Shown: one piece after another, positions 1-64,000 of the stretch
Layout of the letters: every line of letters starts with the position of its first letter
Position numbering within the stretch: position 1 is the stretch's first letter
Assembly: GCA_964304625.1 (NCBI GenBank)
Contig: OZ199839.1
Span: 9,593,979 to 9,657,978, forward strand
Direction of reading: 5' to 3'
Length of the DNA stretch: 64,000 nt
Source: Kudoa neothunni
Lineage: Eukaryota > Animalia > Cnidaria
Program-made: the position numbers and the translations under genes
Notes under the pieces: generated by a model
The model's database searches: none
Told to the model about the DNA's origin: nothing
The model's input: only the letters and a program-made list of their open reading frames with translations

Positions 1-1128
1 TCATTACTCTTTGACCATGATTAATTTTCTGTGTTCCATTTATTTTTCAAACATTAGGCTGAATATTCAGCATATGGGGGATTACAGAATCAGCAGCAGT
101 CCACAATTTTATCTTGTAACGACTAGGTTTGCTTTTCATGTGTACTCGAAGAGGGTATCTATCTTAAAGCGAACAAGACGGTTTTTAAGTAATATTATTA
201 CCCGAGAATAATATTATATGTACTCTCAGTTAAAAATATAAAAAATTTAGTGACATGACAAAAATTTTAATTTTGTCTTTCCAAAACGTCAAAACCTCAT
301 GAATTTATTATCAAAATGAATTTTTGTACATATAGAACGGAATCTATTTCAATTTTATGTGGAGGGAAGAAGCGTTATTTAAAAAGTGAATTTGTATCCT
401 ATAAACGTCTGAGAGACAATATCCGACCATTATGTTAAATATTGTAATATTTATTGTTTATATACTATATAGTTTTGAATTCTTTGTTTAATTATATAAA
501 TTATTGATAAATAATTAATACTGGTTAGATAGATATAATTATAGTTTAAATAAAAGTCTATTTTTACGTCAATATGTCTTAAAGGTATTTTGATGAATCA
601 TTATTTGGAGACTAAAATATTATACATTTATAACTTATAAAAGTATTATATTGGATTTTTTCAGGTAAAAAAGAAAAATAAAAATGAAATTAGTTTAAAT
701 TAATTTAAAAAAAATATATAAAAATTGTAATCTGTTATTAGAAAAAGTTAGAAAATTTATCCACGGAAAGAAGACCGTAGGAAATACAGCTATTGAACCA
801 CGAAAAAATGAGAATAAAATTATTCAGATTATATTTCAATGAATAATAAATAAAGCGAACGGGATAAATAATCGAGAAAAAAATGAGTTAATTTTCTCAA
901 GATCGTGCTAAATCGTTACTTATGTCCCACCAGTATTATTTATTTTATTATCAGAAATATAAAATATAAAGTAGCGCTGGCAGTTGAATATTAATAATTT
1001 TTCTGTTCTCAATTATTAGAAAAGATGTTTTAAAAATCGCGAGGTTAAAATCACCTGATGCTCCTTTAAATCTTAAGATTTTATCTAGCTTTTAAATATA
1101 TGCGATATATTAAATTTACATTTTATAG

Positions 1129-4100
1129 AGTATCAACTGAGAGAGTTCAAAGTCGTATCAATTATCGGTAATGAGATTTTATTCGAGGTTGGTTTCAACA
1201 CACCAAAACTCCAAAATTATTGTCGTTACCGTTATAAGCTTCCCTCACCAAGTAACATTAAAAACTTTAATCTAATGGAGTGCACGTGTGCTGAAGATAT
1301 CCCTGAAATTGTTATCAACTGTTATGGGGATGATCTCAAGGTGTATGATGATGGGGACGAGTTTTACTACTACGTTGAGTATGAAAGCAAGTATTGTATT
1401 GATTGTATCAGTAGGGTTGCTATCCCTAAAATGTCACGTATATTAACAAATTCGAATTTTCAACTATCGATTCAAATATAAATAAACTTTTATAGGCATA
1501 ACATCAAACGTTCCGTCCAAATATTTGTTACTGAATCATACCACCCAACACACATTATACGAATATGACACCATCTACAGAGTGTACAATTTTCAAAATC
1601 TTTTTACGAAGGAAAAAATAATAGATACCGTTGCAATAAGTGAGATTAGCATTGATGGTGATGGAAATGTTCTCTTAGCCACTCCAACAAGACGAATTAT
1701 CCAGTTGAGATCATCCTACGACTCATCATTGAGCATAACCCATGACCACACGGCTGTTTCACCTCATCTATATATATTAAGTATTCGAAAACACTTAATA
1801 TATAAAAAATTCAATGTGTTTTAGGGAATCATAAATTGAGGATTATTAGTTATCGAGCAAACTTGGTTGGAAAAGAAATATTATTTGAAGCTTTATTGAA
1901 TATGAAAATTGGAGGTAGATTTGATGAAATGTTTCCACTTGTGACCAAATGCGATACTGTGGAATCGCAAGTAAACCCAAACCAATCAGAATATAAAATA
2001 AATGTGGTATGCGAACATTTTATCTGTAAAGCAGCATACACCTCCCAAACAATTCACGTCAACAGCCACTGTAGTTTAAATTTTTCAATATTTGACTCAG
2101 AGATTTCCCTTAAAAGAGGTAGTTGGTTTTTTTCTGTGGAATAGTTTTTGCCAATTGTATTTAGAAAAAACCACTGCACACATTACGTACTATCAGGAGA
2201 GTGCTTCATCAATGAAACTGACCTTTGGAATCGACAGTGACTTGCCTAATATTTATTTAACAACCTTGATGTTTGATCATGATAAACAATCATGTGAAAA
2301 TGTAGCCACACGTTTGATAACTGCGAGAACAGATTGTGTATAACAAAAATCAACATTTCATATCAATGTAAGAAACCCTCTTTAATGAAAATCAGCTCAG
2401 ATTCATTTGAAATTCACAATAAAAAGTTTAATTGTAATACCTGATTGTGAAATTAATATTTTTGTCTATAATTTTACATAGTTGATTATGGATTATCCCC
2501 CAAATTTTACCGCTATTCTATGAAGCAGGCAAATAGACGAGGAGACAGTGATGACTTTGTTAAGATATTTGTTGAAAGGAATCATTACTCGATCATTACA
2601 TTTGATTTCATTCTCCACGAAAACGTTGAAAATATGAACGAAGCTCAAATAGAAAACCAAAAAAATCAAGTCAATTTCAATGATTGTCAGCAAGAGATGT
2701 GCTCGATGTCATTCTTTAACAGTGAAACTTTCACAACTACGAGTTTATATTATTTTGTTGGGTACACAAATAAAGTTATAAAGTCTGGAATAAAACCAAG
2801 TAAAAGGTTATTTTCGTTTCGGGTCCATAAATATTCATAGGACAATATGATTTCGAACTGAAAATAAAACAGGAAACAGATTCAATAAAGTTGCACCTAA
2901 TGCTTCCTTCGGTTGTTAGAGATCTTAAATTTGATGAAATCAAGTTTAATACAAAACCAACTGATCTCATAATATCTCAAAACTCGATGTTATGTGATAT
3001 GGATTACTGCGTGTTTAGAATTGGATATAAAGATTTAAACTTTCGCGGATTTTTGGAGATTGAGTCAAATTTACTAAAAAGCACTCGTATATTCGTTCAG
3101 CCAAGTATTATTTTATAATGTGTCAGTTGTTTAATTTGATAAAGTAAACCAAAAGTCATTCGGTTACCTCTCCACCTCGTACACAACGAACACTATGAGA
3201 TGCTTGATTTGGAGTATCTATCTTATGGACTCAATTGAAGTATCCTGGAATGTGAAAGACGATAATGGAAACATCAAAAGATCAGGACAAAATAGTATCA
3301 CTTGTGAAATTAATGAGTGTTGGTTCGAAATTCAAGATATTTCAAAAATATATGGCTATTATTTGGAGATAAGTTCGGCATCCCTTTTCAACACTATCCG
3401 AACTAGAATATTTCATAGTGAGATCACACCTACAGTCCATTCAACTAACGTTTTATAGAGCATATCACGGCAAATATTAGTCTCAAAGAAATAAATGGAC
3501 ACAATGTCATCGAATATAGTGTTGATAGAGAAATGGATTGGCTGGTGGTGAGAGGATGCCTTAAAAAATTCCCAAACTTACAGGAGTGTGAAATGATCTA
3601 TACCGAATTGGCTTGTGTTGCCAGGATATGCAATCTTTCGTTGGAAAACCGTATTGAAGAGGATCAAGATTACTTGTTCAAATCGACATCCACATCCATT
3701 CAAATAAGTCAACAAATAGCAATACAAAAAAGTACGATATTTGCTATATTAACAATTTGGATGGATTGATTTTTGCCCTTTAGAGAGAACTGCTTACACG
3801 GCTGATTATTACTGGAATGGTGGAAATCTTGTTATTGAAATCTCCGTGACTTTACCTTTAAAAAAACTTAATCTCTATTGGTTGCTCTATGAGAGTGGAA
3901 GAAAGTTCAGCGATTTGGATTTGGACTTTAATTTCAATGTTGTTAATTGCGTTCTTCAAAGATGTCAATTTTCCATCCCAAATGTGGATAAAAATACAAG
4001 CTTTCATCTCATTCTCAAATCCGCAAGTTTATTAGGAAATAACCATCACCACATTGAATGTATCTTAGTTATTTAGTTTATAATAGGGAATTAGTTTTAA

Positions 4101-7100
4101 TATTCTAAAATGACTTAGTTTAATGGCAGGGGTTATTAGTATTATAAATTTTAATTTCAAAAAATTTTTACTCACAAGCTGTATACAACTTAAATTTGTT
4201 AGAATGGTACATTTAATTATTTCTGGTCCCTGGATCGCGTTTTGGGGTCACAAACAACTAAATGTAGTCAAAACTAGTGATATCTTAATATCATTTACCG
4301 TGCCAATAGTCACTTTCTACTTGATTAATTTAACTGGAGCTATCCAGATTATTCAGAAATGGTAAGTATATCTCATATTAACTTTAAATGTGAAACATTT
4401 CTAATGGTTTGTTAAGAACTAGTCTCTTATTTAATACACACTATAATTTTTCGTTGAGGTGGAATTTACTTAGTAAGTGTGTAGTATGGAGGCCCCAAAA
4501 TCTCAACATGATCTCCCGTGTTTTTCTTGTTATTTTTGTACATACAAATATAGTAAAGAACGTTTCTGGACCAGTTTCAAATATTTTCCCCTAAATTTCA
4601 ATATTATCCATGAAATATCTCAGTCATTAATTAAGCTGACATGTTTTTCGCCAGAATTAAAGTCAATATTTAAAAAAACAGATTGATGTTATAATATAGG
4701 AGACATTTCACTTTCATTAGATGCAACTATTTTTTACATTTGAGTTGGAATACTTTGTAGAGATCAAATGTGAAAATAATTAAAATGAGTTATTAAAACA
4801 AATATTTACGAGAAATTTTACTTTGATGTTTAGAACATTATTTTTGTTAAATAATTCTATATAATGTTGGGAGCTATTTTTGTAATTATTAAAAGTTGTA
4901 AACTTTTGATATACATTCTAAATAAAATTTTAATCTGTAATAAATAATTATTTTTAGTATATATATTATTTTATTTTGAAAAATATACAATAAAAAGTTG
5001 GGGTTGATATAATATTAAGGTAAAAATCGTGTTAGAAATTATTAGCCCCTAAAAGATTCATTTTTATTGATTAAATTTAAAAATAGACAAATTAATGTGA
5101 CTTGGAGGTTAAAAGCGTGAGATATAATCTATAAATTAAAATACATAAATATAATTAGCATTTTTACGTACGCTTATTGAAATCTGTTTAGATAAAAGTA
5201 CAAGCCCTACCCACAAAATCAGCGGAGAAAGTAATATATACTAAAATACTATATATATATATATTGATTAATTATAGTTTCTGAGTATTGGAGAAAAGTA
5301 TTGAAAAATAACCGAAAAAACAATGACCAACCCATAGATGACATAGACTTGAATATAGTCAGTTGAACAATTATCAAGTTGATACTTAATAATTTTTTGT
5401 AGACGTTACGAGAATTTGTACACGAATGGACTAATACTATGTATGAAGAACACCCAACCAACAGTAGATTACAAAAAATACAGTTTTGTATGATTTTATA
5501 ATGCACATTATAGTTACTACACCAACTGCATCTGCATCCGATGTGCGAGACAATCCACAACAATATAACGAATCTCAGTAAACTCCCATGTATTGTTGTT
5601 CAAAACCATAATAATGATAATATTTCAGACATTTTTTGAGAAATGTGAATGCCTTGGACGAAAAAATTCTTACTGTGGAAGGGGCAGACGGAATATCAAC
5701 GGATAAAATTCTTATCAAATCTTTTGAGTTGAAGGAAGATTCAAACAAATTTTTTTACAGTGCCAAACTACCTGCAGAAAATGTATCAGAAGAGCAGCCA
5801 GCAACGATGAATATCCATGTAGAATATGACAATCAGTCTCTGCCTTCAGGTCAAACTGTAGATAAGGTGTGCGTTGCCGTCATTAAAGCCAAAGAAAAAT
5901 TGAAAACTGAAGATACTAAAATTCCCGGGGATATTCTTGTGCTAAAATTGAATAACGGGAACAATCAACGTTTAAATGTCACTTTCAGTCAAGTTATCAA
6001 TTTCGAGACTGTCAATCACAACCCCACATGTGCTACTCTGAATGGTATGTTGAATTTGATTTTCTGGATAGGAAATTCATCTATTATGAATTCTATGTGA
6101 ATTAGGGGAAACTTTGTTGTGGGAATTAAAATACTGCGTCCTATTCAGTAAAGTTCATATGGAAAACAATATTTACAACTACACTTGCACATGTAACCAT
6201 ACTACGAGTTATGCGGTTCTCTTCAATTTGGTTGACAATTCCTCACACAAAAACAATCTCTATCAGACAGAAATATCAATAGCGCTGTGCACATTGTCGA
6301 CGTTTGCGTTAATTCTAACCATTTTTTGTATTGCCACATCAAAGTGAATTGAACTTTTAAAAACATTCAATATAAGTTCTATTTATTTGTTTATAGATTG
6401 AAGAATAAAATAAAAGGAAAAGCTCAAATATTCATGTGTGTGGGAATTTTCATTTTTCAGATATCGTTTATACTGGCGAATATATATAAGAAAGAATATT
6501 CAGGCTGTTATCAAACTGCGGTGTTAATTCATTACGGTTTAATGCTAAAATATTCGTGCTTGTTTGTAAACTCGTTTGTTTTGTTTCATAATATCGTGTT
6601 CAGTCTGAGGAAATTATCCGCCAAGTTTTTTGACATATTAGCGACTATGGCTATTCGTAATTATTTATTATTTTTATCACAATTATAATTACCTATCTGA
6701 GCATAGTTTTGCCATTTGGCGTGGTTTTAATTTGTGCTTTTTTTTTCAAAAGCAATTACATCAAAGATGACGAGTAATCAATTTCGATAGACAATGATTC
6801 AAATCAACTATACTATTGCTTTAGTTGCGTTCCATTTGGAGTGATGAAAATCCTCACCGCAACTATACCTGGTGCCATCATTCTACTATTCAATTGTATG
6901 GTGTTGATTTGGGTGATGATGAAAATACTTCGGTCACAAAGGATACAGCTGAGAGATACCTCCAACACTACAAAATCCAAACAACTTCTTATATTAACTA
7001 TTATTCTTGGTTTGCCGCTCCTCCTTCAATATATCATGTCGGTTGTCTCAAGCGAAGCATTAGAATTGATATTTATTGTGTTGAACGTCTCACAAGGAGT

Positions 7101-7266
7101 ATTTTTGTTTTTGGTGCTTGTAGCAAATAATAACAAGATGAGAATACATCTTTCCTCCTACCTAGGATTACATTCCTCTAATACTAGCAACAGATCTAAA
7201 GATGCTTACAAAGTGACAAAAGATGGCACACCAAACACTAGTAAAATAGATCCGCGTAGACTTTAA
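1129..7266 (+). CDS. Adhesion-class GPCR (multi-exon): nine ~90-105 aa Cys-containing ectodomain modules, GAIN/GPS domain and secretin-family 7TM; 5' end not resolved
   Basis: GPS motif NPTCATLN..LWELKYC..YTCTCNHTTSYAVLF (ORFs 5636 and 6114). Seven hydrophobic helices follow, including GCYQTAVLIHY (TM3) and FIVLNVSQGVFLFL (TM7, 7tm_2 signature). Stop at 7264-7266. Upstream exons (1129-1437, 1496-1780, 1825-2118, 2165-2425, 2482-~2799, ~2840-3103, ~3144-3417, ~3459-3731, 3784-4059) are joined by phase-1 GT-AG introns. Phases stay compatible through small exons at ~5193, ~5278, ~5403 and ~5514 into the GAIN exon. Exon 4 carries an apparent homopolymer frameshift (see findings). Confidence 0.82.
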
Positions 7267-7528
7267 CTACGTTGTTTTCCCTTCATATAATTTTTTTTCG
7301 ATTACTTTATAAAGATTATCACTTTTTTTTATATATAATATCAAAATAGTTCTAATGGTCAATTAGTTCGTTTGGAAGTATTACTAGTTGTGTAGCTAAC
7401 ACATTATCAATTATATCTATTTCTTGTAGCATTATTACCAGCATAATTCATGTAATTTAGACGTTTGATTATAAAAATGGATTAATTTCGTTCTTATTAT
7501 TTTAATAAATGTATTAATGTTTGGTTTA

Positions 7529-8950
7529 CCCTCCGAGCATCTTGGGGTCGTTTTCTATCCTCGTCCTGGTTTAATAAATTAACCCTCCCTCATAGCTTAC
7601 TTTAATTTTCGATATATCCCATCAATTCTTTTATAATAATCTATTGTTTTGGAAGGTGATATTAATTTTTCTTTAACCTTACAAGTCACATCAATATTTA
7701 CTCCCTCCTAGTATAATTGGGTTCCAAAAGACCCCACGTTTTTATTTGATAAAATATTTGATCGATTATATATTCAGTAATTTAATAAATGACATCATGT
7801 AATATTGTATGCGCATGTGAGAATGATAAAGAAATATTTTAACCACAGTGTATGTGTATGTATTACTTTTGAGATCACATATTTTCTATAAACATAACTA
7901 AAAATTCAGATCATTTAGCAAAATTAATTCTGTATTTAATTTGCGCTTAAAGTGATCAAAAACATAATCCTGTTATAGACATAGACCATTGCATAAAATA
8001 GGTAAAATAGATACGCTTGAAATGTTTATTAGGCCGGAAACAACGCGTAAAAAATCCACCTTAATATGCCGTAGTTCACCAACATGGCAACAGTTTCCGG
8101 ATTATTTTTTTACCTCAATATTTTCTATACTATCAAAATTTGAAACTCGCATTATTTGGAGAAATTTATTTAATGTGGATAAATCACGAAATGTCTTTCC
8201 TTCTTACTGTAACCCAACATCTCTTCAACCGATTCTCTATTATCCCTGTGAATAATTCCCATCAGAAATAAACAGCCAATGAACCCCTCCAATTCGATCC
8301 TTCTATAATCAAAAATTTTTCCATCGATGAACTGGACTTATTTCAAAATAATGGCGTACATAGTAGAATTGGATATTATTCTGAAAGTATCAATTATATT
8401 TTTTAATAAAAAAGGAGAAACACCAGGACAATTATTCATAATATTTGCGACATGTTCTAGACGCCAACTGTGGGTTCATTGACTGTAACATTCCGTTCTT
8501 GTTCACTAAGGAGTTAAATTGTATATTTGTACCAATAACAAATTTTTATGACGAAAAATAATCATGCAACGGAGAAAATGAATCTGGAGACTCGGTATCA
8601 GAGTAATTATTATCAAGATCACTTGAACACATCATTTAAATAAATTGTGGTGTATGCTCAATGTAGATTAAGATATGATATTCATGCAATAAAAATATTT
8701 TTACTCGATAGAATTTCCGTAAATTTATAAAAATGACATGTAGCGATATTTTAAATAATTTTATTTGGAAGATGTTTTTACATTAACTTTATTGATATAT
8801 GACAAAAAAATTTCAATTCATTTTTTCTGAAACCTTTAATAAAGATAAATGATTACAAAAACTGGAGAGGAGTTATGCCCCATTGATACGCTAAAATATT
8901 GTTGACAAAATTCACTTGGGATAGAAATCTACCTCATTTTGCTTAGAAGA
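7529..8950 (-). mobile_element. Degenerate, internally deleted piggyBac-like DNA transposon
   Basis: Imperfect terminal inverted repeats: TTTA|CCCTCCGAGCATCTTGGGGTCGTTTTCTATCC at 7525 versus TTAA|TCTTCTAAGCAAAATGAGGTAGATTTCTATCC read from the right end (TTAA at 8951-8954). A minus-strand fragment NKFLQIMRVSNFD resembles the piggyBac transposase motif SRNRF..I.RFL.FD. Confidence 0.6.
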
Positions 8951-9712
8951 TTAAATACGTAACAAAGAGCATTATGCAAAAATTGTTTTTATCCAATTTT
9001 GGCGTTGCTTAACTTACCTCTGGTTGACAACCCTGCCGTAGATCATTGTAGATTTATAGGTTCAGTTGCTTCATAAACCAATTGATACAAATTATTGAAG
9101 ATATAAATATTATTTTAGCTATATTCTCCTTTGAAAGACAATCGAAATGGTTAAAGCATATCAAGATGAAAGATGCCTCCATTTACCATGGGATAGGGAA
9201 AACTTGATCATTGATCTTCCTTTAATTGAGTCTAAAACTTCATTTTATTGATTGTTAAACCATAATCTGTAGGTATAATAATAAAAAGCTCAAAACATCT
9301 CCGGATTTCCATAACACACCATTCTACTTGAGAGCATCATCTAAAATCTTATCTATGAATAAATTAATATTTGAAATTTTTTTAAAATTAAAAATTAAGT
9401 TCAAAGATTTTATTTTTTGTATTTTTCACCTACGTCAACTTTATAGGTCTTGCGGCATTTTCTGTAGAACTATTAATATATTATTTATAATACTGCACTT
9501 CAATATTAGCCAAATATTTATTATTTAATTAAAAATATTTATTGATAGCATGTTTATTTGGGAATGTGGGTGACAAAACATAATTAACCAAGACACTTAA
9601 ATCGTTATGTCGACGTATGAGGGTATTGAATTAGAAACAAATTAATTGGCGTAAAATAACAGTATATTTTTGTAATTACCTTAAAATATTATCGTATGAA
9701 GGTGCCGATGTG

Positions 9713-9745
9713 AGAGAGGATGGAATTAATATTTATCCCATAAAA
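9713..9745 (+). promoter_or_regulatory. Conserved upstream element of RSK-like paralogue A
   Basis: GAGAGGAT-(AT-rich spacer)-TTTATCCCAT about 200 bp upstream of the ATG. The same arrangement lies upstream of paralogue B (20301-20335). Confidence 0.4.
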
Positions 9746-9934
9746 ATAATTAGAGCTTAATTGAGTGTGTACATTCAATATTATAATATTATTTTAATAT
9801 ATAAAGAAAATTCCTTGGAAAGAATTATTGAGCTTAAAAGAGCGTTTCGAGTAGATTTTCCTCTAAATTATAAACGTAAATACTTTTTAACAGAATAATA
9901 TTTTGTGAAATGAGACAATTATTTAGATTTCAAG

Positions 9935-12900
9935 ATGGATCCAGGAAGGGAAAAACAATTAATTTTCAATGAAAATATAGATAAACTCAACTCTATTATT
10001 AAATATTCAATTAAAGAGGCGAGATATTGGAATTCAGGAGAATTTTATGAATGTCTGCTCGTTACTGGTAAACCTAGAAATGTCCTCAACAACAAAATCA
10101 TTATTTCTTTGGATAAATACTCCATGACTAGTAACCACAGATTAATATCGACGTAATTTATTAGAAAAAATCATTTTAGTCGCCGATAGGATCAAAATTG
10201 TTAAAATTATTAACTTTTTCAGACCAATAGCTCATCCTTTTATTCCATCATTCGTCTGTGGTATTCTTCCAGATTAAATACGTACTATTTACATTAAACT
10301 TATGTAACTTAAAGCAACGCAAACCCATGAAGAACTATTTCTACTATCGAACACCTTACACCTGGTGACCTTTAACAAGATCTTGGAAGAAAATACATAT
10401 GGTCTTAGTGTTAAGTGCATGAAGTTTTATTTTGGTGAATTGGCCATTGCTATTCAACACATCCACAATGTGGGTGTTGTTATTGGGGAACTGTCTATCG
10501 AAAAGTTATCAAAATTACATCAATTTAAACTTTTTTAGTATATGCATAGATAGTAATGGTCACATAAAACTTATGGGTAATTTTTCCCTAAACTTATTAT
10601 TATTTTCTATCAGCGAGAATGCTTTTATCGTAATAATTTGTATAGATCTAAACACTACAAACAAACTTGGAAGAATATGTGATTTTGATTTCAATGATTT
10701 AAAAAATAAATTTATCTCTCCAGAAGTATTAATTAATAGCATCAGTTGGATTTAATATTTAATAGATAAGAAATAATCGACTTTATAATCATTCTGCTGA
10801 TTGGTGGTCTTTTGGAGCAATTATGGTACAACAATCTTTTCATCCAATTAAAAATAAGTTGTAGTATTACACAGCTACGCAACAAGATCGTCCAAGGAAG
10901 GAACCACATTTTCATGCATCAACACTAACTATAAAGTATTAAAATTCTTATTTAAATAAATATGCATACACATAAAGCGGAGAATTGATTTCCAATATGC
11001 CAGAAGATTCCCCCGACAAAATTTTCGAATCTCTAATGAATGAACAACCATTATTGAGACTTTGCAGTAATTCAGGAATGGATGAGTTAAAATCGCACCC
11101 CTATTTTCAAGACCTAAACTTTGAGGTAATTAATGTTATTTTCACTTTTTAGTTATTCATATTTTTAGAAGTTGGCGTTAAAATCGATTCAGGCTCCAAA
11201 CAGATACAAAACTAAAATGTCCTTCAGCTATAATAATAAAATAGAACCAAGTTAAATTTTAATTGAGGAGATGGTTAACCATTCAATAAATAGATAACTT
11301 GACTGATGAGAAAGCTATATTGAGTCCAATACACTTTAACGATTTATACTTTGTGTCTCCTTCATTGAGAACTGGCAGTTTCTTTAAGAATATGCCTGAG
11401 GACTCAGAGCCCCCAAAAGTAACCTTTTTATGTGTAAACATGTTTATTAAATTTGACTAGAATTATTTGAATTTTATGGATTGTATCATCAAAGAGCCCG
11501 TAAAAAAATATTTCAAAGTTATCAAGGTAATATTAGTAATAATTCAATTTTTTGTATGATTATTTAATAAATAAATTCAGACCTTATATTAACTAAATAA
11601 TATTTTGTATTGACTAAAATAATAATTTTTCTCCTATTTGAATTTCCTAATATATATTAAAGGATTTTCGTGAATTTACAGTTTTTTATTTTTTGAATAT
11701 GAATATTTTGAAAATATTTAATCGGTTATGTGAACTTATATATTTAATTGTACAATTTTTTTGAAGAGAATGCACAGTGGATCATTTTCAGAACTCTATA
11801 AAGTTCAATCGACCCATCAAAAAGACAAAATTTATATGATGAAAAAGATTGATAAAACAAACTACAACGTTAGAGAAGAATTGAAAGTAAAAATTAATGA
11901 TGTTGTTAGTATTAGAATGTATTTAGTTGTTATTCAATAATCAAGACAGCAAAAAAAATTATTCGTTTGGTTGAAGTAATTTTTCTCAAACGTTATATTT
12001 TGCATCGAAATATACATTAGGTTTTCGAAGACCATAATAGTTTTTACGTAATTACTGAATATTTCCAAATGAATTTATTCAGTTTCATCCATACATACTG
12101 CATCGACGAATTTTATTCATTAACCCTCGCTAGAGAGTTGTTTTCCGGTCTACACTTTCTTCATAAGAATGGAATCGCTCATAGAAACCTCAAACCAACA
12201 ACAATTTTTATAAAAACAAAAGCTAATAAAGTTTACATGGTTATTGGCGGTTTTGACCATGCCAGGCAAGTTTTCTCCGATGAACACATTACAACTCACA
12301 CCAATAACATCAATAAATATTTCCTGACTAACGTAATTACCAACTTATTTAAAAAATGTGAGCGAAATCTACTTAATTTAAATATAGGACGATAACCTGA
12401 TGGACGAGGACCAATCATATGACTATTGGTGCGTTGGGTCGTTAATATACTTTATGATCACATTGTATTGCTGATGCTAGTTATAGCCAAACTTTAATTG
12501 TTGTCAATTGTTTTAGCGCGTTGCCGTTAAAGATATCTGAAATCGATACCGATGAAAGTATTATACAAAAAATTAAAGAATATGCCCACCAAGATTTTCC
12601 TGATTCGTTATTGATTTCACCTGAAACTAAGGTATTTCTAGCTAAGTCATCGTTGGATTTTATTCTTTAATCAAAAGTCATTGATTCGTGGGTTATGCAG
12701 CATGAACCGTACAGGTGAAAAAATTAGTTATGACAAAGTATACGATAAATATATTATTTGAATCGTTGGTATTTATTATAATAGCTAAATCAACGTGTAA
12801 ATGAGAACAATCGCGAAGAGTTCCCGAAAGCTACGTATCTATTACCTCCTGACCACAGATTTGTTGACAGGGATGAGCTCCAAAAATTATACAATGCTTG

Positions 12901-12961
12901 GAGAAACTATTACGCTTACACCAACTCAAATCAAACTGAGGAGAGTGGTTTAATATTTTAA
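9935..12961 (+). CDS. p90 RSK-like double-kinase-domain protein, predicted pseudokinase in both domains (paralogue A, multi-exon)
   Basis: Spliced N-terminal domain: HPFIPSFVCATQTHEELFL..KFYFGELAIAIQHIHNVGVVIGELSIEN ICIDSNGHIKLMDLN..SPE..SADWWSFGAIM..ELKSHPYF. C-terminal domain: HSGSFSELYKV..MMKKIDKTNYNVREEL..LHFLHKNGIAHRNLKPTTIF..GGFD..DYWCVGSLIY. This is colinear with the RSK N- and C-terminal kinase domains. The last exon boundary is slightly uncertain. Confidence 0.8.
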
Positions 12962-13230
12962 TTATATTTCGTATATTATCTTATTAATTTCTAGCTAATT
13001 TCGTTACATTTATTATATTATTTTCGACATGTTACATGACATTTTTTTAATTAGAAGAACTTTTATGATAAATCATTTATTTGTAAGTTTAATATTAAAA
13101 TTCAAATTTTCATGCTAACAATATTGAGTTTTTTTAAATATCTATTACTTATGTAATTATTGTATTGAAAACATAAAAATCTTGCTTGAAGATTTTAATC
13201 TACTATATATATATATCAATAAGTTTTTAT

Positions 13231-14200
13231 CAGGGATGGAAAATTCGTGAGTTTGATTCATTTTCGTTCACACGAACGAAATCACAATTTTAAATATTTC
13301 GACCGAACGGGTCTTCGCTCTGAGGGAATCTAAATATATCCTAAATATATCGGTCGTTAAATAACATGTTGGTTTTTAGAGACAATAATTGGATATTAAC
13401 GAATAATATCCGTGTTAAATTTCAAAAATAAATTGTATTTAAATTAAAGCTTATATTTATTGGCTGAATATCGATTTAAATAGACTCAATAGCTATGTCG
13501 GCGATTATGCTTGAGAAATGTGGTTAATGATATTTCTTTAACTATCCCTGACGCATTCGGATGATTGCTAGATCATGGCTGGAGGATAATAACGTTTTTT
13601 CAATCTTGATCTAAGCGATTTTTTTGATTATTTTATCGCAATCATAGCATATTATTTTATCATTTCCGCCGTATATTTTCTAACGCGGGTTTAAGAAAAC
13701 TGCATGAGAGAGTTTCCACAACCAATGACTTAGGTGGTTACAGAAATTTTATAATATCAAAGTTGACTAAAGAGGCGAAAAAACAATTTTTTAATTGTTA
13801 AAAAGATCGATTGTAGTGTGAAATTAAAAATAATCAATAATTATCTCATATTGCACATAATTATTAGTTAGATTTATTAACTTTATTGTTGGAATAGACT
13901 GACCATTTCGACAAGGTCAATGAGTTCTCATTCGTAAACGATCTCTTTTGCGGATTTTTTCGCTATCGGAGAAAACCCTCTCGGAGCTCAAGTTGCCGGT
14001 AGGTCTCGAAAAAATAGTTGTTACCAACTTTCTTAGATTTCGATATTTAGATTCTTCCAACAATCCAGAGCGTGGATGATAAGTTCGTGTTCGCTTGGAA
14101 GACTCCACATTTGTCCAAAGTATTAATGAACGACCGAAATTGTCATCCCTTGTTCTTATGTCTCTCAGTATGTGTGAGTTTTCAGCAGTACGCATGTAAC
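13231..14200 (-). mobile_element. hAT-superfamily transposon remnant
   Basis: ORF 13917-14195(-) contains YRNLRKLVTTIFSRPTGNLSSERVFS, matching the hAT C-terminal dimerisation motif. An Ac-like terminus CAGGGATGGAAA lies at 13231. The true extent is unclear. Confidence 0.55.
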
Positions 14201-16014
14201 ACGGAGAAACCTTTTTTAAATAAAGTTTGAAGTTTGCATTTGAATAGATGCTACCACTAATAAAAATCGTTCATTTACTTAGAAGTACAAATATAATCAA
14301 TACCGCAGTCAGGAATAAGGAATTTTCTGGTTGTCTACGTCAATTAATAGATTAAAAAGTACCTGAATAATATTGATGATTGTTTATTTCAGAGTAATAA
14401 TCAATTAGAACAAACTTTTATTTGAAATATACTAATTAAACACGTTCATTTTTGTATTAAATGTTTCAAAAATGTTACATATACCTGTTTGGAGTAATTT
14501 TAAGATAGATAATGCCATTAGGGCCATATTTACAAGAGTTTTTGTGTTTCCCTTAAAATTTGAAGCATAACCAAATTATTTAGGATGTATTTTCACTTTT
14601 CAAGTGTTCTGAATATAATTAAGCGAAAAAGATTTTGATCATACTAATTAACACACACGATCCGAGATTTAAGTTGTTGCCATGTTGGATTAATCTGGGT
14701 CTCTATACGCATTCTAAAAACGATGTAAGATGTGTGTAGAGTTTTAAAACAACTAAATTTTGGTGATAACTTCATAATTGTAAATGTCTTTTTATCAAAT
14801 ATATCGATTGAGGTTGAAACTATATTCGTCTTTCGATGAGTATTTATTTATTTGTTGGTTTTCCTAAACTTTCTTACAAAGTAGCTGGCATCATTAATTC
14901 GATAAGTTTCTATATTTGATGAGATAATTTTTTAAATAATGTTTAAGTTCTTAGTAACCTAATTATTCCTTACCTCAGACCTTAAAGTTGATATTCAAAT
15001 CAATTTATAATTTTCTTTTCGCTAAAAATAATTCCTTATGATATGAGAGCTGCATGAAAATATGCGGTACCGCATTCTATACGTAGTTTAAGAATTTATA
15101 TTCACGATTACTTTTGCACAAAATACATCCCCTCTTAATCTCAATACGTGTTATGTAAGTTAATAAGAAATTATTGGTCTATTAAATCTAACCGATATTT
15201 TCACAAAGTTTTCGTTAACCTAAGAATAATTCAATACATGGGAATTTTTTTAGGACAATCAAACACTACGTTTATTTTTAAAAGGGTGCACTCCTTCGAG
15301 AAAACAAGTTGATATTTAAGTATTACTGTAATTTTTCAAACCAAAAACACCTTTACATTTTTGATTTAACCGTATTTTGTTAATTAATGTGTATATTTTT
15401 GAACCAGTATGTATTCTTGATAAAAAACAAGGTTGGATTTATTTAAAAAGGAGGAAAATATGTTAAAATAGTGAATACTTAAGTTACTACTTACAGCTTA
15501 TTATAACCTCATTAACATCCTTTATAAAATTGAAAAAATGAGTAACAATTAATATTTTTATTGCTGATGCACCTTAGGTTGATTTTATTTTTTTTATCGT
15601 TTGTGGACTAATAAAAAAATTTATAACTAGAAGGATTAATTTTTATCGCAAAATTTTGGAAAGAACTGAAAGTCCTATTTAAGTTACTTAATGTTGTTTA
15701 ATAAATAAATGAACTTTAATCGTTAATTAAATTTCTCATAAAATTAAGGGAATTATATTTTGGGTCAATAACTTGATAAATAAACTCAAAAATACTAATT
15801 AATTTCTCTCAATACCTCTATTTATATTTGAATATCAAGTGGGGGCATAATTTTGTTTATCTAAATCATCACATTGCAAAAATAATGACAAGATTTAAAA
15901 TGCATCAATTAAAATAGAAAAATAAAATTTACATTGTTTAATGTGTTTATTAGACTAATTCTTCCGTCGAATTTCTCCATTCAAAAATAAAAGTTAAAAT
16001 TTTCCATCACATAA

Positions 16015-16043
16015 TACCAGGCGAAACTGGTAGTAGCGCTGGT
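16015..16043 (+). mobile_element. Possible Helitron 3' terminus
   Basis: Hairpin TACCAG-GCGAAA-CTGGTA followed a few nt later by CTGG|T (CTRR-type end). No 5' end or Rep/Hel fragment was recognised. Confidence 0.25.
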
Positions 16044-19000
16044 TCTATAATAAAATGCAAAAATAAGTTAATTATATTTTAAGATCATAAGATAAAAATT
16101 TTAATGACATTATTTTCAATTAATATAATTAATTGATTAATTTCAGCAGAACAGGGTCGTACGTAAAAGGATTCGCAGGAAATCTATCATTTTTTGGAAC
16201 TAAAATAAAGTTTATATTATCTTTGCTTGATTAAAACAATAAAAAAAGAATATTTTGAAGCATGTTAAATAATCTGGCTTGTTACCATTTGATTCGTATG
16301 TGACTGACAAAAACCCTCATCCTTTGCTTTTACTAGTTGGAAAATACTATGCAATAAAATGATTCATATTTCTATCTAAAAATAAAAGGTATTATATTAA
16401 AAATTTTTTCATATATAAAAATTCGAATATATTCATTTTTACACATGAATATTATTGTATTTTCCAAGTGTAGTTATGAATGGTGAAGTTGGTCCTGCAA
16501 TATCAATATACTTTATTTTATCGTCTACGTCGTGGAAATTAATCTTATAATATCAGATATGCCTGAACCAACTCTCAATCAAATGCATTGTTTTAGTTTA
16601 AATAATATCGTAACCAGGAACTGATATTCTTTAATTATAAAATGCTGCACTCAATGTTCGCGTTTCTTGTAGATATTAAAATATTAGCTATCATTGGTTA
16701 GATATTTTAACCAACGATCGCATTATCGCTTTTACTAGGAGTAAAAATTTTTGTTTTGTGTAAATTTATTAAATGCCGTTAAAAATGAGTGAAATTTTAA
16801 AATAAGCTGTTGTTACTATTTCTTAGCGATTTGGAATAAGGAACGATATGTTTTTGTGTTATATTATAATTTTTGAGTTTAATAAACAGTTTTTTCGTCT
16901 GAAATTCACTAACAAGGCGATAAGAATAAATAATATCGACTGTAGATATCGTCAACAAGATTGAAACTATCGAATAAAGAATTATTTTACCATTATGAGC
17001 GAATTAAGTATGATTATTTCATATGTATAATAATATGTAAGGATTATAATTACTTTTTAAATAAACCCTTTCCCATCCAATGGTCATTTAAATTTGAAAA
17101 CAAGGAGGTAGAAAAATGTACCTCAATGGAGTTTTCTTTAACTATTTTTTCTAAAATCGTTTTAGAATAAAATTATAGATTTTATCTATTTAATAAGGAA
17201 TTAAAATATAATTTTATCAAATTATAACTGAATACGTTTCAAAAATTTGAAATAACGCCATTTGCAATTGTTAAATTTATTTTTATGAATAATCCAAATA
17301 TAAACCATTGAAGATTTATTTTAAATATAATTTTTCCTAGTTTAAATATATTCCTATAAATTTTGAAATATGTGAACTAATTTTAAAAAGTTATATAGGG
17401 GTTATTGCTTTGTAATATCTAGTAAATCATTATTTTCGTTATTTATAATTAAATACTATCGTTACTTCATGGGATAAAATATATATATTAAAACTCAATC
17501 TGTCGTAGAAAATATTATAAGATTGAGCTTTAAGTATTTTTAGATATGGAATAAATTTAAAAATGACAAAAAATGGCACGCATGCACGAATAAATTGATC
17601 AGTGTAAGCATATTAATTTTATTTAACCATTGTCTATAATACGGATAAAAAATAAATATTTAAAGTGTCTTAATCTTAAAGACAAAGTGAAATTTTTTAT
17701 GTGGCTATGATAATTAAAAACATAATTTTCTTTAATTTTCATTTTTCTCTTAATTTGATAATAAATAATAAAAAAGTGAGAATTTTAACATTTAAATTAT
17801 TATAAGAAACTTTTTTTACACAATATATTATCTTCAAGTTGTAAAAAAATTTGATTATGATGGGATTTACCCTCCCAGTCCGGATTTGAACCTAATTTCG
17901 GACAGACAAATTCAAAGCATCTATAAATTTCATAATTCCTCTAAAAATTTAAAGCACTTGGATCGATGTAAAAATATTACATTTATAAAATTAATATCGG
18001 TTAATATTAATGATTTTTGTGCCTTTACAGACAAAAGTATGTTTTGATTTTAAAGAAAACACATTTATAACGAGAAAATATATTTATATCTTATATTTGA
18101 AGATTTAGAGATTTAAAATGTAATATTTAATTGAGTAAATGACGATTCTTAGCATATCATATAATTTCATTGCGGATTACCGAGTCTTAATCCAAAAATA
18201 ACTTATACTATTCGTTATTATAAGCTAGCCACTAGAAGGAAGTCAGTAGTTCCACTGAAAAACTTATAATTTTAATGATTTTTAAAGAGAATCATTGATG
18301 TAATTTAAAAATCGTAGGATTTTCGGTCGTTTCACTTAACTTTATAGTTATGAAAACCCACTTCTAACATTATTAAATTTATAAAAACAGAATTTTCTAA
18401 AAAGAGAAATACATAGAAAATTAAAGATTACATCACAGAACTAACGCAGCATATCTAATGTTTTCAAATATCAAATTGTCTGACAAAAAAGAATGTATAA
18501 ATCAAATTTCAAGAGTTTATTTGAACGTTGCTTTTTATATATACTTTAAAAATTACGTTAACTACTCATTAAATTCGAGACTCCTTTATTCAACTTAATC
18601 TTCTCACTGTTAAATTGTTGTTCCTGATTATATACAATAACGTTGTCGCTATTCGCTTGGATTGGATCAATTTTACTTGCGATTTCCTCGTTTAAAGCGG
18701 GTTTCATTTCTCATGCTACTTTGCTTTCATATGAACTATATTCAGTTTTAATTTTTGTATCATTAAATGCATCCTTCTTCTAAATAGCAGATATTGATAC
18801 ATTATGGGACCCTGTCTAGTAGCCTATTAACGCTTCCTAATTAATTAAACTTCCTATGCAGAATATCCAATAAATAGTTTAGCAATAGTTTAATTATTTA
18901 TTGGCGCAAAGAAATTAATGGCCACTAAGATAGTTTTTTTCCGGAGTCCAGACGGACGGACGAACCCCATCGGAACACGCGTGATTTTCTCCGCACAGTG

Positions 19001-20300
19001 CATGGAGGGTTGAGGAAATAATGGATAAAATAAGCACATATCAAACACATCAAATATGCACGCGAGATGTATATTTGCTTCCTATGACTGTAAAATCTTT
19101 GATCGATTTATTAATAATCGAATTTCGTTAAAATTTTATAATTTAATTCTCAAAACATTGCAAAAGTTACAAACGACCATTCAACAATTGATTTTGTCAT
19201 ATTCCGTTTATTTATAGTGATTATGATTTAAAATAACTTAAAACAATACATATCATTATTAATAAAAACGATATTTTTAGAAAATAAAAAAACTAATGTA
19301 TACACGAAAAACGTTACATACGAGTGGTTCATTATTCTAATAGTTGGAGAAAATGTTATATCATAACATTCTCAGATATTTATTTAATCCAAAACTGATT
19401 TTGTCTTTTTCAAAAAATTTTATTAAAATCATGATTCATTAGAATAAATTATTTTTTGTAGATAATAAATATCATTGGTCCTAAAATTAACACACCTTAT
19501 TTAGCAGTTTTAGTCAATATAAAATGCCCATGGATTTAAATAAAATGAAATTTTATACAAATTCGTAGTATCCATAAATTGTAACCCTATTTTATATATT
19601 TTGTATAGAATAAATATTCATTTTGAATTATACAAAAATTAGGAATTTTTTCTGTTAAATGTATTAATCGTAGCTTATTTATTATGTGTACAGAATTTGT
19701 TTCCATATAAATTTCTATTTCTGTCGTTATTTTACTATATTTAATAGGCATAATTGGTTGTATATTGTGATTTACATCAAAATCTACTCATGAGAATACA
19801 ATAAAATATTTTCAACAAACATTATCGGCATTTGTAGCCAAATAATTTCTTTTGATTAACAAATTATTTGGGAAAAGACGAACAAACTACAATCAAAAAC
19901 ATATAAATTTATTTTATTTAACGAAAATATTAATCCTAGCATTAGAATATTATTTTTTGTACGAATATCTTGAATATTGTTTGTCGCAGTATTTTGCATT
20001 TGATAATGCAAAAGTTATAAAATCGATTCAGAATAAATTTTCGGTAATTATTATACATCCGCAAATATTTAATTGTTGAATATTTTAGAAATTTATTATT
20101 GTAGTCGCTAAAACACATAATATCATCATAATGCCAGTATAAATGTCAGACAAATCATTAACGTTACTTATTTTAAATTACTGTATATAAAATAATAACT
20201 AAGATGATTCAAATTTTTTATAAACCTATATTAATAACATTAAATGTTTAAGAGGAAGTTTGTCGTTATATACAAAAATAATCTTCTAAAGTAGACGACA

Positions 20301-20335
20301 TGAGAGGATTTAATTTAATTTTTATCCCATCAAAA
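20301..20335 (+). promoter_or_regulatory. Conserved upstream element of RSK-like paralogue B
   Basis: GAGAGGAT-(AT-rich spacer)-TTTATCCCAT about 240 bp upstream of ATG 20562, homologous to 9713-9745. Confidence 0.4.
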
Positions 20336-20561
20336 CAATAATAACTTATGAATTAATTTTTATTCAATATTCTTAGGTAATACGATTATTTGAAAAAATT
20401 ATCCCATAATAAACAAAATCCTCAAGTTATATATGTTAAAATATATAATTTTATATATTAACATATATAACTGTTGGAATAATTAAATTTAACAAAATTA
20501 TAAGGTGAATTTATCGAAATAATATTGAAAAGTAATAAAATAGTTCAAATCAAAGTTTTAA

Positions 20562-23539
20562 ATGGCTTCGAACAATGGGGACGAATTTTTGATCGAAGAA
20601 AAAATCAGTGAGCTCAATTCTGCAGTTAGAGATTCACTAGTAGATGCAGAATGGCGCTATTCAGAAGCGTTCGGTGATGCATATACTATTATTGGAAAAT
20701 CGAAAAATAAACTTAACAGCAAAATAATATCTTATTATTATAAAAATGAAATGAACAGTAAAACTCTTTGATACGACATGAAAATTCAACTAATGACTTT
20801 AGTCAGTGATAGAATCAAAATGGCTCAAATTTTTGTGTTACGAAGATTGATGGCTCATCCGTTCATTTTTTCATTTGTTTGTGGTATTTCTTCGATAAAT
20901 TAATTTTTGACTATATAAACATATTTATTTTGTAGCGTCTCAATCACCTGATGAACTATTTCTTATATCTGAAATCGAGCAGTTTGTGAGATTTAGCGAT
21001 GTACTCGATGATATAAGAAATAAACTCAGTGTCGATGATATGAAATTTTATTTTGGTGAACTAGCCTTAGCTATACAACATATCCACAATGTGGGTGCGG
21101 TTATTGGGACATTGTCTATCAACAAGTAATTTACGTTTGGTCTATATATAACTTTGTGTAGTATTTGTTTAGATATCGATGGCCATATAAAACTTTTTAG
21201 TAGTTTTATTATACACTGATTTATTTCTCTTTAATAAGATTCCTTTAATCAATGGTTAACTTTATCTAGATCTAAACAATACAAATGAAGTGGGAAAAAT
21301 AAGTTCTTTTGGCACAAAATATTTAAAAAATGAATTTATAGCACCAGAAGTAATTATAATTACATCTTCAATGAAATTTAATATTTAATAGATAAGAGAT
21401 AACCGAATATACAGCTACTCTGCGGATTGGTGGTCTTTTGGAGCAATTATGGTACAATAATATGTAATACGGTAGGTAGTACCATCTATAAATATACTTT
21501 AGTATTACACAGTTACTAACAGATTTTTTACAAAAAATAATTTTCTGGGATCTCAATCTAAACTGACTATAAGGTTTTAAAATTGTTTTTTAAATAAATA
21601 TACATTCATTATCAGTGGTGAGTTGATTTCGAATATGCCAGAAGATTCTCCTGAAAAAATTTACGAATCTCTACTGAATGAAAAACCATTAAAAAGACTT
21701 TGCAGTACATCAGGAATCGAGGAGTTGAAATCCCATCGCTTCTTCCTGGGTCTTAACTTTGAGGCATACACAAATTTTTTGTTTTTGTTGAAAATTTATT
21801 TATGTTAAGATGTTGGAGTTGAAAGCCATTCGTCCACCTAGATCCCACTTTCCAAAAAAATATGAAGATATATATAATGACATAGATGAAGGCAAAAATA
21901 ATACTGTTGTGCTTTTATTACTTAATAAATAATTCGTTAGATTCCGTAAATGAAATAGGAATTCCGTTCAGACCAATTCATTTTAATGACTTTTATTATG
22001 TATCTCCTTCATTAAGAAAAGACGTGTTTTTTGGTAGCATGCCTGAGAATCCACAGTCCTACCAAGTAACTAAACACATATACGTAAAAATATATATTTT
22101 ATTTGAGTAGAGTCTTATGGATTGTGCGAATTATATCATTAAAGAGCCAGTTGAAAACTATTTTGAAGTTATTGAAGTATAATATACTGGATTTCAAAAT
22201 AATATTTAATTCTAAAAATATTAATAAAATCAATATTCATTTAAAAATATAAAAGATTGCACATTTTAACTCAAAAACTTAAAAATCTCCAATTTATAAG
22301 TCCCATGAATAGAATATTTTTATTTTATAATATATAAAATTTAATATCCTATATATTAAATATTTACATTATTGAAGAAAATAAGCAGTGGCGAGTTTTC
22401 GGAATTCTATAAAGTTCATTCAATCGATGAGCAAGATCAAATATTCGTGATGAAAAAAGTCGATAAAACAAAATACAACGTTTCAGAAGAAGTGAGGGTA
22501 ATAATAAGTCGAGTTAAGTAATATTAAATTAGTATTTAGTTATTATTACATAATCAAGATAATAATAATATTATTGTACCAATTGAAGTATCTTATCTTC
22601 AAATAAAATTTCTTTTTTGTATTTTTTTAACGATAAAACACATTAGATTTTTGAAGACAACGATAGTTTTACAATAATTATGGAATATTTCAGATTGAAT
22701 TTATTAAATTTCATCCAAACACATTGCATCACCGAATCTTATTCTTTGACTATCATTAGAGATATTTTTTCTGGTCTACATTTCCTTCATAAAAACGGAA
22801 TCGTACACAGAAATCTAAAACCTACAACAATTTTTATAGAAAAAATGCCTGATCAAATTTTTACAGTTATTGGTAGTTTCGGTCATGCAAAACAAGCTTT
22901 TCCCATTAAACATATTATCGATCACACTAATAATATCAACAAATATATATTGACGAAGGTAATAACAAAATCAATTATTATTGGTAGCGAAATCTTCTTG
23001 TTTTTCATTATAGGACGATAACCTAATGGACGAGGACCAATCATATGACTATTGGTGTGTGGGGTCGTTAATATACTTTATGAACACATTGTATTAATTA
23101 GAGTGGTGCCAATTAAGTATATTAAAAATATTTGTAGAGAATTTCCAATAAAGATATTCGATGAGGATACCAATGAAACTATCGTTCAAAAGATAAAAGA
23201 ATATTCCACTATAGAGTTTCTTAATTCCAAAAAAATGTCATTATCTACTAGGGTATTTCTATGAAATCAATTGATCTATTCTTTTATTCAATAAATAGTT
23301 TTTGATTCGTGGATTATGTAACTTTAGTCGCACCGGAAATAATATTGATTTTAAAAAAGTATATGATGTACTCATGAAATGTGCTTATTATTTTTTCAAT
23401 ATAGCTGATAAAAAATGTACACAATATTTATAGTGGACAACTTATGAACCAAGGAGTTAAAATTCGCCAGGAAAATTTGTTCATTGACGTAGAAAAAATG
23501 CAAAAATTATACAATTCATGGAGAAACTATCACGTTTAA
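20562..23539 (+). CDS. p90 RSK-like double pseudokinase (paralogue B, multi-exon, two GC-AG introns)
   Basis: Same exon structure as paralogue A: MAHPFIFSFVC..KFYFGELALAIQHIHNVGAVIGTLSINN ICLDIDGHIKLF..APE..ADWWSFGAIM..ELKSHRFF; then LHFLHKNGIVHRNLKPTTIF..GSFGHA..DYWCVGSLIY. Ends WRNYHV-TAA at 23537-23539. Confidence 0.8.
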
Positions 23540-24249
23540 ACTAAGATCCAACTCATGAGATTGGCATACTAACTTTACTTTAACTATTTCTATTTCTGTT
23601 ATTATTATATCTATATTTATCATAAGTAATTATGTCTTAAATATATTTATATGTAATATTAGATTAAGAAAAATTTAATAATATAATGTTCAAAATTCAA
23701 CTAAATCGGTACATTTTACTTCTACCATGATATTTTATTAACGGGATACCTTAATCTTATTTATAGTTTCAGATTTGTGAATTCATAAACTTTGTAAATC
23801 GAAAAATCTAAGCTTCCTTATTTATTTTAATTCGAAACATTTTAATAGAAAATAAACTTATTTGATATCTTTTAAATCATATAAGTCTAATGGAAGGTAC
23901 CGGTCTAGATTTATTAACTGAATGAGTATTTATTAAATCTTCCAAATACAACTTGTAGGGAATTGTACTTTACTTCGTTATAATAAAAAACAAATTTATA
24001 CGTAAAATTTTACTTATGTTTTATAAAATATTGATTATTGAAAAAAATTTATTAGTCAATTATTGTATCAGAAATAGAATTAAAAAATTAAATATATCGA
24101 TATTGATGAAATTAATTAATTAATTAATACCCATGATTAAGATATTTAATAGGATTTATTTGTCACTTTTTAATGATAACAATTGAGTATTAAAATTGTA
24201 AGTTGGTATAATTTCTCGTCTAACGACCAAAACCGTTCAGAAACACATT

Positions 24250-27200
24250 ATGCTACTGACATATGCTTTTATAAAATTTATATTTATTTATAGAGGTATC
24301 TCATGCGCAAAATTCCACTATTATTTATTTTTAGTGATTCTTGATGAAACTGTTAAAAATAATATTGACAACAATATATTAAGATTAACGCACTTACGTA
24401 ATGAAGACGAATATAACATTTCAATCTCTGGATACAATATCGAAAATAGTCATAGAAAATGTGCACTTCAGTATTACGATAGCGAGCAACTGGCATTAAA
24501 GTCATTTTCATCATGTAACACTGTTACAGCAGGGTCAACTGTAGATCAAGATTCAAGTTTGTGTCTCCATGAATGCAAAAAACTCGACTTTAATATAAAC
24601 AGAACTGAAATGGAGAAAATAAAGTTTGTTAGGTGGTGCCAAGGAAAGAATGATAGAGATGTAAAAAAATGTATTAACAAAAGAGTATACCCGCTCAGAG
24701 GTATTTGCGATTTCTAATAATTGTTTTAAAATTATTTATGTAGATATTTTTATAAAAAGTAGTATAGTTGCAGAAAAGAAAAATAATGAATTTAAAATAT
24801 CCGTTAAACAAAAAGTAAATGATGGGTTCAAGTCTGTTGTTGATGGCACAAACAAAACTACTGTAGAAAAAGATAATAGTAAATTCGATATAAAAACTCT
24901 TAAACTAAATTCCCTATCATATGAAACAACATCCTTTGTTGAATTTACCAACGGATCTCCCCAAATATTTCTGAATCCGAAACAACCTAGTCAAGATTGG
25001 TTAATCGCAATTGGATCGAAAGAAACTCATAGTGGGAAGAATTTTTATACGATAAAACTTCAAAATCCGGAACCATCTAAAATTTGTTACTTTGGAATAA
25101 AAGAAATAAACGAGTCTCATTTTTCTTCTCACTGTTCAGGTATGAACAAAGCTGGGCCGTGTCTCCAACCTTGCTACAAAGCTACACTCTATCATGATTC
25201 TGATTTGAAGTTTGCTCAAGTCATTGTTGTGTCTCAAGGGAAACAAACACCAAAAGAATTTATTCAGCTCGTGACATGTAATATTTTCTTAATAAAAATA
25301 AATTTAACTTTAGTTTAGTTGGCACAAATCAACCTAGTGTAACAATTAATGATGAAAATCAAGCCACTATTAATTTATCTGATTTGAATAAAAATGAGGT
25401 AACTACCAGTGCAGTAAATGAAGCAGAAATTGCCGAAATGAAAATTATAGAAAAATATCTTGGAGTTGAAGCTGAAGGCGTAGATCCAGAGTGTACAGAA
25501 GAGACTGGATGCAAAACTTTTGGCTCGATCACAATAAAAAAACTTATCCCATTAACTGAATATGTTATAAAAATTAAAATAACTAAACTCCAAACACTAG
25601 ATTCACCTGAAGTAGAATACTATCACAGATATATTTATTTCAAAACCGAAGGTATTCATATAAAGTAGTTATCCTCTAAATGTAAATAGGAACTAAATTT
25701 AACAGTAATAAGCAACTTACTCCAACATCTGATACAACCCAACCTACAAAATTAGCTCTAACTCCAGTTAATCTTTTTGAAAATGGAGTTAATCATGACG
25801 TTAAGTGCGAACTTTACTACTCGGTAGTAGGAGATTTACCTTCCAAATATCCTGCTACTTGCGAAATTAGTTCTCAAAGAAAATTCTGTTTTGATTCTTG
25901 TACTGGAACTTTCAATATTGTTAACCTCGATCCAAAAACAACTTATAAATTAACCCTATGCACCAAGGGATATACATGCGCCGAAAGTCAAGAAGCATTA
26001 AGTAATACCTTCCCTAAAAATGTATATTTACGTTCCTAATAGCTACTGGAGTGACACTCACTGCCTCTTCAGAAAATAAAGTTACGGGACAAAAAGTTAA
26101 GTTTACTATGACCTCTGGGAACACCGAAACTTTAGGAAATTCATGGGCTTATTTTATTGTTGAAACAGCGTCCAACAAAATAATTATTGATTGTTTGGAT
26201 GGCGTTTGTCAAAACAATGTATCCATATCTGAGGATAATACATTAGAGATTCAGTGGTCTGAACTTAAAATCGAGGTTCCTTATAAAATCGTTGTGATAA
26301 ATCGAGATAAAGCTAAACCCGCCACAGCGGATATAACAAGTTATTATTAAAGTCGGATTTCAACTTATTATTTTTAGTAAATGACCGAGAAGCCGAAAAT
26401 GGTATGATTTTAAGGTACGACAAAACATCTAATGAGTACAAGGTTAAGTTTAAAGTTGAACTGACAGACATATCCAACGAAGATTGTACAGTGCAAAGAT
26501 CCAGCACTGACTTAACTGGTTATGAGAGTGTTAATCAAAATAGTGGCGAGCTAAAAAAACGGTGCAACGACCTTAGTAATGAATTTTCCATTACCCTTAA
26601 TTCTCCGAAGAAATTAAATTATATTTCGTTCACTTATAAATATACTGAAAAAGTCAATGCTTCTCCAGCCTCTGAACATGTTGCAGATGATGAGGGTGCA
26701 CAGGAGGCCAAATTGAATCCAGATCCATCATCGTTAACTCAGACTACCAAAACGTTCAACAAAGGGAAGGTTTTTTCATATTACATAGGTAAAACAATAT
26801 ATATATACACGTGTATAAATTTTTAAGCGTAACCTTTCTAAGATTTTTACGAGGCAATTAACTACGTAGCAAAGTTAGACGGAGAAAAAATAAAATTGGA
26901 AACAAATAAATGTGAACAATCTTGTAAATTTCTTAAAGATTCACAAGCGCAAAACAATATACAAGAAACCAAAATCAATAATGGTATCCCTTGTACCTTT
27001 GGACATTATTCCATAGAGTTTGGTGAACTTGTCGGCGATTATCACATAGATTGTCCTAAACATTTCGATTTCCATTATTTTTATGATAACACATTTGTAA
27101 AAACCCACGCACCGGTTTTCAATAGATTCTACTACGAATTGGCTGTTAACGAAGAAAATCAAAAGCTCACCGTGAAATTAACTAACGAGAGTCCTTCTGA

Positions 27201-30200
27201 TATTTGCACATTTGAATGGATAGATGCAACATTCTCAAGTTCAAATCAATTCTTCTCGAACATTTGTGAAAACAAGGCTAACTGCCTTTATAGTATTTGT
27301 AGCGAAATCACTTTCGGAAATATACCAACCAACGTAAAAGCAGTTAAAATACGTGTCCTTAAATATGGAATGATCCCCATCATTGGTTACCAAAACAACA
27401 TTTATTTACGTAGTAATATAAATATTTTCATATAATAAGTTAATTTAGTTAAACATGGAAATGACACTTCTGCGGAAACTAACGGGCAAAATATCAAAAT
27501 TAATATTGTTGGCAACGATAAGGATGAAAATGGTCAACCCATCTCGGGATCATCGTCTGCAGTCACATGCTTATTGAAGATTTGGAATACTTATGCTCCA
27601 TTGGTTAGCGAAGTTAGAAGGAAAGACTGCAATCCTAATTCCTGCACATTCTCTGCGATAGACATAACACCAGCACCAACTAATTTACCTAACGATATCA
27701 TGGTAACCATAAACAACGTACATAATTATAAACCAAGAAAATATTTCTTTCATAAAATAAGTATTATTTGTAATAATTTATGATTTACCATATTGTTCTA
27801 AGCTCAATCAAATGATCTTTCAGCTCAAGAAATCTCAGTGACTTCCACTGCAGATGGATTCAAATTCACTCCTAGTTCTGCATCGTTACCAAACATATGC
27901 ACAATTTACGTAAAAGAAGAAGATTCTAAGAATGGATATTATCCAGCTATATGTTTAGAGAAAAAATTGTGCGTAAAAACGTGCAGGTCTTCTTTCACCA
28001 TTATTGGACTTTATTCTGGTGTCACGTACAGTATAAAAATAGTGCCGAGTGATAATTATAAAGTTAAAATAATCGAAAATCAGAAAACAAGTACAAAATA
28101 TCAATTAAAATTGAATAAATAATATATAGCTGGCGGGGACATTACATTTAAGATTTCAGATAAATCGAAGAAAAACCTACTTGTTATAGATTCTATTAAC
28201 GGTATTACAAATGCTGATTCTACAAATTGCCATTATCAATTATATAAACACGAAGGAAATAACAGTAATTACATTTATTATATTACAATATAATAACAAT
28301 TATTTTTATTTAGTTTCGCCGACCGAAATTGTGCAATCCTGTATTGGATGTACTACTGATGATTCAAATATCAAAAAATGCAATGATATTAATTTTCCGG
28401 ATAATTTATACAACAAAAAATTTAACTATCGGTTGATGATTTACGTAGAGGCAAAATCAAAGCCAGTTAAGATTGCTATTCCTGGTAAAATTATGGAATA
28501 ATATAAATTTAATAATTTTTTAAGCATTTTCCCGAAGTGGGAAACTCAAACAAGGATTAGCCACAAAAAAAGACAATGAGCAAGATAAATTCTCGATTTC
28601 ATTGGATCAATTTTCAACCGACACCAAATGTGCCGTAAAATTATCAAACTTTGATAACTCAGCGTTTGTAAAACCACCATGCGAATCGACCACGGATAAT
28701 GAGTTTTGCTTGATGAATTGCAATTCAAGAAATAATGAGATTGGACTCATCAACTCAAAAGTTGATCGATACGTATTGGTTTGTCATGGTTCAGATGATA
28801 ACGACGCCAAAAAATGCAAAAGAAAGAATGTTTTTTCAATTAAAATGGGTAATTACTAAGAATACCTAATAATTAATTTTAAAATATTGATTTTATTGGA
28901 TAGATTACAAACATAAACAAATGTATACGTTGAGTCATGCGGAAGGCAAAATCAAATTTTCCTATCAATCCACTTCAATGACAAATTGGGAGATCCAAGT
29001 TGATGGTAAAAATGATGAATTCAGCATTGTTAAAAAAAGTGACTTAAGTCTATCAGGTTATTCCGACACCGTGTCGACTAAGTCTGCTTCTTTCTCAATA
29101 GATAGATCCATAAGTTATTACAAAATTGATTCTTCAAATATGTGGCCAGGAATAATCTATTACCTCAATAATACATATTTGAATAGAACTATTCCTCTGA
29201 AGTCTGATATTATATTTTCCATTAGCGGAATTAATGGAAACCAAAAACAACTTAAAATAAATTTCTCACCTGGTCCATACAATTATGAAATGTGCCATAT
29301 AAAAGTATTCAATGTCGACGATGGGGGTGCAGACCAAGAAAATGTTATTTTGAATAAATATGGAGACGTTCAAGATGGTTGCTATCAACTTTGTCAAGAT
29401 AACATTATTAGTTTGGTGGAAGAATATGAAAAAGTTCGTGTAATCGTTACGAGAAGATTTGATAACAACAAATTTTCACAATACTTCAAAAGTAAACGAA
29501 TTTATCAGCCTTATATCATTAAGATTTTATAGGAAACGACAATGGCTTCACTTTAACTGAGATTACAAACTCAGGAGTGAAACTTAATGGACTTGATTCT
29601 TACAACGCTTTACAGTCTGATTCAAATGCTCCAGTGTGTACGATAAATATATATAAATTCAGTAATATTCCTAACGAAGCAAGGGCTAAATGTGAAAGCA
29701 TTGACTGTAACACTAATTGTGATGCTTCTTATTCCATTGATTCTTTGGAGGCTGGTTCGAGTTACGTGATTTCAGTAAAAATTACTAACATTGGTTTCAA
29801 TGGAAATTACATAAAGAAAGCAATATTCAGAACAAGTAGTTCTCATTTAATCTCCTCGACATCAAAATCAGTTTAGAAGAGGGTAGTGATTTATCTGATA
29901 ATAAGGCAAATGCGGAAATTAAAAATAGAACGGCTACAGTCACACCATTTCAGAATGAACACTCTTTACCAATTTGTAGAGTTTATCTCGAGAAACAGGG
30001 TGGAGCGGATAAAAAATATATGGCCACTTGTGAGGGATTGGGGATTTGCGAAAACAAATGCGACAGTGAGTTCCAAATAATTAACCTAGAATTAGGGATG
30101 ACCTATAATATGACCGTGGAACCATCTGATGGGAAGAAAGTTAAAACCTACAATATTACTACAGGTATGACAAACTGACCAGTTAAAAGAATATAGCCTA

Positions 30201-31060
30201 ATTTAGTGAGCGGAGAAACATCGGTTAGTTATTATTATAAGGACGACACTGAATTAAAAATTCGTGTGGATTTTCATGGGAAACAAAAGACTAATAGATG
30301 TCCATTCATATTGAAAGAGAAAGCGTCTGCTAATCAAGTTCCATCGACAATTACTTGGTGTAACGACGATGAGGACTGTTCAGCCAACGGATGTGACATC
30401 GATATTAGCAAATTATCAAAAGATAAAGATTATGTACTTGCAATAAAAGTAAAGGATTATTCTAACTATGAAAATTATGAAATTTTATGTAAATTAAATA
30501 TTTTATATATTGAAATCATTAAAATTTATTAATAAAATAGATTCAAAAATTGCAAAAACAACAGGGTAATAACTATTTAAAATGTTCGTTAATATTAAAT
30601 CTTTATTAGTAATAAATAAAAAAAACAAAATTACTCATTTTCTAATAGAAGAACAACAAATAAGAAGTGAACATGAGAACGTCGATGTAGACGATATTTT
30701 TCAAAAAGTTACAAAAATAGTTGAACAAAGGTAACTAAAAAATAGATTTTTTAAAATTATTCAATAATTTATGTTTAGTAAAATATTTATAGTTTAATTA
30801 TAAAACTATCTAATTATAACTAGATGGTAAGCAGAAACAAGAACATGCCGCTGCGAAGAATGTCAATTCGTATTTTTAAGTTAAATTATTTGTCTAACAT
30901 TTAAATAGGTCGATTGTCCCACACATGTAAATTTAAATATCCATTAGTTTTGAATTGTTTTAGCATTTATGCTCTGATACCAATCGTGGCTTCAATTTTT
31001 GTGGTTGTCGGCATAGCGGTTAACTCAAGACGTTCCAAAGATATTGCCTATGAACTATAA
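24250..31060 (+). CDS. Large single-pass (type I) cell-surface protein with ~15 Cys-rich/FN3-like modules (paralogue A)
   Basis: Hydrophobic N-terminus, then roughly one module per exon with phase-1 introns. FN3 tyrosine-corner motifs: NLDPKTTYKL, GLYSGVTYSI, SLEAGSSYVI, NLELGMTYNM, KLIPLTEYVI. Final exon IYALIPIVASIFVVVGIAV-NSRRSKDIAYEL* (TAA 31058-31060). Micro-exons between 30541 and 30927 are not fully resolved. Confidence 0.75.
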
Positions 31061-33255
31061 AACACAAAGATTGAATATTTAGATACTTTTTATATTATCA
31101 ATTTCAAATATATTTACAATTTCATTCTTTCCCTTTTTTAGTTTTAAAATAGACATGAGAAAAAAGATCCAAATATGTGTGGTTTCTAATAAAATTAGTA
31201 ATTTTATTTAACAATATAATAAATTTTGTTATTGAATAATTCCCTTTTGATAAAGGCAAAAGCCGACTCTAAGTTAGTTAAGCAAAAAAATAAATCCTAA
31301 TTTTTTAAAATATTAATTGATTATAGTATTGAAATATTATTAGTATCATATTTTCTTGTTCTATCATTCTTAATGAAATTATGGCAGTCAGCCAAAACAA
31401 TTGACCCATATTTATTATGAAATTATTATTGTTGATGGGAAAAGTTGAAAATGATTAGAAAAATCTATGCAGATTTAAAAATAGATGTTTCGCCTGAATT
31501 TAATTCAAATATAGCGAAATCGTAGCTATGGGTAGATAGGCGTAAAATTAAAGGTATTGGTGATGCCTGCGTAAAACTGTTGTTTAAAATAAACCAATAA
31601 AAAGTGATACAGTTCAATTAGGGTAGTTTTTGTTTTATCTAGTCAGATACTTGAAAGTATGAAGATTAACTCTCGAAAATAATATCATAGGGATAAAATA
31701 GTGGAAATACATAAAAAAATCATACAAGAAAACATTATCCACCGACCAACACACTGATTTCGATTGTTATCATTATTTTTCTGGAAAACTACCTCTTTTT
31801 GTCAAATATTTAATTGGAAAGTTTATCAATGTGTTGTATAATACCGGGATATTAAAATTTATCTTTCCGTAATTTTCATACATTCAAACAGACCCAACAC
31901 TTAATTCTAAGCTGAATACGTATCTTAAAAGATATTGAAGAGCTCGTCCCCTTTTTCGAGGTAAATTCAATAAAAAACGTGTCTTACAGCAAGGAAATCC
32001 AATTATTTTTTATTTTAATATGTAGAATTATTTTAAAATAATTTCAGATAATAACAAATTATTTTTTCTGATTAAATCAGGTTTATTTTGTGGGTAAACT
32101 AAAGATAAGATGCTTAAAATTCGAAATGAAACAACTAAATTCAAAATTATCGTTGGATACACAATGAGTAAATTTAGATTTCTGTAATTATATACATTTT
32201 TTTCTTTTCTTGATGATTTAGTAGAAAATTTACCTGTTTATGGATAATGCGACCGCTAATAATCAGGGGTTGCTTGATGAGGGTGGTTCGTAGACGTTTT
32301 CGTACATTAATGCAACAATGCGTAATCAAAACCTGAACCATTAAGTAAATAATGAACTTGCAATAACATACACGAAGATTTTTAAATCTTATGTATAAAA
32401 TTAAGTGGTAATTATGATGACAAAAATCTAAAAGTATTTCCATCGCTAGTTGTTTTTGGCGTTATTTTAATAAGCATCCATGATTATTAAAATAACGCTG
32501 CGGAAATACATTTTAAAAAAATTAACACGCGATTCTGATATTTTCAGTATGTTTTTACACTACATATGACAGTTATTATAGGCAGACACTTTGTATATTT
32601 ATTAATGTCATTTGTTGACGTTCGTAATTTTTATGTTCTCTGAATATCAAGATAAAAATTTTATCTTAAATTGAATTATCTTTTTAAAAATTTACAACTT
32701 TAATTTGATTTTAATTAAAAATATAAAAGTGATAATTAAATCCATTTTTTAATTTTTAAGTGGTTGGTAAAAATGTTAACGATCAGGTGAAAAATTATCT
32801 GAAGTTACCATGGCTTGTACTGAATTAATGGAATTTAAAAATTAGAGGGACAATAAATATAGTTCAATAATTAAGAACAGGAATGGAAATTTATTTTTGT
32901 GCTGACGAACCTGTTTGAAACAGTGTGAACACTAGTTGGATTTAACTCTCTACATAAAAATAGGTTTCCGTACGTTTGGGAGACTCAAGTTTTATAATTT
33001 TATTGAGTCTTTCATTACTGATATGTGTGATATACTCTATGACATAAAAATGCCATCATATATGTGATAGATTATCAAGTTAGATTAAGTTTCATCCAAT
33101 AAGCATAAATTTTGGAAAAAGTTATAATGAAAACTTGTGAAATCGGCAACACAAATATTTAAGTTAATATACTATGTAAAAAGTGGGAAAACACATAATG
33201 ATCAAATTATAATAACAACAGAATTAAAATCAGTACATTTATCCAACTAGAGATG

Positions 33256-36200
33256 TTAGGAGGTATTGGCTGATTTTATTGCGGCTATTTCCCTCTCCTA
33301 AATGAAATTAAAGAATAATTGTTTACATTATCATGTAATACAGTTCCATAATGGTAATAATGAGGAGCAAGCTCAACTAACCAAAGCGGGTCAATCTAGG
33401 TTGTTACGAAAACTATAAAAATTTCAATAAATAATAAAAATACCACGGTGATATCTCGCATGTAATCTTTGTTAGAAGTGATAACTTGGTTGTAAATAAC
33501 CCTACATACAATTAATTAATATGTATACAATTGATATATTGAGTTTTATTTATTGGCAAAAAAATGTAGTACCAAGGAGGAGGTACGTCATAACAAAGTA
33601 CACTTAGCGGATGGATGTGCAAGGGGGTGTTAGAAGATAGGGTTCTATTTGAGGGTGAAAAGTGTCAAATTGATAAACAAAAATCACCTATACTCTCCAT
33701 TTGGAGTGTACTTAGCAACACATGAGAAGAATCCAGCAGTTAAACATCTTCTGACAGCAATATCATCATCTAATTAAGGCCACATTTATACGGGAGCATT
33801 TATAAAATCGTCAAACCTTCACAAGAAATAATTGGGATTTGGTACTTTTTGAGCAGTTTAACTAGACTATTTCTAATTTGATGTGCATGCAACAACGCTA
33901 CGGAAAATAGGAATTTTAAATGCAGAGTTTAGATTAGAATTCGCCCAAACCTTTATAATTGATGTAGTTTCTTTTACACCATTGTTGATCCTTGCCTTTC
34001 TATCCGACCATTTTAAAATATATAATAAAGTGTAAATATTTATACCGATATAAACGTACGATAGATATTGATGTAAGTCAAATGATCCCCTTGTTTAACA
34101 GCAAATCTCATTCTAGCTTTCTCCTAAAGTCATAAAATAGAAACATATTAGAAAAATTTTAAAGAATTGATTTTATTAATTAACAAATATTAAACAATAC
34201 AGCTTCTCTTTTTCGATTAGGAAGAATATAGTAGATATTTTCGAGTTGAAGCATCGCAGCAATGGTGACAATTTCCTCGGAACATCCAAATTCAGCAGAG
34301 GAGAATAGCATTTTGGAAATCATAGGTTCGAGAGGAAACTCAGCCACATTAACTCCAACTGTAGAAGTTAGATGGCATTTATCGTCAATGACTAAACAAA
34401 CTCATTCTAACACCATAACATAAACTATACTATTTAAAGAATAAAGAATTTGCAATCCGGACGCCATTAATTTTGCACTTGGAGCCTAACATACAGATAT
34501 AAAATGTAAACATTGGAAAAACGCACAGAAACAAAGCCAAAAGTGAGGATTTTATCGATACCAAGAGATTTCAACAGTAATATAACAGGAGCCATATCAC
34601 ATCTGTCCAATTAGATCCAATATATACTTTACATCTAAGTGAAATATACGTTAAATATTACCTTTGTATTTCTGGGATTGAACTGTTGTTGAGGCGGTTA
34701 TAATACTCCTCTGTGTATAGACGATACGCCTTGCCTGTGAGAAATTCAGTTGGCTATATTTTAGGAAAATCACAATAAACTACACACCTGGCCTAACACG
34801 ACCAGCTCTTCCACATCGTTGATCCGCTGAATCTTTTGAGATGGCAGCAGTGATAAGCATATCTAAAAACGTTGTATTAAAAATATTATATAAGGAATAG
34901 ATAATACTTATTTTTTTGTCACAATCATAAAAGGTCATTTTAGAGAGTCCGCAATCCACAACTTACAAAATTTTAAAATTCAACAGTGATAATTAAACAC
35001 TCACTGTAGACAACGTTTGGAATGGTGATTGAAGTTTCGGCAATATTTGTCGAAAAAATTATCTACAATTGCCATGTATATTAAATAATAACAAAAATAA
35101 ATCCAAATTAACAAACTTTTCGTTTTCCAACAGGAGCAGGTTGAAAAACTTTTAACTAAAAAATTTTAGTAGATTTCGCCGAGCAAGAATAGTCAGTGAC
35201 GCACCTGTTCTTGGATAGACAATGAACTATACATTGGCAGAGGTAGAATGGTTTCATTGGTAATGCTCTTAGTATCAGATTGTTCCCTAGAAACGAGAAT
35301 AAAACTATCCAGCTAATTAACAATTCAATACATCATCAAAGAAAGAGCATGTTCGATTTGATCCTGGCCGGTTAGGAAAACTAGAATGTCCCCCGATTTT
35401 TCTTGTTTATGGATTCGAAGACTAGTTTCATATGCACAGCTAACATAATCGGGAGTAGGTCTTAGAAATTGTTGTATATATGATTAAAAAAAAAACTGGA
35501 AAGTTACGATTTAAGATAGAAAACGTCAACAGGATATAGACGACCTTCAATGGACAATACATAGCTTGTCGAACTTCTTGTTGAATTACTCGTGCTATTA
35601 TAAAATTTCAATCTTAATAATTAAGAAAAAAATAGAAACTTTTTAGCACTCTTAGATAGATCGAAGAAGTCAGCAATCTTTTGAGGGTCCATGGTAGCCG
35701 AAGAAATAATAACACGAAGTTCAGGTCGTTTCATTAGAATTTTCTTCAGCAACCCCATAATAACGTCAGTATTGATGGAACGTTCGTGAACCTCATCAAG
35801 AACTATCAAACTATATTTATTAGTGATGAATTTGTTACAATAAAAACATACCTATAAGACGAGAGCAATGGATCGTACATCATTTCTCTGATAAGATGGC
35901 CATCCGTTACAAACTAGCGCAAAAAATAATAAATTATTTTTATTAATCATTTATAAATATTCTAACGAGAAATAATTAAATTATTGTTATTTCAGACAAA
36001 GTAAATAGATTTTTATTATAAAAAATGAGTAAAAATATATATAAATTTTTATAATTAAAAAGAATTAGTATAAAAAATATTTGTGATATTTAAAATATTT
36101 TTAGTGAATTGATTGTAAGCCGAGTAAATTATAAAGTTATAAAAATGCAATCAATATTATAAAACCAGATTTTATATAATCCAAATTGGTACTGTTTCTA

Positions 36201-38269
36201 TTTGTATTAAAAATTAAACTGGGAATTTAATTAATTTATTAAGAGAGAAAAAATGTTAGTTTTCTAACGACATTTGTATTCTTTCAGTAATGTTTAAGAT
36301 ATTTTCAAGAGAATTCAACGGTTTCTAATGATCATTAATAACTTTAATCACCAACTAACATTCAAAATTAACAGATATATTATCATTAATTCAGTGTATA
36401 AAGTATATATAATAAAAATTGATGAATATTTCTCTAAATTTAAAAGATTACGATAAAAATTCCTTTTAAAAATAAAAAACTAAAAATAAAATAATCACAT
36501 AGAAAGCATAAATATTTGTTAAACATCCTAATTGAAATTTTCTCAAATTCCGTAACTCTACAATAAAAAAATAATAAGTTATCATTAAATATTGGTGTAT
36601 AGTACTTGGCCAAAATTTATTATAATTTAACATTTAATCAGAATAAATATATTCAAAACAATTGAGATGAAAATTTGACGTATATAATAAATTAAAAATA
36701 ATTTTATTGTTTACTTATATTATCAAATAGTGAGCGAAAAATAGGGAAAATTTATGAAAAACATATTTAACAATATTTACTCGATAAACGTAATTAATCA
36801 TAATTTAATCTCATTGATAGACTACTTTTTATTAAAAAAAATATTTAATAGGAAAAAAGATGTTTTCAACAAATTGAATATTTTTTAAATCATAAAATAA
36901 TCAATAGAATTTTTAATTCTAACCATTTTTCTTAATATTAAAATTAACATTAATCTAATAAATAGATCTACCTTTAATTTTGATTGATTTAATTTTGATT
37001 GATTTAATTTTGATTGATTTAATTTTGATTGATTTAATTTTGATTGATTTAATTCTTGAAGGTTATTCTAATCATAATAATAATAATAATTAATAATAAT
37101 AAATTCTAAAAAAATTGATAATTGTTTTATAATTAACAATTAAATATTTTTTGGATTTATATATAAATATTCAAATAAGATCAAAGTGACCAAAAATGTA
37201 ATGTCCACTATATAATCTTCAACCTGATGCCTAAGATTTGGATGAAAACTAGCTACTGATAGACTTCGAGTCTATGCGTGCGCACAAAACAATTAGATGA
37301 TTGTGATGCTAAAAATTCAAATTTTCAAAAATTCCCATGTGTCATATATGTCATAATCAAAGAAAAAAATGATAAAAATTATTTATATTTATTTATTTTA
37401 TATGTGAGGAATTATAATAATTCAAGAAAAAATAATAAACGGAAAATTGATCGAACTTCTTTAGAAAATAATACAGATTTTGCGAAGAGACATTTCAACA
37501 ATTGAATAATGTTCGATGGAGGAATAAAAAGTAATATTTTCAACTAAAACCAAAGTTATTTTAAAACTTATGAAAATCTCTCAACAATATTATTTAGAAG
37601 AAATAGCAGAAAATTAAGCAAATAATTTGATTAGTGATATAAAATTAGTATTATAGAGTATTTAGAATGTGTGTACATTTATTCGCACGCACTTTTCTTA
37701 ATATTTGTACAGGATTTGCATAAAGCACAAAATTTACGCAGAATATTTATTCATTTAATTGAAAATTTTTATCTTTAATAGAAAATTAATAAAAAATCTT
37801 AAAATATATATATCAATAAACTATGCGCAGAATTAATGCAAATTTAAACAGAATAATATTTTAACATTTTTTAATAAAATTAATACCTACATAAAGATTT
37901 TACACAAAAATATACAATAATTATCAGAATATGAGGTTGGACGCTTCAATTTCAAAAATCCTTTGAAAAATTACTCAATATTCGCGCAAATATCGAGATT
38001 TAATATTACTTGGATTATTCAATATTTGTATGCCACAAGTTGTTTCAGTAGAAGAGATTTAATTTACGAAAAGCGTGCGCCAGTAATTTATCGTATAATT
38101 ACAAGAAAATCTCGAAATTCCAATAAAAATACTTTACATACTAACCAAAACTTTGATACAAAATTTAAAATAATAATTTCAAAAATTAAGCAAACATAAT
38201 TGAAAAATCAGTTTTATTCTCAAAAATAAATAATAAAATAATTTTATTTAAATAAGAATTGTCCTAATT

Positions 38270-38318
<49 letters not shown>

Positions 38319-39229
38319 TGAGTTAAATTAATGTGAAAGTATATTCACATATTTTCGCGCAAGCGTAATTCGTACAAATTAATCAAAAATATTAATTTTT
38401 GCAAAAAATGAACATATAAAATCAATATTAAATTCATAAATAGAGTATTTACAATATTTTTAGCTTAATACAAAATTTTACAGAAATCAAAAAAATCGAT
38501 ATTCAGATAGATATAGATAGTCAGATAATCAATAATGAGAATTTAATACTTTAATTTTAGTCTTTTCTGGCGAGAAATTTTCTTCGAATCGCATTGCATA
38601 TCCTACCACAGTCCCCAGCGCTGTATTCAACTCATCAGAAACTCTCTGCGCCACCTTAATTAAAATTAAAAATTTTCGATAAATCACGAACAAGCACTAC
38701 CGATATGGCAGCTATACGTCTGGGCTGAGTGACCCCGATCATATATCCTTTCTCTGCCCAACCCGCATGATAAAGATACTAACTTATATGATTTCAATTG
38801 AACCACTTCAAACCATTACCTGTGGTATTTGTGTGGTTTTTCCACTCCCAGTTCTCCCAACACCACCAAAGTTTGATAATGATCCAGCAAATACAACAAA
38901 CTTTCCTTGTACTAAATTATAAAAAATATATTCACTAAATTGGACTTAACTGATAATATTTCTTGTACTTTAAAAACTGGCAAACATTTCTGTTGTTTCT
39001 CTATTGGTAAGTTTATTTTGGAGTTGAAAAATATCGCCGATCCTGCTCCTTCAACTCCATCCGATTTCTCCAACCTGTATTTGGTTGAATTGGCCGAATG
39101 TTGGTGTTGACCTTTCAGCGAAATAATTCAAATTTATTATTTTAATCAACGAATTAATTAGCGTACGCACTAATGAATCATACCTGGTTTAAGAAAAACG
39201 TGTTGATTTGATTTTGAATTAGTTCCCAT
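33256..39229 (-). CDS. DHX35: DEAH-box RNA helicase DHX35 (multi-exon)
   Basis: Spliced product [42 protein letters not shown](T)[89 protein letters not shown]. The short F.KPG N-terminus and the GW motif fit DHX35. One apparent 1-nt deletion at 38852-38853; 2.6-kb intron at 35914-38549. Confidence 0.88.
36973..37054. repeat. Minisatellite (TTTAATTTTGATTGA) x ~5.5 in the DHX35 long intron
   Basis: Five perfect 15-bp units plus a partial unit, read directly from the sequence. Confidence 0.9.
38273..38312. repeat. (AT)20 microsatellite in the DHX35 long intron
   Basis: Direct read. Confidence 0.95.
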
Positions 39230-39393
39230 AACAATATGAATATGAATGTGAATGTGAATGTGAATACTAATACTAATACGAATATAAAGTGGTAAATAAT
39301 ACACCAAATATCCTTAGGGTTCGGTGAGATATTTATCTGGTTTACCTTGACACGCATGCGTGATTATAGTCATTTATTTCTGGGGTGAATTCG
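39230..39393. promoter_or_regulatory. 164-bp bidirectional promoter shared by DHX35 and PFDN1
   Basis: Divergent ATGs at 39229(-) and 39394(+). Contains the perfect palindrome CACGCATGCGTG (39351-39362) and a hexamer array AAT(A/G)NN x9 (39233-39286). Confidence 0.7.
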
Positions 39394-42300
39394 ATGACTT
39401 CCTACAATGAACAATTAAAAGACGTTAGTTTTCATTTGTTTGTAGTATTGTGTTTTCATGTGAAAAAGGCCATAGCTGATTTGCAATTGAAAAAATCACA
39501 AATCGCCAAGCAACCCCTATAATTAATAGAAAAATCAACAGAATCAACTATAAACTATCCTACAACAAAATCATGTTGGAAAAAATCAATCTGCTACCAG
39601 GAGAAACTCGAACCTATCAGACTGTTGGGAATATGTAAGTTTTTGTGTTGTGTTGATTAGCAGCTCCGCATTTTATTCTATTTATTATTATAATATTGAA
39701 AGTAATTGATTTTTAATTAATATTTCATTTATTCTTTTGTTATTTTATTGATTAATTGGATTATTTAAAGAATATTTGCCTGAATTTTCGGGCATTTTTT
39801 GGAACTTTTCTCGATTCCCTATTTTACTTTTTATTGCTGTTACTATGAGACAATGGGATTTAAAATAATATATTTAATATCTCTTGTATTTTGTGTACAA
39901 GATTCTCAATTGTAAATGTGCTGATATGTATTTTTTGAACTCAAAAGAATTATGTATAAATTTAAAGTCAATTACTTTAATTAGTGTAATTAATAATATA
40001 TAAATGTTTTGTGTTGTTATATTCACTTTTTTGGCTATCACCAAAGATATGAATATAATCTTTAAACAGCTTTTGGATGTTTAAATTAATGAGTACAATA
40101 AACTCTCGATTTGGGTTACTTTTTGGGACCAAGAAAAAATTACTCAATGTCAAGAGGCGCACGCGAAACAACGAAAATAATTAATTTATAAAAATATTAG
40201 TTAATTTTGCAGGTTTTCTATGGTTTTGATCTTTTGGAGTAGTGGTTGTAATTTTCGACGAATACAATAGACGTTTCTTTTAAAAACTAGCGCATATGCA
40301 ACATAAAACTTTATTATCAAGCTCAAGCTCAAACTCAGTCTCAACGAAATAATCATAAATAAAGTTCTTATACCGTTTTCCTTTGAAATATAGTATTGCA
40401 AGCACTCCTATTAGTTAAAACTCCAGATTCGCTTTATTATCTTCGAGAAAATATTTAAATTTTGAGAAACTTCGTTGCACGGCTGTAGACGATAGCGGTA
40501 TATGAGCTAAATCTTCGCCTACATTAGACGATATGGAATACTTTGATTGTTTACTCTCTAAAATCAAGGAATTATCGTGTTATTACTTCTGTGGAATAAA
40601 AGTTTCAACAATCCTTGCTGTGAAATTTCTCGTTGATCAACGTTAATAAATTTTGATATACTTTAAAGTTAAAATATTGAGGAAATATTTTAACTTTGGT
40701 GAATTAGATATCTTTCATGAATTTTAAAATTAAATACTTCTTTTGTTTTTTGATCAATTTGGATAATTGAGAAATTAAAACAGACAAAATTTGATTTTTT
40801 ATTTTCCTCATGTATTCGTTTATTCGTGTATCCGTGTAATAATAAAGCGTCGTAGACCGGGTTTTAAATAACAGAGTCGACAACTCCGCACTCATTTTCT
40901 TAATGTTTAACATTTCTAGATCCACGACTTTCCATATTGCCCTTCTGACTAAATAAGACATCCTTACGATATGGTCATGATGTATTTTTATATGCGCCTC
41001 AGAAATTACCTCGGCAAGAATAACGAATTACATGCATTGAGGGCGTTTAATTTAACCAGAAATATAGATTCTTCATCGGTTTCTGGATCATAAAAACTAT
41101 CCAATATGTTAAATTATGAACGGATTTTAAAATCAGCACTTTCGTCTGTTATTAGGGGACATCATTTATTTCTTAAGACTGATTTAATGGCTTGCGAATT
41201 TTATTGCTGTATTATTGGTAGAATTTTGGTGTAAGAAATTCTACAGCTAGACGACAATAAATGATGTGCATATAAATTTCCTGTGAAATAATGGCAATAT
41301 TTACCATTTCTGTCGACAAATATCAATGGATATCCATCAAAAGTAACAATAAAAACCAGTTCCATTTCTAACTCATTATTCTTTTTATCTTAAACAAATA
41401 TTGGAGATTTGTGATAAATTTTCTAAGGCCGCATCTAATGACAGGTGTTTTCAATAAATTGGCGTTATAATTATATTTTTGGATAGAGGCAATTTTTATA
41501 CTTACAAAATTTATTATAGTAAGTAACCGATTTCACGCACTTTTAAAAACATATTTAATTATAATATTAATTGCATACATAATATGTTTCTTATTATATT
41601 TTGATCAAAATTTTTCAAAATTATTTTAAAAAGTTGTGAATTAATTTAACTAAAAGTCACGTAACCGACCAATTTAACGCATTCCCCCGGGTATTTCTCT
41701 TATTTAATTTGGTTAAATCAATATTTAATGCCAAAAACATCCTATAATTATACCTATCGACGAATAATACAATATTGCGTATTTTTATAAAAGTCTCCAA
41801 TCTAATGACCTAAAAACTGCTGCCAATGCATCACGTTTTAAAATATCTATTATCTTGACTCCTAATGACATTTTAGAGATGAAAAATAGAAATTATTTGC
41901 ATGCAGTACAATTTAATTCTATTGATAAAGATGTATATGAGTGGATTGAGTGGACACAAAGCAAAATGATTGTAGTATGTGTGTTCATGATAATAATCAA
42001 CAGAAATCAATTAACCAAAGAAAAAGGTTTACTTTCGTGTGCAGCTATTCGTTGTTTAAAAATCAAATTTTATTGATTAATCTGTTGATGCTACTACTGC
42101 CTGAAACTACTTCAGAGTATATCAATCAAATCAGAACATTTTTTTAAGATACTCTGAAAATTTTATGTACAATGTTAACGAAACTGCCTTATTCTACCGA
42201 TAGCAACAAGGGGAATATTTCATAAATTGTTGAAAAATATTTTTGTGCTGTTTATTATCTTTTAAAAATTAATATATAGGTAACTGGCATTTTTAATCGC

Positions 42301-43848
42301 AACTTAATCATTATTAAATGTCTATTTTTTCTGAAATAATTGTACGTGAAATTGGTTTCTTACTATATTAATCTATTAATCGGTGGAAATTTTCTTAGTA
42401 TTTATCACATGCGCCAAAAATTCGAATTGTAACATTTATACTTCCACACATATATTTTATTTAGTTAGTTATTTTAATAATTTTCATTTCTTATATTCGT
42501 ATTATACGCTTTTTAGGATTGATTTTATTAGAATTCAATATGGGTTATTGACTAGTGAAAATTTCTAATATGTGAATTTTTATATTCTAATACATTATAA
42601 TTGTAAATATTTGTTTCAGTCAATAAAAATTCCAATTCACAACAGAAATTTGTAATGATAAATATATAGTATATTATTTGTATAACTGAAATATTGTTTA
42701 AGTTTCACTGTTTGTTAAAAAGGCACAATCAATCAAGAGAGTATGAAATTTTTAAAAGTTAGCTATTGTGAAAATATGTTTATAGTTTCATTGAAAATGA
42801 AATATACTTAATAAAAACTTTTCTGCTGATTAGCAGAATTTGTATTTTTTGTCGATTAACAACATTTGTATTAATCTATGAGCTAATGTTATCGTAAACA
42901 AGACCTCACCAGGCTATATTCCTTGCACTCTTAGGTGCAGTGCCAACTTTTTTATTAAACCTAAATAAGCTACATATATTTCTTCTTAATCTGATATATT
43001 TATCATTGTTTTTATATAATTTACCCTAATTTTTAAAATTTTTTTGATACTATACTTCTCATTTTAGACTTGTTAAATCTTGCTGTTCTCAAGTGTATAA
43101 AACCAAATTTAATATAATTTAACTGAACTTGATGCTCATTTTTGTTTTTGATACCCGCTGATTCTCAGTACTATAACTTCATTTATTAAATAATCATCCA
43201 CAATATCTCAATAAGAAGTTTTTTTTTCTTCTCGCTATAATTTTTATATTACATCGTATAATCTATTTCAGAAGAAGTAAGGTTTTTCCGAATAATTTGA
43301 TATAGAAATAATCAATACAGTTCATGTTTATAATAAAAGTATATAATAAATATTAAACTATCCTTGAAAAATTATTGGTTCAAATAAATAGATGAATATA
43401 CGTTTTAATAAAATAAATGTAATTGTTATCATAACAATAATATTAAATTTAACAAATATGATTTATTACCAATTTTGGAATTATGTTCAAGTAGCAACTA
43501 TTATAGCATGTCCTCTTGCGACAATACTCAATACTATCAATTAATATGCTTGAGTTTAAAATAAACTTTCATAATATCATTACAACACAAATGTATTTTG
43601 TTACTGATGATCCATTTAGGTACGTTCTAGAGGACCGCTCGAGCATTATTATAGCATTGGAGGCTGAGATGAAAGGATTTAATGAGGATATAGCTCGGTT
43701 AGAAGTATATTACCATCCCATGTAACATTCTCTCAGTTGATTGCTAATTAAGAGCAACAAAAAACGACTCCAACTAGAATCAGTGCAATGTGAAGAGAAA
43801 GCGCGCCAACTCATATCAAACATCAAAGTCAAAAACGTCAAATCATGA
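39394..43848 (+). CDS. PFDN1: Prefoldin subunit 1 (exons 39394-39423, 39469-39634, 43620-43704, 43753-43848); largely missed by the ORF track
   Basis: Spliced product MTSYNEQLKD-AIADLQLKK(I)TNRQ..EKINLLPGETRTYQTVGNM-YVLEDRSSIIIALEAEMKGFNEDIARLE-SNKKRLQLESVQCEEKARQLI..* aligns with PFDN1 (ELKKAFTELQ..ETNMYEGVGRMFIL..). It needs one extra base in the A6 run at 39490-39495. Confidence 0.8.
40420..41350 (-). mobile_element. Decayed hAT-family transposase inside PFDN1 intron 2
   Basis: Minus-strand IPLSSTAVQRSFSKFKYFLEDNKANL (~40425-40503) matches the hAT dimerisation motif P.SS..VERSFS. WISID..VDRNGKY near 41300-41335 resembles the first catalytic-Asp region. Multiple stops and frameshifts. Confidence 0.55.
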
Positions 43849-43948
43849 TAAATAAAACAAATAATAGTTAGAATGCTATAGTTACTAATTTCTTTCAATT
43901 TTACTAATCAATTGTAACCTCCATTTCTCATTTCTGAGTCGTTGCGGA

Positions 43949-44953
43949 TTAAGCCAAAGCGAGTTTTTTCTCCTCAAGCAATTCCTCGGCTGAAGCCATC
44001 ATGGCGGCTTTGGTCTCTTCGGAGATAGCCAAATCTTTGACAATAGTGTATTTACCATCCTTGATAGTCACAGGGAAAGAGAAGAAAATTCCTGCGGGAA
44101 TTCCATAAGCGCTACCATCGGAGTAGACTCCCATGGATACCCAGTCACCTTCAGCAGTACCGTTGAACCAATCGTACATGTGATTGGCGGCAGCGTAGGC
44201 AGCAGAAAGCGCACTTGATCTCTTTCTGAGAGCAATCACAGCAGCGGCTCTTTCTTTCACTTCTGGTACGTACACTTCTTTCAACCACTTGGAGTCGTTG
44301 ATAGCTTCAAGGGCATTAACTTTTCCTTTACCTTCCAATTCGGCCATGGCAAACGAAGCGTCAGGAACCATGGAAGATGAGTGGTTACCCCACACCAAAG
44401 CTCTAGTCACCTGTCTGGGGTTGATGTTCAATTTCTCGGCGATAAACGATTTCGCCCTATTGTGGTCCAATCTGGTGAGACAGGAGAAGTTTTCTTTGGG
44501 GATTGTTTTGCTCATTTCAGCAAGTATAGCACAATTTGTATTGGCTGGGTTGGCAATAACAACAACTTTGCAGTTCTTGTTGGCATGCATATCCAAGTAC
44601 TCAGCCTGTTTTTGATAGATCTCACGGTTGGCTTGGAGAAGATCAGATCTTTTCATACCTTCCTTGAGGTTCAATGCACCAGCAACAAGCACAGCGGCAT
44701 CAATTCCTTCGAAAGCTTTCTCTTGATCCACAACAACATCTATCTGTCTCAGCAGAGGGAAAGCGCAATCCAACAGTTCCATTCTAACACCCTTGAGCAC
44801 ATCCTCACAAACTTTAAGATCGCACATGACCAAATGAACTGGCTGGTTGGGACCGAAATAACATCCAGATCCAATCATAAAAACTAAACTGTAACCAATT
44901 TGGCCAGCAGCTCCGGTAAGAAGCACTTTCAATGTCTTTTTCTCTTCAACCAT
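43949..44953 (-). CDS. Cytosolic malate dehydrogenase (MDH1)-family 2-hydroxyacid dehydrogenase with altered specificity residues (candidate LDH); intronless, 334 aa
   Basis: VLLTGAAGQIGYSL Rossmann motif, GVRMELLDCAFPLL, NPANTN, CLTRLDHNR (D163/R166), WGNHSS (H191), WVSMGVYSDG..YGIP..FSFPV. Family assignment is unambiguous, but the specificity Arg is replaced by Leu96, so the MDH1 symbol is withheld. Confidence 0.95.
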   Translation of the reverse strand: MVEEKKTLKVLLTGAAGQIGYSLVFMIGSGCYFGPNQPVHLVMCDLKVCEDVLKGVRMELLDCAFPLLRQIDVVVDQEKAFEGIDAAVLVAGALNLKEGMKRSDLLQANREIYQKQAEYLDMHANKNCKVVVIANPANTNCAILAEMSKTIPKENFSCLTRLDHNRAKSFIAEKLNINPRQVTRALVWGNHSSSMVPDASFAMAELEGKGKVNALEAINDSKWLKEVYVPEVKERAAAVIALRKRSSALSAAYAAANHMYDWFNGTAEGDWVSMGVYSDGSAYGIPAGIFFSFPVTIKDGKYTIVKDLAISEETKAAMMASAEELLEEKKLALA

Positions 44954-47900
44954 AACACCCGAATCAGCCAGTTAATTTACAGGACGTGTGAGGTTACCGA
45001 ACAGACAACTCGGAATATCCCTTAACACTCAATATGAGTTGGATTACAGTTGGTTCAATTAAATCCGAGTTGTAATCCATAAGAAGTATTGTACACGAGT
45101 TTATTCACAAATAAACTCTATCCTATATTGATACATATCGTCTGATTGGACTCCTGTAGACTCATTGATAACTGTTTTTGATAATGTTAGCAAAATATTT
45201 CCATTATGTTGTTTTCCACCCTAATTATCTGTTATCCAAATCAAACATCCTCTATTTTGATTTAATAATAGCACTATCTTATTGTTTATCGAAGATAACT
45301 GATTTTATTAAGCAGATGAGATTTTAATGCTAATTCATTCTAGAATATTCTGGTTTGACTTAATTTTAGCAAGTATCAACTGTACGCCCCCTTTGAATCA
45401 AGATTTAAAAATCTTTGAGTAATAGATTTCGCTAATATTTCAAATTATAAATATTCATTCCTTTATCTGTCCCAGTGTTATCCTATCCCTTGTGGAATAC
45501 ATAAAAAGAGGGTGTTAAAATAGTTCTCACGATACAGCTTAATCCTTGTTATACTCCTTCTCGCAAAACACGCTAGGGTTGTTTACATGAAAGCGGATCA
45601 TTCGTTATCCTTCCGTTGTTTCTTTTTATTTATTTGTTTTATACAACTACGGTGGGTAACTAATAATACACAATCTCATTAATATGGTGTATCCTAGTTT
45701 ATGTTAAGTGATACGTTTATAACATGGTAATGTTTATAAGAGGCTAATTGTCGTTAAAATCTTCTTGAATTAAACTAGGAAATTACCATTTCATTGTGCC
45801 ACGTGATTACCCAAATAGATTTTATTTTTCCGATTAAGTCACGTATATTTGATTTTTATTTATTTACAAATGTGAAACAATTAAATTCGTACGACTTGGT
45901 TTTTGAATAAATGTTAAAAATAACGGATAATTAATCCAGTCTACATCTGGAAACGTAATAATAATCATTAATAAACAGTTTATAATATACGGATGCGTCA
46001 AAGTTTACTCAAATGGTAGATTATATAAAATTTTGACACATTTCGTGAACGAATTCATGAGAACTCTGGATAAGATAATAATTTATCACTTGATCAATGC
46101 TTATGTCTGGATGGTTTGATGAAGTAAAAAAATTTAAGTTAATTTCAGTGGATAAAATAATTAAACTAAAAAATTAGTTATAAAAATAAGCAATGACTCA
46201 AATAATATCTAGGGTGATTTAGGGATACTAAACATTAGTGGGATATGGAGAGATTATGTTTTATATTTATATTATGCCCACATTATACCAATACAGATAG
46301 AAGGAGTTCTTCACACAAGTTGTAACATTTTTGAATGTTTCTCATAAGATTTTATATTTAATTAAATCAAGTTCATCTAATTTTATTGAAAATATGAATA
46401 ATTCTAATCCCCAAATAAGTCATTTTGTGGGTAGGAATTTGTTTTATGTTAACTTAAATCAAACGGGAAAAATTAAAAAATGCTATTAAGATATAACTAG
46501 GTATTTATTAAGCGAACAAAATTTTGAGCTTATGATTAATGTCCAATATAAAAATCAGTCCTAATATAAGATATTGGCATTCACCCATGTTCATCAGAAT
46601 GATTTAAGAATTTTTCGATGACAAGAGAATGCCTTTGGACATATCTAGCAAATATAATATATTCAATGTATATTAAAATGGAATAAATTAGATTTCTATA
46701 GATTGTTAATTTCCAGTTATTAAATAATGTAATACATGCAAAATATAAAATATTTAGATACGAATTATAAGAAATTTAGTTAAATGAGGCGCTAGAAAAT
46801 AAATAAGAAAAAAATTATTGTTATCATTACCCAAAAATGAACATTTTCTAAATATTATCTTAATGTAAATGACAACATTTTTTTTAAATAAAAATTTAAC
46901 AACCATTCTATTACCCATTCTGAATGTTAACGAAAATACAAAGACAAAATAATGCATCATTAAGTGAATTACGTATTATCGATTACATACTGTATACTCT
47001 TTTTAGCATTCAATTAATAATGCTGGATATATTATTTCTAAATCAGGTAACAACTTTAATACGTTATACATAGATAAAATTGATAGCTTTGATGTGTTTT
47101 TAAATTTCCAATTTATATAATATTTTATTAATTATGAAAAATATATGAATATGTTATATTCACTATAAATAATGCGTTATTTTATATCAACTTAACTTTT
47201 TTAAATTTAAAAATATTTACAATAGGTATTATTAATGAAAAGTGTGTAACGGAACAATTTATTTGTTTATTTATTCACATATATCCATCTATATTAGCTA
47301 AGACATTAATTATATTATCGATAAAAAGTATATCCCAACGTAGAAATAATTTGGTTGAAATAACACCTCGTTATAGTTAACATATCGTATTCCAATAAAC
47401 ATTTATTAAAATATTTATTTTCTAATTATTAAGCTCATAATAAAAAATTATATAAAGTTTAGAGTTTCCCAATAATTAATATAGTATTTTATAAACTTTT
47501 ATATTGGATATAACATTGGAAAAATTAAATAATTGTTTGCAATGATTTGTGTTAAATTTTTTATTTTAATTAGTCAATTATACGCTTTCATATTTTTAGT
47601 TTATTAACTGAAAATTATACTATTTCAAGAGTAATAAATTAGTTTTTATTTCAACGTTAGTATAATGAAAGCTTTTGCATTTATTATATATTTTTGTCTT
47701 AATACATTTTACTATTATAATAATAAAAAATATAATATTCATAAGATAATAATTTTAATAAATTGGATTATTTTCCATTAATACATTTAATTGTTTTTTT
47801 CTATTAAACTCAGAATCTTTTCAAAGAAAATTATGAAACTATGAATTTTGCAATTCTCTATATCACTTTAAATCTAATAAATTATCAGAAAGTATTATAT

Positions 47901-48536
47901 TGTATGTATTTATCTTATATAAATGAATTTCTATTGCTAACTTGCATATAAGACCAAATTATTAGGAAATTCACTCTTAATCAATAATAATACCAACAAA
48001 AATATATATCGCGAAAATATATATTACCAAATAAACAACATTAAAAAGTCATTATAATTTCATTAAATTAATTTATTTAACCAAAATTTTTATAGAAATA
48101 AACTAACTATAAGATGTGCGCACGCGTGCCACTAACAACGTTAAAACGTGTTTCAATTCTTTATTTTCATAGCTAAACTACATGTGTCTAAAGAAAAACG
48201 CCATTATAACCGCATAAAAATATACCATAAAGTCGCCATTTCCGATATATTCCAGTGATTCTGGCAACTTCGGATAATTAAAATCATTTATAAAATAACG
48301 AATTTGTTTGAATCTTGATATAAATGATTATCTCATTTTGTTCTTTAGATAGAACTATATCAATGAAAAATCTAAAATTAACAAGATATGTATTTTTCAT
48401 CAAATATTATTATTATTAATGGACCTTAATTACATAATCGTTTTTATTAATATTTTTTAATACACCTAATTTTAATTAAGAAATAATTTTCGAATGATGG
48501 CCGTGAGCCCTTTTTTATATTTATTTTTATTGGCGC

Positions 48537-50138
48537 ATGCCACATGGCATGTCGACTTTGTTGTATTTTTTGGGAAACGCAACCGTGAAAAATTTAAATA
48601 ATACTAGAATTTTTGCTAAATATCCCCAAATTTATGAATCTCACATTCCAGAGGAATTTGTTGTAGTTTGATGAGATTCAGTTAGGTAATTCATTAGATT
48701 CGATAGATAGAAAAGGTGTACTGTGGTTATTTCCGGACTTTCCTGGTTGGGCGATCACAGACACCGAGTGATGAAAAAGAGCTAGTTTTGGGTTGCGGAA
48801 ACAATCTCTACAATCAATTGGGTCTAATCCAGGATGAGTGTGGAGGTGTTACCCAAATTTCATCATGGAAACAATTGAGTTTGCCTCCTATCAAGATCAA
48901 GATAAGCCAAATTTCAAAGCCTTACAAGTGGAGTATCGCAGGAGGATTGTATCACACTTTCGCCTATATTAAAGGTTCTAGAGAGGGTGAGTTATTTTGT
49001 TTTTATTTCACATTATTTTACTCTATATTGCCGAATAACACAATTTATTGTAGCTTTCGTTTGTGGGAACAATAACTATGGTCAATGTGGGTTTCTGAGC
49101 AACGTTAAATATATACCCAACTGGAGACTCATTACCTTACCAGATGAGGAAATTATTAAAAAGGTATAATATTTTTCTTAGCTGTATATTGAAAAAAATT
49201 CACAGATTGTGTGTGGACATGACCATTCGTTCATCTTAACCGAATCAAATAATCTATACGCTTGTGGGCTGAATACGGATGCTCAATCTTCGAGAGATGG
49301 CCGGCAAACCGACAATGTTAATTGGGGTTGGAGTAAAGTTTCTGTAGATGGTAGATTATCTCATATCAAAGAAATTGTCGTTGGCGATGACTTTAATTTT
49401 TGCAAATCTCGTATTTTCACTTAAATAATAATTTGTAATGTTTAATTAGTTGATGATAAATGGTACAGTTGGGGTAACAATGAGTTATCGCAACTGGCTT
49501 TGAATGGCGCTAAATCCCAGTCGGAAAAATCTCTTTCCGATAAAGTAAATAATTATTAACAAATTTAACTTGGACTAAGCTTATTTAGATATATGGTCCA
49601 ACGTTGTCAAAATTACCCCACTTCAAAAATATTGCTCTTGGAAACAGTTATGGCATTGGTTTGGATGGTAATCGCCTTTTAAGTGAATTTATGTTGTTTA
49701 AGTAAAATTAGATGATAATAATTTGTGGGGATGGGGTGGCGGATTACCATTTCAATCGATGAAATATTCCTCTAATTATTCTCCTGTTCAGCTGTCAGGT
49801 TCGCTGTTAAAAATTGACGGAAAAATTATTGATTTGAAGGCTTCGACTGGCGTGTTTGGAATATTTACTGGTAATAATTCTTAGTTACACATATCATTTG
49901 AATATTTTTTTAATAGATTTGAATGAATTGACAATGGTTGGAAGAGTTTATAATAACATGTATGCTAATAGTTTAAACAACTCAACATATTCACCATACC
50001 AAGTTAAGCATGTAAATCAATTATTTTCTTATTCATTTAAATTATTAGCATTTTTAGTACACGTTCGAAGGAAGAATAAACAGTTGGAGTTTAAATCGAG
50101 ACCACGCAGCATTTTTAGTCCAAACAAATATTAATTAA
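48537..50138 (+). CDS. RCC1L: RCC1-like protein (RCC1L/WBSCR16-like), multi-exon; true start may lie further upstream (~48114)
   Basis: RCC1 repeats in the same order as RCC1L: VYCGYFRTFL, GCGNNLYNQLG, IAGGLYHT, VCGNNNYGQCG, IVCGHDHSFILTESNNLYACGLNTDAQ, YSWGNNELSQLA, LWGWGGG. Ends SLNRDHAAFLVQTNIN-TAA (50136-50138). Confidence 0.7.
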
Positions 50139-50414
50139 TGCTGATATAATTTTGAGTTAATTTCTTTATCATGAATATTTTGAAAAATATTGCCATTATT
50201 ATTTTATTTGATATAATTAGTTTTGTTGATATTGAGACCACAATTTAAATTATATGCAACCGATAATTGATATTTTTGGAGTTTTATGTTATATGGAATA
50301 CACCTAATAATATATACGTGTATATGTAATTATATAATTATGTAAAATACGAATTTTAAAATAATTTCAGTTTGAATTGGAATATATTTTAAAATATTTT
50401 ACTATCTATATTAA

Positions 50415-53337
50415 CCCTCTAACACGTCGCTTACCGATTCATTTTAGTTTCCGGATCCCCTACCTCTTACGAGGACAACTCCGCCCCCGTTATCGAAAAA
50501 GAGATTTAAAATGGATTTATTTTTAGGTGGGGAAAATATATAATTATTAAAATAACATTAAAAAGAGCAGAACAGTCTATTTTGACAGGAAAACAAATGT
50601 GAATAAAATAAATAAAACTGATAATTAATTTAATATTTGAACTTTTTATGCAAAATAGCAGATGTGAATGGTTGAGCTTACACGATATTTTGTAGTTTTG
50701 TTGTTTAGTTTATTGAATTTTTTAGTGCAAATTGACTTTAATTTAAAGTTAAAATTGTAGAACAAGGACAGAATTTACCAATTAAATATTATAGTTATAC
50801 CAATAATTAATCCTACAATTATAAATTAGAATGTTGATATTTATTAAACGATTTAAGGTAGGAATGTCTGAATTTCATCCAATAATTTATTTTTGGTAGT
50901 AAAGTTAAACATTCTCTACAAGTGAACATCGAAGGGTTGTATAAAATACGAAATTCTTATTCTTAAAAATTCCTGCATTTAATAATAAATAATCGACAAG
51001 GAAAAATTATGACATAACAGAGAAATCAGTTTCCGCAGCTTAACCCAAAATTTGTACACTGATAGAATATTATAATAAAATAAGTAATTATAAGAATAAC
51101 TTTGGAATAATAATTATTTACAGTGAAAACTTAATTTTACTGAAATACCGAAAAGGGAACAGTATCCCCTCCGTGTGCATAATCTTAATAAAGTAGGTCA
51201 CATGTTCTTTGAGAAAAAAATGTGAATTTTCATTGAAAGCAAAAGTGAATTTATTAATTTTGAAAAGAAATAAATAAAACAGGCAGAAAGCTTTACGTGT
51301 ATGTATGTAAGAAAATTATTGCAATAACGGATGTTTTTCTTGCGTATGGCGCATATTCTCCGTAGTATGCTCGAAGAGGGTGTTATATTTGGTTTATGAC
51401 AAATGGAAGCCTTCTGAAAATTGCTCAATACAGTTTTACGACCTACTAGGGCACTTTTCGTTTTAACTGATATTAGGTTTTTTACAATTAATTGCGTATG
51501 TGTAAGCAGGTCAATTTACGAGGAGTTCCCTACATTTATTAGTCTCCAGGAATTCATCGGGACAGAGACGGTATGTTGGTAAATCGTAACCGACAATATT
51601 TTTTGATCTTGTCATTATTCTATAGCAAACTATTGAATTATCAACAAGATCAACACTTCCCATATGCTTATTAGACATATACATGTTGTGTGGCTGGTTA
51701 ATCTGTAACAAATATATTTTAATTTTACAGTATCTATTAACTTTCGGAGTTGGACGTTGTCCAAAAAATTTAATTATCAATAAAATTGATTTAGTCTCAT
51801 TCCAATGTGAGAAAAGAATTTGTATGGAATTATCACTGAAATTTTCATTCGTACCTCAAATCGTTTTCTCCATCAGGCGCTTCGGTGTTATGGTTAATAT
51901 AGAAAATAAATCATCAAAAAACAATCCAAGTTTCGGTACATCCCTCAAGTCTTTTACGAACTTTTGACGACATTCATTCTGAGTCTCAGCTGTTGACTTT
52001 CCACGGTAAATAGAAAAGCTATATGCGTAATCATTTGAAGATCTTATTATCCAATTTTTAAACCTAAAGCGTAAAGGTTTGTCTCCATAAACATCATAGA
52101 GGAATGATATCCTTAATATCATATTATTTGTACATTTTTGGAGATATTCTTGTTAAAAATTCCACACTTTTTGAAGTTTACATTCAGTTTTTCAATTAAT
52201 GTTCTTAATTTAAACAATTTAACACCCTTGTCGATTTTTGCGTTATCATTAAAATTGAGGTATCCTTTAATGAATTTGTATTGTTTATAGGTCATCGCTA
52301 TTTTCACTAACATTACTCCGAATCCACATCGCCTTCCAAATACATATATTACCAGGAAACGTGCGATAGCAAATAAATAGCAATATACCAATAAATGTAT
52401 TGAGTTGTTCGGCTGTCAGGTTAAGGATGTGGACATTTTTCTGCTGAATGTATAAGTTAGATTGCTTTACAATCATCATTACCTTTTTGTCTAAAAGTTA
52501 TTGAAAAACATCGTAGGACTCGACTTTTTCTTAAAATTTACTGATTATAATCATATTACCCCTCAATCTCTCTGCATATTTCAAGTAAAATTCTTATACC
52601 AGTATCCACTGTTAAATTTGACATGAAATTACCCTCTTCATCCAATTAAAGTCTTAACATTGATTGGGGGAGGAATGATAATATCTTCGAATCATGTCAT
52701 CTTTATCACAGAATTCCTTAAAAGCGCCTAATAAATTGTTAGAACGAATTATTCCAATCAAGAATTTCAACAAACTGTGTAAAGGATTACTTGAAAATTT
52801 CAAAGTGGCTGAGTTGCTGTTTCTCTTTCTACGTATGACTATTTTGGTAATATTTTTCTTAATTCCAACTGTATGTCATAGGAAATCATGATATTGAGCT
52901 GCACACATATATAATTTCAAATCACAAATTTATGGACGGAAATAAATTAATCCCAACTTAATATTTCACTATTCGCACTAAATGAGTGTTTGAGCATGAA
53001 CAGCACGATATTTTTTTAACCATATAATAGGATTTCTTATTACAATTACTGTAGGTAATCGATTTTCCACATTTTTTTGCGTGTAAATAATAATTATATA
53101 TCCTTTTTTTGGAATTGAGAAGAAAAATTGATGTTTTTTTATTGAAATAGTATAAACGAGTATAAATTATACAATGAACAAAAAAATCTAGCGATATTTC
53201 GTTCAATACTTGGAAAAATCAATGATTTTAGTTTGTGTCATATTTTGAGCCGCTATGACTAGGCTTCAAAAAATCGAGGAGTTTCGACTCGACCCTCGAA
53301 AATTCTCCAAACCAACGAAATTTCGAGTGTATAGGGA
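50415..53337 (-). mobile_element. piggyBac (PGBD2/3-like) transposon, near full length but pseudogenised
   Basis: TTAA|CCCTCTAACAC left end (TTAA 50411-50414) and a similar inverted GTGTATAGGG near 53327-53337. Minus-strand fragments YGDKPLRFRFKNW, YAYSFSIYRGK, LFFDDLFS, HMGSVDLVD and YLNFNDNAKIDKGVKLFKLRTLIEKLN match piggyBac transposase motifs in several frames. Confidence 0.8.
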
Positions 53338-54449
53338 TTACCCTCTAGTCCGAAGAGATTAAGTCAATGTATTAACAAGATTGTGTGATTCGTTCACAGT
53401 GGATTTTTGTAATGAATGTTAAAGAAAATTTTCTTATCAAAATTTAGCAATGCATTATTTTTCGGAATAAATTAATTTATTACTCTTAAAATATCAGCTA
53501 AACCATAGTATTACAATATCTGTGTAAGAACTTTGAATGGTGTCGCATACAAAATCGGAAATAAAGTCGTTTCCTACAATTCATACTGTTCATTCATTTC
53601 TTTTTCAAAAGTTATTTCATTTTTGTTCGTATCACAAAAAATTACATTATGTAATTAAATTAAGCTCAAAAAGAATTAACCTATAAACTAGAAATAAATA
53701 TTAAGTCAAGCAGATTCGGATTTACGTGGAATCTCTATGTTGTTGATAAATGCATCGGAAAAATTATTATTTATCTATAATTTTTACAAATTAGAAGTCG
53801 TTAATTGTTCACCGATTTTTTTTATTGTATCTGTTAGTAATAAGTTTGTAAATGTTCAATTTTGTAACTTCGTATTTTAAAAACAGAACTTTCTGATTTA
53901 TTCTATTCATAATTAGAATGAAGATATTTCAATTTAACTATGGCGTAACTTTATGTGATTTTTAGTTTATAAATTTTTTCGGGTAATTTATTCATGATTA
54001 CAAAAATTTTATAACAATATTTGTTCTACCATTCAAACATGAAAATTTTTAATTTATTTTATTAAGTTTTCTTTTAATTAATGTTAACTTTAAAGTAGAG
54101 CAATCGTCACAAATCGAAATATACGACTTTTAAGCATTTATAATAAATCAACAATGGTATTTACAAGTCTAAAGCATTTATTTATTATTTATCTCAACAA
54201 AATAAAAATGATGTAAAAGCTAAAAAAACGGTTTTTACTTATTTTTTGAAGATAAAATGAAATATTAGATCATATTCTATAATTTACTTCAATATTTTTG
54301 TGTGGTTGAATGTTTCAAGCGTTTAAATATAATATAATTAGTTTACTGAGATGTATTGTCCATCAAAATGTTTGTAAAAACTAGAAACAACCACAAAAAG
54401 TTGGAATCATGAATTCCCTATCATAATCCTTAATAATCTTCTCTTCAAT

Positions 54450-55200
54450 ACATAATCACCTTCGATTTTTTTAGGGCCTAACCACAATTAAACAGCTACG
54501 TAAGATACATTATTTAATTTGTTCGCAGTGCCATCTTCTGGATCCCTTATGGAGCAGCTTCCTGATTCACCTTAATTATAATAAATACTGTTACCACTTT
54601 GATTATTTACAGAATCATCGTCAGTAATTCTCTCAATATCGTGGGAAATGAAATTTTTAGCAAAAACTAATCTTGTAAAATAATTTCAAATAGTATCTTA
54701 CATTTAAATATGACAGAATTTCTGGATCGTAAATGTGACATCATGTAAATCAGGTTGTTCAATCACGCAATTTTCGGCGTTGCTTGAATTTTCTTCCAAT
54801 TGTGCAAAAAATAACATTGAGATGATTATTTACGTTTTTAATGCTACAAAATATTTTCAGGCTTAGTGGTTGAAACATGCTGACCTTATTAACATAGAAA
54901 AACAGAGTTAAATGTTAGAAAATGTGAGTGATGTATGTACTACACAGTTGTCAACAAATAATAAGATCTTTCTGTTAGTACTAAAAAGCATTCAATTTTA
55001 TTATTTAAGTAAATGGAAAAGGTCGGACTTGTCATACATGCATTTTTATTGGGTTGATGTTGAAGAGGAAGTTCTATAATTTTTCTGACGCGTCGTGGTT
55101 TTTAAAAATTCCCTAGTATCGAGGGAGATCTTATCGCCAATCATTGAGAAAATAAGCATTAATACGGTAGTGTATGGGTCGTAGGCAATATGGCTCCAAC
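54450..55200 (-). mobile_element. pogo/Tigger (DDE_1) transposase remnant
   Basis: Minus-strand NKNACMTSPTFSIYL (cf. N.KAWMT..IF..WL), RKILLFVDNC..H and MFQPL, with frameshifts. Confidence 0.65.
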
Positions 55201-55599
55201 GCAATCTTTAAAAATTTACTTGTTTACCACTTATTTTGCTTTAATACAAATTTAAATTGATAGTTCAATAAAATATAGATAATTTGTAAATAAATAATTG
55301 GTTTCCAATGAAATTTTAGGGTTGAAAATTTCCTTTACGGATCTAACACAAAAATGACCCGAGCGCAGCACATAATCTGAACTATGCAATAAATAATGGA
55401 TGGAGAGTCAATTTTACGAAACAATTCACTGTAAATTACCAAAAAAACTCGAAATCATAAAGTTTTACGAGTTCATATCATATAATAAATATGTTAAGTT
55501 CCGAGTGATGGAAAAAGTTTCCAATAAAATACCACGATAATAAAAAGGTCTAAATGACCGATTCTATTTTGGTCTTTTTTTGAAAAATAAAATAGACAA

Positions 55600-56050
55600 C
55601 TCATTATTTTTAATAGAAAATTTTTTGATTATTCCTCGACTATTTCATAGCTCTCACAAACAATATTTGTCTATCGTAACACTGCTACTTTTTTCCGAAC
55701 ACAACCAATGTGCTTCAGTCATTGGATCATGGAATTGTTAGTTTAAAAATGATACACAAAAGAAATTTAATGACGTTATTCGTACATCCAGATCGAATTT
55801 CAAGATAATGGCCACATTGTAACTAATGTCTTATATGTTATTCATTTGGCAACCAAATTATGAGAATATATTAAGACGGAAACCATAGTTAACTGCTTTA
55901 AGAAATCATTTTTCCTCCATGAAAATCCATTAAATGATGATTACGATGATGATCAATTTAAACATGAAATAATTGAACTGATTGAAGAGGAGTAACCACT
56001 AGAACTAACAAATCCTATTGAAGAAATTCTAGAAAGTGACACAGACGACA
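55600..56050 (+). mobile_element. Second pogo/Tigger transposase remnant, opposite orientation
   Basis: PNTTNVLQSLDHGIV at 55695-55740 matches the DDE_1 motif PPNTTS.LQPLDQGII, followed by an acidic tail. Confidence 0.6.
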
Positions 56051-59000
56051 TTGCTTATATTGATAAAGTTATTATATTAAACCAAAAGGAATTATAATGA
56101 TTATCATAAGTTATAAAACTCTTTCTAAATAAAATTTTGTCAATATTTGAACAATTTTTTCAGGACAAAAAATATACAGCGATATTTTAATATGAAAAAG
56201 TATACAAGTTAATGTTTGTTTCAAATTAATTTATTATTGACTATATTATCGATGAAAACTGTTATTTTTTGCTTAACGCAATCGTTATTCAAATGTGTCC
56301 AGCGCAAAAATGGATACAACGCAGTAGTTTTCATCTTCCCAATTTCTGGGTTAGATCCACACACTATTATATAACTCTCTTTTTTTATTTCTTTATTCCA
56401 TATTTATTTTCATTTTGAATACATTAAATTAAATCATTAGATTAATTCAAATAATGATTTATTCCTTATTTGTTAGGTAGGTAGGATAACCCATTTTCAC
56501 CATGATTTAATACGCTCTCCGAATTATAAATTTTCAAGGGATAATCAAATGATCCATCCACGGAGGAAATTATTGAATTTTCCACACATATATTTTCCGT
56601 TTAATTTATTATTTTGGGATTAACTCACAAAACAAACCAACGGAATCATCGTCAACCAATGATCATAGGAGTGTTATCTTTTGAGTCGTCTTTTATGCCA
56701 GAGGCCATTTATTAGCCTATTTTTTTGCCCTCACTCGAGAAAAAAATATTTCTTTTTCTCAAAAGTTCGATCAATTCTTTTACTGTTGTATCAAGTAGTT
56801 TGAATTTCTCCCTTTTAATAATTTTGAGATTTTCACTCAAATCGTTAGAATTGAAGTCAATCGATATGCTTTTCTTCAATGATAGATCGGTGTCCAATGC
56901 GGTGATTATTTACCGAAGTGCTTAACGGTGTTGGCTCCAGAGTAGTGGTTCTTAATCATTCTTGCTTGCGGATCCCAAATGTGTTTGGCATTCATACTAA
57001 GTCGAAACTTTTCACTTTTAAATGAGTTTGGGGTCATTTTTTACCTCAGGATTAAAATATTAGTTTTGAATAAGTTACTTCATCAACAACGATAAACATT
57101 TAAATTTTTAAAATATAATTATCTATTTATAATTTTAGATGCAAGTTTCCCATAATGTTGATAAATGGGTTTACGCATAGGTTTCGTAGAATATCAATAG
57201 CAAGCTAACCGTTTTTTATGCTCTCTTAGACAAATGGAGCAGCTTAAGCTTGAATTTAAATCTCGTTTTCGTGAAATCTAATTTTGCTTAGCTGCATTGT
57301 CAATGCCACAATCATTTGGAAATTCTTTAACAAACTTAACATTATATTTTTTATTGTTCAGTGGTGAGAAATAACATCCCTAAATTAAATGGGCCGGATT
57401 ATTATGAAGAGAATAAATTTGACCACATAGGTTCAAAATACAATTATCCTAAAAAAATTCAATATTGAAATAATCTGAACTGCATTTAAAAAAAATTAAT
57501 TAATAATATAAATTTGATGTTTTGAGTACCGCACAGATATGATAGCTAATTAGGCAAACAGCTTTGGGCCACTGTATACAAATAAATACACATCAATCAA
57601 ATCTTTATTAAAAAAGACGTCTGTTATCATCTGTTCGTTTTCCAAAACCCGCAGAGGTTAAAATTTAACGTTTTGTGAATAAATTACACGTTTAATGGGT
57701 TCACCGATTATTTAAGAAGTACAATTGAACGCGATAAAAAAATATTTCGAAACTGTTTTTTTGCAAACCAAATTAAAAAATTGAATGAATTATTTTTTAA
57801 GGGATTTTTTTGTAGAGATTATTGAATTAGATAGTTTGTTGCGGCGTAATTTCATTGTTTAAAGTACGGCTGATCTGTTTATAATAAGCGACAATCCAAA
57901 AAATTTAAATAATACAGATTCATTCTACAATTTTCATGATTTTTTAGTTTGCGTAGCTTTTGTGACAACGCATATTCCAGTAAATTCCTATGCTTTATTC
58001 CTTCAAATAATCTAAATATTGTTGGCCACGTCTAATAATTATTCGTGTTTCTAATTATAACTTAACGTACACAGTTATTACACTTAAGTATGTAAAAATA
58101 TGGCACCTTTATATTTACGTACGAATTAATACCAAGCTGACTGTTAAAATATCTTAGAGAGAATCTAGAACCAAACTTTATCAAAAATAGATGAATTTCA
58201 TAGTAAATTTTCTATTGTTCACGATGGCCAAATGAAATATAATGGAGCAAGACCCAGCTCGCGAGCCAAATTATGGCCATCTCTGATTTATTTATTTTTA
58301 GGAAACGTTAGAGAGATTTTTTTATTAAAGATAAAATTTGAATTTTTCCATTATGTCGAATTTTTAATGCGTTAATATAATTATTTATTTTTGGATCAAA
58401 AATAAACCCAAACTCAATAAAAGATGAATTTACGTCAAAACGTAATTGAACACGCAATGGATTCAAATATAATCTCTTTATTTTACCATTTAAAATAATA
58501 TATATTTATAAGTGAATTTAAAACAATAAATTACACTTTTTAATGCTGATTCGTATAGTTTTTAAAAAGTGAACTATTCTCGAAGGTTACTTTCAACCCT
58601 AAACCGAATATGGGTGTTAAAATGAAAGATATTTATACATTAAATTTTTTAGAAAGCAATAATTTAATATCGAGTTTCTAAAAGGTTTTAATCCAAAAAC
58701 TAGCATCGCATACGGATGAAGCTTTGATGTTTTTAGATATTTTGTCCGTTTATCTCTAAAACTAGCGTAAGCTGCAAGCCAGAGAGATGATGTTACGAAC
58801 AGTGGGATTTTTACTGTATTTCAGCTTTTCAAAATCTTTCACGTTTACTCCAAATACCTTTTATATAGTCATTGTTACGTTCAAAATTTGGTTCATTTTA
58901 AAGAACACACTTTGATGTTTGTGTAATTATTAGAGTGATAAATAATGTCATTTTATGTCATAGATTAGTTAACGGCTTTATCAAATATTACTTCCTCTAA

Positions 59001-59085
59001 CTCATCAACTCATATAAATATGGGGTATTTATATTTAGAATAACCAAAAATAGATTACTTCCATTTTCTTTGGAGATTCCTTAGT

Positions 59086-59519
59086 TTTTTCACAAGATAA
59101 AACCCCTGGCGCAACTTATTAGGTTGTAGGATTCTGGTCGGTTATGCCTCTTCCATTAACGCTTTAGGCACCGCAGGACGTAACATGGAATCCTGCCCCT
59201 TATCTTTATGCGGTAATGTGGGAATTTAACCCATCAAACATCCTCGTCTCTGGGCGACCACCACACCAAACCCTATCTCTTTATGGGCGTTAGCTTTGTG
59301 GGGACTGCACATTACTTGCCTTTCGATGTGTTCCGGAGATTCAAACTCCTATTCACGCTCACCCCACTTCACAGCCAGCATACAATTTAAACACAGTCCT
59401 CAAATATGGGATAGAGACCCACCTACACGGAAGCAATAGTCTGACCACCGGTGGATTCGAACCCATTACCCCATGGTTCTGAGTCCGAGTGTCACACCGA
59501 TGTGTGATCTGTCCTCGGC
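59086..59519 (-). mobile_element. tRNA-derived SINE with target-site duplication
   Basis: Minus-strand 5' head GCCGAGGACAGATCACACATCGGTGTG..GGGTTCGAATCC (B box). Body about 50% GC, short A tail. Flanking near-perfect direct repeats GAGATTCCTTAGT (59073-59085) and GAGAATCCTTAGT (59525-59537). Confidence 0.75.
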
Positions 59520-60398
59520 TTCTCGAGAATCCTTAGTGAGCCTGCTTCGGACTGTACCTGGTTTTATTTCCTTCCGTACAGAAGAGTTAAATTTATGAGA
59601 AAAAAAATAAAAGAATTATTTAAGCAAGTATCTAAGAAAAAATTTTGACTGTTTTAAACGTATTCTTGTTTAAAGGCGAGTCAACAGAATGACACCAGTA
59701 TCGAAATAAATGAAAACAGTGTTACATAAAAAATTTATAGTTCTTTTTTGATATAATACACCATCGGTAAAAAAGTTGGAATACTTTAGAAAACAAATCT
59801 TTGTTTACAAGTTTCAGTAATGAATTTGTCATAGACTGAATAAGACATTATACATTAGGATATCCATTCAGCTCGAAAGTGTTAAAGAAAATTCATCCGT
59901 AAGCTTCTAAGTGATATTGTTGTGGGTGTCGAAATTCCCGCATCGAATCTAATATTTTCGAAATAAAACCAGAGAATTATAAAAAAACTTAAGTAATTTG
60001 TATGTAGGTCAATTATTTTAACTACTGCTTACGACATTTTATTTTACCCGAGACTTGCGTGCACGCCATTAGTTAGCCATAATGGGGAATATAACTCTCA
60101 TTGTAATAGAATGTATGAACAAGAAATTAATCAGATCTTTCTCAATACTCAATACCATGATATCACAGAATGATTATGATTTTGAAGTCCTATTTTTAAT
60201 CAAGAGTAAAATGAATAAATGAAATAAAGCTTTTTGTAATAGAACTCACAATTTTTTAAAATCTTGAACAAATCTTCAATTCAAAATTAATAAGATTTGT
60301 TGGTCAATTGATAAATATAGAATGATTGGATATTATATATTACTATCGGGTTTAAGTGGTTAATATCACTCGTTTAGTTTCTCAATTACGAGGAAAAA

Positions 60399-63300
60399 AT
60401 GATAGGGCGAATCGTTTTGCATATATTAGGCCTCATTTCTATAAGTAATAAATGAATTATTACTTTCACAACATTTACATCTCATTAGTTTTACATTCGA
60501 TTGTTGGTTCTGCAGTTGAAATCGATAATAATATACTGAAATTAAGCTTCTCGAATCATGCGAATGAATATAGAATATCGTTAACAGGATACAGAATCGA
60601 AGACAGCCACCGGAAATGTTCACTTCAGTATTCCGATTCCACGACAGAACCATCACTCAAAACTATTCCTAATTGTAATAGTATAACCGGAAAGCAAGAT
60701 GAATCATCAAAAATGTGCATTTTCGATTGCAAAAAAGTCGATTTACAATTAGATGGAAACGAATTTAAGAAAATTAAATATGTAAGATGGTGCCAAGGTA
60801 AGGGTGAGACAGCTATAAAGACATGTCCTTATAAAAAAGTGTATAAACTCAAAGGTAATTGACAAATTAAACATTTATTATATAAAGTTAATAAGATATT
60901 TATCTAAAAAGCATATTGTCTGCGTTCAAGTTAAATAATGAATTCACTGTATCGGTTAAAACAAAAATAAACGGCGAGTTTACGTCCACAATGGACGGTG
61001 TTCAGCAAACTACCGCGAGCTTAAATATTAAGTTTTATGAAAAAAATACGATTAAGCTTTTGACAACACCTGTCATGACATCTTTCTTTGTGAAATTTAC
61101 CGATATACTGCCAGAAATCCTCATAAACCCTATGAAACCTAAAGAAGATTGGTTTATTGCAATTGGATCGGTTGGAACAACTGGTGACAACAATTATTTT
61201 TATACAATAAAACTCCAAAACCCTGAACCGTCAAAAATGTGCTATTTTGGAATAAAAAAAGTAGACGATTTTCATTTTTCCTCCTACTGCGCAAAAATGA
61301 AAACAGCAGGACCATGCCTTCAACCTTGTTATAAAGCCACATTATATTACAAGTCAAAGTTGGACTTCGCTCAAGTACTTGTAAAACGCCCCAATATGTT
61401 GACCACAAAAGAATTTATCCAGACAGTGACATGTATTCATCAACTATTTTACAGATTTTAATTTTTGATTAGTTAAAGAGCACCAACCTACAGCTACTTC
61501 AGTGAAAAAAACACAAGCTACGTTCAACTTTTCTGATTTAAATAAAAACGAAGCTACTAACTCTGAAATCAGTGATGCTTTTATTGGGGAAATTAAGCTA
61601 ATAAAGAAATATCATGGAATAAATTGCACTGGTGACGACGCCGTTTGTACAGAAAACTCTGATTGCAAACGTTTTTCTTCGAAAACCTTTGATTCACTTC
61701 TACCGCTGACAGAATACATATTAAAGGTTAAAATAACTGGAGTTCAAGTCTTTGACTCATATGAAGTAAATCATTATCATAAATACTTTTACTTCAAAAC
61801 CAAAGGTATTCTTAATTGTGATAGTTGAACTTAAATTAAGTAGGAGATAATTTCGAATCTCAAAAAGAAATTACACCAACGGTTGTCCAAGATCAACCTA
61901 CCAGATTAAACTTATCTCCAAAAGGACTTTTTTCAGTTGGAACTAATGTGGATGCGAAATGTGAACTTTATTACTCGACCTCTGGAAACGAAGAATCGAA
62001 ATTTCCAGCCACATGCCTAATAAATGATGAAAAAAAATTTTGTTTCGATACATGCACAATTCCCTTTTCCATTATTAACCTTGATCCTAAAACAAGCTAC
62101 AAAATAACGATCTGCTCGGAAGGTTATACATGCGAAGCAGATAGCAATGCGGTCGAAAGTAATTTAATATCCATTTAGTAACAATAATTACATTCAACAG
62201 CTAGCGGAATTTCTCTCTCGGTTTCTATATTTAATCATGATAATGATAAATCTACAGCTACAATATCACCTACAAATGGAAACCTTGGGGATTCATGGGC
62301 TTATATTCTCATAGAAAAAACGTCTCTGAGGGAAGTAATTGATTGCTTGAATAGTGTTTGCAGTCCTATTGTCACAGAAAGAGAAAGTAAGAAGATATTA
62401 GAATTTCCATGGACGATCATTATCGCAGAAGTTACGTACCAATTAGTTGTAATAAATACAAATACTGCTAAACCCGTAACTCAATATATGGAAAGTAAAA
62501 ATTATCAAATTTAATATATATAAAATATCCTAGGAGAGACTAAAGAACTTGATGCTAAAATGATTATCAAATATGCTTCAAGCGAAATATATAAAATAAA
62601 ATTTACAGGTGAGATCATTGGTGTAAGGGAAAAACAATGTACTGTTAAGAAGTCTGATGACGAATTAACTACTTATGAAAATATAAGCCAAGAGGGTGAA
62701 GTTACAAAAAGATGCAGTAATTTAGGGGAAGAGATTAATGCTAACATTAATATTCTAAATAAATATAAATACGTATCAGTCACTTATAATGATGAAAAAA
62801 CCATAACTAAGAGTAACCCATCTAAATCCCGCATAAATCCTGAAATCTTGAAAACGTCAGGAGAACCGGACGATGAACATAAAATCGACCATGGACAGGG
62901 TGGTACACAGGATCTTACATCCAAAGGGAAAAATCAGCTGCCACAAATTGAAAAAGTTCTTTTTAAAAGAGGATATGTTTATGCTTATTATTTCGCAGGT
63001 AGTTTAATAATTTGGGAACAATCTAACTTTCTCTAGATCATTTTGAAGAAATAGGAATGATCGCAACTATAACTGAAGATAAAATAAAAATAGGATCAAG
63101 TAAATGTTCAATGAATTGCAAAGCGCATAGAGACAGCCAAGAGCTTGGTGATATAATAGAAAATGAGGCGAGATGTACTACATTTGGAAGTTATTCTATT
63201 CCAATTAGTGAAAATACTGAAGATTACTTTATCAGTTGTCCTGGATATTTTGATTTTCATTACTTTTACGATACCACCTTTACGAAAAAATATGCTCCAA

Positions 63301-64000
63301 TATTCAGTAGATTTTATTATGAGCTGACTGTTAATGAAAATGAAAGAAAACTCACCGTGAAATTAGTCAATGAGATGCCATCCGAAATATGCACTTTTGA
63401 ATGGTTAGATGCAACCGATTCATCTTCAAACACATTCTTTTCAAACAGGTGTAAAAATAAGGGAAATTGTTTTCACACTATCTGTAGTAATATAACATTT
63501 GAAAATATACCAGCAGAAGTAAAGGCAGTTAAAATACGTGTCTTAAAATTAGGAATGGAACCAGTGATTGGTTACCAATCAAACGTCCACATTCGTAATA
63601 TTCGTTATTATAAATTTGTTTTTTATTTATTAAATATAGTAAAACATGGAAGAGATATTCCCTTAAAAACAAAAGATAACAAAATAATAGTCGACCTTAA
63701 TAATAAGAATAAGAATGAGGATGGTACAGAAGTTAACACACAACCTGTTCCATCATGCTCTTTGAAGCACTGGAACGCCTACGCTCCGATTGAATCCATT
63801 AGTTTGATGGAATCCTTTACTAATCCACCTGGCTGTGAATTCGGTGAAGTTGGGCTCACACCTGATCCAACAGATTTACCTTATGTTGTAATGGTAATGA
63901 TACATAATCTATCAAAATATTTTCCAAGAAAATATTTTTATCATAAATTAGGTAAACTATTTACTTTATTATGGTTTTTAATTTACTCGTAAGATCAAAC
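60399..64000 (+). CDS. Large Cys-rich/FN3-like surface protein, paralogue B (runs off the window)
   Basis: Signal-peptide-like MIGRIVLHILGLISI-ILHSIVGS. Exon-by-exon homology with 24250-31060: IDNNIL, SHRKC.LQY, VRWCQGK, YTIKLQNPEPSK.CYFGIK, GPCLQPCYKATLY, FDFHYFYD..RFYYEL. Confidence 0.8.

What the first reader, a model, noticed from the sequence alone, without database searches (positions are those of the whole stretch)
43949..44953. Cytosolic MDH with the Trichomonas-type Arg-to-Leu and Gly-to-Ala switch: candidate convergently evolved lactate/2-hydroxyacid dehydrogenase
Seen in sequence: the mobile loop reads LVAGALNLKEGMKRSDLL where cMDH has LVG(S/A)MPR(R/K)EGMER.DLL. Anchoring on EGM, Leu96 (CTC codon, 44666-44668) occupies the site of the Arg that binds the second carboxylate of malate/oxaloacetate (Arg102 in LDH numbering), and the loop has one extra residue. 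The substrate-pocket motif QRGAAVI reads ERAAAVI (Ala236, 44246-44248), VGNP reads IANP and HSSTQYPD reads HSSSMVPD. The catalytic His191/Asp163/Arg166 and the loop Arg102 are intact. Established knowledge, recalled rather than searched: Trichomonas vaginalis LDH arose from cytosolic MDH with Leu at this Arg position, and Leu-to-Arg restores MDH activity. Trypanosoma cruzi aromatic hydroxyacid dehydrogenase also lost this Arg and altered the Gly position. Inference: this holozoan has independently recruited an MDH1 copy as an LDH or broader 2-ketoacid reductase, for example for fermentative NAD+ regeneration. It could easily be mis-annotated as MDH1.
Basis: partly seen in the sequence, partly recalled or inferred. 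Interest (0 to 1): 0.92.

Follow-up and report, generated by a model that had tools for sequence, protein, structure and literature searches.

The report
Myxozoan MDH-derived candidate lactate dehydrogenase
A fish-muscle parasite (a myxozoan, probably Kudoa) carries an expressed, strongly conserved copy of cytosolic malate dehydrogenase with the same three active-site changes that turned malate dehydrogenase into lactate dehydrogenase in Trichomonas, so it is probably this animal group's missing lactate dehydrogenase, though no enzyme assay exists yet.

Summary
Window 43949-44953 (minus strand) is an intact, intronless 334-aa gene of the cytosolic MDH type. It has Leu96 at the MDH specificity Arg (LDH numbering 102), a one-residue loop insertion (Ala91), Ala236 in place of Gly236, and Met195 in place of Gln199. 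All catalytic and NAD-binding residues are intact.

It is not an assembly error. An independent run carries the same codons, with 12 synonymous and 1 non-synonymous difference. A syntenic orthologue at 74% identity (synonymous sites saturated, dN 0.22) keeps every feature.

Relatives with the same signature occur in Henneguya salminicola (NCBI "hypothetical protein") and in other samples. A second, intron-bearing paralogue lies on another contig of this genome. Together they form a supported clade, separate from the trichomonad LDHs.

Solved-structure sequences show that Trichomonas LDH differs from Trichomonas MDH at the same three first-shell sites (R102L, Q199M, G236A). This is a triple parallelism.

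The genome keeps an Arg-bearing MDH1 and an MDH2. No canonical L-LDH and no D-2-hydroxyacid dehydrogenase was detected.

The most likely function is pyruvate-to-lactate reduction for NAD+ regeneration. This is inferred, not shown. The tree does not resolve whether the gene arose from animal MDH1.

The scan had noted this stretch before (s1-699028, s1-699218). It had also noted an Arg-to-Leu MDH1-type gene on another piece of this genome (s1-692985), probably that paralogue.

The parts
43949..44953 (-). Intronless CDS (334 aa plus stop) of the Leu-type cMDH-family dehydrogenase
   Evidence: ORF. Pfam Ldh_1_N plus Ldh_1_C. TIGR01759 scores 423 bits, over its cut-off; TIGR01758 scores 420, under its cut-off of 470. 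AF2 pLDDT 96.3 and TM 0.95 to MDH1.
43888..44977 (-). Extent of the transcript-like contig in independent run X5 (about 24 nt 5' UTR and about 61 nt 3' UTR)
   Evidence: a 1090-nt contig at depth 23.9 with 16 differences and no coverage of the flanking AT-rich DNA. The same run has a neighbouring contig lacking a 48-nt GT..AG segment, so it behaves as RNA.
44666..44668 (-). Leu96 codon (CTC) at the MDH specificity position (cMDH Arg91 / LDH 102)
   Evidence: Unchanged in X5. Leu in P0001, P0121, P0122, P0123, P0354 and the C3 paralogue.
44681..44683 (-). Ala91 codon, the one-residue insertion at the start of the mobile loop
   Evidence: An inserted Ala at this column was found only in WIN, P0001, P0121 and P0122 among 271 sequences, and also in P0354.
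44369..44371 (-). Met195 codon (LDH 199, a first-shell residue; Gln in MDH1 and TvMDH, Met in TvLDH)
   Evidence: The first-shell residue list is from PMC4109310.
44246..44248 (-). Ala236 codon (LDH 236, a first-shell residue; Gly in MDHs, Ala in TvLDH and Plasmodium LDH)
44648..44653 (-). Lys101-Arg102: the retained loop Arg (LDH 109), preceded by Lys where MDHs have Glu (LDH 108)
   Evidence: Arg is invariant. Position 108 is Glu in 200 of 240 Arg-bearing sequences but K/K/T/S/P in the Leu-type clade and I/I/V in the TvLDH-like sequences.
44381..44383 (-). Catalytic His191 (LDH 195). Asp163 is at 44465-44467 and Arg166 at 44456-44458, both also intact.
44894..44917 (-). NAD-binding motif TGAAGQIG (Asp45 at 44819-44821 specifies NAD)

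Best explanation
The gene encodes an active, cytosolic, NAD-dependent L-2-hydroxyacid dehydrogenase of the dimeric cMDH fold. It has given up oxaloacetate and most likely reduces pyruvate to L-lactate. It would serve as the lactate dehydrogenase of myxozoan parasites, regenerating NAD+ for glycolysis.

Proposed mechanism (inferred). Catalysis uses the unchanged His191/Asp163 pair, and Arg166 binds the C1 carboxylate. Loop closure brings Arg102 (LDH 109) onto the 2-oxo group. The residue that in MDH salt-bridges the C4 carboxylate (Arg at LDH 102) is now Leu96. Gln199 to Met and Gly236 to Ala fill and make hydrophobic the space that the -CH2-COO- arm occupied, which fits a methyl group.

The same three first-shell substitutions separate Trichomonas LDH from Trichomonas MDH. 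The clade is old: it occurs in Kudoa and in Henneguya, and it has two paralogues. It exists beside ordinary MDH1 and MDH2.
For: Shown:
- The ORF, domains and catalytic residues are intact.
- The model has pLDDT 96.3 and TM 0.95 to MDH1.
- Leu102, Met199, Ala236 and the insertion are conserved in a syntenic orthologue (dN 0.22, pS 0.82, saturated), in H. salminicola HZS_7644 and in P0121/P0122.
- There are 12 synonymous and 1 non-synonymous differences to an independent run, which also indicates expression.
- TvLDH (ASMPLKPGQVR, HGESMVAD, HRAWDI) differs from TvMDH (GSFPRKDGMDR, HSNTQVPD, TRGGAVI) at the same sites.
- PDB 4uul is the TvLDH L91R mutant.
- Literature: all known MDHs have Arg102 and trichomonad LDH has Leu. 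Residues 102, 199 and 236 are first-shell, and Plasmodium LDH has Ala236 (PMC4109310).
- The own genome has four LDH/MDH loci only: this gene, a canonical MDH1 with GAAPRKAGMDR, a second Leu-type paralogue, and an MDH2.
- No PF02826 hit, while PK and PDH E1 are found as positive controls.
- The gene scores below the MDH_euk_cyt equivalog cut-off.
Against: - No kinetic data exist for any member of the clade.
- In other backgrounds a single R102 substitution gave poor LDHs (PMC4109310), so sequence alone cannot fix the substrate.
- Lys101 (LDH 108) and Arg245 add positive charge near the pocket in the Kudoa proteins and could bind a second carboxylate.
- The second paralogue and P0123 have Val236 and Asn or Trp at 237, which suggests substrates may differ within the clade.
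- Absence of other LDHs rests on six-frame, exon-by-exon searches of a 40-Mb assembly. The opine dehydrogenase search had no working control.
- The RNA nature of run X5 is inferred. Its record is guessed to be DNA.
Confidence: 0.62

Rival explanations
1. It is a 2-oxoacid reductase with another or a broader substrate range (2-oxobutyrate, glyoxylate, or branched-chain or aromatic 2-oxoacids from amino-acid catabolism). It would work like T. cruzi AHADH, which is a cMDH-family enzyme without MDH activity.
For: Loss of Arg102 removes dicarboxylate selection but does not by itself specify pyruvate. AHADH shows that cMDH-type enzymes can take aromatic substrates. Two diverged paralogues with different residues at 236/237 (A-A against V-N or V-W) suggest sub-specialisation.
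Against: Gly236 to Ala and Gln199 to Met shrink the side-chain pocket rather than enlarge it. The triplet is the one seen in a characterised LDH. No other pyruvate reductase was detected in the genome.
Confidence: 0.22
2. It is still a malate dehydrogenase. Another basic residue (Lys97, Lys101 or Arg245), repositioned by the loop insertion, takes over binding of the C4 carboxylate.
For: It passes the NCBIfam MDH models TIGR01759 and NF003916. Specificity residues can move, as with Trp107f in apicomplexan LDH. Lys101 and Arg245 are conserved between the two Kudoa orthologues.
Against: Lys97 corresponds to a Lys or Arg that ordinary MDH1 already has. Position 108 is T, S or P in the other clade members, so no compensating residue is conserved. 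Arg102 is invariant in all known MDHs. The genome already has canonical MDH1 and MDH2. Gly236, kept in 236 of 240 Arg-bearing relatives, is also lost.
Confidence: 0.1
3. It is a non-catalytic or decaying copy (a pseudoenzyme or retro-pseudogene), or an assembly or contamination artefact.
For: It is intronless and richer in GC (45%) than its 20-30% GC surroundings (note s1-699218).
Against: Every catalytic and cofactor residue is intact. Purifying selection is strong. It is syntenic in a relative and intronless there and in L023 too. An independent run carries it at high depth. The pyruvate kinase gene of this genome is also an uninterrupted ORF. The flanks are typical of the host genome.
Confidence: 0.03

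Closest known systems
Trichomonas vaginalis L-lactate dehydrogenase (PDB 4uum/4uun/5a1t; NCBIfam TIGR01756 LDH_protist)
   Same: A cMDH-fold enzyme derived from a cytosolic-type MDH. It has Leu at 102, Met at 199 and Ala at 236, and has lost Glu108, relative to its MDH counterpart. Its host lacks a canonical LDH.
   Different: It is not the same family. The window protein scores 241 bits on TIGR01756 against a cut-off of 486. It is less similar to TvLDH (212 bits) than to TvMDH (233) or mammalian MDH1 (333). It lies in a separate clade. It has a one-residue loop insertion that TvLDH lacks. The host is an animal.
Animal and plant cytosolic malate dehydrogenase MDH1 (PDB 5mdh, 7rm9, 5nue; TIGR01758)
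   Same: About 50% identity and the same fold (TM 0.95). The catalytic His/Asp/Arg and the NAD motif are identical, and there is no targeting peptide.
   Different: Arg102 is Leu, Gln199 is Met, Gly236 is Ala and Glu108 is Lys, with a loop insertion. It scores below the equivalog cut-off. The true MDH1 of this genome lies elsewhere (C1:14781700-14782836).
Apicomplexan LDHs (Plasmodium, Toxoplasma, Cryptosporidium)
   Same: Independent recruitment of an MDH as an LDH in a parasite that lacks the canonical LDH. A loop insertion is involved, and Plasmodium has Ala236.
   Different: Those enzymes derive from tetrameric LDH-like bacterial MDHs. They have a 5-6-residue insertion and a relocated Trp specificity residue. 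Here there is a one-residue insertion and a direct Arg-to-Leu replacement in the dimeric cMDH lineage.
Trypanosoma cruzi aromatic L-2-hydroxyacid dehydrogenase (AHADH)
   Same: A member of the cytosolic MDH group without MDH activity.
   Different: It acts on aromatic 2-oxoacids.

Membership tests
Cytosolic-type (dimeric) MDH superfamily, NCBIfam TIGR01759 MalateDH-SF1 / Pfam Ldh_1_N + Ldh_1_C | Both Pfam domains present and a whole-protein score over the subfamily cut-off (345.65 bits) | tested here: met
   PF00056 scores 99 bits and PF02866 145 bits. TIGR01759 scores 423.4 bits. The fold has TM 0.95 to MDH1.
Bona fide eukaryotic cytosolic malate dehydrogenase (TIGR01758 equivalog, EC 1.1.1.37) | Score over the equivalog cut-off (470.4 bits) | tested here: not met
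   420.2 bits. The orthologue P0001 scores 412, P0121 364, P0122 366 and P0123 346.
Bona fide eukaryotic cytosolic malate dehydrogenase (TIGR01758 equivalog, EC 1.1.1.37) | Arg at the specificity position (LDH 102 / cMDH 91), stated to be present in all known MDHs | tested here: not met
   Leu96. The literature statement is in PMC4109310.
Bona fide eukaryotic cytosolic malate dehydrogenase (TIGR01758 equivalog, EC 1.1.1.37) | Gly236 in the RGAAVI helix (first shell) | tested here: not met
   Ala236. Gly is present in 236 of 240 Arg-bearing relatives.
Trichomonad LDH (TIGR01756 LDH_protist) | Score over the equivalog cut-off (486.25 bits) and shared ancestry with trichomonad MDH | tested here: not met
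   240.6 bits. A starred branch (96/97) separates the Leu-type rows from the TvLDH-like rows. However, an AU test on the larger tree does not reject joining them (p = 0.41).
Trichomonad LDH (TIGR01756 LDH_protist) | Active-site signature Leu102, Met199, Ala236 | tested here: met
   Window L96, M195, A236 against the TvLDH motifs PLKPGQVR, ESMVAD and RAW.
Canonical L-lactate dehydrogenase (TIGR01771) | Score over the cut-off (303.55 bits) and Gln102 | tested here: not met
   75 bits. Leu, not Gln, at 102.
Functional class: NAD-dependent pyruvate reductase (L-LDH activity) | kcat/Km for pyruvate much greater than for oxaloacetate | not testable with these tools
   Requires enzymology. Only sequence parallels with TvLDH are available.
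T. cruzi aromatic 2-hydroxyacid dehydrogenase (AHADH) | Its specific pocket residues and its activity on aromatic 2-oxoacids | not tested
Only review statements were seen.

The most novel reading that the evidence does not exclude
Myxozoa, a whole group of parasitic animals, replaced the canonical LDH with an MDH-derived LDH. It evolved independently of Trichomonas through the same three first-shell substitutions (R102L, Q199M, G236A) plus a loop insertion. This would be a further independent origin of LDH from MDH and, as far as the papers read here list, the first in animals. The enzyme would be the fermentative NAD+ regenerator of these parasites, including Henneguya salminicola, the animal reported to have lost its mitochondrial genome. 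It would also overturn the published inference that myxozoans cannot make lactate.
Probability: 0.5. Interest if true: 0.85.

Novelty: new variant of a known kind. Interest (0 to 1): 0.78.

Why it matters
MDH-to-LDH switching is a textbook model of enzyme neofunctionalisation. The papers read here list origins in canonical LDHs, Plasmodium, Cryptosporidium, Trichomonas and Selenomonas (PMC10583557), none of them inside animals.

A myxozoan clade that repeats the trichomonad triplet at positions 102, 199 and 236 would be a natural replicate. It would allow a test of how repeatable that evolutionary path is, and of what a one-residue loop insertion adds.

It also bears on parasite physiology. 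The Thelohanellus genome paper concluded that myxozoans lack LDH and cannot make lactate (PMC4986447). Henneguya salminicola is reported to have lost its mitochondrial genome, so it needs a cytosolic NAD+ sink. The orthologue in that species is annotated only as "hypothetical protein".

Automatic pipelines would name these genes malate dehydrogenase, which would hide the pathway. An enzyme this unlike the fish host's own LDH could be of interest as a selective target against Kudoa in aquaculture. That last point is speculative.

Tried and rejected
- Assembly error: rejected. An independent run carries identical Leu, Ala and insertion codons, and orthologues keep them.
- Pseudogene or retro-pseudogene: rejected. 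The synonymous to non-synonymous ratio is 12:1, dN is 0.22 with saturated dS, and all catalytic residues are intact.
- Recent horizontal transfer suggested by GC content and lack of introns: not supported. The CDS is 45% GC against about 25% in the flanks. The same holds for the intronless relative L023, and this genome's pyruvate kinase is also an uninterrupted ORF. The gene is syntenic in a relative.
- Descent from trichomonad LDH: rejected on scores and on the 30-row tree.
- IANP as a diagnostic motif: rejected, because Ala is common in ordinary MDHs.
- Lys97 as a substitute for the Arg: rejected, because that position is already basic in MDH1.
- Phylogenetic origin: attempted but left open. 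AU tests reject neither "Leu-type plus animal MDH1 plus own MDH1" (p = 0.13) nor "Leu-type plus TvLDH-like" (p = 0.41). Monophyly of the Leu-type rows is compatible with the data (p = 0.43).
- Profile search with the Leu-type alignment: swamped by ordinary MDH1s because of the candidate cap and found no new members. A single-sequence search with P0121 found the Henneguya protein.
- RNA runs X11 and X12: nothing laid on the stretch, so they are no test.
- Paper searches for the SRA accessions: nothing found.
- Steindel et al. 2016 (PMC4918429): not held.
- Opine dehydrogenase search: had no working control.
- The intron-bearing paralogues on C1 and C3 were analysed exon by exon, as separate rows and by reference.

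Full report
**1. What is in the sequence**

Window 43949-44953 on the minus strand is a single uninterrupted ORF of 334 codons. It carries both LDH/MDH Pfam domains. It scores 423 bits on the cytosolic-type MDH subfamily model TIGR01759, over that cut-off. It scores 420 bits on the eukaryotic cytosolic MDH equivalog TIGR01758, whose cut-off is 470. It scores only 241 bits on the protist LDH model (cut-off 486) and 75 bits on the canonical L-LDH model.

The best solved relatives are mammalian MDH1 (about 1e-98). HMMER aligns the mobile loop as LVAGALNLKEGMKR against LV-GSMPRR(D/E)GMER. Anchored on the invariant G-M-x-R, Leu96 falls on cMDH Arg91, which is position 102 in LDH numbering. Ala91 is an extra residue.

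Arg102 (LDH 109), Asn135, Asp163, Arg166, His191, the GAAGQIG motif and Asp45 are intact. An AlphaFold model built on a 50-sequence alignment has mean pLDDT 96.3. Only the mobile loop is lower, at about 74. The model superposes on MDH1 structures at TM 0.95.

**2. It is real, expressed and under selection**

Contigs of the probable source sample (X1) are identical to the window. A run from another study and another organism label (X5) has a 1090-nt contig covering only 43888-44977, at depth 23.9 and with 16 differences.

Within the CDS, 12 of the 13 differences are synonymous. The one exception is E3A. The Leu96, Ala91, Met195 and Ala236 codons are unchanged.

X5 totals only about 25 million letters. 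It does not cover the AT-rich flanks. It also holds a neighbouring contig that lacks a 48-nt GT..AG segment (43705-43752). It therefore behaves as RNA, although its record is guessed to be DNA. I take this as inferred evidence of expression.

The closest database protein, P0001 (74% identity, Logan only), sits on a 4.6-kb contig. There it is also intronless, and it is followed by the same multi-exon downstream gene as in the window (window 34756-39232). It is therefore a syntenic orthologue. dN is 0.22 and synonymous sites are saturated (pS 0.82). It keeps LVAGAMALKEGMKR, ERAAAVI and HSSSMVPD.

**3. The rest of the family in this genome**

Six-frame searches of the 40.3-Mb assembly, with the protein and with both Pfam models, find four loci:

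- the window gene;
- C1:14781700-14782836, an intron-bearing canonical MDH1 with GAAPRKAGMDR, VGNPANTN, HSGTQYPD and KRGEAII;
- C3:9315666-9317202, an intron-bearing divergent paralogue that also has the insertion and the Leu (LLANKMVLTDDIKR), with HSNSMHPD and DRVNAII;
- C3:822251-823430, which matches mitochondrial MDH2.

No canonical L-LDH was detected. No member of the D-2-hydroxyacid dehydrogenase family was detected. Pyruvate kinase and PDH E1 are readily found by the same method. The opine dehydrogenase search is uninformative because its control was empty.

The two intron-bearing paralogues were handled exon by exon, by reference and as separate rows.

**4. Which organism, and how wide the clade is**

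Earlier notes of this scan call the genome a myxozoan, probably Kudoa neothunni. A preprint mentions a chromosome-scale K. neothunni assembly obtained as a by-product of host sequencing. I did not verify the species.

An exhaustive representative search put three unnamed Logan proteins at the top: P0121, P0122 and P0123, at 47-48% identity. All three have Leu102, Met199 and a non-Gly residue at 236. P0121 and P0122 also have the inserted Ala.

A search with P0121 then found NCBI "hypothetical protein HZS_7644 [Henneguya salminicola]" at 71% identity, with CLAGALALGEGMTR, HASSMVPD and ERAMLVV. That independently ties the clade to Myxozoa. It also shows that the clade spans the Kudoa and myxobolid lineages.

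P0121 and P0123 come from one sample. This mirrors the two paralogues in this genome. P0121's genomic contig is again an intronless 45%-GC CDS in 25%-GC flanks.

In a 30-row maximum-likelihood tree, the nine Leu-type rows are split from all other rows by a branch with 96/97 support. The other rows include this genome's own MDH1 exons, animal, plant and protist cMDHs, bacterial relatives and the TvLDH-like sequences.

On the 56-row tree the backbone is weak. AU tests do not reject:

- Leu-type monophyly (p = 0.43);
- union with the TvLDH-like clade (p = 0.41);
- union with animal MDH1 plus the own MDH1 (p = 0.13).

Whether the clade arose by duplication of the cnidarian MDH1 therefore remains open.

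**5. Why LDH is the best reading**

The eLife study of apicomplexan LDHs states that all known MDHs have Arg102 and that trichomonad LDHs have Leu there. It lists residues 102, 109, 140, 168, 171, 195, 199, 236 and 237 among the first-shell residues. It notes Ala236 in the strictly specific Plasmodium LDHs.

Using a parabasalid-type relative (P0152) as query, the PDB sequences could be read directly:

| Enzyme (PDB) | Loop | 195-200 region | 235-240 region |
|---|---|---|---|
| TvLDH (4uum) | ASMPLKPGQVR | HGESMVAD | HRAWDI |
| TvMDH (4uuo) | GSFPRKDGMDR | HSNTQVPD | TRGGAVI |
| Reconstructed ancestral trichomonad MDH (4uup) | GSFPRKPGMER | HSNTQVPD | QRGGAVI |

The characterised MDH-to-LDH switch in Trichomonas therefore involves R102L, Q199M and G236A, and loss of Glu108. 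The window protein shows L96, M195, A236 and K101 at exactly these positions.

The window protein is less similar to TvLDH (212 bits) than to TvMDH (233), the ancestral trichomonad MDH (267) or mammalian MDH1 (333). The shared states are therefore parallel, not inherited.

Across 270 family sequences, loss of Arg102 is associated with loss of Gly236: 14 of 30 against 4 of 240, Fisher p = 4e-12. This test is not corrected for phylogeny.

Together with the retained MDH1 and MDH2 and the missing canonical LDH, this makes pyruvate reduction for cytosolic NAD+ regeneration the most economical function. It remains an inference.

**6. Caveats and rivals**

- Single substitutions at 102 gave poor LDHs in other backgrounds.
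- Lys101 and Arg245 add charge near the pocket in the Kudoa proteins, although these residues are not conserved across the clade.
- The second paralogue and P0123 carry Val236 and a different residue at 237, so substrates may differ within the family.
- A broader 2-oxoacid reductase, AHADH-like in principle, is the main rival.
- Retained MDH activity is unlikely, and a dead copy or an artefact is essentially excluded.

**7. Novelty**

Full-text searches found no paper describing an MDH-derived LDH in Myxozoa. The Thelohanellus genome paper explicitly infers that myxozoans lack LDH and cannot produce lactate. A recent review of LDH origins lists canonical, Plasmodium, Cryptosporidium, Trichomonas and Selenomonas events only.

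This would therefore be a new, independent instance of a known kind of enzyme switch, in an animal lineage. It is flagged by a three-site parallelism with Trichomonas and by its own one-residue loop insertion.

The scan had already noted this stretch (s1-699028, s1-699218). It had also noted an Arg-to-Leu MDH1-type gene on another piece of the genome (s1-692985), probably the C3 paralogue.

Noticed in passing
G000:C3:9315666-9317202 (loci L004-L006, L008): The second Leu-type paralogue looks mosaic. Its last exon is 69% identical to the window gene but 44-46% to other clade members. Its first large exon groups with P0123 (99/92 support) and is only 33% identical to the window gene. This could be gene conversion between the two paralogues or very uneven rates.
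   Followed up: partly
G000:C2:4405137-4406117: The pyruvate kinase gene is an uninterrupted 540-codon open frame (441 bits on PF00224) in this otherwise intron-dense genome. Intronless, relatively GC-rich glycolytic genes may be a class here (highly expressed genes that lost their introns?).
   Followed up: no
window 43620-43845 (+), intron 43705-43752: A short gene on the plus strand converges on the 3' end of the dehydrogenase gene. A 48-nt GT..AG intron in it is removed in a contig of run X5.
   Followed up: partly
window 34756-39232 (-) and L009:2838-4593: A many-exon gene downstream of the dehydrogenase is conserved exon by exon (52-95% identity) and in the same order and orientation in the 74%-identity relative. 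That relative's genome is even more AT-rich (22% GC overall, CDS GC3 12%).
   Followed up: partly
proteins P0121-P0270: About 30 of 270 cMDH-type sequences lack Arg102. They include a ciliate (Pseudomicrothorax dubius), a tick protein (Dermacentor silvarum KAH7941443.1), Tara Oceans sequences and several unnamed clades. Uncharacterised non-MDH members of this subfamily may be more common than the statement 'all MDHs have Arg102' suggests.
   Followed up: partly
whole assembly G000: There is no hit at all to the D-isomer 2-hydroxyacid dehydrogenase family PF02826. That family would also include PHGDH and GRHPR, and its control genomes all gave hits. This could be gene loss in the parasite or a detection failure on short exons.
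   Followed up: no
window 43198 / 45617: One contig of run X1 joins 43198 to 45617, skipping 2418 bases that include the whole gene. Only 24 letters lie on the shorter side and there are many short loose ends near 45750-45790. It looks like a dispersed short repeat rather than a deletion allele.
   Followed up: no
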